DNA of 63,546 nucleotides, counting the filler, from Atractiella rhizophila (lineage: Eukaryota): assembly GCA_021432655.1 (NCBI GenBank). It is 5 parts of 4 records of this genome, joined end to end, with 100 filler letters (N's around TTAATTAATTAA, not from the genome) between each part and the next. Parts side by side here need not be neighbours in the genome. Positions count along the whole stretch, not along the records: positions 6,156 to 36,507 come from MU271678.1; 4 more parts are not named here. One strand, given 5' to 3'. The notes beneath the pieces were generated by a model, which had not been told where the DNA came from, did no database searches, and was given only the letters and a program-made list of their open reading frames with translations. Position 1 is the stretch's first letter. The number at the start of each line of letters is the position of its first letter. The position numbers and the translations under genes were made by a program. Shown piece by piece: positions 1 through 63,546 of the stretch.

Positions 1-82
1 TGTTGTCAGAAGCGAGAATTTCCAAGATAGCATCTCTGAGTTCTGCAGGAAGAGAGCGAAAAGGGAAGATATTGGGATCCAT
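1..82 (-). CDS. F-box-like protein, 5' end only (runs off window start)
   Basis: Minus strand ATG at 82 reads MDPNIFPFRSLPAELRDAILEILASDN, matching the F-box start pattern (F.f..LP.El...I...L). Not in the ORF track. Confidence 0.55.
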   Translation of the reverse strand, partial: MDPNIFPFRSLPAELRDAILEILASDN

Positions 83-398
83 AGCTGTGCAGGCATATGT
101 CAGTATGGACTCGCTGGGTTGTGACCAACAGGGGCACCATCCTATTCAGCCTGTCAGGCTCAGACCCTCAGACTTTAGTATCAATCGGATTCCCAGCGGT
201 TGGTGATGGAGAGGTACTGAAGTCGAGTCAGATTTAGGTTCAAGTGCAAGTGCAACTGAGCAGTGCTGCGCAATGAGAAGCAGCTGTTTTGACGATCTCA
301 ACAAATTTTGATCAAGTGATATGTTGTCAAAGCCTGTTGTGACTGCACAAGTTATAACCGAAAACATTCACTTTGACCCTTTCCATTCAGCGCCTCCT

Positions 399-2915
399 TC
401 AAACTCCAGGTTTAAGCACTATGAATTCCCCTTCCTTCTTCCCAATCTTCTTCACATAATCCACCAACTTGGCCCCGTGTGCATTGTACCTTCCAATGAA
501 TTTCTGCATCAAATCCCTCAGTTTAGCTGGATCATTCTGCTTGATCCACGCGAGCGTTTCAGCCTCCAACTCAGCCAAAGTCTGCTTCGGAAACGCCTCA
601 TCCGACGCCGACCTCTCTTTCTTCCTCCTCTTCTCCCTCCCGGACGACTCCCCACTCTCCGACCTTCGCTTCCTATTCTCCATCGTCATGCCTGAGGCGG
701 CGACGGAGGAAGAGGAGGACGTGGTCGACGCGGCAGGCGATCGATCTCTTTCCGCCCTTTTGGACGGATCGAGCGCTCGTCGGGCCACGAGGGCGCTGCC
801 CGCTCCGGATGGCGAGTGTGGCCGAGGAGTGTTGGCGTGCGAGCTGGGAGTGTTGGGACGTTGCGGGTGCGCGTTGGACGCGGACGTGGCTATAGTTGGG
901 GTCGTGGACCTCGAGGTGCGTGTGGATGTGGAAGAGGGGAGACGGGCAGAGGGAGGCGGAGGACGTGGAACATTCGGATCAGGACGCGGGAGGGCAGCCC
1001 GCTCCTTCTCTCTTTGTTCGCGCTCGCGATCGCGATCTCGTTTCTCTCGATCTGAGCGATCCTTCTCTTTCTCCTTTTCCTTTCCTTTGTCTTTATCTTT
1101 CTCTTCTTCCGTGTCTGAGGACGAATCATCCTTCATCATCATCAGAAAGATCAGCGCATGAAAGGATAGAAGAGAGAGAGGGACGGTGACGTACGTCGAG
1201 GAAAGGATTGTGGAATCTCTCCTCGTCATCACTGTCATACTCCTCATTCTCCTTCTTCAACTTCTTCCTCAACTTCCTCGCCTCCTTCCCCTTCCCCTTC
1301 TTCTTCTCCTCCCCCTCTTCCTCACTAAACAACATCTCATGTTCACCAGTCCTCTCTCCCAATCTATCCCTCCTCAACTTTTCCTCCGCCTGCCTCCTCT
1401 CCTCTTCATCAAGTGCATCAGCATCCACCTCCATCCCCCCCTCCTCATCATCCGACACCTCATCCTCCCACGCCATCTCATCCCAGTCCCCTTCCATCCC
1501 ACTATCCCCACCTTTCCTCCCACCGCCTCCGTCTCCAAACCCGTCCAGCCCAACATCCGCCTTCCGCTCCCCGACCACGTGTCGAAGCTTCCGATTCGCC
1601 AAAGGCTTCGACTCCTCCCGTTGGGCGGCAGAGAGCTCGGACAGCTTAGACAGCATCTGTCCCTGTCGAGCTGGCGTCTTCGATCGAGAGGACGGAAAGG
1701 GCTTGATGTCCCTGTCTGTGGCGAGGCCGGTCGAAGGACCGCTGCTTGTGGTATTGGTGGAGATGGGTTGTTTAGGACGGGAAGAGATCCAGGTGTCGGT
1801 CGCGCGTTGTTTGGACCTATTTTGAAACTATGCACACCGAATGAAGAGAATGTTGAGGAACAATGCATTTGAAAGAGAGGAAGACAACACACCTCCTCCT
1901 CGATCTCTTCCCCCGTCTTTCCACCTCCCACCCTCTTCGTGAACCTATAAAACCCATGAACAGGGAACACTTTGAATCCTCCAGCCGCTTCTCCCTCTTT
2001 TGCCTTCTCCAACACCAACAAAACATGTCCGCTCCCCGCGTCGATGGCAGACGAAGGAGGTCTCCATCCCGAATTGATCCCTCCCTTCCCTCCCGCTCCA
2101 CTGCTGCCACCATTACCCCCAGAGGCATTACCCGGGGTAGAGGCTCCGATGCCTGGGAGGAGGGAAGAGTTGGGGACGCCTTCGAGGACACCTTCCCAGC
2201 GCTGTTGAGGGACGGACGAGTCCTCAAGGATCCAAGACTTGCTCTCTTGTTTGGACAGAGACCACGCATCTTCAGAGGTGACGTGCACCCTCCTAGTCTT
2301 CGTCTTGAAATACCTCTTCTTCAATTCGTTCTTCGCCCTCTCCTTCGCCGCTTCTGCTCCGTCCGCTCCTCCTCCAATCCCCACTTCAGAGGGCACATCC
2401 GATTTGAATTCCTCCTTTTTGACAGCCTCTCCTCCACCCGCTCCTCCATTCTCCTTAGCGATCCTCCTCCTCTCCCTCTCCTCCTCCAACTTCTTCGCAA
2501 ACCTCTCCTCCCTAACCCTGACCACCCTCAAATCCTTCCTATTCAACTTGATAGGCCGCGCAAAGCTCCCCTCATCCTCCAACCTCACCACCTCGCTCTC
2601 CCTCAACCCCTTCGTACTCCCCTGCCCCAACCTCATCACGTTAATCTTGAGCGCACCACCCGACGCCGGCGGAGCGATCGACTTGAGTGTAAAATAATGG
2701 TATTGCGACGCATCCTCCTCCTCATTCGCGGACGGATCAGCTTTGATGGGAGACCCTCCGCCCGCGCGGTTGGCGGAGGAGAGGTTGGGGTTGGGAGGGA
2801 ACGTGCGAGGGGCGGGTGAGCCGGATTTGATCTTGCTGCTCGCCTCTTCCGCCTTGATACCAGCGACGTTCTGCCCCTTTGGAGGACCGAAACCCCGAGG
2901 GATGAATACGGGCAT
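399..2915 (-). CDS. TFG1: Transcription factor TFIIF large subunit (Tfg1/RAP74), 3 exons
   Basis: Motifs FARPIKLNRKD, FKTKTRRV, WILED and FKVFPVHGFYRF, an acidic central region, and a C-terminal winged-helix-like segment. Two GT-AG introns join ORFs 1374..2915, 1126..1656 and 399..1247 in frame. Confidence 0.85.
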
Positions 2916-3568
2916 CTTCTTTCGCGTTTTCCTCTTTTTTCTTTTGTGTCACGTTCCGTTCGCTCGATGAGTCGCCTCCAGCGTGGCGTCAAAGCGTGCC
3001 GTTGTGTTTTTAGATTCGTGTGTCTTCTTGGGGAATCTGAGAAAGTCCGAGGGAGAGACCTGTGGAGGGAAGAGGTGCCTAACGCGGTGGGAAAGAGTGA
3101 CCTTGGTCGTCTTTGGGATTTGTTCTGAAAGGAACGACGCCAAACAGCGGGAATGTTCTGGGAAGCCGAACTTCGGTTCTGTTTCCGGCCGCCTCCTTGA
3201 ATGAGTCTTCTTCTTGTGGCAGGGCAGACATGAAATTTCTTCAGCGCTATTCATGATATAGCTATAGCCATACAGAGAGTCAACAGAAAGAGAGTATGAA
3301 AAGGCGTGCACAATGATGGTGATGGTACAATTATAGTCCTATGTATCAAAGCTCTCTCTAAGAAGACAGCGACTGAAATCCAAATCCAATCCGAACGAAA
3401 TGTTCAACGTCCAACAATACTTGAAGAATGTCAATGTCAACGAAAGATGATGGTGCCGAGTCCAGTCCACAAGACAGTGGATGTTGAGATTGAGAAGAAA
3501 CAAGTCGAAAGAAAAAGGAAGGAACGTGAAACTTTTTAAACTCCCACCTATCGAACCAGCGCTCCGGT

Positions 3569-4889
3569 CTAATAAGAACGAAACCCGCTCTCATCCTTCC
3601 TATCCATATCCCCACTCCCCCGCGCCCATCCGACTCCACCACCATCCTCGACCGCCAACTGACGCTGACTAGTCGAAGCCTTCATCCCAGCCAGGGAAGA
3701 ACCATACATCTCGCTCTCCGCGCTCCTCTGCGTCGAAGTGGACGGATAAGGTCGATGACCGCTCCCCGCGGCCAACAATCCAGCCTGCGAACCCATCGTC
3801 GCCTCGCTCGCCGTCCTGTGGTTCTTCGGCCGCCCCTCCTTCCCACCACCGCCCACAGCGCTGGACCCGTCGCCCTGCTCGTCGCCCCCGTCTGGAAACC
3901 GGACTTCGTTTCGGAGCCCACTGCTCTTCGAGAACGAACGCTCGTGCCCGACCCCGACCCCGGGTGGAGCGGGAAGGTCGCTGCTGTTTCGGGCGAGGAA
4001 GGAGTTGCGATCGTACATCCCGCTCTCTCTTAGTGCTATTATCTCTCCTTCTGCGGCGTTGAAGACGGTATCGTATTGTTTGTGCGCTTCGCGTTGGTCG
4101 AGGGAATAGGTGCGGGATTTGAGGATGAAGTATAACTGGCGTCAGCGTAATTTCAGTCCTGATGCGGATGCTATGATATGAGGGGAAGGAGGGACGAACT
4201 TCTGTTAGGCCGACTACGACCCATAAGAATGCCATGACGCCAACTTGAACCCACGTCCACACCTTACAAATCGTCTCTCCCGTCTGATCATTCGCATTGA
4301 AGCCCTGGACAGTGGTTGAAGAATTGCCAGAAGCCTGTTCCGAGAATTGTTTTGAGCAAGAATCGACCGCGTCGGAATGGTTGGTGATGGAGACGATGAT
4401 CCATATGAGGGCGATGAGGAAGGTGAGCGCGACCAGGCCGGAGTTGACCCATGTGCTGCGTCGTTCGGAAACCGAAAAGTAAAGTCAACAGCTGTCTTTG
4501 TTCAGGAGAAAGGGAGGAGACGGACTATTTTCGAAAGATTGCAGGTTTTTCTTTGAAGACTCCAAAGAACCCTGCTGCCTGCGTGAGGCCGACGAGGATG
4601 GCGCAGATGCCGAAAAGGTAGGATCCGAAGGAAGGGATGGAAACGGATACGACTGTTTGCGAGGCAACAGTGGCAGCAGCATCATCAGCACAATATCCCA
4701 AAGCGATCCACCAAAGCCACAACGACAGTCATGGAATGAGGAGAGGTAAGAAGACGCACTAGACGGCGCAGCGAAAGCCAAGGCTCCAACCGTGATCCCA
4801 ATGACTGCGAACTGGACGAGAATGGCATATATCCCCCAATTAAATAATGGGACTGCCCAACAGACGTAGGCGGATTTGAGGATCCTCAT
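3569..4889 (-). CDS. Uncharacterised four-transmembrane (tetraspanin-like) membrane protein with a low-complexity C-terminal tail
   Basis: Spliced model gives four hydrophobic segments (WGIYAILVQFAVIGI, YLFGICAILVGL, LVALTFLIALIWII, WVQVGVMAFLWVVVG) and two Cys in the large loop. The tail is ORF 3569..4018. Confidence 0.65.
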
Positions 4890-5470
4890 GCTGTCAATCT
4901 ACCTGACCTCGTCACGACAAACCAAAGCAAAGTGACCTCAAAGCACGTTCCAAAGGCGTTCGGAGCGGTTGGGGTGTGAGGTCGCAGTCTGACCCTGAAA
5001 AATGAAGGTCTGGATGGAGCCTAGCACATAGAGCGTGGGAGAGGATGTTGTGGATGTTGTGTTTGGTGGTGGAATTGTTCTGGGCATCGTTGGTGCCGCA
5101 CCAGACTTTGATTGCACGTGTATCCAGCACGGTAACAACACCGCGTATGTCCACGCAACCTAATCAGATTGCGATCTCAAGAAACAAAAACCCAAACATC
5201 AACCAAAAACATCTTTAGGAGCCAGGCGCCACTTGGACTCATCCCGGAGCAGGGCAACTAGCGGAAGAGGTGGAAGGAGCATTGGATTGGGAGGCGGCCG
5301 GTTTGGAGAGGTTATTATCAGTGGCGGTAGAACGGAATCGCCGGATATCGATTGCGATTGCCTCGATTCGATAATTTCACCATCGACACGCCACCATCAC
5401 GATTTCTCTGATTTCTAATAATCGAGACAACCATCTCCTCCCATCACCACATCGTCCGCCATCAAATCCC

Positions 5471-6055
5471 ATGGTCTCCGATCCACTCCCAGAGGTATCC
5501 GACAACGAGCTGGAAGCAGCTCTCCAGAGCATATCCGTCACTCCCTACGTGCTGTCCAATTGGGCACGCACCTTTCGTTGTCTCCCCGAACGCGTTTTCA
5601 GGCCGAAAGACGTGGACGATGTGAGGCGGATCCTGTTGTGGTGTAAGAGGGAAGGGAGAGAAGTGAGAGTGAGAGGAGCCGCGCACTCGCCGAGCGATCT
5701 GGGAATGGTGAGGAGTTTTGATAAGCGGAGAGGAGACCGTGGGAAAGGAGGAGTGGTCGTTGAGATGACCGGCATGAGCTCTCTCGTATCTGTATGTTTT
5801 TGCTTTGCTTTTTCATCGCTAGAGACGAAAGTAACTTGATTGTATATTCCGATAGCAAGACTCGTCTCGCAACACGGTAACAGTGCAAGGCGGCATGACT
5901 ATCTCTTCCCTCTCCAGCACTCTCTCCAGCTTATCTCCTCCCCTCGCTCTCTCTTGTCTAGGATCCATATCTGACCAGACCTTGAGCGGAGCCATCTCCA
6001 CCGCTACACACGGCGCAGGCTGGAACTACGGCTCGCTCTCATCCTACGTTCGCTC
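5471..6055 (+). CDS. ALO1: D-arabinono-1,4-lactone / L-gulonolactone oxidase (FAD-linked), 5' part, cut by scaffold end
   Basis: NWARTF, the covalent-FAD His motif GAAHSPSD, and LGSISDQTLSGAISTATHG. One GT-AG intron. Confidence 0.85.
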
Positions 6056-6155
6056 NNNNNNNNNNNNNNNNNNNNNNNNNNNNNNNNNNNNNNNNNNNNT
6101 TAATTAATTAANNNNNNNNNNNNNNNNNNNNNNNNNNNNNNNNNNNNNNNNNNNN
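6056..6155. other. Artificial scaffold-concatenation linker
   Basis: 44 N + TTAATTAATTAA (stops in all six frames) + 44 N. Identical linkers occur three more times. Confidence 0.97.
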
Positions 6156-7729
6156 GATCTTATACCCTCCCGTCAAATGCTTGACCAGGCCAGAGACAAG
6201 AGATTCAGTAAGGTCCATAACATCGTACATGTCCGCGTATGCCATGTAGAATTCACAAATGGTGAACTCTGGGTTGTGGGTAAGATCTATGCCTTCATTC
6301 CTGAATGCTCGTCCTATTTCGAACACTCGGTTCAAACCACCAACAACCAGCTCCTTCAGGTAGAGCTCGGGAGCGATACGGAGGAAGAGGTCAAGTCCAA
6401 GAGAGTTGTGGTGCGTGATGAAAGGTTTCGCGGTTGCACCTCCAGATTGTAGGGACATCAGAGGGGTCTCAACCTGCATCCAAACGCGTCAAGATGTCAA
6501 TTCCTAGTCCCTGTTCCTTGACAGTAGCCGCACCTCGAGGAAACCAAGATTGCTTAGGAAATTTCGGACGTAGGCAACGATTCTACTTCTGAGAACGAAC
6601 GTCTCCCTCACTCTTGGGTTCATGATCAGGTCAAGATGTCTATTCCTGTGCCTTAACTCGGCATCTCTGAATCCATACCTAACCAAGCCAAGCCGTTAGT
6701 ATGGGGAGTGTCCGACGAAATCAAGCTCGCTCACCTTCTCTCTCCAGCTTCAGTAATCTGTTCCTCCCGAGGCAGTTGATGTAAATTCGGTGCTAAGAGC
6801 TTCAGATCCTTCGCAAGAATACTGAACTCTCCCTTCTGCGTCCTTCCCGGAAAACCTGTGACTCCAACGATGTCGCCACGGTTGAAGAGATCCCAAAGCT
6901 TCTCAAATTGTTCTGGATGAGAGGCGTGATTCACTTGACCCATAACTTGGATTCGAACGCCATCGGACCAGAGATCGAGGAATCGCAACTTTTCGCCAAA
7001 CGATCGAATTTGCATCACTCGCCCTGCCAGAGACACAATCTCGTTCTCTAGTTTATCAGCTGAAGCAAACATGAATAACTCGAGAGGTGCGAGGCTTGAA
7101 AGAAACGAACTCTTGTTGGGAACCCTATCATTGTAGAGTTTGATGAAATCGGAGATGGAGTGCGTGACATGGAACTTGTGAGGGTAAGGATCTGGAGTAA
7201 CGAGGGTTCTTTGGTCTTGTGGAATCGATCGAAGTTGTTTGATAGCATTTGAACGTAACTCGTAATATTGCTGCCAGCAGTCAAATTAGTCCAGAAATCA
7301 CGATCAAAGAAGCAAAGCAAACCATCGAAGTCAATTCTTCTTCCTCAGGCTTGTTCTCTCCCTCCTTCGCCTTATCCTTCTTCTCTACAACGGGCTTATC
7401 CTAGAGTCATCAGATCAGCAAACTATCTTGCCTTTACAGGGACTGAGAACGCGCTTTCTTGTTCTTCTCCTTCTCTCTAAGCTTTAGACGTCTCTTGAGT
7501 TCCCTAATATTAGATGTATTAGCCTCATAATCAACAATAGTCGACAGATGAAGGCATACGACTTGGAGACCATCTCCCCCGTTTCGGGATCCTTGTGCAA
7601 GCCAGAATCCGACATCGTGCGGGTAAAGTTTCTGCGTTGAGGTTGTTGAGTTTGAGTTATTGGCGCGATTCGAGCGATGGCAGGTCTGCAGAGAGGTTTG
7701 AAGAGGGAAATCGACCCTCGTGGAAGCAT
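6156..7729 (-). CDS. KRS1: Lysyl-tRNA synthetase (class II), 5' part, with a mitochondrial-type N-terminal extension
   Basis: PYPHKFHV, the OB-fold segment [36 protein letters not shown] and [15 protein letters not shown]. Six introns, including GC-AG 7401..7454. Confidence 0.95.
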
Positions 7730-7759
7730 AAAAGACTTGTAAAATTTTCGGAGTTGCTA

Positions 7760-7783
7760 TGAGTCAGGGGAGCGCCTGAGTCA
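7760..7783 (-). promoter_or_regulatory. Two TGACTCA (Gcn4/CpcA/AP-1-type) elements upstream of KRS1
   Basis: Plus strand TGAGTCA at 7760-7766 and 7777-7783, 31-54 bp upstream of the first ATG. Confidence 0.5.
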
Positions 7784-8262
7784 CAGAGCCACAGAACGAA
7801 GCAACGAGGCGTGAAAAGGCTTGAAAGGTGTGAAAGGCGTATGGACAGGAGAAAGCAGAGGAGGGGAATCCAGCCACTGTGCTGAGATAAGTTCATATGT
7901 CTGGATGACTTGGAAGGTGCGCTGCTTCATGCTGAACGCTCAAAGGTTTGCGAGTCTTTCAGTACCATCAGCCCTGTAGTTATTTGATCTGTGAACATTG
8001 GTCTCTACATTCACATACTCACGATGAACCGCTGTCGGTAGCAGGATGCTCTGCTCCTTTCATCTCGTGAACTGGGATTTCACCCCATTTTTGTTTGCTG
8101 TTCTGCACATGGTTCCGTAATGCTTAGTGGGAGATGAAAGAATGTAGATGTTGGCTAGACGTGTCGTCTATGTATTGCCCTCTGCTACTACATAAATCAC
8201 TTTGTACCCTCCAGATTCACTATGCTCTCACTGCCGCATTACATTGCCTCTGCTAAATTAAA

Positions 8263-9522
8263 TTATCTATAACTCGACGATCTATGATTTGGTGGCGCGT
8301 CAAATGCCTGCATCATTTGATGTTCCTCCCTATCACCCAAGAAAACGTCAACAGACAGACTGGGGTGATCGTGTGGTTTGTCGCTATCTCGGAAAACCCA
8401 TTCCATGAAGGTGAGGAAGCCTTGGAAGCGCAAACTACAAAATTTGACGGAAAGTTGTATCAACTTCGATTTCGCCATCCAATGTTGATTCTGGACTAGT
8501 TTGCGGAAGAAATCGCCTGGCAGAATGTTGGACGTCTCGTGCCTTCCGTCAAGAGCGAAAGAAGTAACGTTACGGAAGTCGAATAGACGTAAAGGAGCTG
8601 CGAATTGATAACCCAAATTTGCATCCATGTCTTGCCCGGACAGCATAGAAAAACGTTCGAGGTTTTGAAATACGGATGATTGTAGTAGTCTCTCGAAGAG
8701 TGGGTTGGAGACACAACATCTTTTTATGGATGCTTAGAGCTGAGAGGACCAACTCTGAATCAATGCAGTATTGCTCAGCTCCGTTCCCGATATTGATCTA
8801 GTCAAGCTGAGACAGGCTGTGTCCGAATCTCCCCCGGAACAACAAGCTCCCGATCTCGTGTGAGTTCCAGAGGCTGGGAGATAGTTTTGAAGCATCCGAA
8901 TTGTCCTCACAGAAGCAGAGCTGTCGAACATGCTGAAGTTCTGCTAGAGCATCCAGAAGAACATGCCGTTCCTTCTGGTGAGGGAGACCATCGATGCTGA
9001 CGTTTGAGATTCGGAAAGCTCTTTGCAGCAGCAAGGAAATATCATGATTTTCCTCGTCAGCTCAATACCAGAAATTTTCCCAAAATCTTCCAGCGTGAGG
9101 GAAAACGGACAGTTTCTCCAGCTTATCATGGTTTAAGAACGGTTCTTGATCGTAAGCTTGGTGACTGCCCATTTCTGACAAACTTGCCTTATTATCTCCC
9201 AATTTTCGTGATCGTATTCGTCGTAGTCTAGAAATGCGAAGATCCGTTTCAAGACTTCTGTTGGCAAGCTGTCAGCAACGCATCGACCCGTATTGACAGA
9301 GATCTGAACAATCAGTTGGCCAATGCCTTGATCAACCTGACGGAAGGCGATAGCTTCAATTCCATCGCCGAACCTCCATACAGCATCAATTGGACTGAGA
9401 TTCCTTTCTTCGGACTGGTTCCTGTGTTCTGCGAGGAGGAATGTTGTTTGATCCTTTGACACATGAACGATGACCTTTTTCCATGCTCCAGTTTTATTGT
9501 CGCACTTTGAAAGTTCAAACAA
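8263..9522 (-). pseudogene. Degenerate F-box/LRR-like gene
   Basis: F-box DSLPTEVLKRIFAFL...IRQVCQKW followed by an in-frame TAA at 9133, further stops (e.g. 8798) and frame changes. LRR-like remnants (SFPNLKR, LQHVRQLCF). I found no splice solution. Confidence 0.55.
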
Positions 9523-10308
9523 ACCGACATTGTTTGATCACACTCCGGTATGATGCAGAATGAAACAGTGTCTCCGATAGTAGGTGGGATCGTGAGAATG
9601 CGCGGCCCATTAACTGGGAGAGCTCTCCATTGCCTACTGTGAGAATGGAGTCAGAAGAGGATAGAGATCTTCTTGACGCCTGTGTTATGCAATGTTGGAG
9701 TAATACTTAAGCCAAGCCGGAGATGATAGTCCTTGTTCAATCGCAAAACATTGGCGTAAACCTTGCAATCCTATCAGAAAGGGAGTTGTGGATTGAGTCA
9801 CGAACACACCTTCCCCATGGTGTTCAAAGACCATTCCAAGCATGAAATGATCAGCTCGGTCAGTTTGGTGAGTCATGAAACTGTAGGTTTGCTGATTAAT
9901 GATTCATTCATCCCATATTTGTTCATTCAAAATTTAGGCGAAATGCGCTCCGAGCAATAAAGGGACAAGGACAATTGGCAGTAAGTGTTTTGGTCAGCTT
10001 TGTTGAGCCTTGGGTGTGCTTTTGTCTTCTGTTGCGATCGTGCCTTGGGATGCCTTTAGTCAAGGCATATTATTCATTCCACTACGCATATAAAGAAGAT
10101 GATTGTGAGTTCTGAAGCTACATTAATTTGAGCGCTTCTGAAGATTACTCTCTTGCATTCAGCATCACCGACCAGAACCTAAGTTATGTCGGATATTGTC
10201 TATCATAGCACCATGAGGTCGTGGGTGAGGAATAATCCAGAGAAGAAGAGAGAACCTCGTCAGTCTGATATTTGTTAAGCCTTCGTCAAACTGATTGAAG
10301 CTTTCACA

Positions 10309-10890
10309 GTGGCCACCGCGGTTGTTTATCGTAAATGCGAAAACAAATATTACATTCTTCCGGAGGATGCCATTTACGTGATCAGCTACCTTCGTAGACA
10401 CTCCGGAGCGCCAAATGACCCTAAAGCGATTGAAGTTATCGAAAATATCATCAAATTGGCCACGTCTTTTCTTTCTCCTCCACGACAAGATTATTTCCAG
10501 GGTACCACAACCTTGAACCATCTAGTTAGAAAGGTACAGTTTTGGTCGTTGTGGAAACCGGTTCCTGCGATTCTTTTACCCTCAGCTTGCCATCAAACAC
10601 CTAAGAAAACTGTTCTTCCGTCAGCCCCGAGTTTGACTTCTACTGCAAAAGAAGGAGCAAACACTGGCGGGGCCTTTAAGCTGCCAAATTCGCAGCATCG
10701 TACCAACAACCTGGAACTTCTTGCAAATCTAGCGACCCAGATGTCCTATGTGTCCAAGGCCACCTCTTCAGCGGATTCAAGTGTCAGCAAGAATACCGCC
10801 GCCTTTGGTTCACCTACAGTGAGCTGCGATAGAACTACATGTCCCCAGGACTTTTCAACGGAAGACGAGGAAATGGATGTAGAGGATTGA
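10309..10890 (+). CDS. Hypothetical protein (probably the terminal exon of a spliced gene)
   Basis: 193-codon open frame with a plausible upstream acceptor and an acidic end (EDEEMDVED). No recognisable family. Confidence 0.35.
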   Translation: MATAVVYRKCENKYYILPEDAIYVISYLRRHSGAPNDPKAIEVIENIIKLATSFLSPPRQDYFQGTTTLNHLVRKVQFWSLWKPVPAILLPSACHQTPKKTVLPSAPSLTSTAKEGANTGGAFKLPNSQHRTNNLELLANLATQMSYVSKATSSADSSVSKNTAAFGSPTVSCDRTTCPQDFSTEDEEMDVED

Positions 10891-11205
10891 ATGGAAAGTT
10901 CCAAAGAACGATAGTAAGTTGAAAACAGCTGCAAGGGATACTCAAGATGACAGATTTAGAGGATTCTGATGTAGCTAATTCATCCACTGCTTGCTAAATG
11001 TCAAGGATAATTCAGGCCCATAGATTGGTGCTAGCAGTGCTTGTATGCATTGAGACAGCTAAATATACACATTTGTAGATTATCAGCCGAACTTGCTAGG
11101 TACAAAATGAATTGCTGGCTCGAATGTACGATAAATGGTGATTGATAGGCGTCCATAATGGCACAGATATGATGAGACGATGCAAGGGGATTGTACTGTC
11201 AAAAA

Positions 11206-12884
11206 TTAGACATCCTATCCAAAGATTAGCCCGCTCCCAACAAACACACTAAAGTGAGCAGCCTACCTCAATTCCCCCAGGTTTGATGCAATAACTCGCC
11301 TGTACGACGGGAATTAATGTTATTGTGGAGAAAATGGTGTTGAATCAACTCACTTCCCCTTCTGGCATCTCTGGACTGTCAGCAAGTTTAGCTATCCTCT
11401 CCTCTCCCCTTCCTTTCCTGAGATAGATCCTCGTTGTGCTCGCATGGGCCTTCCCATAGTGATGAGCACACAATTCCCTCGGAATGAGGACTAAGAAACC
11501 CACCATAACGTGGCCACCGACAGGTTTCTTGTCTGCTCCCCCGGCAAACACCATGCTGCTCCCAGGGTCTGCTTGGACTTGGTTCGTCAAAAGTCTGCCA
11601 GGGAGTCACTGTATCAATACAAATGCAATCCCATCAAGATAAAAACCAACACGGCCACGTTGAACTCTTCTGAAATGCGAGTTAAGCGAGCTAGCATCTG
11701 ATTGAGCTTCTGCTGTCTTTCGCTAAGCTCGCCACGTCCCGAGTAGTCAACTCTGAAGAGCGCAAGAATAGAGTCTACGATCTATCCCATACATCAAATG
11801 ACTTCATCAGGAACTGGCAACGAGTAGGGAAGAAGAGGACGAACTAGCAGGCGAAAGACGCCTTGCTCTTCTGCAAACTTTCCCGCGAGGAGGTTGATAA
11901 GGTCCATTTCTGCAGTGTCGACATAGTCAGTGATTTAAAAGGGAACAGACAGATTAGAAGAGGTACGGTGTTCTGAGTTCATAGCGCGTCCAACGACGAT
12001 GTTCTCAAGCGCAACTTCACCTTCAACGTCCTTCCCAGTTGAACGCCGCTATTCAGCTTTCTATTTCTGAGAGAAAGCCAGAGAAACTCACAAAACGATC
12101 CGCAATGGATTTTACACGGTCTGGGCGGAAGGTGTTTTCAGTGTCGATGTACGCGACCTGTTACGGGAAAGAGCACAGGGCTTGGGAGGAGAATACCATG
12201 AAGAGAGTGAGCACACCTTTCCTTGGCCGCCTCCAAGGTCGGGAGGGAGCTAAAATCCAGACAAACAGCCATTAGAAATTGTTTCTAAGAGTAATTGGTA
12301 TAAAAAAACATGCTTGAGTCGTGACGCAGAGCGTATGACATAGCTGGGTCTTGCCAGTTCGAAACTCGCCGTAAACTGAACGACATGGCTTGAACGCTTT
12401 ATATCAGCTCATTTAAAACAGCTACACGTACCCTCCGTCACGCTCTGTGTGCTAACGCCGCCTCCCAGCATTGCATCGAGTTGTTTCGAACCCGTTGTGA
12501 TCATGACCTTTCCACGCAGGACAATCGTCCGTTCTTCCATCGTTACAAGAAAGAGGAATGTGCGCACCACTTTCTCACGTCTCGTGGCCACTTCAACGCC
12601 GGTAGAAAAAGAGAAAGCCGTGGGGAGGATCTTAGAAGCCGCATCCTTAATCTTGTCTACCTTTATTTCTGAAAGTCCTTTGATCTTGCATAGACTCTTG
12701 CGCGTCACTTGCAGCACTCCGACAATCGTCGCAATTCCGGCTGCTTTCAGTTTCGCAATATCTTGTGCTAAAAAGCGCCGCTGAGCGGTCTATGTTTTCC
12801 TAAACAGATAAGATGGAGCGCACCAGAAATTCCTGCCTCTTGAAGAGCGTCAATGTCAATGAAGAATTGCTCGATTTCGGCCAT
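11206..12884 (-). CDS. DMC1: Meiosis-specific recombinase Dmc1, about 11 exons
   Basis: [33 protein letters not shown], Walker [28 protein letters not shown], and the Dmc1-type TNQVQADPG / KPVGGHV. The last micro-exon ends DV-stop at 11206. Confidence 0.93.
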
Positions 12885-12984
12885 TGTCCTGGAGCTGAAT
12901 TTGAGCTAAAAGATTGGAGATGTCCAAGCGAGTGATAGAAGAATTTTTCAAAGGATTGATTCGTGGTTTGGAAAGGATAAAGAG

Positions 12985-13013
12985 ACGCGTTGGCATGAGC
13001 ATGATGGACGCGT
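12985..13013. promoter_or_regulatory. Two MluI/MCB-like ACGCGT elements upstream of DMC1
   Basis: ACGCGT at 12985-12990 and 13008-13013 in the divergent DMC1/GNAT intergenic region. Confidence 0.4.
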
Positions 13014-13216
13014 TCAGAAACTTTAAAGGCGATTAATCATGTGATCTGCCAAGGAGCAGAACGTACAGTGACGAACACGGCCAACGCATTTGTTCAACAA
13101 TCGATCATCTTTCTCAGCATCTTCTCAATGCTCATCAATCTCTCATAAAAGACTGCGTGATCTCTGACGCCTTTCAATCCCATCCAAAGAGTTTGAGGTT
13201 GAAATGAGTCTCCCCA

Positions 13217-15621
13217 ATGCCTAACCGTGACCTTGACTATCGCTGGTATTCACCTCTTCCGCTCACGTCTCCAAAATCAGGAACAGATGAAGACCTCAAC
13301 GCGGGTATCGCGCTCTGTGCCGCTATGGCATATGGGCAAGACGAGGGTTGGGAATATGAAGGATATGTGAGGAATGTTGAGAGGGTGCTAGAGGGAGGAG
13401 GAGGAGTCGGGAAAGGAGGGTGAGTGATCTCGATAAGGGATCTGTGATCTTTCGTTCGTGTGGTTCCTAATGTGTAGGGCATATCCTATGATATTCTTAT
13501 AGTAACTTCTGCCTGCGTTGCAGAAAATCAGGAAAGGACATGTGGATAGCTTCTTTCGTGATTGAACGTTGGAATTTCAGTGAGCTGCATTGCTGCTTGC
13601 TCACCAGCTTCATGGAGCCAACGAGCTATCTACAATCTTAGAGCGTGAGGTTGAGGAGCTGTTCGAGTTTTCCTAGTTGCTGGCTTTAGGGCACAGAGCG
13701 AAATCTTTTGTTGGTGCATAGTATGAGGAAGAGTAGGCGAATGAATTGAATTGTCTTTGTTGATTTTTACAATTATCGCGATCACAATTGGTTTCATGAG
13801 ATGCTCCAACATTCACACTGATCCACTCATTCATTAATCTCTCCAGAGTTTGAACACTAAGTCCACAACTGCTGGACACTCTGTCCACCATTCATAACTT
13901 GTGCCCTGAATCAAAATTGACCTTAACATTTAGCGCAGAATTTGCCATATGCACGACACCCACGTCCTCTATTCGATGTCCTTACCCTCCACAATCTCAC
14001 ACGGACACTCCCTATCTCCTGTCCATTCACAAACGAGCCTACGCTGCATCACGCCAAGTAGTGGCCATGCTAGGTGTTTTGTGGACTACTTGTCTTTACG
14101 AACATGACGATGGGACGAAGGGTCGAAAGGTGGAAGTTGGAAGGGTGATTTGGGTGGCTTGTAGGCAGAATTGGCGGAGGAGCATTGCTGGAGAGATGGG
14201 GCATGATCAGCACATTGTGGAGGTCAGTATTCTTTCTTGTTTCAGTCCTTGCCAATGAAAGAACGCTTTGTTGCTTGAGAAAATAGACACTCTTCAACAT
14301 GCTTAAGGAAAAATCGGTGGCACGTGGAACATCTTACAATATGCTTATCGGACTACCCAATTATTGTACGGTTCACTTCAATCACTTTTCTGAGGAAGCT
14401 GATGCATCCCACAGATCGTCATCATGGATTTGAATACGCATACGATTACGGACCTCTTATGCTCACCCCACTGCCGTTAAAGTCTGCTCACGCTCCCACT
14501 CATGTATTCAGTTCCCGCCTCGCCAAACCCGAGGACAGCTCCATCCTTTCCGCGCTACACGAAGAGCCTGCTAAGCACTCGAAGCAATGGTTTTCTAGTC
14601 CACATGTGCGGGCTATGGTATCTTGGAACCTCGGGATTCGTGATACGGAAGAGTTGCGCGCAATTGAGAAGAAAGAGGATGGAACGCTGGTGCCTACTGA
14701 TAGGATGATGGTACTCATCGTTCTGGAGAAGGAGGGACAAGTCGTAGGGGCTATCGCGATGACTCGTCCTAACCCAGACGAGGCTGAGAAGAGCGTCATG
14801 ATTTCGCGAGTCTCCATCGTCGATCGCTATCTCGCTTCTGCAGCTGAACTCGATGCGCTGGGATCGGAGCTTCTAGAGCATTCCGTTGAATGGGCGAACA
14901 GGTTACTAGTTGAAGAAATAGCTTTTGACCAGGAGCAGACGAAGAGGTACCGCAAGATTCTTGGACATGAAGCCTCTGTAGACGGTGAACATCACCACGC
15001 GCCAAACGGACATCCTGCCCCTCATCCAACCATCAACCATATAATCTGGGGTCTGTCATTGGGTCACCCTTTCGCTGTCTGGCTACGAAATGCCGAGCTA
15101 GCTTTCCCTATCCCCCGCGGTGGTGGTCTCCCTTCTCTCACTACACAGTACGTCGTTCTTTCCATCGTTTCATCGCTAACCTCTGTTAATCAAGATGGGT
15201 GTCCATTCCCTCACTTTTTCTATTCGCCAAATCCCTCGAATCCACCTTCAACGCTCGTCTCGCAAAAACACACATCTTCGACGGGGACGACATCCACGAA
15301 GCGCACTTCCTAAGTCTGCGCATCTGCTCCTGGGACGCCATGCATCCAGGAGTCGAAATCGTCGTTTCAGGACTGAACAAACACGTAGTTTCCATAACCG
15401 AAAAGCACTACAGGAAACACATGCTTCCCTTGCGAGGTTTCGACCACGATAAGGTCAATGTCTTGGCACCTTGGGGAACTCTCATCCAGCTTCTCATGGG
15501 CTACAAATCTTTTCATACCCTCAAAGAACTCGTTCCTGACCTAATCGTGGAGGATAAGGTTCTCCCTCTTTTGCAGGTGTTGTTTCCGGTCAGTGAACCG
15601 GATTGCCATATCTACTTTTGA
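13217..15621 (+). CDS. GNAT-family (Eis-like, bacterial-type) acetyltransferase, 5 exons
   Basis: Exon 1 joins exon 2 in frame across intron 13420..13933. Motifs VEVGRVIWVACRQNWRR, GLPNYYRHHGFEYA and C-terminal LIQLLMGYKSF...LLQVLFP. Confidence 0.7.
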
Positions 15622-16000
15622 GATGTTCCTTGAGTTCCGTGTGCTTTCTGTTTTCGGTTGTTGTTGCCTCTGACTATCGCCTCCAAAGTATTTATCTCGT
15701 CATATCGCTTTCAGAATGATCAATTATCCGTACTCCACTAAGAAGACCAGCTGCGAGGCTTGCAAGAACTGAACCGCTCTCAGTTCTAGCATGGCCTGGA
15801 GTCGCTGCTTCGAGATTGTTAGCTAGTAACTTGGAGTGTAGTATTCCCATCTGACGTGAACGCTACCAGCTCAGCGCTCACGGTTGCACAGTGACTATAG
15901 TGTAGGTAGCTGGAGAGCTAAGTTTTCTATAAATTCACGTACAGAAGGAATGCATACATACACCTATCCTCGCTCAATTTCCCAAGCACACAAAAGACGC

Positions 16001-16587
16001 CTATCGATCATGAACAACATCAAATGCCGTCTCCGCCAAAGTCTTGACCTTCTCATCCGCCTCGCCCTTCTTTAGTCTCTCCAACAAGCTCCTCCACTTG
16101 TCCTCATCCACATTCAAGTCACGGGCGTAGATATCGATTCCCTCAGGTGTAAACAACGTCTTTGAAAAGTACGTAACGGCTATTTCTCCATCGTCTGAAA
16201 GTGCGAGGAGCTGCCAATCCGACGTGAACAGTTTGAGCCAGCCTGTCCCTCTCCTTTGCAACAAAGCGAGTGAGCGGATCCTCTCACCTTTTCTACGGAC
16301 TGTAGGCATGGGTAGAAGACTGACCATTGAAATTTCGCGTGTCCCTCATGCACGACCCTGTCTACACCTCTGACTGTTTTCTTGGTCGTCTCAGGCGGAG
16401 AGGAGAGGGAACTGTGATATTCCACCAAGTCGTCCAATGTGCCATCTGGTAAGACAGTGTAGCTGATGGACACGTTCTTCTTGCTCTTCCACATTGGGAG
16501 AGAGGTGGAAACGACGTGCCATTTCCCTGCAAGTTTGGCGAGGTCTGGGAGAGGTGGAGCTGAGGCGGACGGCGGGTGGATCTCCAT
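16001..16587 (-). CDS. Lipocalin/calycin-like protein, 2 exons
   Basis: Lipocalin GxW motif in LAGKWHVVSTSLPMWK, W-RGTGWLKLFTSDWQLL across one intron, and YFSKTLFTPEGIDIYAR. Confidence 0.75.
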
Positions 16588-16901
16588 GCTCAGAATGTAG
16601 TCTTCCGATATCTCTTCCTGCTATATTCTGCGTGCCTGATATAATAATAATAACTTCGTGAGCTGCAAAACAACGAGCTTGGAGATACAAAGTGGAGTGA
16701 GCGGGCGGAAGTGGCGATTCTTTGCGGAAGCAAATATTTCTGTCGAACAAAACGACGATCCACATTCCATCTGCCTCACCCTCTCAGCCATCCTTCCTCA
16801 GCCACTCACCTCGCCATCCATAAAACGAGAACGCAGGCCATTCTCTTCACACCCACCAGCACAAGCCACACCACAACCACCCACAACACACTCATCCCAA
16901 C

Positions 16902-18026
16902 ATGTCATCAGCACAACCACAGACTTCCCTCCCGCCAGCCCCCTTCGCAGCCGCCCGTGACGCCATCCGTCTCTCCCTCCCTTCGCCCGCTTCGAACGCT
17001 GCTTCCCTCGATACCATCACCGAAACGCCCCCCGATACTCCTAGCACCCTCGTCGATCGACCGACTTTAGACTTTGGTGCAGTCAAGACCGTCTTTGAAG
17101 ACGCGAGCAATTTTACGCATAAGCATCCGCTTTATTCTAGGTTTGTGTTTCCCCTTTGTTCGTGAGAAGTTTGAGGTAGGTATGCGTTGTATTGATTGTG
17201 GGTGGATGGACAGGTGGACCCTTTTCTTCGATAATGCTTCTAAGGCCGATAAGGCCAAAGATTGGAACGAGAGTTTACAAAGAGTCATTGACTTTGACAG
17301 CGTCGAAGAATTCTGGGGGTTTGTTCTCCGTCCTCTACAGGTCTTCCGTTGCTAATATTGCTCTCTCAACTAGTCTCTATAACAACATTGTCCCTCCAAC
17401 ACATATGCCGACCAACTCAAACTACTATCTCTTCAGTGGGTCCCTTTCCCCTCCCCGATAATATATTAATGTTTCTTGCGTGCCAGAAAATGGCATCCAT
17501 CCATCATGGGAAGATGACCAAAATTCAAATGGCGGCAAGTGGAGCGTACAGTTACCAAAAGAGAAGAACAAGGAGGGGATCGACAGATTCTGGTTATACA
17601 CCGTGCGTTCTTCCCTCCTTCCTCGCTTGTCACTTTATGAAAATGAACTAAAGTAATGCTGCCTATCTTTGGCCACAGATGTTAGCCGCAATCGGCGAAA
17701 TTTTCGAGACCCCATACAACCCTCCCGCGTCCCCAAAACCCTCAGCCGGCTCTCCTTCCTCTCCTTCCTCCCCGCCTCTATCCTTCACCGACCAAGTGAC
17801 AGGCGCGATCGTTTCGTCACGCAAAGCCTTCTACAGGATCAGCATCTGGACGCGGGGAGCGTCGAGGGAGGAGGTGGAGAACGTGGGGAGACACTTCAAG
17901 TATGGAGTCTTGGGTTTCTCCCCTGGAAAACAGATGGGAGGGAAGGGTCTGGCTAGTGATGTCGAGTTTGGGAGCCATAAGGAGAGCATGAGGAAGGGGA
18001 AGGGCGGAAGCACTTTCACTGTTTGA
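16902..18026 (+). CDS. CDC33: Cap-binding translation initiation factor eIF4E, 5 exons
   Basis: KHPLYSRWTLFFD, SVEEFWGLYNNI, HPSWED...NGGKW and RISIWTR. Confidence 0.93.
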
Positions 18027-18469
18027 GTTTGTCGATGGTGGAGATCGTTGATCGTTGCCTCGTTGAGGTGGAGCGCGGAGGATTGAGGGTTGAGGGTTGG
18101 AGGAGGATGGAGTGGAGAGGATGTGGATGGAGTGTTGTGTATGATGATTGTGTTTGAGTGAGATTATCTATTGTCGGGAGCTAAGAGCAGCTGCTTTGAT
18201 GAATACTACTACATCCGTTTGTCGTTCTATGTGAAGATGGCACGCTTGATTCCACACAGTACCTGAAGCTACCCTGAATTTACTCTTTACAACAAGTTGC
18301 AACTTGCAAGCAGAATTTGACCTGCGTCATCTGCTAAAAATGCTGCGCTGCGAAACAGAACATGTCACCGTCTTGCACAAACCTTTCACGCTGAGAAATA
18401 GCCAGCTTCCGACTTCACCACACCTCAAACTTCTCTTCCATCAACACACCAACAGCTTGAGCATCCAGC

Positions 18470-20992
18470 ATGCTTCGTACCTCCCTCCTGCGCACTTCCG
18501 GTCGAGCGGGACGGACAGCTCGGGGTTTTTCGTCGACGGCGAAGGCTCGAGCAGAGATTGAACTGGAGGTGGATGGGAAGAAGGTGAAAATCGAGCAGGG
18601 TAGCGCGCTCATACAGGTCCGTCTTCTTCTTCTTCCCTAGCATAGGTACAGAGGGGACGGGACTTGATTTTGGTTGGAGTAGGCTTGTGAGAAGGCGGGA
18701 AGTAGTGTGCCGAGGTTTTGTTATCATGATAGACTTAACAGTTCGTTTTTGCATCTCCCTCTTCTCAACTGAGCTTGGGCTGATGGGTGGAATGGGTAGT
18801 GCAAGTTTCTCCTCATTTTGGTTTGAAGGGATGAATGTCTTATCCTGCTCACTGCAGTGCTGGTAACTGTCGTATGTGCCTGGTGGAGGTTGAACGAGCA
18901 CCAAAACCAATAGCGTCTTGTGCACAACCCGCCATGTAGGCTCCTCTCTCTTCATCTTTACTGTCTAATGTAGGTATGAACCATAGGCCGGGTTCAAAGG
19001 TGTGGACAAACACACCTCTCGTACACAAAGCACGGGAAGGAGTGATGGAGTTCCTTCTTATGAACCACCCTCTCGACTGTCCCATTTGTGACCAAGGAGG
19101 GGAATGCGATCTTCAGGACCAGTCTATGCGGTACGGCGCGGACAGGGGAAGGTTCCATGAGGTGGAAGGGAAGCGAGCGGTGGAGAATAAGAATTTTGGA
19201 CCGTTAGTGAAGACTATCATGAACCGTTGCATTCACTGCACCCGTTGCGTGCGCTTCGCCAACGACGTTGCTGGTATCGACGATTTGGGAACTTCGGGTC
19301 GAGGCAACGATATGCAAATCGGGACGTATGTGGAGAAGACGCTGAATAGTGAGATGTCTGGAAATATTGCCGACCTTTGTCCCGTCGGAGCCCTCACTCA
19401 CAAGCCTTATTCCTTCACCAATCGTCCTTGGGAACTGAAGAAGACGGAATCCGTCGACGTCCTAGATGCTGTCGGAAGCAATATCCGTATCGACTCCTAC
19501 GCCAATGTCGTCAAGAGGGTGCAGCCGAAGACGAACGACTTTGTCAATGAAGAGTGGATCAATGACAAAACTCGGTACTCTTATGACGCGCTCACCATTC
19601 AACGTCTTACAACACCTCTTGTCAAGAAGGGCAACAAACTTGTCCCTGCTTCTTGGCCAGAAGCTCTGGCGTCGGTCGCTCAAGGTCTTCGTCTATCGAA
19701 TGCGAAGGGTGACGAAATCAAAGCGGTCGCCGGTGGATTGGCGGATACAGAATCCCTGGTCGTCCTCAAGGATCTTATCAATACTCTGGGCTCTGAGAAC
19801 GTTGCTCTCGACGGACCTCAAGGCGACCATCCCCCTGCTCATGGTGTTGACTTCCGTTCCAACTACTCCTTCAACACGACCATTGCAGGAGTCGAGCATG
19901 CGGACTACGTTCTTCTCATCGGTACAAATCCCCGGCACGAGGCTGCGATTATCAATTCGAGACTGAGGAAGAGCTATCTGAACCATTCTGCCGATTTCGC
20001 AGTCATTGGAGAGGACTTCAACTCCATCTTCCAGTACGAGAAGCTCGGGACCGACGTCCAAGCGGTCAAGGATTTCTTCGATCCGAAGAAAGGAGTGAAG
20101 ACTGCATTTGGACAGGCATTTAGGAACGCGAAGAAACCGTTAATCATCCTTGGATCCGGAATCACCGAACATGGACAATCGGCAGAGGTCTTTGCTGCCG
20201 TCGCAAAATACGTCGACGGTCACAAAGAACAATTTATGACTCCAGAGTGGAAGGGACTCTCATTCCTCCAGCGTCTCGCCTCCCGTACCGCTGCCTACGA
20301 TATCGGTTTCGTTCCCACCCCCTCCAGCGCATCCGTGACCCCAAAATTCATCTACCTCCTTAACTCGGACGACTTCGACCCCAAGTCCATCCCTAAAGAC
20401 GCTTTCGTAGTCTATCAAGGACACCATGGTGATCAAGGAGCATCCTATGCCGATGTCGTCCTCCCTGGAGCAGCGTACACTGAAAAGGCAGCAACATGGG
20501 TCAACACTGAAGGTCGTACCCAACTAGGTCGTGTGGCTGTGACCCCACCTGGAGCCAGCCGGGAGGATTGGAAGATTATTCGGGCTTTGGGTGAAGTCTT
20601 GGGAGTCCAGCTGCCGTATGATGACACCCGTGGTGTCCATGAGAGGATGTGGCAGATCTCGCCGACCCTCATTAGGTGGGATGATCTCGAACCTGCTAGT
20701 GAGGTCGCAGTAGCGCAGGGTGTCAAGGCACTATCCTCCGGTGTTGCGGCGAAGAATTTGAAGCTGACTGGTGGGCGGACGGGACCTTTCCCCAAAGTAG
20801 TCGAAAACTTCTACGCGACCGATGTCATCAGTCGAACGTGAGTTATCATATTCCCTTTCTCAATTTTAGTTTGTGTTATGGAGGAGTACTAATGCTACTT
20901 CGCGTGATAGGTCCATTATCATGTCTCAATGCACAAAAGCCTTCGTAGAGCAGGTCCCCTTCGATAATTCGGAGCATCAGGTTGATGCTTAA
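18470..20992 (+). CDS. NDUFS1: NADH:ubiquinone oxidoreductase 75-kDa Fe-S subunit (complex I), including a predicted 1-nt exon at 18800
   Basis: Mitochondrial presequence, [46 protein letters not shown] and DLCPVGAL. Stop at 20990-20992. Confidence 0.97.
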
Positions 20993-21302
20993 CTTGGCTG
21001 CCTTTCATTCCCTCTCACCTTTGCTCTTGCTTGCATTGTGGCAGTAAATAGTACGTTCAAATCAAGTTATTATTGCAATCAACACAATTACATGGATGGA
21101 ATATCAAGATGGTATGAGAAGTCATACGCCACAAAGGATGAATTGAAGAGCGGGGATTAGTGGATGAGATTCTACCTTCATGACACAACAGTTACTTTGG
21201 ACATTTTCGATATTCACATGCGGCCCTTGGGACTCATGACCTCATTCTTCAACGAGCCCCAGTGCGTGTTGCAATCGCAAAGTCAGACAGACCCATGGAG
21301 CT

Positions 21303-22780
21303 TCAGTCGAGTTCATCTTTGAGGCCATTGTCTAGAGACGGTTTTTGATCAGGGAGATCCTTATAGCCCCAGTTGACCCCAATGCGAAGAACCACCTTTC
21401 GATCTGGGTCACGCCATTCCCGCTGGGCAGCCCTGATCATTTGGTCCACTTCGTCTCGTGGAACTGCTCCTCGAAGGGTATAGCGGTAGTTGTAGGCCAA
21501 CACGTTAGCTAACCGTTCGCCGTCTACTCCCCCAGATGTACCGACAGCTGGAGTCTCATTAGCCTCACTGTTTGGACAGATCAGATGAAGCACGGACAAA
21601 GGTCCAGAATTTGCGTCCGAACATTACACCACCCCTGGCTGACCATTATCCGGCTAATTTCGTCCCCAATGTCCCATCTAGCGTCTCGAATGCGTCCTGC
21701 TCGTCTGGGGATCAATATCAGCGATGCTCCATAAAGAAGCGCAAGATGGTTCACTTATTAGCCTCTTCCATCAATCTTGTGTGATCCCCCATGGTAGCAT
21801 TTGGGCTTTCGAGTCCAACATCCTCGATGAAACATGCCATTCCCCCTGGCAAGAGGACATCGTACGCTGTTTGCACTAGATCGCTATATCGCTTAATCTA
21901 CAGGGTTGTTAGTTCTCCATCGACAGGGGAAAGCGAAACCATACTCCTGAAGCTATTCGTCGCACATGAACGAACTCATAATCGTTCCGTAGACCTTCTG
22001 GACGATTTGCATCATTAATCTATACAGATTCAGTGACCTGTGACAAGGAGGCAAGTGGGCACACTTCGAAAGTAATCATGTGGCTTCTGGATCCGAGAGC
22101 CAAGTTGGCAACGTCAAAGCCATCGAAATGGGTGAGAGGAAAGAGAGGATTCATTTCCGCCATCCTGCATCCTCACTTCAGTTACGTTGCGCCTCTCTGG
22201 CTCTGGGACGCACCACCGGCCGTTCCCACAGCCCATGTCAAGCCTTTACATCAGGTTAGAGTGATTCATGTTTAAGAAGAACCTTACACCCTGCAGGGTC
22301 CTTGCACAATGTCATGCTCCTCGTTTTGCGCTATGGTTGCATCAGAAAAGTTTGGGAACTATTGAACTGTACCTCCAAGATCGCGCAGGCGCAATAGAGG
22401 GTGAAAGTTGGAACCTCCCATCGCACTCTTCAACAACGAATGGATTGTATCAAGGCTGATGGAAACTTCAAGCCGTATAGTCGAGGAAGCTGAAGGACTT
22501 ACTGGTCCAATGCCATCTGTTCATTCTGACAAACTTCTCAATTAAACCCTCATCACCATGGAACGCCTACAGGTAGGGGGTACGGCACATCAACCATGGA
22601 GTGAAATCTTGTTCCCTCATCATCTGTTTTGAACAACTCACTGAACGCCGAAAACCACAATAAGGGAGCTGGAGCCAGCTGCTTGGAAATTGGGACCACT
22701 CACTCCCCAGATATCAACTCCAGTCGTTCTGCCCATGGAGACGAATTTGGCACAAAATAACTTCCTTCCGACGTCGCCAT
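21303..22780 (-). CDS. Class I SAM-dependent methyltransferase (LaeA-like/UMTA-type), about 10 short exons
   Basis: Hand-spliced with GT-AG introns: MATSEG...RFHSMVDVPYPLP-NEQMALDHLDTIH...RV-LDMGCGNGRW...FDGFDV...YEFVHVRRIASG-IKRYSDLVQTAYDVLLPGG...VNWGYK. Only the end exons appear in the ORF track. Confidence 0.8.
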
Positions 22781-23884
22781 TACTGAAAGAGGGCTGAATA
22801 GAGGAGACAGATCGATGAACCAGCCACCCAGATTTATAGGTCCCCAGCAGTTTGTGAGAAGGTTCGGAAAATGATCCCGCCGAAGAACCTTCCAATACGA
22901 AACATCAAAATTGGGTTTGTCGAGATTGGTGTTACATTCGGCCTGTATTTTACTTTTGAATCCGCACAGACGTATTACCAAAGTTATAGTTGTAAAGCAG
23001 ATAGAGAAACGCAAAATCGATGCGTGTTGTTATGGAGCGCGAGCGACGAACTATGTGTAAATGATTGCAAAGGAAAAGGTTGTGCCTAAAGTTGAACACT
23101 TGAACCTTGAGGATTTGATGAAGCAGGAGACCCTTTTGTTCCCTGAGATCGTCGTCGAGATCAAGATGAACAGCATGATTTTCTACAGGATCTCGTCCGA
23201 TCTAGCTGCCAAATAGGTCAGGCGCAATTATCAGGCGGAGGAGCTGAGTTGTTTCGAAGACTTGTTCTAATCTGAACCGATAAGCTCCTTCATCTTCAGT
23301 TTCTCAGCTCAGCTCAACACGATTGAGTGCAACTCTCTACGTCCTGTCTTCCCTCACACTCTTCATCCGCCATTCCATCGTCAGGTAGGACTTTGTTCTT
23401 GCTTTGTCTCATACAGCCTCCGAACGCTGTCTCTTATTAATGTGCATTCCACTTGCTCGGAGCAGTTTGGGCTCTGACCAAAAGTGATGAAGCATGCAGA
23501 ACCATGTATTCTCAATCCGAGCAGTTGAAAGTATGCTACACATTCATAACACGTCATAATCCAGGTCGAAACGAAACGCACTTCCGAAGTGCCAGAACAA
23601 TCCAGGAGCCATCGATGACGGACATCCGTGCAACCAAATCAAAGGGGTTTGTGGCTCCAGGTCAACCCAAACCGAAAGATATTCAATCCAACCTCGTTCG
23701 ACGCGGACTGGACGAAATCTTTCGATCAGATCCCAACGCCACGAACGATCGAAAGAACACTAAAGTTGTGAATAAACAGCAAACAAATCCAAAGAAATCG
23801 AAAAGAATCCCTAACAATGACAATAGCATGATGTGCCCACCTCCTTCCATCCATCTCTGCACTTACTTTCCACCGCCTTGCGGT

Positions 23885-25677
23885 TCAGCGCCCGTTCTTC
23901 TTCCAAGCCTGCCATCCTGCGCTCCCTCCTCCAGATTTCTTTGGCACCTTTGGTGTCTTTGGCATTTTAGGTTTCCCACCCATGGTGGGACCTTCGAGGA
24001 GAGATTCGACAGTATCTATGTCCATCGCGTCTCCCAAGGGACGGGAGGCAGAGGTAGATACAGGGGGCTTGTTGAGCGGTTTGAAGGACCCGAAGGAGGT
24101 TTTGATGGCGGGAGGAGGTGGTGGATTGTGATCAGGAGGTGGAGGGTTGTGGCCAGGAGGAGGAGGTGGAGGGTTGTGACCAGGAGGAGGGTTGGACGGA
24201 GGAGCTGGAGCGAAGGTGGTCAGGGTTGTTGTCGCCAGAGTGTGTGCAGAGCTGGAAGGTGGCGAGCCAATGATACCTGCAGAATCAAGGTCGAGCTTCT
24301 TGTACCCCGAGGACTGGAATGCTGGAGCACCGAAAGCATTGGTTGCCAGTTTGGGAGGAGAAGCAGTATTTGGGTTGGCTGCACCAGCTGGGGGCATTAG
24401 CTAGATTCGAGAGCGAAGCAACACACACGGACCAGTACCAATAGATTTGAAGCCTCCAGAACCGACAGCCTTAAATCCCCCAGCGCCACCACCACCACTT
24501 TCCAAAGGCTTAGACCCCCCTCCACCTCCTCCCCCCATTGGCTTAAATCCTCCACCTGACCCGAGGGACTTAAACCCGCCACCACCACCACTTGAGGCAC
24601 CGACAGGAACAGGAATAGGGATAGGGGAGGGTTTCACAGGTGCACCTGAAACTCCACCTCCAGCTGATCCCATTAATTTGGCCAATTCCCGCTCTTCCCG
24701 CTTTCTTTCTTTCTCGCGTTTTTTCGCTAGCTCGCCTGTGGCTGCGGCCTACAAAAATGAGGAAAGGTCAACAAGAGCACGAAGACTGGTGTTTGGAAAT
24801 TGAGGAGGAAGGACAGACCTTTGCCCTTTCTGCGCGCTTCATATCTGCAAAGCGTACCTTGTGGTGATGGTCGTATGAGTTGAGATGCTCGTTGTACTGC
24901 GAAACGTTCTTGTAACTTCACAAGGCAAAACATCGGCATGAGGAACTAGAGAAGGAGAAGATTGACGCACCCTTTGTCACATTCTTCGCAGTAGAAGGCT
25001 TTGAGAGTATTTTGTATCTCTTGTTTCACCTCTTCTTTCTTCCTTACTCCTTCCTGCATCCGACCAATCAACTTGATCAGGAAGTCACCTTATGAAACGA
25101 TGAAGGAAGGACTTGCCTCCCTCTTCTTTCGCTGATCCTCGTCCTCTAATGCCTGCTTTTCACTCTCCAGATCCCTTCTCTTAAACACGCTCTCAGACAG
25201 CATGCGCGCATCCAGAGTTGCTTTTCCTAGTCCCATAAACCCTGGATTGGGATTATGAGGGATAGGATCAACACGTCCTGAAAGCCATCACAGTCAACCT
25301 TTCTCCGCCTATGGGGATAAAAAGAGCTGAGTACCCTGCTGCTTCGCTCCTAATCCATGTCCTTGAGACCACCCCATCTTCATCAACATTTGCATCCCCA
25401 CATTTCCCTCCGTCAACCTCGTCTCAGTCGTGACTTTGACAGATGCAATCTGGTTGTCCAACAACACCCTTGCTGCAGCGGCGCTCGCATCCTCGGCATC
25501 TGAGGAGAGGATGGAGCCATAGGAAGAGTCGGAGGAGATGGAAGATGTGCGAGAGCGTGGGCGCTAGAAAGAACGGGAAGTAATGCGACGTGGATTGAGG
25601 GAGAGCACTACTAGTACCTTGACGCCTATGCTGCTTCCGTTTTGGGTGGAAGAAGAGGGAGGTGGATGGTATGGCAT
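23885..25677 (-). CDS. G-patch domain + C2H2 zinc-finger protein with Gly- and Pro-rich tail
   Basis: G-patch NVGMQMLMKMGWSQGHGLG, zinc finger FYCEECDKGY...EHLNSYDHHH, GGGGFK repeats and PPPPGHNPPPP repeats. GC-AG intron 25054..25116. Confidence 0.8.
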
Positions 25678-25921
25678 TGTGATGTCCCCCTTTCCTTGAA
25701 GGGTGTTGGCAAGGTATTCGCAGATGGTGGTTTGAGTTGTTGCTGAACTTGCCCCCAATCCTTGAACTGGTCCAACCCCTCAAGATACGTCTCCACATTT
25801 CAAAGCTCAACTTTCCAAACAGCTACACAGATTCTACCTCCATATTTCATATTTCTATCTAGGACACAGTCTACGGACACTGTTGGTAGTAACTGAACGC
25901 TTGCAACAGGCATAGTGGACC

Positions 25922-27885
25922 ATGCCTCCGCGCTCCACCTCGCCCATGGCAGCCTATCGCTCCAAACGGGATTCGACACGGAAACGCGTTCTAGACCGAT
26001 ACACGATCATGGGCTTCATTTCGTCTGGCACATATGGCAGGGTATACAAAGCACGGTGTCGGTACCACGTCCAGACCCCAACTGGCTACTTGGACAACTT
26101 GCCGGAGGACGACGAGGTTGAGAGTGAGGATGAGGAGAATAGGGAGATTAGGGAGATGGAGAGCGGAGAGGATAAGACTCTTGTTGCCATCAAAAAGTTT
26201 AAGCCGGACAGTAGCAAGGAAGGAGAGGTGGCTAATTATACGGGGTTAAGTCAGAGCGCTATCAGGGAAATTATGGTCAGTCCTACTGCTCTTGTGGAGC
26301 AATCGCTTGATGAACCTGCTTTGGGTTGTTGCGTTGGCCATGAAGTTGAACAGAGAGTTGAGCCACATTAACGTCACGACACTCCGTGAGGTGCTGCTGG
26401 AAGACAAGTCGATATACATGGTGTTCGACTATGCAGAACACGACTTTCTTGTGTGTGTCCCTCCCCTGATCCATTCCCACCCATCCCTTCATTTCATTTC
26501 GTCTCTAACCCAATCATTTCTGTTTAAAAGCAAATAATTCACCACCACTCCACCCAACGCACGCATCTGCCCCTCGGAACTCTCAAGAGCCTGTTGTGGC
26601 AATTGGCGAACGGTATCGCTTATTTGCATGACAATTGGGTTATGCATCGGTGCGTATGCCTGTCCCCACTATGCTATGCCTTCTATTTGTTCATCTGTTC
26701 ATATTCAAAGGCGCTGACGAACAAGTGGGTAACAGGGATTTGAAGCCCGCAAACATCCTTGTGAACGCTTCAGGAGTAGTAAAGATTGGCGACTTGGGAC
26801 TTGCTAGGATGCATCAAGCACCTTTACAGTCGTTGTATAATTCGGACAAGCTCGTAGTCACCATTTGGTATAGGAGTCCAGATCTGTTGCTAGGTGAGCA
26901 TTCTGCTATTGCTTTGATCGAGCTGTCGAGGCTGATCCAATACTTGGGTGGACAGGAGCAAAGCATTACACCAATTCAATAGATATGTGGTCGATGGGCT
27001 GCATTATGGGAGAGCTGGTTGGACTGCGGCCGATGTTCAAGGTACACTTGGATGACTTTTCAATGTGAATAATGCTGACGCTTTGCGGGGTGTGGAAAGG
27101 GAGAAGAAGCGAAGCTCGAACCTGTCCACCACGGAAAGCATAACAAGCATCATTCTACTCTTCCGTTTCAAAAGGATCAATTGACCAAGATTTTCGAGAT
27201 TTTGGGAGTGCCAAGCAGTGCGTTTTCTTCTCCATTCTCTCCCCCTCAGATATAGTACTCATACGTGACGTGTGGACAGAATCGCGATGGCCTTCCATCG
27301 TAAACCTTCCAGAGTACGACACGATGCTCAAAACCTTCGACTCTTCGTTCGTTTCCTCTCCCCTTTCCTCCTCATGTGCTGACAATCGACATGGCTGTTG
27401 TTGATGGGGATTAGAAAATACACTAATCAACTCTACGGTTGGTACAATTCCCGACAACCCCGTCCCTCCCAAGCATCCTTCGACTTTCTATCCAACCTAC
27501 TCGCTTACGATCCGACGAAACGACTCACGGCGAAAGAGGCTCTGTACCACAAGTGGTGGTCAGAGGAGCCAAAACCATTGATGAAGTGAGTATCCGTTTC
27601 CCCACATAGCCTCCTCTTCCTCCCCATCAATAATGGACGCGATATTCTAAATTCGTTTATTTGGTCAGCGCCCTCTCGCCATCTTCAATCTACCCTGTCC
27701 GGCGAATAACGCACGACGAATCAGACCCCAAACTTGCACCAGCAACAACTATGCCTCCTGGAGCTCCTCCGCCTGCTGGGAGGAGCGGATTCACGGGAAC
27801 TATGACGGGCACGGGAACCGGGAGCGCTGGGGTGGTCGTTGTTGGGAAAGCAGGCCCGGCCGCGAAGAGGGCGAGGCTGAAGTAG
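25922..27885 (+). CDS. SSN3: Mediator-associated cyclin-dependent kinase CDK8/Srb10
   Basis: [14 protein letters not shown], the CDK8 signature [26 protein letters not shown] and VVTIWYR. Confidence 0.92.
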
Positions 27886-28204
27886 AGAGGATTGTCCAGT
27901 GGATACCTGTTGGCAGGTGATGAGATGGTTGTGGTATGTTGATGAGCTGCGACGTACTGCATTTGGATGATTTGGTGGTATCTACGATGTTGTATTGTAT
28001 TTGCTTGACTCAATTTTTGTTTGTTAACTATACAAAACACAGAACAGGAACGTCAGTCATGGAGTGCAATTCCATCTGATATCAGGTGTACGTCCCTCTA
28101 AACCTACTGTACGGCTACCGTACGCCAGAAAATTTTCTTTTCGCCTTCCTTCAACCAACCAGTTCATCACTGTTTCTTATCCTTTATTTTCTCAGTAACG
28201 CAAG

Positions 28205-30712
28205 ATGGGGAGTCGTCCAAAGAAGGCGGGGACCTCAGGAGCGGTCACGAACTACATAACTCGAACACAGGCGCTGAAACGACTGCAATGCTCTCTTGCA
28301 GACTTTCGTCGGCTCTGTATCATCAAGGGTATCCACCCTCATCAGCCTAACAGCATGAAAAAGTTGAGGGAGAAGAATAGCAAAGCGACCCCAAGTACAA
28401 GCTATTATTATGTCAAAGATGTGCAGGAATTGATTAGGAGCGATCTGCTGAGGGCATTACGGTGAGTCTTTATTTAAGGGGAAGTAGGAATTGTGTGTGC
28501 GAAATGTAGTGTGTTTGTTATAAGCTGTATTTAAAAGGCTCATTTTTGAATGCTGAAGTTGAAGACTTTCATCTTTAGTGTGTAATGGTTCCCCTGAATT
28601 GTTCAGAAGTTTAGAGACCACTCTTCATGGACATTTTGATCATGCTTTTGGCACCAACATTTCATTAAGTAACAAATGGCAAATGGTCGCAGCGTTTTAT
28701 CATGTTCAGCCAGCTGTATAGGCCGTGCCGTTTGCTAATCTAGTGCCTCTACCTCGACAGCTCATTTTGCTCTTCTCTTCGATCATCTATCAACTTGACA
28801 CTGACACACTGATAGGGAAGAAAAGGCGTACGCCAAAAAAATTGCCAAAGCAATCGCACAAGAAAAATGGCTTTCCGCTCAAAATCTCCAAGGACAGAAG
28901 GATGTCAAAGGGGTTAAAGGTTGGCGCTTAGATCTAGTGATCAAGGAGCGGTACCCTACCTTTGCCTCTCTCGTACCTCATCTCTCCGACCCTCTCTCCC
29001 TCCTTTCCCTCTTCGCCGCTCTCCCATCCACCCCCGGTACCACGCGACATTTCGAGGGGAAGGACGGGAAGGGCATTCCGGAACAAGGCGCGAATTTGAC
29101 GGATACCAGTGCACATCCGATTGGAAGCACTAGCAGTGCGGAGAGCTTGAGACTTGTGCAAGAGTTTAAAGCTTGGGCGGTGAGGGAAAAGCGATTGAGG
29201 AAGGTGTTTTTCGGGATCAAAGGTGTTTGGTGGGAAGTTGAAGTCGTGCCGGTGGGCAATGAAGGAGTGCAGAACAAGAAGGAGGGACGAGTGGTATGGT
29301 GCGAGCCTTGGGGATTTGTGCAGAATGTTCGTACCTTCCTTGTCTTCTTAGACATTGCCACACCTGAACAAGTACACGTATGATGGGCGTAGATTCCATC
29401 AGATATTGATTTTCGCATAATGGCCACCTTTCTCGAATTCTATCAAACCCTCCTCGGCTTCTCACTCTACAAGCTGTACAACGACGTCAATCTCATTTAT
29501 CCGCCAAAGGTGGACATGGAGAAGGATGGTGGTGTGTTGGGAGGGAGCGAGATTGTGCAGTTGGAGGAAAAAGAGAAGCTTTTACTTCAGTTAGGGGAAA
29601 AGGGGGAGGTCGTAAAGGTAAAATCTGGGGATGTGAATCGAGGCATCAAGGAAGTGACGGAGGCACATAAAGGTGATGCAGCTGTGCCAGTGGAGGTTGA
29701 CCGCACAGGTGGGGCAGCTGAAGGGGCATCGGAGAAGGAAGCGGTAGCAGTTGATTTCCCCTTACCTCCTGCCGAAGGGAAGGAAGGTGAAACGAACGAA
29801 CCACCACCTCCGAGCGAAGCGAATACCAACCTCTTCTCCCAGTATACCTTCTACCTCGACCGATCGGTGCCTCTCCCCGTCCTTTCTTTCCTCATTCGCG
29901 CCTTTTCAGGTCGTGTCCTCCTCCCTTCCTCAAATCCTACCCCACCTCCATCCATTACGCACTATGTCGTGGACCGCCCCAACTTCACTCCTCCCCCTAG
30001 CCTGAAGGATGCTAAGGTAGCTTATGTGCAGCCCCAATGGGTTGCGGATAGTGTAAATAGAGCCACAGTGCTCCCTACGGAGATGTATGCCCCTGGAGCG
30101 GAGCTACCTTCCCATCTTAGTCCATGGGTGGATACAGAAGCAGAGCGGAAGAGGGGAGCGTATGTGCCCGAGGAGGCATTGAAGGAGATAGGGGAGAGTC
30201 GTCGGGAAGAGGAACTTAGCGAGAGTGAAGACGACGAAGAGGCTGAGGAACGGGAAGGGATGGAACTGGATGACGCAGAAGATGGGGAGCAAGCAGAGTC
30301 GTCAGAGGAGGACGTGGACCAGCCGAAAGCGACTCAGAAAGGCAAGAAACGGTCGTTACATGAGGAGGCAGATGAAGATCAGGGTGGACGCGCAGCTGAA
30401 CTCGCTGCTGAGCGGAAAGGCCTCTCATACTCAAAATATGCTGAGGCGGCACATGGGAACCCCTCGAAGAAGCGGAAGCTGGAGAAAGACCAAAAAGCGA
30501 AGCGGAAGGCTCAAGAAGAAGCAGATAAGGAAGAGCAGAGAAAACAGGCCGAAGGTTTGCTAGAGGGGAAACAGAAGAAGAGGTTATACAGAAAGCTGAA
30601 ATTTACGGAAGGGAAAGAGAAGGTCAAGAAGGAGAGATTGGAGAAGAAGAAGAGCGAGTTGAAGAAGGCTGCGAAGCAGGAAAGAGGGAAGAAGAGACCG
30701 AGGGAGGACTAG
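28205..30712 (+). CDS. NOP7: Pescadillo/Nop7 (60S biogenesis, BRCT domain), 3 exons
   Basis: NYITRTQALKRLQCSLADFRRLCIIKGI, IKERYPTF, MATFLEFYQTLLGF and YVQPQWVADSVN. First intron 28462..28815. Confidence 0.93.
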
Positions 30713-30841
30713 CTTTTCCAAGCTGCAGGCATTGTTTCGGATTGCGTGGCATTTACACGTTGTTCACTTAGCTCATTATCACGGATGTTCTCATGTAGCA
30801 TGCCTGGGAATGTGAAAATTACTTTTGATTACACTATCCGT

Positions 30842-33800
30842 CTAGTTGCCAAAATCGTATTCAAATGGCTCAGGCATCTCGGCTATGTCTCCTTGCAAAT
30901 GCCTTGTATCATCCACGTCGTCTCTACCAGGGGGTCCGCCCTGAACACCATCCATAGCTTGATCTTGATTGGCAGCGGGTGGAGCAGCAGCAGTTTGGAA
31001 ATCGATAAATTCGATCGGCTCGTCTGGTTTCTCATCGCGAACCACCAAGATTCCTGCGCTCCTAACTGTGTAATATTGCGCATCCGCCGCCCCACTCCGT
31101 TTTTGGAGAAGAGTCGATTTTTCTGGGTGAAGGGAGTCAGAGGAGGATGCCGGTCGAATATTGGAGAGGCTGGCTTGGACTGGTACAAAGCGAGAGGAGA
31201 TGGAGAAGCGAATATGAGGAACTTGTCCTGGTGTTACTCGAGACAAATTCTGTAGGCTCTCGTATGAAGGTTCTGCGGCTTTCTTGCCCTTCGTCTCTTC
31301 AGATTCCTTGTCCTTTTCGTTTGACTCCGGCTCATCAACTTTCATGGCATCGTCTTTCTCGGTAGAGATCTTCATCTCCTTCTCATCCTATGTAGAAATG
31401 GACATGAGAGGAGGCTTGTGGCAGGGGTAAGAAACATACCGTATCCATTGAATCCTTCTCTTTCTCCTTCTCCTTCGCTTTCGCCCTTGCCTGTGCTTTG
31501 GCTGTCGTTGAAAGAACAGCAGTCGCAACCTTCTCTACAGCCTCCTTAGTTGGTGGCTTCGTCGGAACAGGATATGCGAATGCTGAAGGCTTGATGTTCG
31601 ACGTAACCTCAAACTTGGGCACCTAAACCAAGAATTACTAGATGTCGATATCAAGAAAATGGTTAGCTTGCCTTGAGATGACGGTCAACACCAATGATAG
31701 CTGTCGGGGAGAATGCCAAGCTGATCATATGTCCCAGTGGGAACCAATACCAAAACTGGCAGAACATTGCCATTCCAACAACGGCTTGCATGTTCAAACT
31801 TCCGGTTTTGCTCTGCAGCGAAATAGTGACATTCCGTCCGCCAGCATCAATCAAGCCTTGGGAGATAGCTGCACCGAATTTAGCCATCGGATCTTCATGC
31901 TTGTCCTTGATGATCTTGGTGAAGGTTGCCCGTGCAGTAACGTAGCTGGGAAGAGTCTCGTTGCGTTGAATGAGGATCATGGAAAGAGCGATACATGCTC
32001 CTTGACGAACGTAATCGACTGGATCCTTAGTCATTGGGAGGAGGAGAGAAATGGCGTCCTGTTCATCCAATCCCATTCATGGTCAGCAACAGCAGCGCCG
32101 TACAGACGTTAAGCTAACCTCTAATCCAGTCCCAGCGCAAGCAATACCCAGAGCTAAGCTGGCACCATATCGGACATGAGGATTGTAGCTCTCGCTGAGC
32201 AGCTGTACCACTCGTGGTACCTGAGGTATAATGTCAGCTTCGGTCAGGGTTACTCTGTAGGCAGCTCACCTGCGACGGATTCCTAAATAGCAGGAACCCC
32301 AAGCTAGTAACAGCCGCTCGCCGCACATCGTCGTTAACATCCGAGACAGCGACATGAAGGAGCCGCTTGATAGCGCCGTTGTCCCCGGTCCCAGCATAAG
32401 CCAATGCCACGGTCCAGACGCCTCCATATCGTAAAATAGGATCCTACAAACTTGATCAAGCAATGGTTAGAAGAGCCAAAGAGCGAGGTACCTTCTCTCC
32501 TAACAAGGTTTCAATCATGCCTTCTGCCTCCTCCCTCTTTCCGTACCAGACCATTGCCAGCCCCATAGCCAAACCTCGAATGATCTTCTCATGCTGAGTT
32601 TCACGAGCATAACCCAACATCTCGTTCACCACCTTTCCTTCTTCACCATCTTCACCTTTCACTCCGCCTTTTCCCAACATGACCAATCCCATCGCATAGC
32701 CTGCAGCTTCACCAGCAACTGCGTCATCAGAGAAAAGGACAACTTTAAGATCTTCGTAGACCTCCCACGATCCCGAAGAGAGGTGCGCGACGCCCAGTCC
32801 AAGTGCGGCACCATGTTGAATCGTTGGTGAAGCGCCGAAAGAACGGAGGACTCGAAGAAGGAATCCTGTGACTTCAGCTTCTGGATGATTGGCGTGGACG
32901 AGTCCGAGGGCGAAGCAGGCACCTCCTTCGCTGTACTCAGACCCACCTGAACCACCCGGTGCGCTTCCGTCTGCAGATGGAAGGTACGGTCGAAGGACGC
33001 TCATCGCGCCTTGGAGATTTCCTCGATGAATGACCCCCAGAGCGGTGGTAGCGGTGAACTTTGACCAGTTCGACGCACGGGCGAGCCAGTCCAGATTCTC
33101 TCTCAGGAACTGATCTGATGTCGTTCCAGAATGAGCAAAGGCGTTCGCGAACGACATCGCAGAGTGGTAAACCGAGTTGCGCAATTCTAACGACTCCTTG
33201 ATATTCTTCAATATCAGCAAGTCCGCCTTGTTATTTCGGACCAGGAACTCGAGTTGAAATCGTGTCGACACTTCACCAGTCAGAATCTTCATTACTCGTT
33301 CCATGTCTTCTGGATCAGCCGAGTAAGACGATTCGGAGGTGAGAGAGGTACGGATATCAGCGATAAAGTCTTGTGAACCTGTGGACGAGAGGTCGAACGC
33401 TATTTGATAAGCCATGAGGACGTCAGAAGGAGTTGGGGAGGACAAGAGCTTGAGCAAAAGCTGAGAGGAGGATCCGCTAGCTGATAGGAGGACGAAGCAA
33501 CGAGTGATGGAAAAATAATCTGGAGTCGCGAGGGTCGAGAAAAGTGAAATCAAAAGGTTCAAGACCTAACCACCAGTCAGCTATTACTGCTAGAAATAAA
33601 GAAAGAAAGGCGTACCTGTTCTCTCCACTCCGCCTCCCTCTTACCTCCCCCTTCTCCTCCCATAGCTATGGCGTCGAGGACGTACTCCAGCAAACTAGAA
33701 TCCTTGGAAAGCTTGAAAGCTTTCTGTAAGACATCCAGCCGCTTCGAATCCAGAGCGAGGCCGATCGCCTGTTTGTACTCCCCGTCGTCTAGGCACGTCT

Positions 33801-34900
33801 GAAAGATGGTCTCGATAATGTTCAGCAGCCGGGTATCCTCTTCTTTAGGCGGTTCTTTGGCATTGCGGATGGAGATGTATTGGTCGATACAGGTAGCTAA
33901 AGGGACACATTAGCCTTTCTTCGGCATAGAGAGCAGGGAGGTCGAAGATGCAATGCCGACTTGCTTGTTATAATGTTTCATATTGAAGGTGAACCTCAAA
34001 GTTCACGATGTCAGACACAGACATGGGTTCAACCGAGAGGAGCACAAATGGACCATCACCATAGTGCACACAGGAAATATCTCAAAGTGAGATTTGTCTC
34101 ACGCCTTGATTGGGTGAAAATTATGTAACAGTATCCTTGAGGGTCCCTTTCAGTCACCTCTGGAACTAGCATCTTTGCCATCGAGGCCTCAGAGCTACTG
34201 GGAGTATTATGGATTATAGAGCAGCTTCATGACGTGCGTTTTTAACAGCCAAAGAGTCTATCCTCCTGCCACATCATCCGCGACCAATGGACAAGTGGAA
34301 AGCCTGAGTGATTTCTCTTTCAGTTTCCTCTAAGGGAGAAATATTGCCAGACAACATCCTGGCTCCAGGCAGGTGTACGTTCAACAAGGATTCAAATTCT
34401 CTCTTCAGAACAACACTCATCAAACCCTCTCTCTCTCCAACAATAGAAAAGAGCAGTAATGGAAAGGAAAAAGGAAGAACGCACCGACGACGGCCTCGAC
34501 CCATTCGTCACCTCCACTCTGAAACTTTGCCTTTCCAAACCCCCAAATCTCCTCTCCAGCCCCCAGTGCGAACTCAAGCGCCTCCGTCTGGTTCCCCAGG
34601 TGCCAATGTACGCGGGAGAGGATGGTAGCAGCGAGGCGACGGTCTTTTTCTGACGGGCTGCTCTCGTATATGATTTCCAACTGTCCAACCAACCGCTCCA
34701 GTCAGCAGGAACTCCACAAGGATATGTGTTTAGGAGGGAAGAATGGCTTCGCTTACGCGTGAGAGGGAGTTGGAGATCTCGAACCAGAAGAGGTCGACGA
34801 CGGTGGAGAGCGTCGTGAGCGCGTGGGTGACGAGTGTTGGAGTTGGTTCGTCGAGGAGAGAGAGAAGGCCGAGGGAAGAGGTCAGCGCTGGTGGCGACAT
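30842..34900 (-). CDS. RPN2: 26S proteasome regulatory subunit Rpn2
   Basis: [42 protein letters not shown] and [14 protein letters not shown]. Long intron 33897..34484 and GC-AG intron 31623..31671. Confidence 0.95.
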
Positions 34901-35128
34901 GTTATGCTTCCTATGGAGCGTGTTGAGGATATGCAGGTGCTGGACAATGGAATGAGAAGAGTTAGTCGTTCAAAGTTGCTGTGAGATTTGGAGACGCGTA
35001 ACTATTCGTGAAATCCCCTTCTTCTTTGTTCACACATCTTTCACTTGCATTTCATTGCTCCAAAATCACAAACAATCACCAGAACGCGACCTTCGCACAG
35101 ACGACGATCACCACCACCGTCAATCGCC

Positions 35129-36507
35129 ATGTCCCTCACGCCCCAACTGCTCTCCACCCACCTCCTCGCCTCCCTCTCCCCCTCCCGTCCCGTCCGCCAA
35201 GCAGCCGAAACCGCGCTCTCCCAGCTTCGCGCCGCACCAGGAAACGTCGACGTCTTCCCTGGCGTCCTCATCGGCCTCGTAACGGATGCGGGCGTGGATA
35301 GGAGCGTCAGGACTGCGGCGGCGGTTTATTGGAAGAATGGGTGCGCGGGTTGGTGGGGTGTGAGTTTGTTTTTTGTCTCGTTTTTGTTGCGGTTTGCAGA
35401 AGACGCGTGGGGTTGTGTGATGTGGATTCCACGGAGTGGGAAGCGGAATGCTGAAGATGAAGAGGTTGTCGATGGTTGGGAGAGGTGGAGGACGATGGAG
35501 GAACGCGTTGGAAGTGGATCAATGGCATGATGCTTGCCATGACATTTTGCTGCCGCTCTATTCTATGCAGATGATGAAGAGTGTTGATCCACCCGCAACG
35601 CTTGTGCGATCTGTTTAGCGCACGTCTTGGCTCATTATCTCTTTCTTCTCCTTTTTATCGTGTGTGCCACGATGATCATCCAGTCACTGTTCCCTGGGTT
35701 GTACTCGACCTGTGTCAAGTTGGGGCGGAGAAGGAGCAGATCCAGCCGATTCCATCCTGCGCAATAGCGCAAATAAAAGACGCTGGAGGCTCCACCTCTG
35801 CATCAACGGTGATTGCGCCTCGCAGATTTGTTAAATACAATCTTTTCAGAAAGATCCGTCTCCCACTGTTTGGTTTCTTCTCTTCTGGCTGCAACAACCT
35901 CACCAAGTACTATAACCGTCTTATTTAAGCCAGATCCAACACGCGTACCAACGAATTTACATTGGCTCACCTACTAACCCCTCTTGCTTCAGGCTGACGA
36001 TGAAGTCTCCACCTCATCCAACATCCCGGCCTTGCAAGAACAAACGAAAGATACGATCAAGCAGCAGCTAGTACAGATCATGATCTCCCTTGGCGATCAA
36101 CCATCGCTTCAATCCCAAGTCGCGGAAGCAGTCGCCCGCATTGCTCAATATGACTTCCCCGAAAAGTGGATGACGCTTCCAGATGTGAGACTCTTCTTTC
36201 TATTAAAAACGTGTCGTAATCTCATCGTGTACAGCAACTTACGGCGGCGTTGTCTCCCACTTCTTTCGAACAAACCAATGCCGTGCTCTCACTTGCACAC
36301 TCCATATTCCGACGGTGAGTCCTGCGCCTTGTTCGGGATTCACGGTGGGGATGCTGAGATGTTAATGTAGATGGCGTTCTCAGTTTCGCACAGATAAGCT
36401 GTTCCTCGAGATTAAGTTCGTATTGGAGAAATTCTGTCCGCCTTATCTCGAAGTCTTCAAGGTAATATCTCTTCTCACATCCCTGTTAGTGTTTGTTCAC
36501 ACTAACG
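35129..36507 (+). CDS. CSE1: Exportin-2 / Cse1 (importin-alpha export receptor), 5' part, cut by scaffold end
   Basis: Importin-beta N-terminal domain (VRQAAETAL...AAAVYWKN), IAQYDFPEKW, and the Cse1-type AHSIFRRWRSQFRTDKLFLEIKFVL. Intron 35360..35992. Confidence 0.88.
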
Positions 36508-36607
36508 NNNNNNNNNNNNNNNNNNNNNNNNNNNNNNNNNNNNNNNNNNNNTTAATTAATTAANNNNNNNNNNNNNNNNNNNNNNNNNNNNNNNNNNNNN
36601 NNNNNNN
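36508..36607. other. Artificial scaffold-concatenation linker
   Basis: N44-TTAATTAATTAA-N44. Confidence 0.97.
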
Positions 36608-36864
36608 TCCCAAGAGATAATAAAATTACCGCAGATTTGGAGCACAATAACCGGTAACAGTAACCTCGATATTATTCGCGTCAAGGTAAGCGACTATGTC
36701 ATTTGCACATTAGTCCACGGCGGAAAGGGGTATTCAGAGTCCTTACAGATACAGAGTGATCCAATCCCAGTGCAAATAGTTCCTCCAACGTCGAAGACAG
36801 CAAGAGCAGGAGCGAAAAGAGTGAGCAAAAGAGCGGAGAAGAGAAAACAATGATGGGTTGGCAT
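36608..36864 (-). CDS. Putative secreted protein, 5' part, cut by scaffold end
   Basis: MPTHHCFLFSALLLTLFAPALA/VFDVGGTICTGIGSL-FAYLDANNIEVTVTGYCAPNL: hydrophobic signal peptide with an A-x-A cleavage site and an in-frame GT-AG intron with CTAAT branch. Not in the ORF track. Confidence 0.6.
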
Positions 36865-37357
36865 TTTTACGTTGTTGAAGGAGCGAAGGACTGGTCGGCG
36901 TCAAATATGGATCAAGGCTAGAGAGAATAGTTCGATGATGCTATGAAAGAGACGTAGGTTTTTTATATGTCCTCATACTGGAGACATGTCAATCCGATGG
37001 GCAATATTCTGGAATCGACATATCCCAAAACAAGGACAATGTCAGGTTTCCAGCCTGTAAACTGGAAGTGCGTTGTCTCTAATCATGATAAGAATCGGTT
37101 CAACAGTATGTAAACCTTCTCTTGCCAACGGTACAAGAGGCCTTGGGAGTGATAACGAGGAGTTACTACGAGTACTAGATGAAAGTCAAAGATGTGTTTC
37201 TGTAGGCGTCGCATTTGCGACAGCAAGCGGATTCGAACGGAAAAACAGAATCTAAGATAGAAGTATAAAGCTTGTCATAGCTACACAGTTTTCAGCTAGC
37301 GCCAGAGCCAAATGTAGCTGAACTCTGCCCATATGTGGTGTTTGTTGTCCCTCACTC

Positions 37358-38410
37358 GCAAGCTTCAAGTTCGGCATGCGATGACAGGAATTACCAATTC
37401 ACCTCCACAAGCACCACCACTTCTGGTCATTTCGGCCTGTCTTCCTCCATAAAAGCGACTGAGATTGCGAGCTGTTAATACCATAATACGCGAAGCTGTG
37501 AAGTCAAGATGGAGTTGGCGAAACCCAACGTTAAAGTGCCTTATGTTCGCCTCGGAAATTCAGGCTTGAAAGTCTCAAAACTGATCTTAGGTCAATTATA
37601 CCCTGCTTTGTCACAAAAAGGGCATCTCTCATGAGATAAACATCAATAGGCATGATGTCTTACGGCTCGAGCAAATGGCAGGACTGGGTATTGGACGAGG
37701 AACAGTCCTTTCAACACATCAAGTATGCTTACGACTCTGGAATTAACACTTTCGACACTGCTAACATGTTAGTCACACACTTCTTCTTACGCTTTGGCTA
37801 AATAATGTAAAAGGTATTCTAATGGAGAGAGTGAAGTAGTGCTGGGGAATGCTTTAAAGCACTTCAAAATTCCTAGGGAGAAAAGCAAGCTTCAAGTTCG
37901 GCATGCGATGACAGGAATTACCAATTCACCTCCACAAGCACCACCACTTCTGGTCATTTCGGCCTGTCTTCCTCCATAAAAGCGACTGAGATTGCGAGCT
38001 GTTAATACCATAATACGCGAAGCTGTGAAGTCAAGATGGAGTTGGCGAAACCCAACGTTAAAGTGCCTTATGTTCGCCTCGGAAATTCAGGCTTGAAAGT
38101 CTCAAAACTGATCTTAGGTCAATTATACCCTGCTTTGTCACAAAAAGGGCATCTCTCATGAGATAAACATCAATAGGCATGATGTCTTACGGCTCGAGCA
38201 AATGGCAGGACTGGGTATTGGACGAGGAACAGTCCTTTCAACACATCAAGTATGCTTACGACTCTGGAATTAACACTTTCGACACTGCTAACATGTTAGT
38301 CACACACTTCTTCTTACGCTTTGGCTAAATAATGTAAAAGGTATTCTAATGGAGAGAGTGAAGTAGTGCTGGGGAATGCTTTAAAGCACTTCAAAATTCC
38401 TAGGGAGAAA
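37358..38410 (+). repeat. Head-to-tail tandem duplication of 526 bp (AKR upstream region + first three exons)
   Basis: 37358..37883 is repeated at 37885..38410 (period 527), identical by eye, with one extra A at the junction. Confidence 0.95.
37509..37884 (+). pseudogene. Truncated 5' copy of the aldo-keto reductase gene
   Basis: Same ATG and exons as 38036 onward, broken at IPREK by the duplication junction. Confidence 0.7.
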
Positions 38411-39665
38411 GTTGTTATTCTGACAAAGTACGTCTTTTCTAGGCATTGTGATGTATTATTTTAACTTTTAAAAGGGTTTATAATGCCTGTGTTCCCGAAG
38501 ATCTCTCATTCAAGAACGTCGGAATCGATCCAGATGAGTTTGGCCTGATCAAGTGAGTCTTTCCCAGGAAGCTGTCGCAGCTCTAAACTGGTTTGATCTT
38601 AGCGAGTGGGGTCTCTCGCGAAAGCATATTTTTGCTAGTACGTCTCTTTTGTTTTGTCAGTGTCCGTAACTGATCATGAAATGAAACTAGGCATCAAGGT
38701 ATCTCTTCAGCGCCTTCAGCTGGATTATGTCGACGTTCTTCAATGTAAGTTCTGTCACAAAAACGGTGGTTGCCTTGCTGAAGAGCTCGACAGGCCACAG
38801 ATTCGATTACAATACCCCCATCGAAGAAACGATGCAGGCTTTGCACGATGTGGTGTTAGACCATTTTGCAATCGTCAGCTGAGTTGATGATGACCATGAG
38901 CGCAGGAAAGCTGGATACGCACGATACATCGGGATGAGCTCTTGTCACGCTTATCAGGCAAGCTGAAAACCCACTGAGCAGGGGCAAGTATTGACAACGG
39001 TATCAGTTTCACGCAATGCAAAACTATGCAATCTCGCACAACCTTACACCGTACGTCCAAACCGTTCTGTCTCCTAAACGTTCTCAGCGAGCACTTCCTC
39101 TGTAGCTTCATCTCGATGCAGGACATGCACAGCGCGGTTTATCGCGAGGAGGAACGCGAAATGTTTCCCACCCTCAAGATGTTCAACGTTGGCTGTATTC
39201 CCTGGTCTCCCCTTGCACGCGGATTCCTTACCCGTCCAATCGATCAAACCTCCTCAACGGTCCGTGCGAAGGTAGATAAAAACTTTGCGCGCATCCTAGG
39301 TGCCGAGGGGAGCGCAGACAGATCTGCTGTGTTCGAAGTGAACAAAAGGCAAGTTTTTCGCATGGACAGTAGAAATTGACTAACTATGGGCAGGGTCGAG
39401 AGCATTGCGAAGAAGCACGGAAGGAGCATGGCGCAGGTTGCGCTAGCCTATTCCCTCGCAAAGGAGGCTGTGACTGCTCCAATTATTGGGACCACGAAGT
39501 TAGATAGCATCAAAGAACTGATAGAAGCATTGGACATTAAACTGGATGACGCGGAGATTCAGAGGTGAGTTGTTCATTCCGAAATTAAGTGAAGTCCTGA
39601 CCCTCTCTCCACTGTGAAGCATTGAAGAGCCCTACATTCCCAGAGCGATTCAGGGTTACAATTGA
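38036..39665 (+). CDS. Aldo-keto reductase (aryl-alcohol dehydrogenase / Kv-beta-like subfamily), about 12 exons
   Basis: VPYVRLGNSGLKVSKLILG, GINTFDTAN-YSNGESE, SLQRLQLDYVDVLQCHRFD and IPWSPLARG. GC-AG introns 38958..39006 and 39349..39393. Confidence 0.9.
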
Positions 39666-40617
39666 AAGGGCCGATAGGGTCTTCACTACTACGAATGAGT
39701 GTAAAGATAAGGGTGAAACAGTACCAAATCGCATGTCAAATTAAAATGATGATGTATCTTCCAACGAAACAGAGAATTCCCATCCGCAACATGTCATGCA
39801 TCGGGCCATCATGAGCAATTGCTCAGACCTCTTCTGGAGACAGTTCCCCTCTTGGATACTTGCTGGCAGTTCTCCTTTTGGATGCTTCATTCAGAATTCA
39901 CTTTGTAACCTCTCTGACTTAACCTCAGTAAAAAATATCATTCAAAAGTTACTTTAAATAAGCCGGGTCTGTGTCGGGAAAGGAAAATAAGGAAAATAAC
40001 TGAGTTGAGCGGAAACATCTCGTGTAGTGTAAGGTTCCGAGAAGACAAGGGTTTTCGCGGCTTCCTTGTTTGGAAGAATCCGCAAAACGCGAAGCAATAC
40101 GCGCACTTGAAGAAGGGACCTCTGGATTGACAAGCCACTTGTTATCAGCCTTCTGGTACAGCTTCCCAGACCACCTCACCTCACCGTTTACNNNNNNNNN
40201 NNNNNNNNNNNNNNNNNNNNNNNNNNNNNNNNNNNNNNNNNNNNNNNNNNNNNNNNNNNNNNNNNNNNNNNNNNNNNNNNNNNNNNNNNNNNNNNNNNNN
40301 NNNNNNNNNNNNNNNNNNNNNNNNNNNNNNNNNNNNNNNNNNNNNNNNNNNNNNNNNNNNNNNNNNNNNNNNNNNNNNNNNNNNNNNNNNNNNNNNNNNN
40401 NNNNNNNNNNNNNNNNNNNNNNNNNNNNNNNNNNNNNNNNNNNNNNNNNNNNNNNNNNNNNNNNNNNNNNNNNNNNNNNNNNNNNNNNNNNNNNNNNNNN
40501 NNNNNNNNNNNNNNNNNNNNNNNNNNNNNNNNNNNNNNNNNNNNNNNNNNNNNNNNNNNNNNNNNNNNNNNNNNNNNNNNNNNNNNNNNNNNNNNNNNNN
40601 NNNNNNNNNNNNNNNNN

Positions 40618-43600
40618 AAAGCTCTCAGAAGACGAGACAATCCTGCGAAAAGAGAAGTCTTTCATGAACAAGCTAAACATGATTCTCGTTGCCGTACGCT
40701 GTTTTCTTACACTCAACGACCTTGACTTATGACAGTCCTTAGATTCTCAAACAAACCTGGCCTCACTCATGGCCAACGTTCATTCCTGAACTCGTAGCGT
40801 CTTCGCGCACCAATCTCACAATCTGCGAAAACAACCTTACGATCTTGAAGCTTTTATCAGAGGAGATTTTCGATTTTTCCGCGCAGCAATTGACCCGTAA
40901 TCGGACAAAGAGTATGCAGATTCAGATCCAAAAGAGTTTAAGGATGTGAGCTATAGGTTGCTGCATCTAAATATGTGCTGATGTGTTCAAACTAGGTGTT
41001 CGATTTGTGTGAAGAGATCGTTGCGAATGGTGAAAAAACCTTCTTTGATCCAAGCGACGCTGGAAGCCCTACACCGTTTTATGGGCTGGATGCCGGAATC
41101 CTACATATTCAACACATCTCTCGTTACAAACCTCATCAACCGATTCTTGACCTCAAATCAATTTCGAAATATATCGCTCAAATGCTTGAGCCAGATCAAT
41201 TCGCTCGAACTTGATCATACTTATGATATCAAGTTCTTTCAGCTTTTCGAGATGGTTATGGAGGTCATAAATAATGTCATCCCTCTCACCGATGGTCAGT
41301 TGCGAGCTTCTTTCGTTCGATAATTCGCTTATTTGAATTGTCCAGATCCATCAGCGGATTTCGTAGTCCTCTACGAGAATGCATCGACAGCCGAGCAGGA
41401 TCTGATCATGAATCTGACTTCCTTTCTCACTTACTTCTTAAACTGGCACGGCGCCGTCCTTGAAAATACTTCGTTCCCCAATTCCGAACCGCTTTTCTTC
41501 AACGCCTATTCCTACCTCCTCAAAATAACCCTGATAGACGAACGAGAAACGTTCAAGATGGCTCTAGAATTTTGGGCGAAGCTTACGAAGGAGATCTATG
41601 AGGAACATATATCTCAACCAGCGAGTGCTCTGGGAACGATCGTCAATGAGATGGTTCAGGACGGCAGCCTAGAAGGGACGGCATTTGGAGATCTGCTAGG
41701 CCCAAGAGAGAGGAAGTTCAAGGATATCTTGTCAACTCTTAGGCGGACCATGATTCAGACTATGGTGAAGCCAGAAGAGGTTCGCCTTTTAACCTTGTCT
41801 AGGGCCACTGAGTGAACTCTGCGTGATAGGTTCTCGTTGTGGAGAATGATGAGGGAGAGATCGTTCGGGAGCATATGAAGGAAGTTGATATTATCGTTAT
41901 TTACAAGACGATGAAGGAAATCTTGGTCTATCTCACAAATATAGACGGAAGGGACACGGAGACTATTATGACCCATAAATTAACGCGTCAAGTAATGCCT
42001 TCTTTCCATTATCTGACTTTCAGCTTACATGTCTTGGCTAGGTTGATGGCTCAGAATGGGGGTAAGCTTTCATCCTAACATGATCGTAGATTCTGAATTG
42101 TACCTAGCTGGACTCCTCTCAACCGCCTCTGCTGGGCAATCGGCTCAATATCTGGCGCGATGAGTACGTTGTTCCCCTCCCGATCTAGCTCTACACTCAT
42201 ATCATCTTTGCAGATGAAGATAGCGAAAAGCGATTCTTGGTTCAGGTCATAAAGGACCTTCTCAACCTCTGCGAGATGAAGCGGGGGAAGGATAACAAAG
42301 CAGTCGTCGCTTCAAAACATCATGTACATCGTGGGCCAATACCCTCGTTTCCTTAAGGCCCACTGGAAGTTCCTCAAGACCGTTGTCAACAAGAACTTTG
42401 AGTTTATGCACGAACGGCATGAAGGTATTGCCCCGTTCCAGCTGGTACTAGATGGATAAGCTGAGTATGCTGGCAGGTGTCCAGGATATGGCTTGTGATA
42501 CGTTCCTCAAGATCGCACAAAAGTGTAAACGGTATTTCGTCACGGTCCAACCCAACGAAACACATCCTTTCATCGAGGAAATTATCCAAAATCTTCCTGA
42601 TATCACCAGTGATCTTTCGCCACTACAAGTGTACGCCGCTTCTTTCACCACGCTAGCCTCATGGCTAAAATTTTCATCAGGCATACCTTTTACGAGGCAT
42701 GTGGTCATATGATCTATTGCACGCTGAATCCAGATCATAAGGAGCAATTTTTACTTGGTCTCATGCAACTGCCTAATTCATTTGTGAGAGAAATGCTCAT
42801 TTAGAAAGTCAATGTTGACGGGGGGAGCAGTGGACCAGCATGGTGCAACAAGCAAAGAATTCTATAGAGGTTTTCAACGAATCCGAGAACGTCAAGCTTA
42901 TCGTAAATGTTATACGGACTAATGTCGCGATCGTCAATTCGGCGGGAGGTGCTTACGCCCCACAACTGAAGTTTATACAAGAAGACATCCTAGCGATGTA
43001 CAAAACCGTCAGTGGGATTATTAACGAGAGCATCGCGAAGGACGGAATGATCGCCACGAAGACTCCGAAAGTCAGAGGGCTGAGGAGCATCAAAAAAGAG
43101 ACACTAAAGCTTTTCGAAAAATATGTATGTTGTCTTCTCCAGTTGATCAATGTATGGGCCCTGATGAAGACAAAGGTCAAACGTTCCGAAGACCTAACGG
43201 AGAACAACGTATCTTTAATCCCTCCACTCTTCGATGCCATCCTTGGCGACTACAACACCAACATTCCCGACGCACGAGAAGCCGATGTGCTGCTCGTAAC
43301 GGCAACCTGTGTTGCAAAGATGGGGGTAAGCGTATTCGTTGCCACTGGTACTCAAGATTGATTATTTCACCTTACAGCCTCTGATGAACGATAAAATCGC
43401 CCCAGTCTTAGACGCTGTCTTTGATTGCACACTAGACATGATCAACAAGGAGTTTGCAAACTTCCCTGAGCATCGTGTCCAGTTCTTCCACCTCTTAAGG
43501 GCTATCGATACCTCCTGTTTCCCTGGTTCGTTCATTCCCTTAGCAGCTATGACTGTGGGATAACAATAACTTTCAGCTCTGTTGGCTCTCCCGCCCGAAC

Positions 43601-44473
43601 GCTTCAAGCTGTTCATCCTTTCTATAGTGTGGGCAATGAAACACTATCGTGGGGATATCGGCAATGTGGGAATGAAGTGAGTACTTATCCATTTTGCTGT
43701 ATTGCTCGCTCATTATTATTCAGTATCGCCTATGAACTTCTCAATAATGTTGCTCAGACGGATCCCGCTGTTGCTAGCGGTTTCTTCCAGCAGTACCTTC
43801 TTGCCATGATAGAGGATGTTTTCGTAGTTATGACGGACGTCGACCATCGTAGCGGTTAGTTCTTCCTTCGCGTCCTGGGTCAGCATTGCTTAGTCCTTGG
43901 TAGGGTTCAAATACCAGACAAATCTGTTAGCTCGCATATTCGGTCTTGTACAAGAAGGTGCCATCCAAGCTCCTCTCTTTGATCCCGCAACGCAGCCTCC
44001 ATCAATGGACAATGTCACCTATGTGGGCCAGTTTACAGTCGATCTCCTCACCAAAGCGTTCCCCAATATGCAATCGTGAGTAGAATACCTCCTATCTTCT
44101 TCAGTTTGTGATGTGCCGTTAGGTCCCAAATCCAAACCTATGTCTCACGATTGTTTGAGTTGCACAATGATCACGTACGCATCTCTTAATTGACACAGAA
44201 TACCGTGACAATTTCGCTTGCAGATCGCCTTCAAACTAGCAACACGGGACTTCCTCATCCAAATCCGAGAGTTTCAAGGTAAAGAAGACGGTGACCACAC
44301 CGATTTGTTCCAAGACGAAAAAGAGGAGGAGAAGAAGAAGCAAGAAGAGGAAGCACGGCAAAAGAATTTGGCCATCCCAGGTAAGTGCCTTCCTCTTAGT
44401 AGGCATCTCTAATGTCGTGGATCTAGGAATGGTCAAGCCTTCTGAGCAGGTAGAGATGGATGAAGAGCTATAA
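40618..44473 (+). CDS. CRM1: Exportin-1 / Crm1 (5' end in gap), divergent, three apparent homopolymer frameshifts
   Basis: [98 protein letters not shown] and C-terminal IPGMVKPSE. Confidence 0.92.
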
Positions 44474-44709
44474 CCCAACTCGTGGCTCTTTCGTTTTTAT
44501 TTGTGCTTGCTCCTTAAATTTCAATTAGTCGCATATATATCAGCATGTCCGTCGTTCAAAACTCTTGCTTGCTTCGATTATCAGTGCTTTTCGGTTAATG
44601 GATGACGTGCTGTCTGCTATAAATGCTAAAACGCTCAATGTGTGAATTATTCAACATCTGTAGTTGCCAATAGATTCCCAAGTCTATCGTCTATCCTCCA
44701 CATCTGCTT

Positions 44710-44809
44710 NNNNNNNNNNNNNNNNNNNNNNNNNNNNNNNNNNNNNNNNNNNNTTAATTAATTAANNNNNNNNNNNNNNNNNNNNNNNNNNNNNNNNNNN
44801 NNNNNNNNN
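44710..44809. other. Artificial scaffold-concatenation linker
   Basis: N44-TTAATTAATTAA-N44. Confidence 0.97.
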
Positions 44810-45491
44810 GCTCTTGAGGGAGACATAGGCACGGCAGACTTTGACCGGATCCACATCAGCTCGATCCTGTTCCAACACTTATAAGATGTTTCTCGTTTAG
44901 AGTAGAACACGGAATAGCGTACCGAAAGCTCAACGATAGAATGCGTCTTCTTATCCTCTCGCAGCGCCGCACAAACACACGCCACCGCATAGATCTCTCC
45001 CTTCTTTCCCCATCCGAACCCCAGACGCTTCCTCGCTTGTGCTAACATCCACATTGCCCTCTCTTCTAGGTATGTGAGCTCCAAGCTGCCCAGAAGACCT
45101 GTTACGAACTTCTTCGCGTCCAACTGTTCCCCACATATGAACCCTTTCCCGGATAACAGGATGCAGTAGAAAACTCACTGTCTTCGTTCGTCTGTACCTC
45201 TCCCGCTGCTCGGATGCATCTGTGATGGCACGACTTCGGCTCGCTGCACCTGAGGAAATAAAAGTGCTAGCGTCGCCAGCAGCGACGTAGTCGGCATCGT
45301 TGATCCAAGTCTGTCCGACATATGCTTGCCATTCATCGCTCCCGCCGTCTAGACCATGGCTCGAGGCAGCATGGTCTGAGATACTGCCGCATTCGATGCA
45401 GAGTGACGCAGACGCTTCTACAACATATCTATCCAGTATACCAATCAACCACGATTCCCAAACCAAGAATAGAAGAAGGCTTACTGGACGG
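44810..45491 (-). CDS. TFIIB/Brf-family factor, body of gene (most of exon 1 missing here, 3' end cut by scaffold end)
   Basis: Second zinc-ribbon knuckle CIECG and a TFIIB cyclin-repeat-like YAVACVCAALREDKKTHSIVELS...VDPVKVCRAY. Confidence 0.65.
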
Positions 45492-45531
<40 letters not shown>

Positions 45532-45608
45532 AGTCATGGCTATTTGTTTTCTTTCCGCAGCCACTGAGTCGATCTTTCACCGTTTCTCGTTTTTCGTCCA
45601 TAGCAAAC

Positions 45609-46145
45609 ATGGGAAAGGTACACGGAAGTTTGGCTCGTGCCGGTACGCCATTCGCACTGTTACCTGAGGTATAAGGAGGCGGAAATGCTGATGATTTGGG
45701 ATGAAGGTAAGGTCAAGTCGCAGACACCAAAGGTTGAGAAGCAGGAGAAGAAGAAGAAGGCCACTGGGCGGGCAAAGAAGAGAATCCTTTACAACAGGCG
45801 ATTTGGTATGTGATCTAGTACTTGTTATTGAAGCAAGGGCAATGATTGATGGTATACTGTTGCAGTGAATGTTACTACACAAGTCGGAGGAAAGAGGAGG
45901 ATGAACGCTCAACCCGAGGTACGTCTTTGGAGCCCCATGTTTCTGTGTCTACTTCAACGGAGAGGATTTGTGCTGACCGTGACCCCGCTCGCTTTCTTGA
46001 TTCTCCCTTTGCCACCTTGTCGTGATCAACTACCATTAACGCCGATCAACGAATCTCGGTCCTCTGACCTTGGATCCATCGGACTGCCTCACCTGTTCAT
46101 TGTGCACTTGTGATCTGTTTATAATTTCAGGGAAAGAGCGGCTAA
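45609..46145 (+). CDS. RPS30: 40S ribosomal protein S30 (eS30), copy 1, 4 exons
   Basis: [66 protein letters not shown] after removing three GT-AG introns. Confidence 0.93.
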
Positions 46146-46648
46146 AGGGTGATGGAGTTGGAAGCGAGATTGTTGCTGGCAAGCCGTCTTTGGAGAGTTT
46201 GGAGATTTGGAGGAGTTTCTTCATGTTGACGACGGCTTTTACTTCTTCTATCCTCTTTCTTCGTTCTTACCCTATGCACAAACCATGCAATCTAAAGTAT
46301 GTAGCATCGTTCTTCCCTGCTTCCATGATCACTTGAACATTGAGAAAAATTCCATGAGCTTGTTGCAGCCTGACCGGCTTTTCTCGGAGGGTCATGCACC
46401 GATGCGGAATGGTCAATCTGCGCCGGATCTTGAGCTAATCTTGAGCTGTTGACCATTCGTCTTGCTCCGAACCTGGGGTATGAATGGCTCGCCATTTATC
46501 CGGGCGTGCATAAAAGCTCCCTCCCTTGCGTTGCGTGCAACGCCCTTTAGCTCAGACACACGACTGCTCGTAATCGCCTTATAAAGACGCCTATACATTC
46601 TGCTATACCCCAGCAACTGTCTCCTTGCAATACGTCGAGTTCGCAACA

Positions 46649-47134
46649 ATGTCTGTTTCCCCTTCATCCATCCTCTTTGGGCGTTCCAGCCTCCAAAATT
46701 CAAGTCTCAAGACTCAGCGATCTCACTCTGCGCCGACGAAGACGAAGCCTTCATTGCGACGACCTCATCGAGTACAAGACATTTTTCCGAACCCTTCATT
46801 CGAGGGAGATCGAGAAAGGACACCCATGGCGAGCTCGCAGTCTCGAGACGATCCATCCTCATCGATATCACATGAAAGAGCGATGCAAGCTCTTGCGCTC
46901 GCGTCCCGTCCCTCGCCGCACAGTCTCCTGCTCCCGGGAGACCGTTCACCGTTCGAATTCAGCTCCAACGATGCGTCTCCGTCGTCCAAATCTGCACCTA
47001 TTCACAAGGAACTGTCACCGATGATGATGTGGAGCGATTCGAGCTCGAGTTGGGGACTTTCGAGCTCTAGTCAGGGACGGAGAGAGAGCAGCAATAGTGG
47101 GACGAGCGGATTGAGTTTCGAGTCGTTCAGCATG
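46649..47134 (+). pseudogene. Truncated duplicate of the Ser-rich hypothetical gene at 48609
   Basis: Exon 1 copy broken at the duplication junction just before its splice donor. Confidence 0.6.
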
Positions 47135-47307
47135 AGCATGGTCTGAGATACTGCCGCATTCGATGCAGAGTGACGCAGACGCTTCTACAACATATCTATC
47201 CAGTATACCAATCAACCACGATTCCCAAACCAAGAATAGAAGAAGGCTTACTGGACGGTTCCTTTTGCTTTGCAATGTGAGCAATTAGGGTCGCTAAAGG
47301 TCGACAT
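47135..47307 (-). CDS. TFIIB/Brf-family factor, 5' fragment (exon 1 and start of exon 2)
   Basis: MSTFSDPNCSHCKAKGTVQ-YVVEASASLCIECGSISDHA: a complete CxxC...CxxC zinc ribbon, truncated at the duplication junction. Confidence 0.65.
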
Positions 47308-47576
47308 GTTACAATGGGGTTGACTAGAAAAGTATTTCGCGCACCAGAAGGAGTCCCTTCCCCTTACGGGCTGCTAGCGAAGGTATCCTCTAAAATCCTC
47401 TCAGTATGAAGGCGTCCTTGATCTGCCAGCTGTCTTGATGTTTCCCTGTTTTCCTGTCCAAAGTGATTCGCCCTTACTGAGTCATGACTACGGAATGTTA
47501 GTCATGGCTATTTGTTTTCTTTCCGCAGCCACTGAGTCGATCTTTCACCGTTTCTCGTTTTTCGTCCATAGCAAAC

Positions 47577-48113
47577 ATGGGAAAGGTACACGGAAGTTTG
47601 GCTCGTGCCGGTACGCCATTCGCACTGTTACCTGAGGTATAAGGAGGCGGAAATGCTGATGATTTGGGATGAAGGTAAGGTCAAGTCGCAGACACCAAAG
47701 GTTGAGAAGCAGGAGAAGAAGAAGAAGGCCACTGGGCGGGCAAAGAAGAGAATCCTTTACAACAGGCGATTTGGTATGTGATCTAGTACTTGTTATTGAA
47801 GCAAGGGCAGTGATTGATGGTGTACTTTTGCAGTGAATGTTACTACACAAGTCGGAGGAAAGAGGAGGATGAACGCTCAACCCGAGGTACGTCTTTGGAG
47901 CCCCATGTTTCTGTGTCTACTTCAACGGAGAGGATTTGTGCTGACCGTGACCCCACTCGCTTTCTTGATTCTCCCTTTGCCACCTTGTCGTGATCAACTA
48001 CCATTAACGCCGATCAACGAATCTCGGTCCTCTGACCTTGGATCCATCGGACTGCCTCACCTGTTCATTGTGCACTTGTGATCTGTTTATAATTTCAGGG
48101 AAAGAGCGGCTAA
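47577..48113 (+). CDS. RPS30: 40S ribosomal protein S30 (eS30), copy 2, 4 exons
   Basis: Coding sequence the same as copy 1, with the intact upstream region (TGAGTCA at 47478-47484). Confidence 0.95.
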
Positions 48114-48608
48114 AGGGTGATGGAGTTGGAAGCGAGATTGTTGCTGGCAAGCCGTCTTTGGAGAGTTTGGAGGAGTTTCTTCATGTTGACGACGGCTTTT
48201 ACTTCTTCTATCCTCTTTCTTCGTTCTTACCCTATGCACAAACCATGCAATCTAAAGTATGTAGCATCGTTCTTCCCTGCTTCCATGATCACTAGAACAT
48301 TGAAAAAAATTCCATGAGCTTGTTGCAGCTTGACCGGCTTTTCTCGGAGGGTCATGCACCGATGCGGAATGGTCAATCTGCGCCGGATCTTGAGCTAATC
48401 TTGAGCTGTTGACCATTCGTCTTGCTCCGAACCTGGGGTATGAATGGATCGCCATTTATCCGGGCGTGCATAAAAGCTCCCTCCCTTGCGTTGCGTGCAA
48501 CGCCCTTTAGCTCAGACACACGACTGCTCGTAATCGCCTTATAAAGACGCCTATACATTCTGCTATACCCCACCAACTGTCTCCTTGCAATACGTCGAGT
48601 TCGTAACA

Positions 48609-49503
48609 ATGTCTGTTTCCCCTTCATCCATCCTCTTTGGGCGTTCCAGCCTCCAAAATTCAAGCCTCAAGACTCAGCGATCTCACTCTGCACCGACGAA
48701 GACGAAGCCTTCATTGCGACGACCTCATCGAATGCAAGACATCTTTCCGAACCCTTCGTTTGAGGAAGATCGAGAAAGGACACCCATGGCGAGCTCGCAG
48801 TCTCGAGACGATCCATCCTCATCGATATCACATGAAAGAGCGATGCAAGCTCTCGCGCTCGCATCCCGTCCCTCGCCGCACAGTCTCCTGCTACCGGGAG
48901 ACCGTTCACCGTTCGAATTCAGCTCCAACGATGCGTCTCCGTCGTCCAAATCTGCACCTATTCACAAGGAACTTTCACCGATGATGATGTGGAGCGATTC
49001 GAGCTCGAGTTGGGGAGTTTCGAGCTCCAGTCAGGGACGGAGAGAGAGCAGCAATAGTGGGACGAGCGGATTGAGTTTCGAGTCGTTCAGCATGGATGGT
49101 TTGTCTCTCTAGCTCTCCACTCTCCACCTTTCCAACTTTCCACAACGAGCGGGCGCGTGACGTCTGTTGTTTACCTATCTCGCTTATCTACTTTACTTCA
49201 TAGATGGATTGGCTGATTGAATTGCTTGTAGACGGTTATTCCGTGACTGACGACATTGAAGATTCCATCGACAATCCTCTCGATCTCAACTTGAACTTTT
49301 CCAACAAACACTTCCGACCAGCGGAGGTGAACTCGAGGCTGAGCAAAGCGAGGTCGATAGAGATGGAAGAGGAGCTGGAGCGCGAGGAAGAGCGTCACGG
49401 AATCGTGAGGGAGAACAAGAAACCGTTCCTCACGCCGACCTTGGACGCCCTGCCGATCCATAGAAATGCGCCCGAACGAGATTGGTCCAAGTTAACTTTG
49501 TAG
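48609..49503 (+). CDS. Ser-rich hypothetical protein, 2 exons
   Basis: ORFs 48585..49112 and 49204..49503 join in frame via a GT-AG intron (about 49098..49231). No family recognised. Confidence 0.5.
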
Positions 49504-50230
49504 CTTCCTATCCACCCCGAGCCATTTCACGCACGAGCAATTTTCAGGACGAACAACTAGTGTTTCAGCTGCTTTCCATCGCTGCTTTCGTCATCTCGTC
49601 ATCATGAACTCCCCCTCAGCCCACTTCGCTTCCCGTTTCGTGTATCCAAGTTCACCAACGTTTTCGATTTCCATGGGAATGTACCTAGATACCCTTCGAA
49701 CTTTTTTCGCGATACCAAGCTTCGACACCATCAATTTCACGACACCGTTGGGTTCATGCGGTTCACACGTCAAGGATCCATCATGCTCTCGTTGTTCTTC
49801 ACCTCATCCATTGCATCACCACTCCTTCAATTTCTCATCCGGTTCTATGCTGCGAAATCTGTAGGATTAGCCATGGTGCTCTTATTCAACTAGCGATTTG
49901 TCTTACTGCTTCTTACTTAAAGTCATGTAGCGTGAAGATTATAATGAGACTCAAGTCACTCAACCATCCAGCTGATTCTTACTGTCGTGGCTGAGACAAG
50001 TTTGCCTGTAGATATGATGAGGCATTCATCTAAAAATTTCACAAGAAGGGATTCGAATAAGCATGGAATAAAAACGACAGAGCAATTATATCATGCTCAA
50101 CGTCCAACCAAACTAACACAACTAGGAAACACAAGTCTTGACGGAAAGTCTGCATTTACTTTTCATAGCGTCCTTTTCGCTGGATCGTAGAGCAGGATGT
50201 ATTTTAGGTCATGACAAAGTAGGTGGTTCA

Positions 50231-51617
50231 TTATTGATTCCTACCGTCATTTCTCAGTATTTACAATAAATGTCATTGAGAGAGCAATAAGGCACGCACC
50301 TGGAAAAGTAAGCCCTCAGACCTTGGCTTTGAAGGTCGCTTTTTGCCTGGGCGAAGGTATGTCCTTTCTGCACACGATGCCAAGTGTCTCAGAATGTGCT
50401 TCAAGCAGCGTTGAGGAAAGGAGACGTACCTCATTGTGCCTGGCGTACGCGGCTCTGTAAATCCATAGGATGCCCAGTCCTTCTGCTGCCCATCCAGCCG
50501 TAGCGATGACCCCGAAAACTCCGGTGACGATTGAACCGTCACCGAAGGCACGAAGGGTGTTGATCAATCCTGCCGAACCGGTGGAGGGGATTCCGACGAC
50601 CATGTATGCGCAATAGAGGACGTGGAATCCGCCAAAGACAAAGAAGAAGTCTGACACGCAATAAGTCCGTCAAACGCAGCTGGAGGAAGGAAGAAAGCTA
50701 ACAATAGTAGAGAGCCATCTCTTTCATGTATCCGTTATAAAACGGACGATACCACAGTAAGAAACTGGATGGAGGGATGAAAATACAGTAGGATACCGCA
50801 GAGCCAAGATCAGCACCTCCATCCCGTTGACCCGAGGTAAGGAGGAGTATAGCTCCCACTAGGTTGGCGATTAGGACGATGAGCAGGAACTGCCACACTC
50901 GGTAGAGGGTTAAGACGGTGGATCGGGAGTCAGAAGGGATCTCTGCATCGATGTCGTGGTAGATGAGTGGGTAGACTATGAAGAGGAAACAGAAGAAGCG
51001 AGTCAGTACTGTTGCAGAACCACCACATCATGATTCACAGCCAACAATGTCCGAGGCTTCTTCCGCTTGTTCCGCAGAATGGAAGGATAATTGCGGGTAG
51101 GGGAACTCATGCTGAGGAAGTCAGCATTATTGTTATGGCGCATCGAAGCGCCGTGTACTTTAAGATTGATGTGCCTTTTGCTCAGCACCACAGCCTCCCA
51201 TGCGGCAGACCAGCTCTGACAAATAGGTAAAACTCACAAAATGGCCAATTGTTTCTTCCGTGTTTCTTCATATGGTCCTCCCTATCTCCCAAGTTCCTCT
51301 CCCTCCTCTCAAGCTCTTCCTCCCTTCTCCGAATCTCTGCCAAGCGAGCAGCCGTATCATCCGTCCTCCCAGCAACTCCTAACTCCACAGTCGTATAGCC
51401 AGTTCCAGCCTGGCTCTTCTGATCAAGCGTATCGGAAGAATATCCACCTCCAACGTCATTATATGTCGATTTGGTGGAGCCGAGAGCTCCCTGAATCGTT
51501 GGGTCAGCGAAGGGGTTGTCAGAAGCCGAGGGCTGGTGATGGTCCGCAAAGGGATTGTCGCCTGCAACACTATTGGGTCACTTTTGACACGTCCCAAGGG
51601 GGAAACTTACTCGTCAT
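50231..51617 (-). CDS. SCAMP-family (secretory carrier membrane) protein, 6 exons
   Basis: N-terminal NPF repeats (DNPFAD x2), coiled coil RRREEELERRE, NNWP motif, SFLLWYRPFYNG and four TM segments. The first coding exon is 7 nt. Confidence 0.88.
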
Positions 51618-52406
51618 CTTAACAATCCTGCGAAAGAGAAATTCGTCGTTTCGTCGTTTACGGTCACAACGTTTCGGCTGCGGTGCACAGCTACAGCTCA
51701 GAGTTCGGTCCCGTTTCTCCCCCCACTCCGCAGTTGCACCATCTTTCCCCTCTTTGTTTTTCTTCTGCAACCAACTCCAACGAATAACGAACAACGATAC
51801 TTCAATTCCGCGTCCAATTTCTTTCACACTTACACACAGGCTACATTGCCGGCCTCATGAACTACACTACCTTTCTTTCTATTCGTAAAGGAACCTAAAG
51901 GTTCCCTTCCCTGAACGGTGCGCGTGTCCTCTTTTGAAAGGGGATAAGTATGAGTACAAGAATGGATCAAATTTGATCAAATACGGCAATTGACACCAGC
52001 TTGCATACTGTCTCCACTGTGCTAGGCTCCTTTACACTTTTTTGTTGCCAAGAAAAATGAAAAGACTCTTTAATCACTTTGTTTTCGATGATACGAAAGC
52101 GAAGTTTCATGCCGAGACTACATATTTCATTTTGAAAGGCCGCCTTTAGGAAGATTGTCCGTGTCCCTCTGGCGGTCGTGAACCTGAGAAAGATGGAGGA
52201 GTGGATGCGAATGTGCTTACGAGTGGCAAACATTGTACTCTTATTACAGCAAATAAATTGATTCTTCAGAAAGCACCCAACTAGAAAACAGGAACACAGC
52301 AACATTGATAAGGAAGCGACCAATACAGGGTTCATGAGAAGCAGTGACTTGAAGAATCAGCCCAATGTATGTCCCCAAAGAAAACTGAACCCTGAAGTTT
52401 CATCCT

Positions 52407-53021
52407 TCATGAACATAATTTCCCTCCCAATCTGGGCATGGCATGGAATACTTTTGTTCTTGTCAAAGGCTTTGGACGTAGATGCAGCTCCAATCTTTCT
52501 TGTCTTTCGCGCTCCCTGTTTTGAAATGCCATGTTTCTCGTCGCCATGTTTGCAGCATATTGGGTATCTTTCGGTCGCGCTACATCTCTTTTGACGGGGG
52601 TCGGAGTCCGGCTACCTCGCCTTAAGTGTTCCTCCAGCATGTTCTCCAGGGTTTCCTTTCACCATTACTTTTCACCAAAGCGAATGCGTAGCACGAAAGG
52701 GGAACACACCAGCATTTGTTTCGTTTGTTCGATAGCCCTCTTGATTTTTTCTACGTTATCAAACTTTGCATAGCTCGAGGGTTGTGTATCGGGGATGGGA
52801 GAAGTTGTCATTTGAAGCCGTAAACGCTGCAGCTGGTCTTCGACAGTCATTCCTGCTTCTGCACTATGCTCGCCCTCAACCGTACCCGAAGAGAGATTAT
52901 CAGAGGAGGAATGGCCAAGTGCGTCAGGAGACTGTTCCACCTGGGCCGCTGCAAGACCGATCTGCCCAGTCTGGTCAACTTCAACTGTCGGCGCTGGTGA
53001 AGTTTCATCCTTGTCAGCCAT
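52407..53021 (-). CDS. Hypothetical protein, 2 exons
   Basis: ORFs 52665..53027 and 52407..52640 join in frame through a GT-AG intron. No confident family. Confidence 0.4.
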
Positions 53022-53949
53022 CTCCAACTCTTGAACTCATGAAGAGGGGACTGTGATGGAACAGCCCTATATATCTGTCGTGTCCCATGCCCTGATGAAG
53101 ACAGCAGGAAAGAAGGATAATGACAGGGATGGCAAAGGACAAAGACATTGATAAAGAATGGAAAAGACACTAGTTGGAACGATAAAGACAGCAGAAAAAG
53201 AAGGCTGCCTTGTATAATACAACAAAGCGTCACAACAAGACAGCGATACTGATTATTAAACCCAAATGCCTTCCCTTGAGAAAAAAGTTGTAAAGCAACC
53301 GCATGCTGGCTTGACAGAGCCATTGAGTGGCTTGTTGGGGCATTCGTCTTAGTACAGATCATTAGTTCCTTCTTGCTGATTTGATCGAAGTGAAGTGGGT
53401 TAGATGGCTTAAAGTCTTGCTTTGAAGTTTGTCTCGCGGGGGACATCTTCCCTATTGCTTATGCTTAACACAATATCCACAATCACAATTCGTTTGATTG
53501 AGTGGGACTCAGCCCCTTTTCTTTTCCTGATCCCATAATATTTCTTGTCCTTTTGTATTTGTGTCTGACACTGATGTATTTCTGTTATCCGTACATGCCT
53601 GACACTCGCCATAGAAAGCATACGAGGAGCTTGAATATGGTTCAGGATCTTAAGGAATTCGAAGATAAGCTTATTAGTGGACCATTGTGTAGTGTAATGA
53701 CTATTCATTCCTCACCTTTCCTGTCAAAACACATCCTAAAAAGCATGAGCATCTCGAAAAAATGTACATTGTCACAGCCGAATGACCGAATTACGATTAT
53801 ACGAGTCCGCAGCGGTCGACGGCTCGGACTTGGCTGTGACACATCACTGGCAACGTTGCATCAACACTGATAACAGACGCGACACGAAGTTGACGACCGT
53901 CCTCTTTCTTGTCAGCCCTTGAAGTTTCCTCAGAGCGAGTGTATCAATC

Positions 53950-55563
53950 ATGATCCCTACAAAAGTATATCCAAATGCAAATCCTGAGACGGGACCTACC
54001 TTGAAGGACGTCGCAGGATTGATCAAGGACGGCAAAGCTAAGAATGTCATCATCATGGTCTGTAGTTCTCCCGAGTGTTCAGAACAGTCTTTCATGAATT
54101 AATTCTTTAGTCTGGAGCTGGAATACCTACTAGCTGTGGGATTCCTGATTTTCGAAGTCCGGAGACAGGTCTCGTACGTTTCCAAAAACACCTCGAAGAA
54201 AGATCCAGCGATGTATCTGATCCCAACCTCACAGTACCATAATCTACAGAAATACAATCTGCGTAGGCTTTCGTTCATGTTTGCGTATGCACTGCTGAGC
54301 CTCTATCATTTCAGCACATCCTCAGGCGATCTTCGAGATCGCCTACTTCGTTGATCATCCTGATGCATTCTTTCAGCTAGCCAAGGAACTTTATCCAGGG
54401 AATTTCACTCCTTCTCTAACACATTTCTTTTTCGTGCTTCTGCACAAGAAAGGAGTCTTAAAACGGTCTGTATCTGTACCTTCAGTCCCTCACAGCGTCA
54501 TCCCTGACTTCATGTCGGGAAGTGTATTTTCTCAAAATATCGATTGCTTAGATCAAATGGCAGGACTCCCACAAGAAATGATCGTTGAAGCTCATGGTTC
54601 TTTCGCAACTGCTAAATGTCTCGAATGCCTCACTCCTTATTCCATGGAAGAACTCCGTCCTAAGATTCTGGAGGGACAAGTGATCCGATGCTCCCGTCCA
54701 GATTGTGAAGGGAAAGAACAAGCGCGTGGGCTTTGTCTCCTCTCATCGCATGGAAATCCATGATTTGACATAACTCTACAGTCGTGAAACCTGATATCGT
54801 CTTCTTTGGCGAAGGTTTGCCAGAATTGTTCTTTCGACGTATTGCAGTGCGTTTTCCCTACTTCCCTATCATGACTGAAACTGAATATGCTGCTTTTGAA
54901 GGATTTCAAAGATTGCGACCTCCTGATCGTCCTCGGAACGTCACTTCAAGTGCAACGTACGTTTGTCTTCTTTATGTTAAGTCGTACCGATTGTCGTCAT
55001 CAGCCTTCGCTCGTCTCGTCGATCGGGTTCCTGACAAATGCCCTCGTCTGCTCATTAATCTCGAAGTAGTCGGCGAAGCCGGTGATCTAGACGAGTTCTC
55101 TCTTTCCTCTATCTTCATGAAGTTCCGTGAGACAGGTTTCGACTTCTCCGGACGGCTCAGCGGTGGGAAAGCGTACACCAGGGATGCCAAGTGGATTGGG
55201 GAGTCTGATGTTGGCGTGTTGGAGCTTGCAAAGGAATTGGGGTGGGATGAGGAGCTGGTCAAATTGCGGCAGGATTGGATGAAGGAACAAAGCTCGAAAG
55301 AAAAGGAAGAGAGTGTTGTAGATGAGGGAGTCGAGAACGTAGAAACAGATGAGGAGAGGAAGCCGCAGAAGACGGAGGAGAAGGAGAAGCTTATCAAGGA
55401 AGAGTTGAAGGAGGAGCCGAAAGCGGTGGACCAGCAGGCTGCCAATGCGGTGGAGCATCTTGTGGAAAAGGTGGAGGGATTGGTCATTTCGAAAGAGAAA
55501 GAAGGAAATGAACCTGAAGAGAAGAAGCCTGAGGTTGATTTGAAAAAAGATTCCCATGTCTAG
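53950..55563 (+). CDS. HST2: NAD-dependent deacetylase, Hst2/SIRT2-like sirtuin
   Basis: GAGIPTSCGIPDFRSP, LAKELYPGNF, SQNID, VEAHGSF, zinc CxxC pairs, VKPDIVFFGE, GTSLQVQPFA and PRLLINLE. Confidence 0.9.
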
Positions 55564-55729
55564 ACGGAAACCATCTTGTCAAGATGTATTTAGTGAGTTC
55601 ACACGGACTGAAATAAATTGGTACAATGTATTGTATACGGGGTCCAAAAATCAACGAGCAAAGTTATGCACACTGGGAAACAAAATGACTGTCATTTTCG
55701 TCTCAGGGTATCAACCCATCTGCGTCGAG

Positions 55730-57631
55730 CTATTGAGACTTGTGGTGATTGTTATTCTTCTCCTTGCTTCTGCGATACCCAAACTTCCAAATGGGATAAA
55801 CCACTAACAGGGTCACCAATGATCCCCAAAAGTATAGAACTTTCCGAGGGAAGGGAGGGAACATCCCGTTGCTCCATTTGATGACAATCAAAAGCTCGAG
55901 GATGACGCTGAAGAGCAGAGTGACACAGTGAGAGCCCATGCGCGCGATTTTTCTAGCAAAAAGTCTCAGTTTCGCTGTGCGAGAAGGCAGAGGAGAAAGC
56001 CTACCGGTACATCGATACATATTGGTACAGCTCGCGAACGGCTGGAAGTGCGCAGAGGAAAATGCCTGCTAGACGAGCTACAACGATCGGGTCCTCAGGT
56101 TCGAGGTTTAGGAGGAACTGGTAAAGTTGGTTAATCACCGCACGAGGAAAAAAAAGGTGGGCAAGAAACCTTCAAGTAGAACACATTGAGCTCTGAGAGA
56201 AGGAAAACAGAGAGCAATCCAACGGTCGACAAGTAATTTCGAAATCGTTTCGTCCCTTCACAAATACTCAGTATATACGCTCAATCATCAGAAGATCCAT
56301 ACCTTCCCACTTGAACTCTGTCCAATCATAAGGTGTAAACTGCTTCATAGCTCTCGCAGTGCGACCCCTCAGCGTTCTCGCATGTTGGGTCCGTATACCG
56401 CGCCACGAAAAAGGCTGCAAATGACCAAGTGAGTGAGCTGGTGGAAGGTAACAAGGAAAGGACCTACGGTGACTTTGAGCCATTCGCATACCTTCATCCC
56501 TAACCACAGTCCTCCCCAGTTGCAAAGCAGAACGTCAAGGAGCCAGTGGTCCCACCAACACTCCGCGAAGTTGGGAAGCTGGTTGTAAAAGCGTGAGGGA
56601 ACTTCTTTGCATTTAATAAGGTTGCTTTACCTGATGCTGTAAACAAATGAAATGTCAAGCTTGTTGTAAGCGAAAAAAGAGGTGCGTACCTGTAAGCTGT
56701 ATTCGCAGAATTCGAACAGAATGGACAAAATCCAACAGAACCTGGTTTTTGGTCAACCATAGGTCACACTTTAGGAACCAAATGACGAACCAATAATCCC
56801 GCACTATCTTATTCGCGTCAATGCCATAATGAGGAACGACAAAATTATGTACGTATCATCGCTTTCCCAAACCACCCCAAAGCGTGAGCGAGACAAAATA
56901 TGTCTATTTGATTCTACAATCTTTCAGCTTTGGAGATGAAGCAGGGAAATGTGTACACACCCAAATATTCTGTAATGTAAACTCGCAATTCTCAGCGTAA
57001 CCTTTTTCCCGCAGTGGGATTGTGCTGCCAATGAGCTCTTGTGCCTTTCCACATAATAACCTTAGCTGATTTGCAAAGGAACGTGGTGAAATACATTACA
57101 TGCTCTCTATCTTGGAAATAAAGATAGATTAGCCCCATTAGATAAATCACGTTCACTCCAAGCACGACCCTCCAGAACGCAGGATGTGGTCGCGTAAAAG
57201 GTCCGTCTCGGAAATTCAACATTCCGAAGACCAAGAATGCACCACAAGCAGAGAGAATGCCAGAATGCGCTCGTAACCGCGGTCCAAAGATCTGCTCCGA
57301 GTTGTATGCTATGATAGCGAACACGAATACGATACCGAAGAACGTGGACATGATGGGTACACGGTAGAACCATGACACTGTACTGTCCTACACCATTCAC
57401 GCTCCTATTACTCGTTGCATTTGGGTCCCCAAAGAAAAGACGCACCATTTTAAGCGAGAAAGGCTCCAATCCAGCCTCTTTCCTGTGCTTAGAGGCTTCA
57501 TCGAACTCATTCTGTGTCTCCCATTCCGAACCAGAAAAAATGCCTGGCGTAACAGCTTCAGTCGCCACAGCTTGCGCAATGGGTGACTCCTCTTCCTTGT
57601 CTTCATTCCGCCTCAATTTGCTGTCTGACAT
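55730..57631 (-). CDS. Base-exchange-type phosphatidylserine synthase (PTDSS1/2, PSS family), about 11 exons
   Basis: [62 protein letters not shown] and ELNVFYLK. Intact frame with 6-nt and 13-nt microexons. Confidence 0.9.
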
Positions 57632-57823
57632 ATCGTTGAATGTGTCTAATGAAATGTTACACGCTGTTGAAAGCGTCTCTATGAAGTGCTGAGCACGTTT
57701 CGATGTGGTCGTCGAAAAATGGTTGCTGACGTTTTGATCGAGGACAAAGGCAGACAAACAATAGTGTAACTACCATTGAGAGTGCCCATGTCATGCCTCC
57801 CAAGTCCTCTCAGGCAGCGCCTA

Positions 57824-57923
57824 NNNNNNNNNNNNNNNNNNNNNNNNNNNNNNNNNNNNNNNNNNNNTTAATTAATTAANNNNNNNNNNNNNNNNNNNNN
57901 NNNNNNNNNNNNNNNNNNNNNNN
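57824..57923. other. Artificial scaffold-concatenation linker
   Basis: N44-TTAATTAATTAA-N44. Confidence 0.97.
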
Positions 57924-59411
57924 TGAGGTACCTCCAATCGACACTTCCGTGCCCACATATAACAATATGAAGGCTGCCATGACGAGAACATTTCGATCCG
58001 TGAGAATACGCTTCAACTTCGCCTTATGGTCGTCCTCTTGAACCACCATGTTCCCTTCTTCCATCCCTCTCACTCCTACAGCAGCCATCTCCTGTCCCTC
58101 CTGTCTTTCAGACGAGTCTTCAGCCGCCGATTCGCGCTCGAGTCGGAACATGCTGAGAAGTAACAGAAAGTTCACTACTCCAAGACCGAGGGTGACGAGC
58201 CAGAAATAGGAGAATTTGATGCCAGAGGAGACGAAAGCGGTGGCGATAAGCGGACTGATGAGTGCTCCTGATGTTAGCAACCATAGGAGTAAATAACTAA
58301 ACCTCTTGTGCGAAGGAAGGAAGGTGATGGAACCAACCGAGTCCATAGAAAGCATGCAGTAGTCCCATCTTCCACGCTACATTGCCACCCGTCCCTCCAA
58401 TGTAAGCATTTGCAGCTGCATCCTGATGCCACGAATCAGACATTCATAGTCAGGGAAATGGAGAAAGAAGAAAGGATGATTAGAAACAGAGAATGATACA
58501 GACCTGTAACGCCATGCCGAAACCGTTGATAGCGTAGCAGACGACGATAAGGGGGAAATTGATTGGAGGAGCCATTAGTGTGTAAGCCTGTTCGAAAATC
58601 GTGTAAACATTTACATGTGGGTGATGGAGGCACTAACAATTGTTTGCTGAAAAGCTCCCCAGGCAATCACCTACAAAACTCTATCATCAACTGGACTTGC
58701 CGACAAAGGCATAAAAGAGGAGAGGAGGTACAGTTCCCAATCCGAACTTGTCAGTCAGATATGCATTGGAGAACGATGCGAGGATGAAACCGATGCATTG
58801 GCCTACGAAGAGCGTAGAAACGGTCATGTATCCAATCTGAGATCCACGCAACAGTCAAAAGTAAACTAGGAGGGAGAGGGAGGAGCCGGAGGATGGACCT
58901 ACGTGAAAGTAGGACTGCATACTACATGAGATTAGGTTAGCTAACAGAGAAGAGAAATCAAGGAAGACGGACTAAGGAATCAAGGCTCCTGCACTCGCGT
59001 CTGATATGCCAGCAACTGTTACTCCGTGGTCACCCCATTTGAACAAACAAGAGATCATCGAGAGGAAACTACAATTGAAGGACCCATGTCAGACATCAGC
59101 TCCTCGCGTTTGAGTTACCACAGAGAGAAAAATGCACGGACCTGACCAACAAGTGTGAAAAAGCATGCCCATTCCTTCCCCGTGAATTTCCATCCATCTA
59201 AAGCTCGAGACACCATACTCCTCTTCTTGAACGTCGCATCACAAGGTGGAATCGAAGCATCGATATTTGCACCTGCCGCCATTGCAAGAGCGGACGATGC
59301 AGGGTCATCACGCCGATCAAGAGTGTCGTCGATTCCTAGGCTTTTGATAGACTTCCCGTCGAGATCCATTGCGGTCACTCTGGGTTGTGGAGTAGGAGAG
59401 GGGGACATCAT
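57924..59411 (-). CDS. MFS transporter (FucP/Bsc6-like), 5' part, cut by scaffold end
   Basis: AGISDASAGALIPYMQSYFHIGYMTVSTLF, LTDKFG, GALISPLIAT and FILLYVGTEVSIGG. Confidence 0.8.
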
Positions 59412-60751
59412 GCCGCGCTTTTCAATGTAACAGAATCGCGAGCTGCCCTTTAAAACTTGATCCGCACTAGAAACTGGGGGGTCCACGTCGACAGCTCGCT
59501 ACTCCGTGAGGAACATACGCAATTTGGACCCCTGGTGGATTCTCGGATCTGACAAGAAGATGCTCGGCAGCCTGCGCACAGCAATTTAGCGACTTTGCTT
59601 ATGTCGTGTCGTCAGCAACCAACAGAACTTCCACGTAACAATGGGCTAATTGTGGTGGAATATTCGCCATCTCGAATTTTAGTGCGTTGTGATCTGAAAG
59701 TTGAAGCAGAGATGCATCGATGTTTCTTAACTTCAAAACGCAACTCCTTCAAGTGCGCACGACTTGAGCAGTCAGTGAACGTTTTACACTCTAACACTCC
59801 CAACTATTAGCAACCCGCGTTACGATGCCTCCCCGCGAATTTGATGGGTATGATGTTGGCCCCTGGAACGGTGACATTGAGCGCAAGCCCCTTGTGCTAC
59901 GTCACTTCCTCACACCTCATAACCACCGCAAATTCATTTGGAATATCTGGCGATTGCACTAGAAGAAGACAGGTGAGAGATTTTGGTCCGCTCGTTAAGT
60001 GAATGTTTGGGAGTGGTGGCCTGGTCTGCTCTTGTCTGGTCTGCGCTCGTCAGNNNNNNNNNNNNNNNNNNNNNNNNNNNNNNNNNNNNNNNNNNNNNNN
60101 NNNNNNNNNNNNNNNNNNNNNNNNNNNNNNNNNNNNNNNNNNNNNNNNNNNNNNNNNNNNNNNNNNNNNNNNNNNNNNNNNNNNNNNNNNNNNNNNNNNN
60201 NNNNNNNNNNNNNNNNNNNNNNNNNNNNNNNNNNNNNNNNNNNNNNNNNNNNNNNNNNNNNNNNNNNNNNNNNNNNNNNNNNNNNNNNNNNNNNNNNNNN
60301 NNNNNNNNNNNNNNNNNNNNNNNNNNNNNNNNNNNNNNNNNNNNNNNNNNNNNNNNNNNNNNNNNNNNNNNNNNNNNNNNNNNNNNNNNNNNNNNNNNNN
60401 NNNNNNNNNNNNNNNNNNNNNNNNNNNNNNNNNNNNNNNNNNNNNNNNNNNNNNNNNNNNNNNNNNNNNNNNNNNNNNNNNNNNNNNNNNNNNNNNNNNN
60501 NNNNNNNNNNNNNNNNNNNNNNNNNNNNNNNNNNNNNNNNNNNNNNNNNNNNNNNNNNNNNNNNNNNNNNNNNNNNNNNNNNNNNNNNNNNNNNNNNNNN
60601 NNNNNNNNNNNNNNNNNNNNNNNNNNNNNNNNNNNNNNNNNNNNNNNNNNNNNNNNNNNNNNNNNNNNNNNNNNNNNNNNNNNNNNNNNNNNNNNNNNNN
60701 NNNNNNNNNNNNNNNNNNNNNNNGATGTTGTATCAACAAAATTGCTCAAAG

Positions 60752-61437
60752 GTACCCTACGCTTCGCAAACCTCCCTACGGTGATCCACCTCGGGCAGCC
60801 TTCCCGGTTGCATGGACCGTTCGTCTCCATTTTCCTTTCTAACGCCTTCCAAACTAAACCTCATTCGTTGAAAAGTCGCTGTACGCAGCTATGGGCTACG
60901 GATCCTACCTCCTCCGTCATACCATCGACACTTCTCTCTCGAAAAACGATCGGACGCTCGCACATCAAGCTTTTGGTTTATATTGGTTCTCTCTCGCTTT
61001 GAACTTGGCATGGACTCCCCTATTCTTCGGATTACAGATGGTATCGCTCTTTTTGCCTACAATCGAAACATGAAGCCCATTTTGACTGTGTTGAACGTTA
61101 GCCGACACTCGCACTGCTAGATATCACAACATTGACCGGCGTGGTTTATGTTATCACGGTACGTTGTTCTACCTGTGATGGAAATCGACTGAGCATAAAT
61201 GGATAGTACAAAGCATTCCACATCAAGGCTTCCAAGTTGGCGGGATGGCTGTTCCTACCTTATTCCCTGTGGTTGACATACGGTCAGTCGTCTTTCCCCT
61301 TCCCATGACCAGCTACGTCCTGAACATGAAGCCATATAGCGACCTATTTGAACGGCGGAAGCTGGTATCTAAATATATTGCCCAGATGGCAGAGAAAAGC
61401 GGAAGATAAAATTCACAAGGGAAAGGACGACCTCTAA
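60752..61437 (+). CDS. TspO/MBR family translocator protein (5' end in gap)
   Basis: YPTLRKPP...PPRAAFPVAWT-SLYAAMGYGS, LNLAWTPLFFG and LFLPYSLWLTYATYLN. Confidence 0.9.
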
Positions 61438-61728
61438 TCGACCTTCAATACTGGTGATATATTCTCAGACAAATTGTAAATCTAAACGGATGGTTATGTA
61501 AATAAAGAGAATGGATTCAGTATGAGTCGCCATTTCAGCTGGTTTCAGCACCATCCAGGACGTGATTAAGCGACATCCATGATATTATCGATCAAAAGTG
61601 GATGGTGGATGGCATTCATTTGAAAGATATTCGTGCCTCCGGATATTCCATCAAACATTCATGAACGATAGTCTCAATTTTTCAAGCAAGGAAATTATCC
61701 TTGCACTTGAAGAAAATCGAAGCTAGAA

Positions 61729-63546
61729 TTAGCATCCAATCACGCCCTTTTCCTGCAAGGATGCTATCCTCTCCTCCCCATACCCCAACTCCTTCAGTAC
61801 CTCCACAGTGTGCTCTCCCAAAACAGGCGGCGGACGACGAATTGGCATTCGAGAGCCGTCGTAATGAACTGCAGGAGCGACAAGCTTGATATTCCCTACG
61901 TCCCATGGCACATCACCTCCTTCCTGGAGAAGAGCAAAAACAAGGGTGCCAAAGACTCACCAGCTCTCGGATGATAAACCTCTTCCACTGCTTTTCGAGC
62001 CACAGCTTGAGGGTGTTCGAAAGTCTGTCGAATGTTATTGATGGGAGCATGGGGCAGTCCTTGACCCTTTAGTCTGTCAAGCCACTCCTCCGTCGTCTGC
62101 TTGCGTGTCAAAGCATTGAGGGCGGGAATGAGTGAGTGGCGGTTAGCGACGCGAAGGGAATTTGAGGTATAGAGTGACGAGGAGGCGAGGGAGGGGTCGG
62201 AAAGGACTCGACAGAGGGAGGCGAACTGGCGGTCATTACCTGCACCTGTATCCAGACGAATCGAAATATATGTTTCATTTATTGTGTTGTGCAAAAGTAT
62301 AGAGGAAACGAACCAATCATGATCCACCCGTTAGAGGTTTCGAAATTCTCATACGGTACGATAGAGGGATGAGCGGTTCCTTGCCTTGTTGCTTCTTGGC
62401 CGGCGATCAAATGATTCGAGGCTATGTTAGCGAGCACGGCGAGTTGGGAATCAAAGAGATCTATATACAATAGTTTCACATTAGATGGAGTTCAAATTGG
62501 AGACAGAAGGAGACAAACTGGTATCGATCCATGTCCCGACCCCGTTTTGTGAACGTGCAATCAAGGCGGCCATGATTGCGCCGTGGAGATACAGACCAGT
62601 CACCTTTTCAGTTTGATCAGCTTGTAAAAATGACGAAAGACGAAACCATACCATGTCGGTAATCGCCACACCAACCTTCACCGGCTGTCCGTCTTTTTCA
62701 CCAGTAATGTGCATCAAACCCGCCTCCGCCTGCCATCCCATCCAGCCAAGGTTGGTCAATGTCAATGCAGCGAGTAAGAAGACGAAGTCCCAACCTCGAT
62801 GGCAACATCATAGCCTGGTTTAGTACGTAGTGGACCGCTCTGTCCATATCCACTGACGGAAGCATAAATGAGCCGTTCATTGAGCTTCCTGCAATCTTCG
62901 AATCCGAGCCCAAGCTCAGAAAGTTTCCCTGGAACGTAGTTCTCCACCAAGACATCTGCATCGCGGATGAGGGAGTATACAATCTCTCGTCCTTCATCAC
63001 TCTTTAGATCAACCTCAATGCTACGTTTATTGCTTTCATACAAGCATAATCAGAGGCGGAACCAAGAGAAGGTAACAGACGGACCGGTTCACGCAGAGAA
63101 AATAAGCACTTTCTGGAGGGAGTTTTGACCAATCCTTCCGTTGTATTTTCGGTGCGACTCCACCTGGAGAAGGAGATGGAGGAGGTGTGGGAGGTGTCTC
63201 AATCATTGGAGCAGAGGGGGGAAACCATGACCGTGTGTCATCCTTTGCCCATGTCACTTCAGCTAAAACAAATTCATGTAAGGAGAGAAACGCACGCCAA
63301 CCACAGGGCGCTCAACTTTGATGACATCTGCCCTTGATTTGAGAGATGAGCCAGTGAGAATAATAAGAATTGCTGAAGAACGGACCCAAGATCTGCGAGC
63401 AGCATGGTGCTGTAAGGTCCAGCTTATATCCCAAATCAACAATCCTGCGCTATGCGAGGAATGAAAGCGGACCAAGGATTCGCGTCAAATCCACAACTTT
63501 GATGCCCTTTAACGGAGGGGGCATGACTGTGCTCGAGTGTCGCTTT
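61729..63546 (-). CDS. CaiB/BaiF family (class III) CoA-transferase, SUGCT-like; 5' end beyond window
   Basis: [59 protein letters not shown] and [11 protein letters not shown]. Confidence 0.92.

Follow-up and report, generated by a model that had tools for sequence, protein, structure and literature searches.

Can a single nucleotide form an exon of its own in the nuclear gene for a core subunit of respiratory complex I? The question is raised by a gene of Atractiella rhizophila, a root fungus that belongs to the basidiomycetes (Pucciniomycotina, class Atractiellomycetes). The gene lies on the plus strand of the 63,546-nt stretch of DNA that was analysed (the window), with its ATG at position 18470 and its stop codon ending at 20992. 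Close to its 5' end the coding sequence is interrupted by a gap of 117 nt whose flanks are out of phase. Exon 2 ends with ...GAT AGA CTT AAC A at 18740, and the coding sequence resumes with T GCT GGT AAC TGT at 18858; translated, these flanks give 19 residues before the gap and begin with 11 residues after it (...RFCYHDRLN / AGNCRMC...). An earlier note, made from the sequence alone, had divided the gap into a 59-nt intron, a one-base exon (T18800) and a 57-nt GC-AG intron, and the sequence agrees with this layout to the base. Our analysis indicates that T18800 is very probably a genuine single-nucleotide spliceosomal exon of the nuclear NDUFS1/NuoG gene of A. rhizophila.

Identity and structure of the gene

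As judged from its sequence, the gene encodes the 75/78-kDa Fe-S subunit of complex I (NDUFS1/NuoG/Nqo3). The long exon matched the Pfam families PF10588, PF22117, PF22151, PF00384 and PF09326, and the short exon on the 3' side of the 117-nt gap matched PF13510 (Fer2_4). The domain set of NDUFS1/NuoG was found in full, i.e. the 2Fe-2S, NADH-G 4Fe-4S, ferredoxin-like 4Fe-4S, molybdopterin-oxidoreductase-like and C-terminal domains. The best protein match, which carries the name NADH-ubiquinone oxidoreductase 78 kDa subunit and is itself from A. rhizophila, was identical in 100% of the 617 aa queried; the identity of the product to fungal orthologs was 57-70%. In the N-terminal [2Fe-2S] domain Cys62, Cys73, Cys76 and Cys90 show the spacing C-x10-C-x2-C-x13-C, a site which we take to be that of cluster N1b. 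Ile69, the residue whose codon is divided by the gap, sits inside this motif. The exons and introns of the gene are listed in Table 1.

Table 1. Exons and introns of the A. rhizophila NDUFS1/NuoG gene, in positions of the window
Feature	Position	Strand	Description	Evidence
Exon 1	18470..18616	+	Met1-Gln49; presequence and start of 2Fe-2S domain	ORF; matches N-terminus of P0002; X5 contig over 18451-18614
Intron 1	18617..18682	+	66 nt, GTCCGT...GAGTAG, phase 0	GT..AG joint in X3 and X5
Exon 2	18683..18740	+	58 nt; 19 residues and first base A of Ile69 codon; contains Cys62	
Intron 2 (upstream twin)	18741..18799	+	59 nt, GT-AG, GTTCGT...CTGAT...GGGTAG, phase 1	Belongs to sole canonical solution
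Exon 3	18800..18800	+	Single T, middle base of Ile69 codon A/T/T	Contigs of X3, X5 and X7; splice enumeration
Intron 3 (downstream twin)	18801..18857	+	57 nt, GC-AG, GCAAGT...CTTAT...CTCAC TGCAG, phase 2	
Exon 4	18858..18935	+	78 nt; third base T of Ile69 codon, 25 residues, first two bases of Met97 codon; contains Cys73, Cys76 and Cys90	
Intron 4	18936..18986	+	51 nt, GTAGGC...CCATAG, phase 2	GT..AG joint in X3, X5 and X7
Exon 5	18987..20837	+	Main protein body; 4Fe-4S and molybdopterin-oxidoreductase-like domains	Pfam; 100% identity to P0002
Intron 5	20838..20910	+	73 nt, GTGAGT...TGATAG	Modelled; sole donor/acceptor pair reproducing the deposited C-terminus (738 aa)
Exon 6	20911..20992	+	Stop codon at end	

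The two introns on either side of T18800, here called the twins, thus measure 59 and 57 nt, and the other introns of the gene 66, 51 and 73 nt. Branch candidates lie 15 nt from the 3' end in intron 1 (TTGAT), 16 nt in intron 2 (CTGAT, with its A at 18783) and 18 nt in introns 4 and 5 (CTAAT in both). Intron 3, the one with the GC donor, has two candidates, both of them non-consensus: CTTAT (A18842, 15 nt from the 3' end) and CTCAC (A18851, 6 nt). The earlier note had credited each half of the gap with a branch point of its own. For the first intron this stands with CTGAT. For the second, the CTCAC it had proposed fits worse than CTTAT, because the distances in the gene's other four introns are 15, 16, 18 and 18 nt. 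With CTTAT the twins have branch-to-3' distances of 16 and 15 nt, next to 15, 18 and 18 nt in the other introns.

RNA and DNA contigs across the gap

Contigs of four runs (X1, X3, X5 and X7) were compared to positions 18350-19250 of the window. These are Logan contigs, which are built from raw reads; X7 is registered as a root metatranscriptome, and the assignment of X1, X3 and X5 to DNA or RNA is a guess. In all three runs that contained spliced sequence (X3, X5 and X7) the joint from 18740 to 18858, at which 117 nt bounded by GT and AG are skipped, holds exactly one T. The T-bearing contigs had a depth of 1072 in X3, 5.1 in X5 and 2.7 in X7. The mRNA hence reads AAC A-T-T GCT, i.e. Asn68-Ile69-Ala70, and the inclusion junction for which the earlier note had proposed a search is present. 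Neither a joint without the T nor an intermediate that retains one of the two introns appears among the contigs of X3, X5 and X7, which as assembled contigs drop rare variants.

X1 behaves as genomic DNA, with no joints and with all introns covered. One of its contigs (587 nt, mean word depth 235) agrees with the window at every position of 18350-18920 (0 differences) and contains no indel. The genomic bases at both edges of the one-base exon, which the earlier note had wished to see checked in DNA reads, are thereby verified in a run that is possibly the window's own source sample; this excludes an assembler artefact, yet it does not add an independent strain. Two sequence variants at 19029-19203 are common to X1 and X3, which indicates one strain as the source of both the DNA of X1 and the RNA of X3. 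In X5 and X7 several exon positions deviate from the window, which points to other strains or close relatives; the joint is the same in these two runs. A contig of X7 begins at 18624 inside intron 1, which is partly retained, with the twins and intron 4 already removed. This suggests, for the molecule behind this single low-depth contig, that the twin introns were removed not later than intron 1.

Consequences for the protein

The gene model that includes T18800 encodes 738 aa and shows one difference from the deposited A. rhizophila protein (P0002), namely Ile69 in place of Ser69. When T18800 is skipped and the 117 nt are removed whole, the frame shifts, as the earlier note had said it would, and an 86-aa product results.

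A protein search returned 120 proteins, 88 of which had a readable motif and were counted. Residue 69 is Ile in 84 of them, Val in 3 and Ser in 1, and the lone Ser is that of P0002. The remaining 32 proteins and the query fragment P0001 are truncated at the N-terminus or wrongly modelled; among the 32, P0090 has AGNCSMC together with Ile. The conserved cysteine spacing, which the earlier note had brought forward for the one-base exon, was indeed found, but it is kept in the Ser69 model also. Since the spacing is the same in both models, Ile69 and Ser69 are told apart only by the letter in the RNA and by conservation. P0002 is mis-modelled at residue 69, and the expectation that annotation tools would miss an exon of one base has come true in this deposited protein. 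The annotated proteins P0021, P0036 and P0069 of relatives are without part of the motif, an absence that overlooked small exons would explain.

Possible sources of the T in the mRNA

All introns of at least 20 nt with GT, GC or AT starts and AG or AC ends were enumerated, and the 284 candidates were tried singly, paired and nested. Exactly one solution yields the observed mRNA: removal of 18741-18799 together with 18801-18857. None of the 284 candidates does so as a single intron, and no nested combination of them does. T18800 is bounded by a TAG acceptor upstream and a GCAAGT donor downstream (18801-18806), so that a complete intron ending in AG lies before it and a complete intron starting with GC behind it. 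The GC donor is required by the sole solution for the mRNA, and apart from its GC it follows the donor consensus closely.

How often such an arrangement arises by chance was estimated by shuffling the inner part of the 117-nt gap 20,000 times. A central AG-N-G[TC] of any kind occurred in 21% of the shuffles; in 0.16% there was one that had a branch motif on its upstream side and a donor close to consensus. The acceptor-T-donor layout of the gap exceeds chance.

Several other sources of the T have to be weighed. If the true genome had an extra T at an exon edge, which was lost through an assembly or sequencing error, one 117-nt GT-AG intron would be in frame and the mRNA with its one T would look identical; moreover, X1 may be the sample behind the window assembly. 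However, the contig that X1 yields from raw reads at a depth of 235 equals the window without any indel, and neither exon edge is within a homopolymer run. The intron would also have about twice the length of the gene's other introns (51-73 nt), and the complete acceptor-T-donor inside it would have to be there by chance, as in 0.16% of the shuffles. We regard such an error as very unlikely. The contigs give the letter and not its origin, and the T could in principle come from elsewhere, be it another T that serves as the exon between non-canonical sites, RNA editing, or a T inserted once the 117 nt had been removed. Yet the enumeration offers no other position with GT/GC/AT-AG/AC boundaries, T18800 already lies between an acceptor and a donor, and we know of no nuclear mRNA insertion editing in basidiomycetes. 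A source elsewhere than T18800 is hardly credible.

The deposited model implies one intron of 116 nt with the ends TT..AG or GT..CA, which gives AAC AGT GCT and hence Ser69. This removal reproduces P0002, including the 11 residues that it reads here, with 0 differences, and it retains the cysteines at their distances. Its boundaries are non-canonical, however, the letter in the joint is T and not G in three of three spliced runs with no G-bearing joint listed, and the only one of the 88 proteins to have Ser is P0002 itself. The probability that the deposited model is right is close to nil. Two intron-like units share the gap, and the earlier note had proposed a kinship to stwintrons, in which an internal intron interrupts a splice signal of an outer one and recreates it on being excised first. 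By the usual definition nothing exonic remains of a stwintron. In this gap the base at 18800 is kept, no splice signal is interrupted, and the proposal fails on the nested solutions, of which 0 yield the observed mRNA; a stwintron is practically out of the question. What accounts for the T is in all probability the one-base exon, and the claim that it builds the Ile codon from A, T and T is upheld by the RNA contigs of three runs, the matching DNA contig, the sole splice solution and Ile or Val in 87 of 88 proteins.

Removal of the twin introns

With T18800 as an exon, two ordinary short introns would flank it, both equipped with a donor, a branch-like motif and an acceptor, and after removal of both A18740, T18800 and T18858 would form ATT, the codon of Ile69. 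Each twin is probably recognised by intron definition, which is the rule for fungal introns of about 50-70 nt. The twins would then be removed successively, since intron 2 has its 3' splice site 1 nt away from the 5' splice site of intron 3 and the two sites cannot be occupied simultaneously. If the upstream intron went first, the context of the GC donor at -3 to -1 would change from AGT to CAT. The usual donor context at these positions is CAG, to which CAT is slightly nearer than AGT, and this suggests a weak preference for upstream-first removal. An RNA fold that bridges the splice sites in a special way was not found in the gap (z-score 0.47; in 131 of 200 shuffles the fold was as good).

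The site could also act as a splice switch rather than be a mere frozen accident. By this we mean a regulated one-step removal of the 117 nt, which would skip T18800 and tune the output of complex I, together with an obligatory recursive order of removal. The GC donor and the weak branch site that follow T18800 make regulated skipping conceivable under this reading. Skipping would then lead to a premature stop 18 codons on and to nonsense-mediated decay, and the output of complex I would be governed by the kinetics of the spliceosome or by which intron is removed first. If true, the site would also be a natural example of a 5' splice site that gains strength only once the intron next to it is gone (AGT/GC to CAT/GC). 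We consider such a switch unlikely.

The motif region in relatives and other candidates in the window

In a scan of metagenome contigs, 80 loci with 57-75% identity were found, no close relative of Atractiella being among them; 79 were readable, and one (L038) was without the upstream part. The earlier note had looked to relatives for two introns at phases 1 and 2 of the Ile codon. These did not appear: the codon of Ile69 is split in none of the 79 readable metagenomic loci, in which L-x-[I/V]-A-G-N-C is uninterrupted in the DNA (72 loci in one pass and 7 in another). With 0 of 79 loci sharing the layout, the comparison lends no support to any age of the one-base exon. The motif region as such is intron-dense. 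In 41 loci it is broken just upstream of the Leu codon and in 7 after AGNCR. One locus (L034) has a 24-nt exon at 2312-2335, and seven ascomycete-like loci have two microexons, which encode RYCYHE and KLxIAGNC. In the agaricomycete-like metagenomic loci the Ile codon is unsplit.

An origin of the twins by duplication or from an introner-like repeat was considered and rejected, as the twin introns have only 5-nt words in common and no further copy of either is present in the window.

A crude signal scan of the window for exons of 1-3 nt recovered 18800 and two putative candidates, both on the minus strand: TGT at 11246-11248 and AA at 4200-4201. Open reading frames overlapping 4200-4201 gave no Pfam matches.

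Implications for annotation

The result corrects a record: the deposited NDUFS1 has Ser69, whereas the transcripts encode Ile69, next to the ligands of the iron-sulfur cluster. It also places the smallest possible exon, with support from RNA, in a highly expressed and essential housekeeping gene of a little-studied class, the Atractiellomycetes. Gene finders and spliced aligners that are unable to place exons of one nucleotide will put such genes out of frame or propose introns with non-canonical ends that do not exist. An intron of about twice the usual length with flanks that are out of phase can be taken as a warning sign for a hidden exon of this size.

Comparison with known systems

Judging by titles and the starts of abstracts, no published account of this one-base exon was found for A. 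rhizophila, NDUFS1 or complex I among the papers listed. The twin introns resemble stwintrons and recursive splicing in that two successive reactions would act on one gap and that an acceptor adjoins a donor, as it does at a ratchet point. The classical ratchet point has the form AG/GT and keeps no base, whereas in A. rhizophila one base is kept as an exon.

The closest description concerns a 1-nt exon of the CYP621A cytochrome P450 genes of Fusarium, presented there as the first fungal case (Nelson & Syed 2026, PMC12940212). The two cases are alike in many respects: both are in a fungal nuclear gene, with one base between two short introns in a gap of about twice the usual intron length; in both the reading frame of a conserved motif depends on the base, annotation had overlooked it, and public RNA reads confirm it (PMC12940212). 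They differ in the base, which in Fusarium is the G of AG/G/GT with GT-AG introns on both sides, and in A. rhizophila a T followed by a GC-AG intron. The Fusarium exon is conserved in 20 or more orthologs of a gene that is rarely expressed and whose function is unknown, whereas the layout in A. rhizophila was met in 0 of 79 loci and the gene that carries it, from a basidiomycete, encodes a core subunit of the respiratory chain and is highly expressed. The combination of a T exon with a GC donor shows that a one-base exon can do without the Fusarium-type context AG/G/GT, in which a single G satisfies the consensus of both sites.

Among basidiomycetes, a long-read re-annotation of Coprinopsis cinerea reported 13 one-nt exons in 13 genes (Cell Genomics 2025, PMC12230235). 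There too the 1-nt exons are part of gene models and their omission leads to premature stops. The portion of the main text at hand gives a genome-wide count without a description gene by gene, in which it differs from the present single-locus case (PMC12230235).

In plants, a single-nucleotide exon was described in Arabidopsis APC11 (Guo & Liu 2015, PMC4674806), and 1-nt microexons of APC11 and VPS55 across land plants (Yu et al. 2022, PMC8831610). The plant cases likewise have a 1-nt exon between two spliceosomal introns that is mis-annotated in reference genomes (PMC4674806, PMC8831610). Their inclusion is constitutive, their introns are longer and they are conserved across land plants (PMC4674806, PMC8831610). 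They were tested by reporter constructs and RT-PCR, whereas the exon in A. rhizophila is known from transcript contigs alone. For APC11, the authors likewise propose intron definition, with the introns removed one after the other (PMC4674806). Single-nucleotide exons are thus already known in plants and in other fungi, and that of the A. rhizophila NDUFS1 gene is a further case of them and no new kind of mechanism.

Two versions of NDUFS1 and their expression

For window positions 19029-19203 of NDUFS1, the gene for the 75/78-kDa subunit of complex I, two contig versions were assembled from X1, a run taken to be DNA, and two also from X3, a run with spliced contigs taken to be RNA. Version 1, at a depth of 168.8 in X1 and 906.5 in X3, matched the window in every letter. 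Version 2 (depth 82.7 and 505.8, respectively) differed from it at 7 positions, and since the distances between these were all multiples of 3, all 7 differences lie at one codon position. From the presence of two versions in both X1 and X3 it follows that the sequenced strain has two diverged NDUFS1 alleles or copies and that both are expressed. Several of the variant letters of version 2 were common to X5 and X7, two further runs with spliced contigs. For 18350-18920, a single version is listed among the X1 contigs.

In X7, a root metatranscriptome, one contig with a depth of only 2.7 starts inside intron 1, at 18624, and continues through the rest of that intron (to 18682), exon 2, the joint containing the single T (T18800) and the joint of intron 4. 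This contig is a transcript in which intron 1 was kept and the twin introns around T18800 were removed.

Other features of the window

A crude signal scan of the window for exons of 1-3 nt flanked by two intron-like units of 42-99 nt gave two candidates besides T18800. Both may be chance signals; the ORFs overlapping the AA candidate matched no Pfam family. Two neighbouring genes were assigned by Pfam, and the nine other long ORFs of the window that were tested against Pfam matched no family.

Candidate tiny exons and neighbouring genes in the window
Feature	Position	Strand	Source
TGT, candidate exon	11246-11248, within 11196-11299	-	crude signal scan
AA, candidate exon	4200-4201, within 4136-4254	-	crude signal scan
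Pescadillo/BRCT protein	29393-30709	+	Pfam
Proteasome subunit RPN2	32459-33565	-	Pfam

The Fe-S motif region in other fungi

In metagenome loci of other fungi, the Fe-S motif region of NDUFS1 is likewise interrupted by several introns. Locus L034 has a 24-nt exon there (2312-2335), and seven ascomycete-like loci (L041, L052, L055, L056, L061, L062 and L064) carry two microexons, encoding RYCYHE and KLxIAGNC, upstream of the match. A break directly upstream of the codon for the Leu of L-x-[I/V] was found in 41 loci. In the deposited NDUFS1 proteins P0021 and P0069 (Rhodotorula) and P0036 (Tremellales sp.), 16-19 residues are missing around RFCYH...AGNC or the sequence there is garbled; judging from these sequences, small exons of the motif region were probably missed in all three models.
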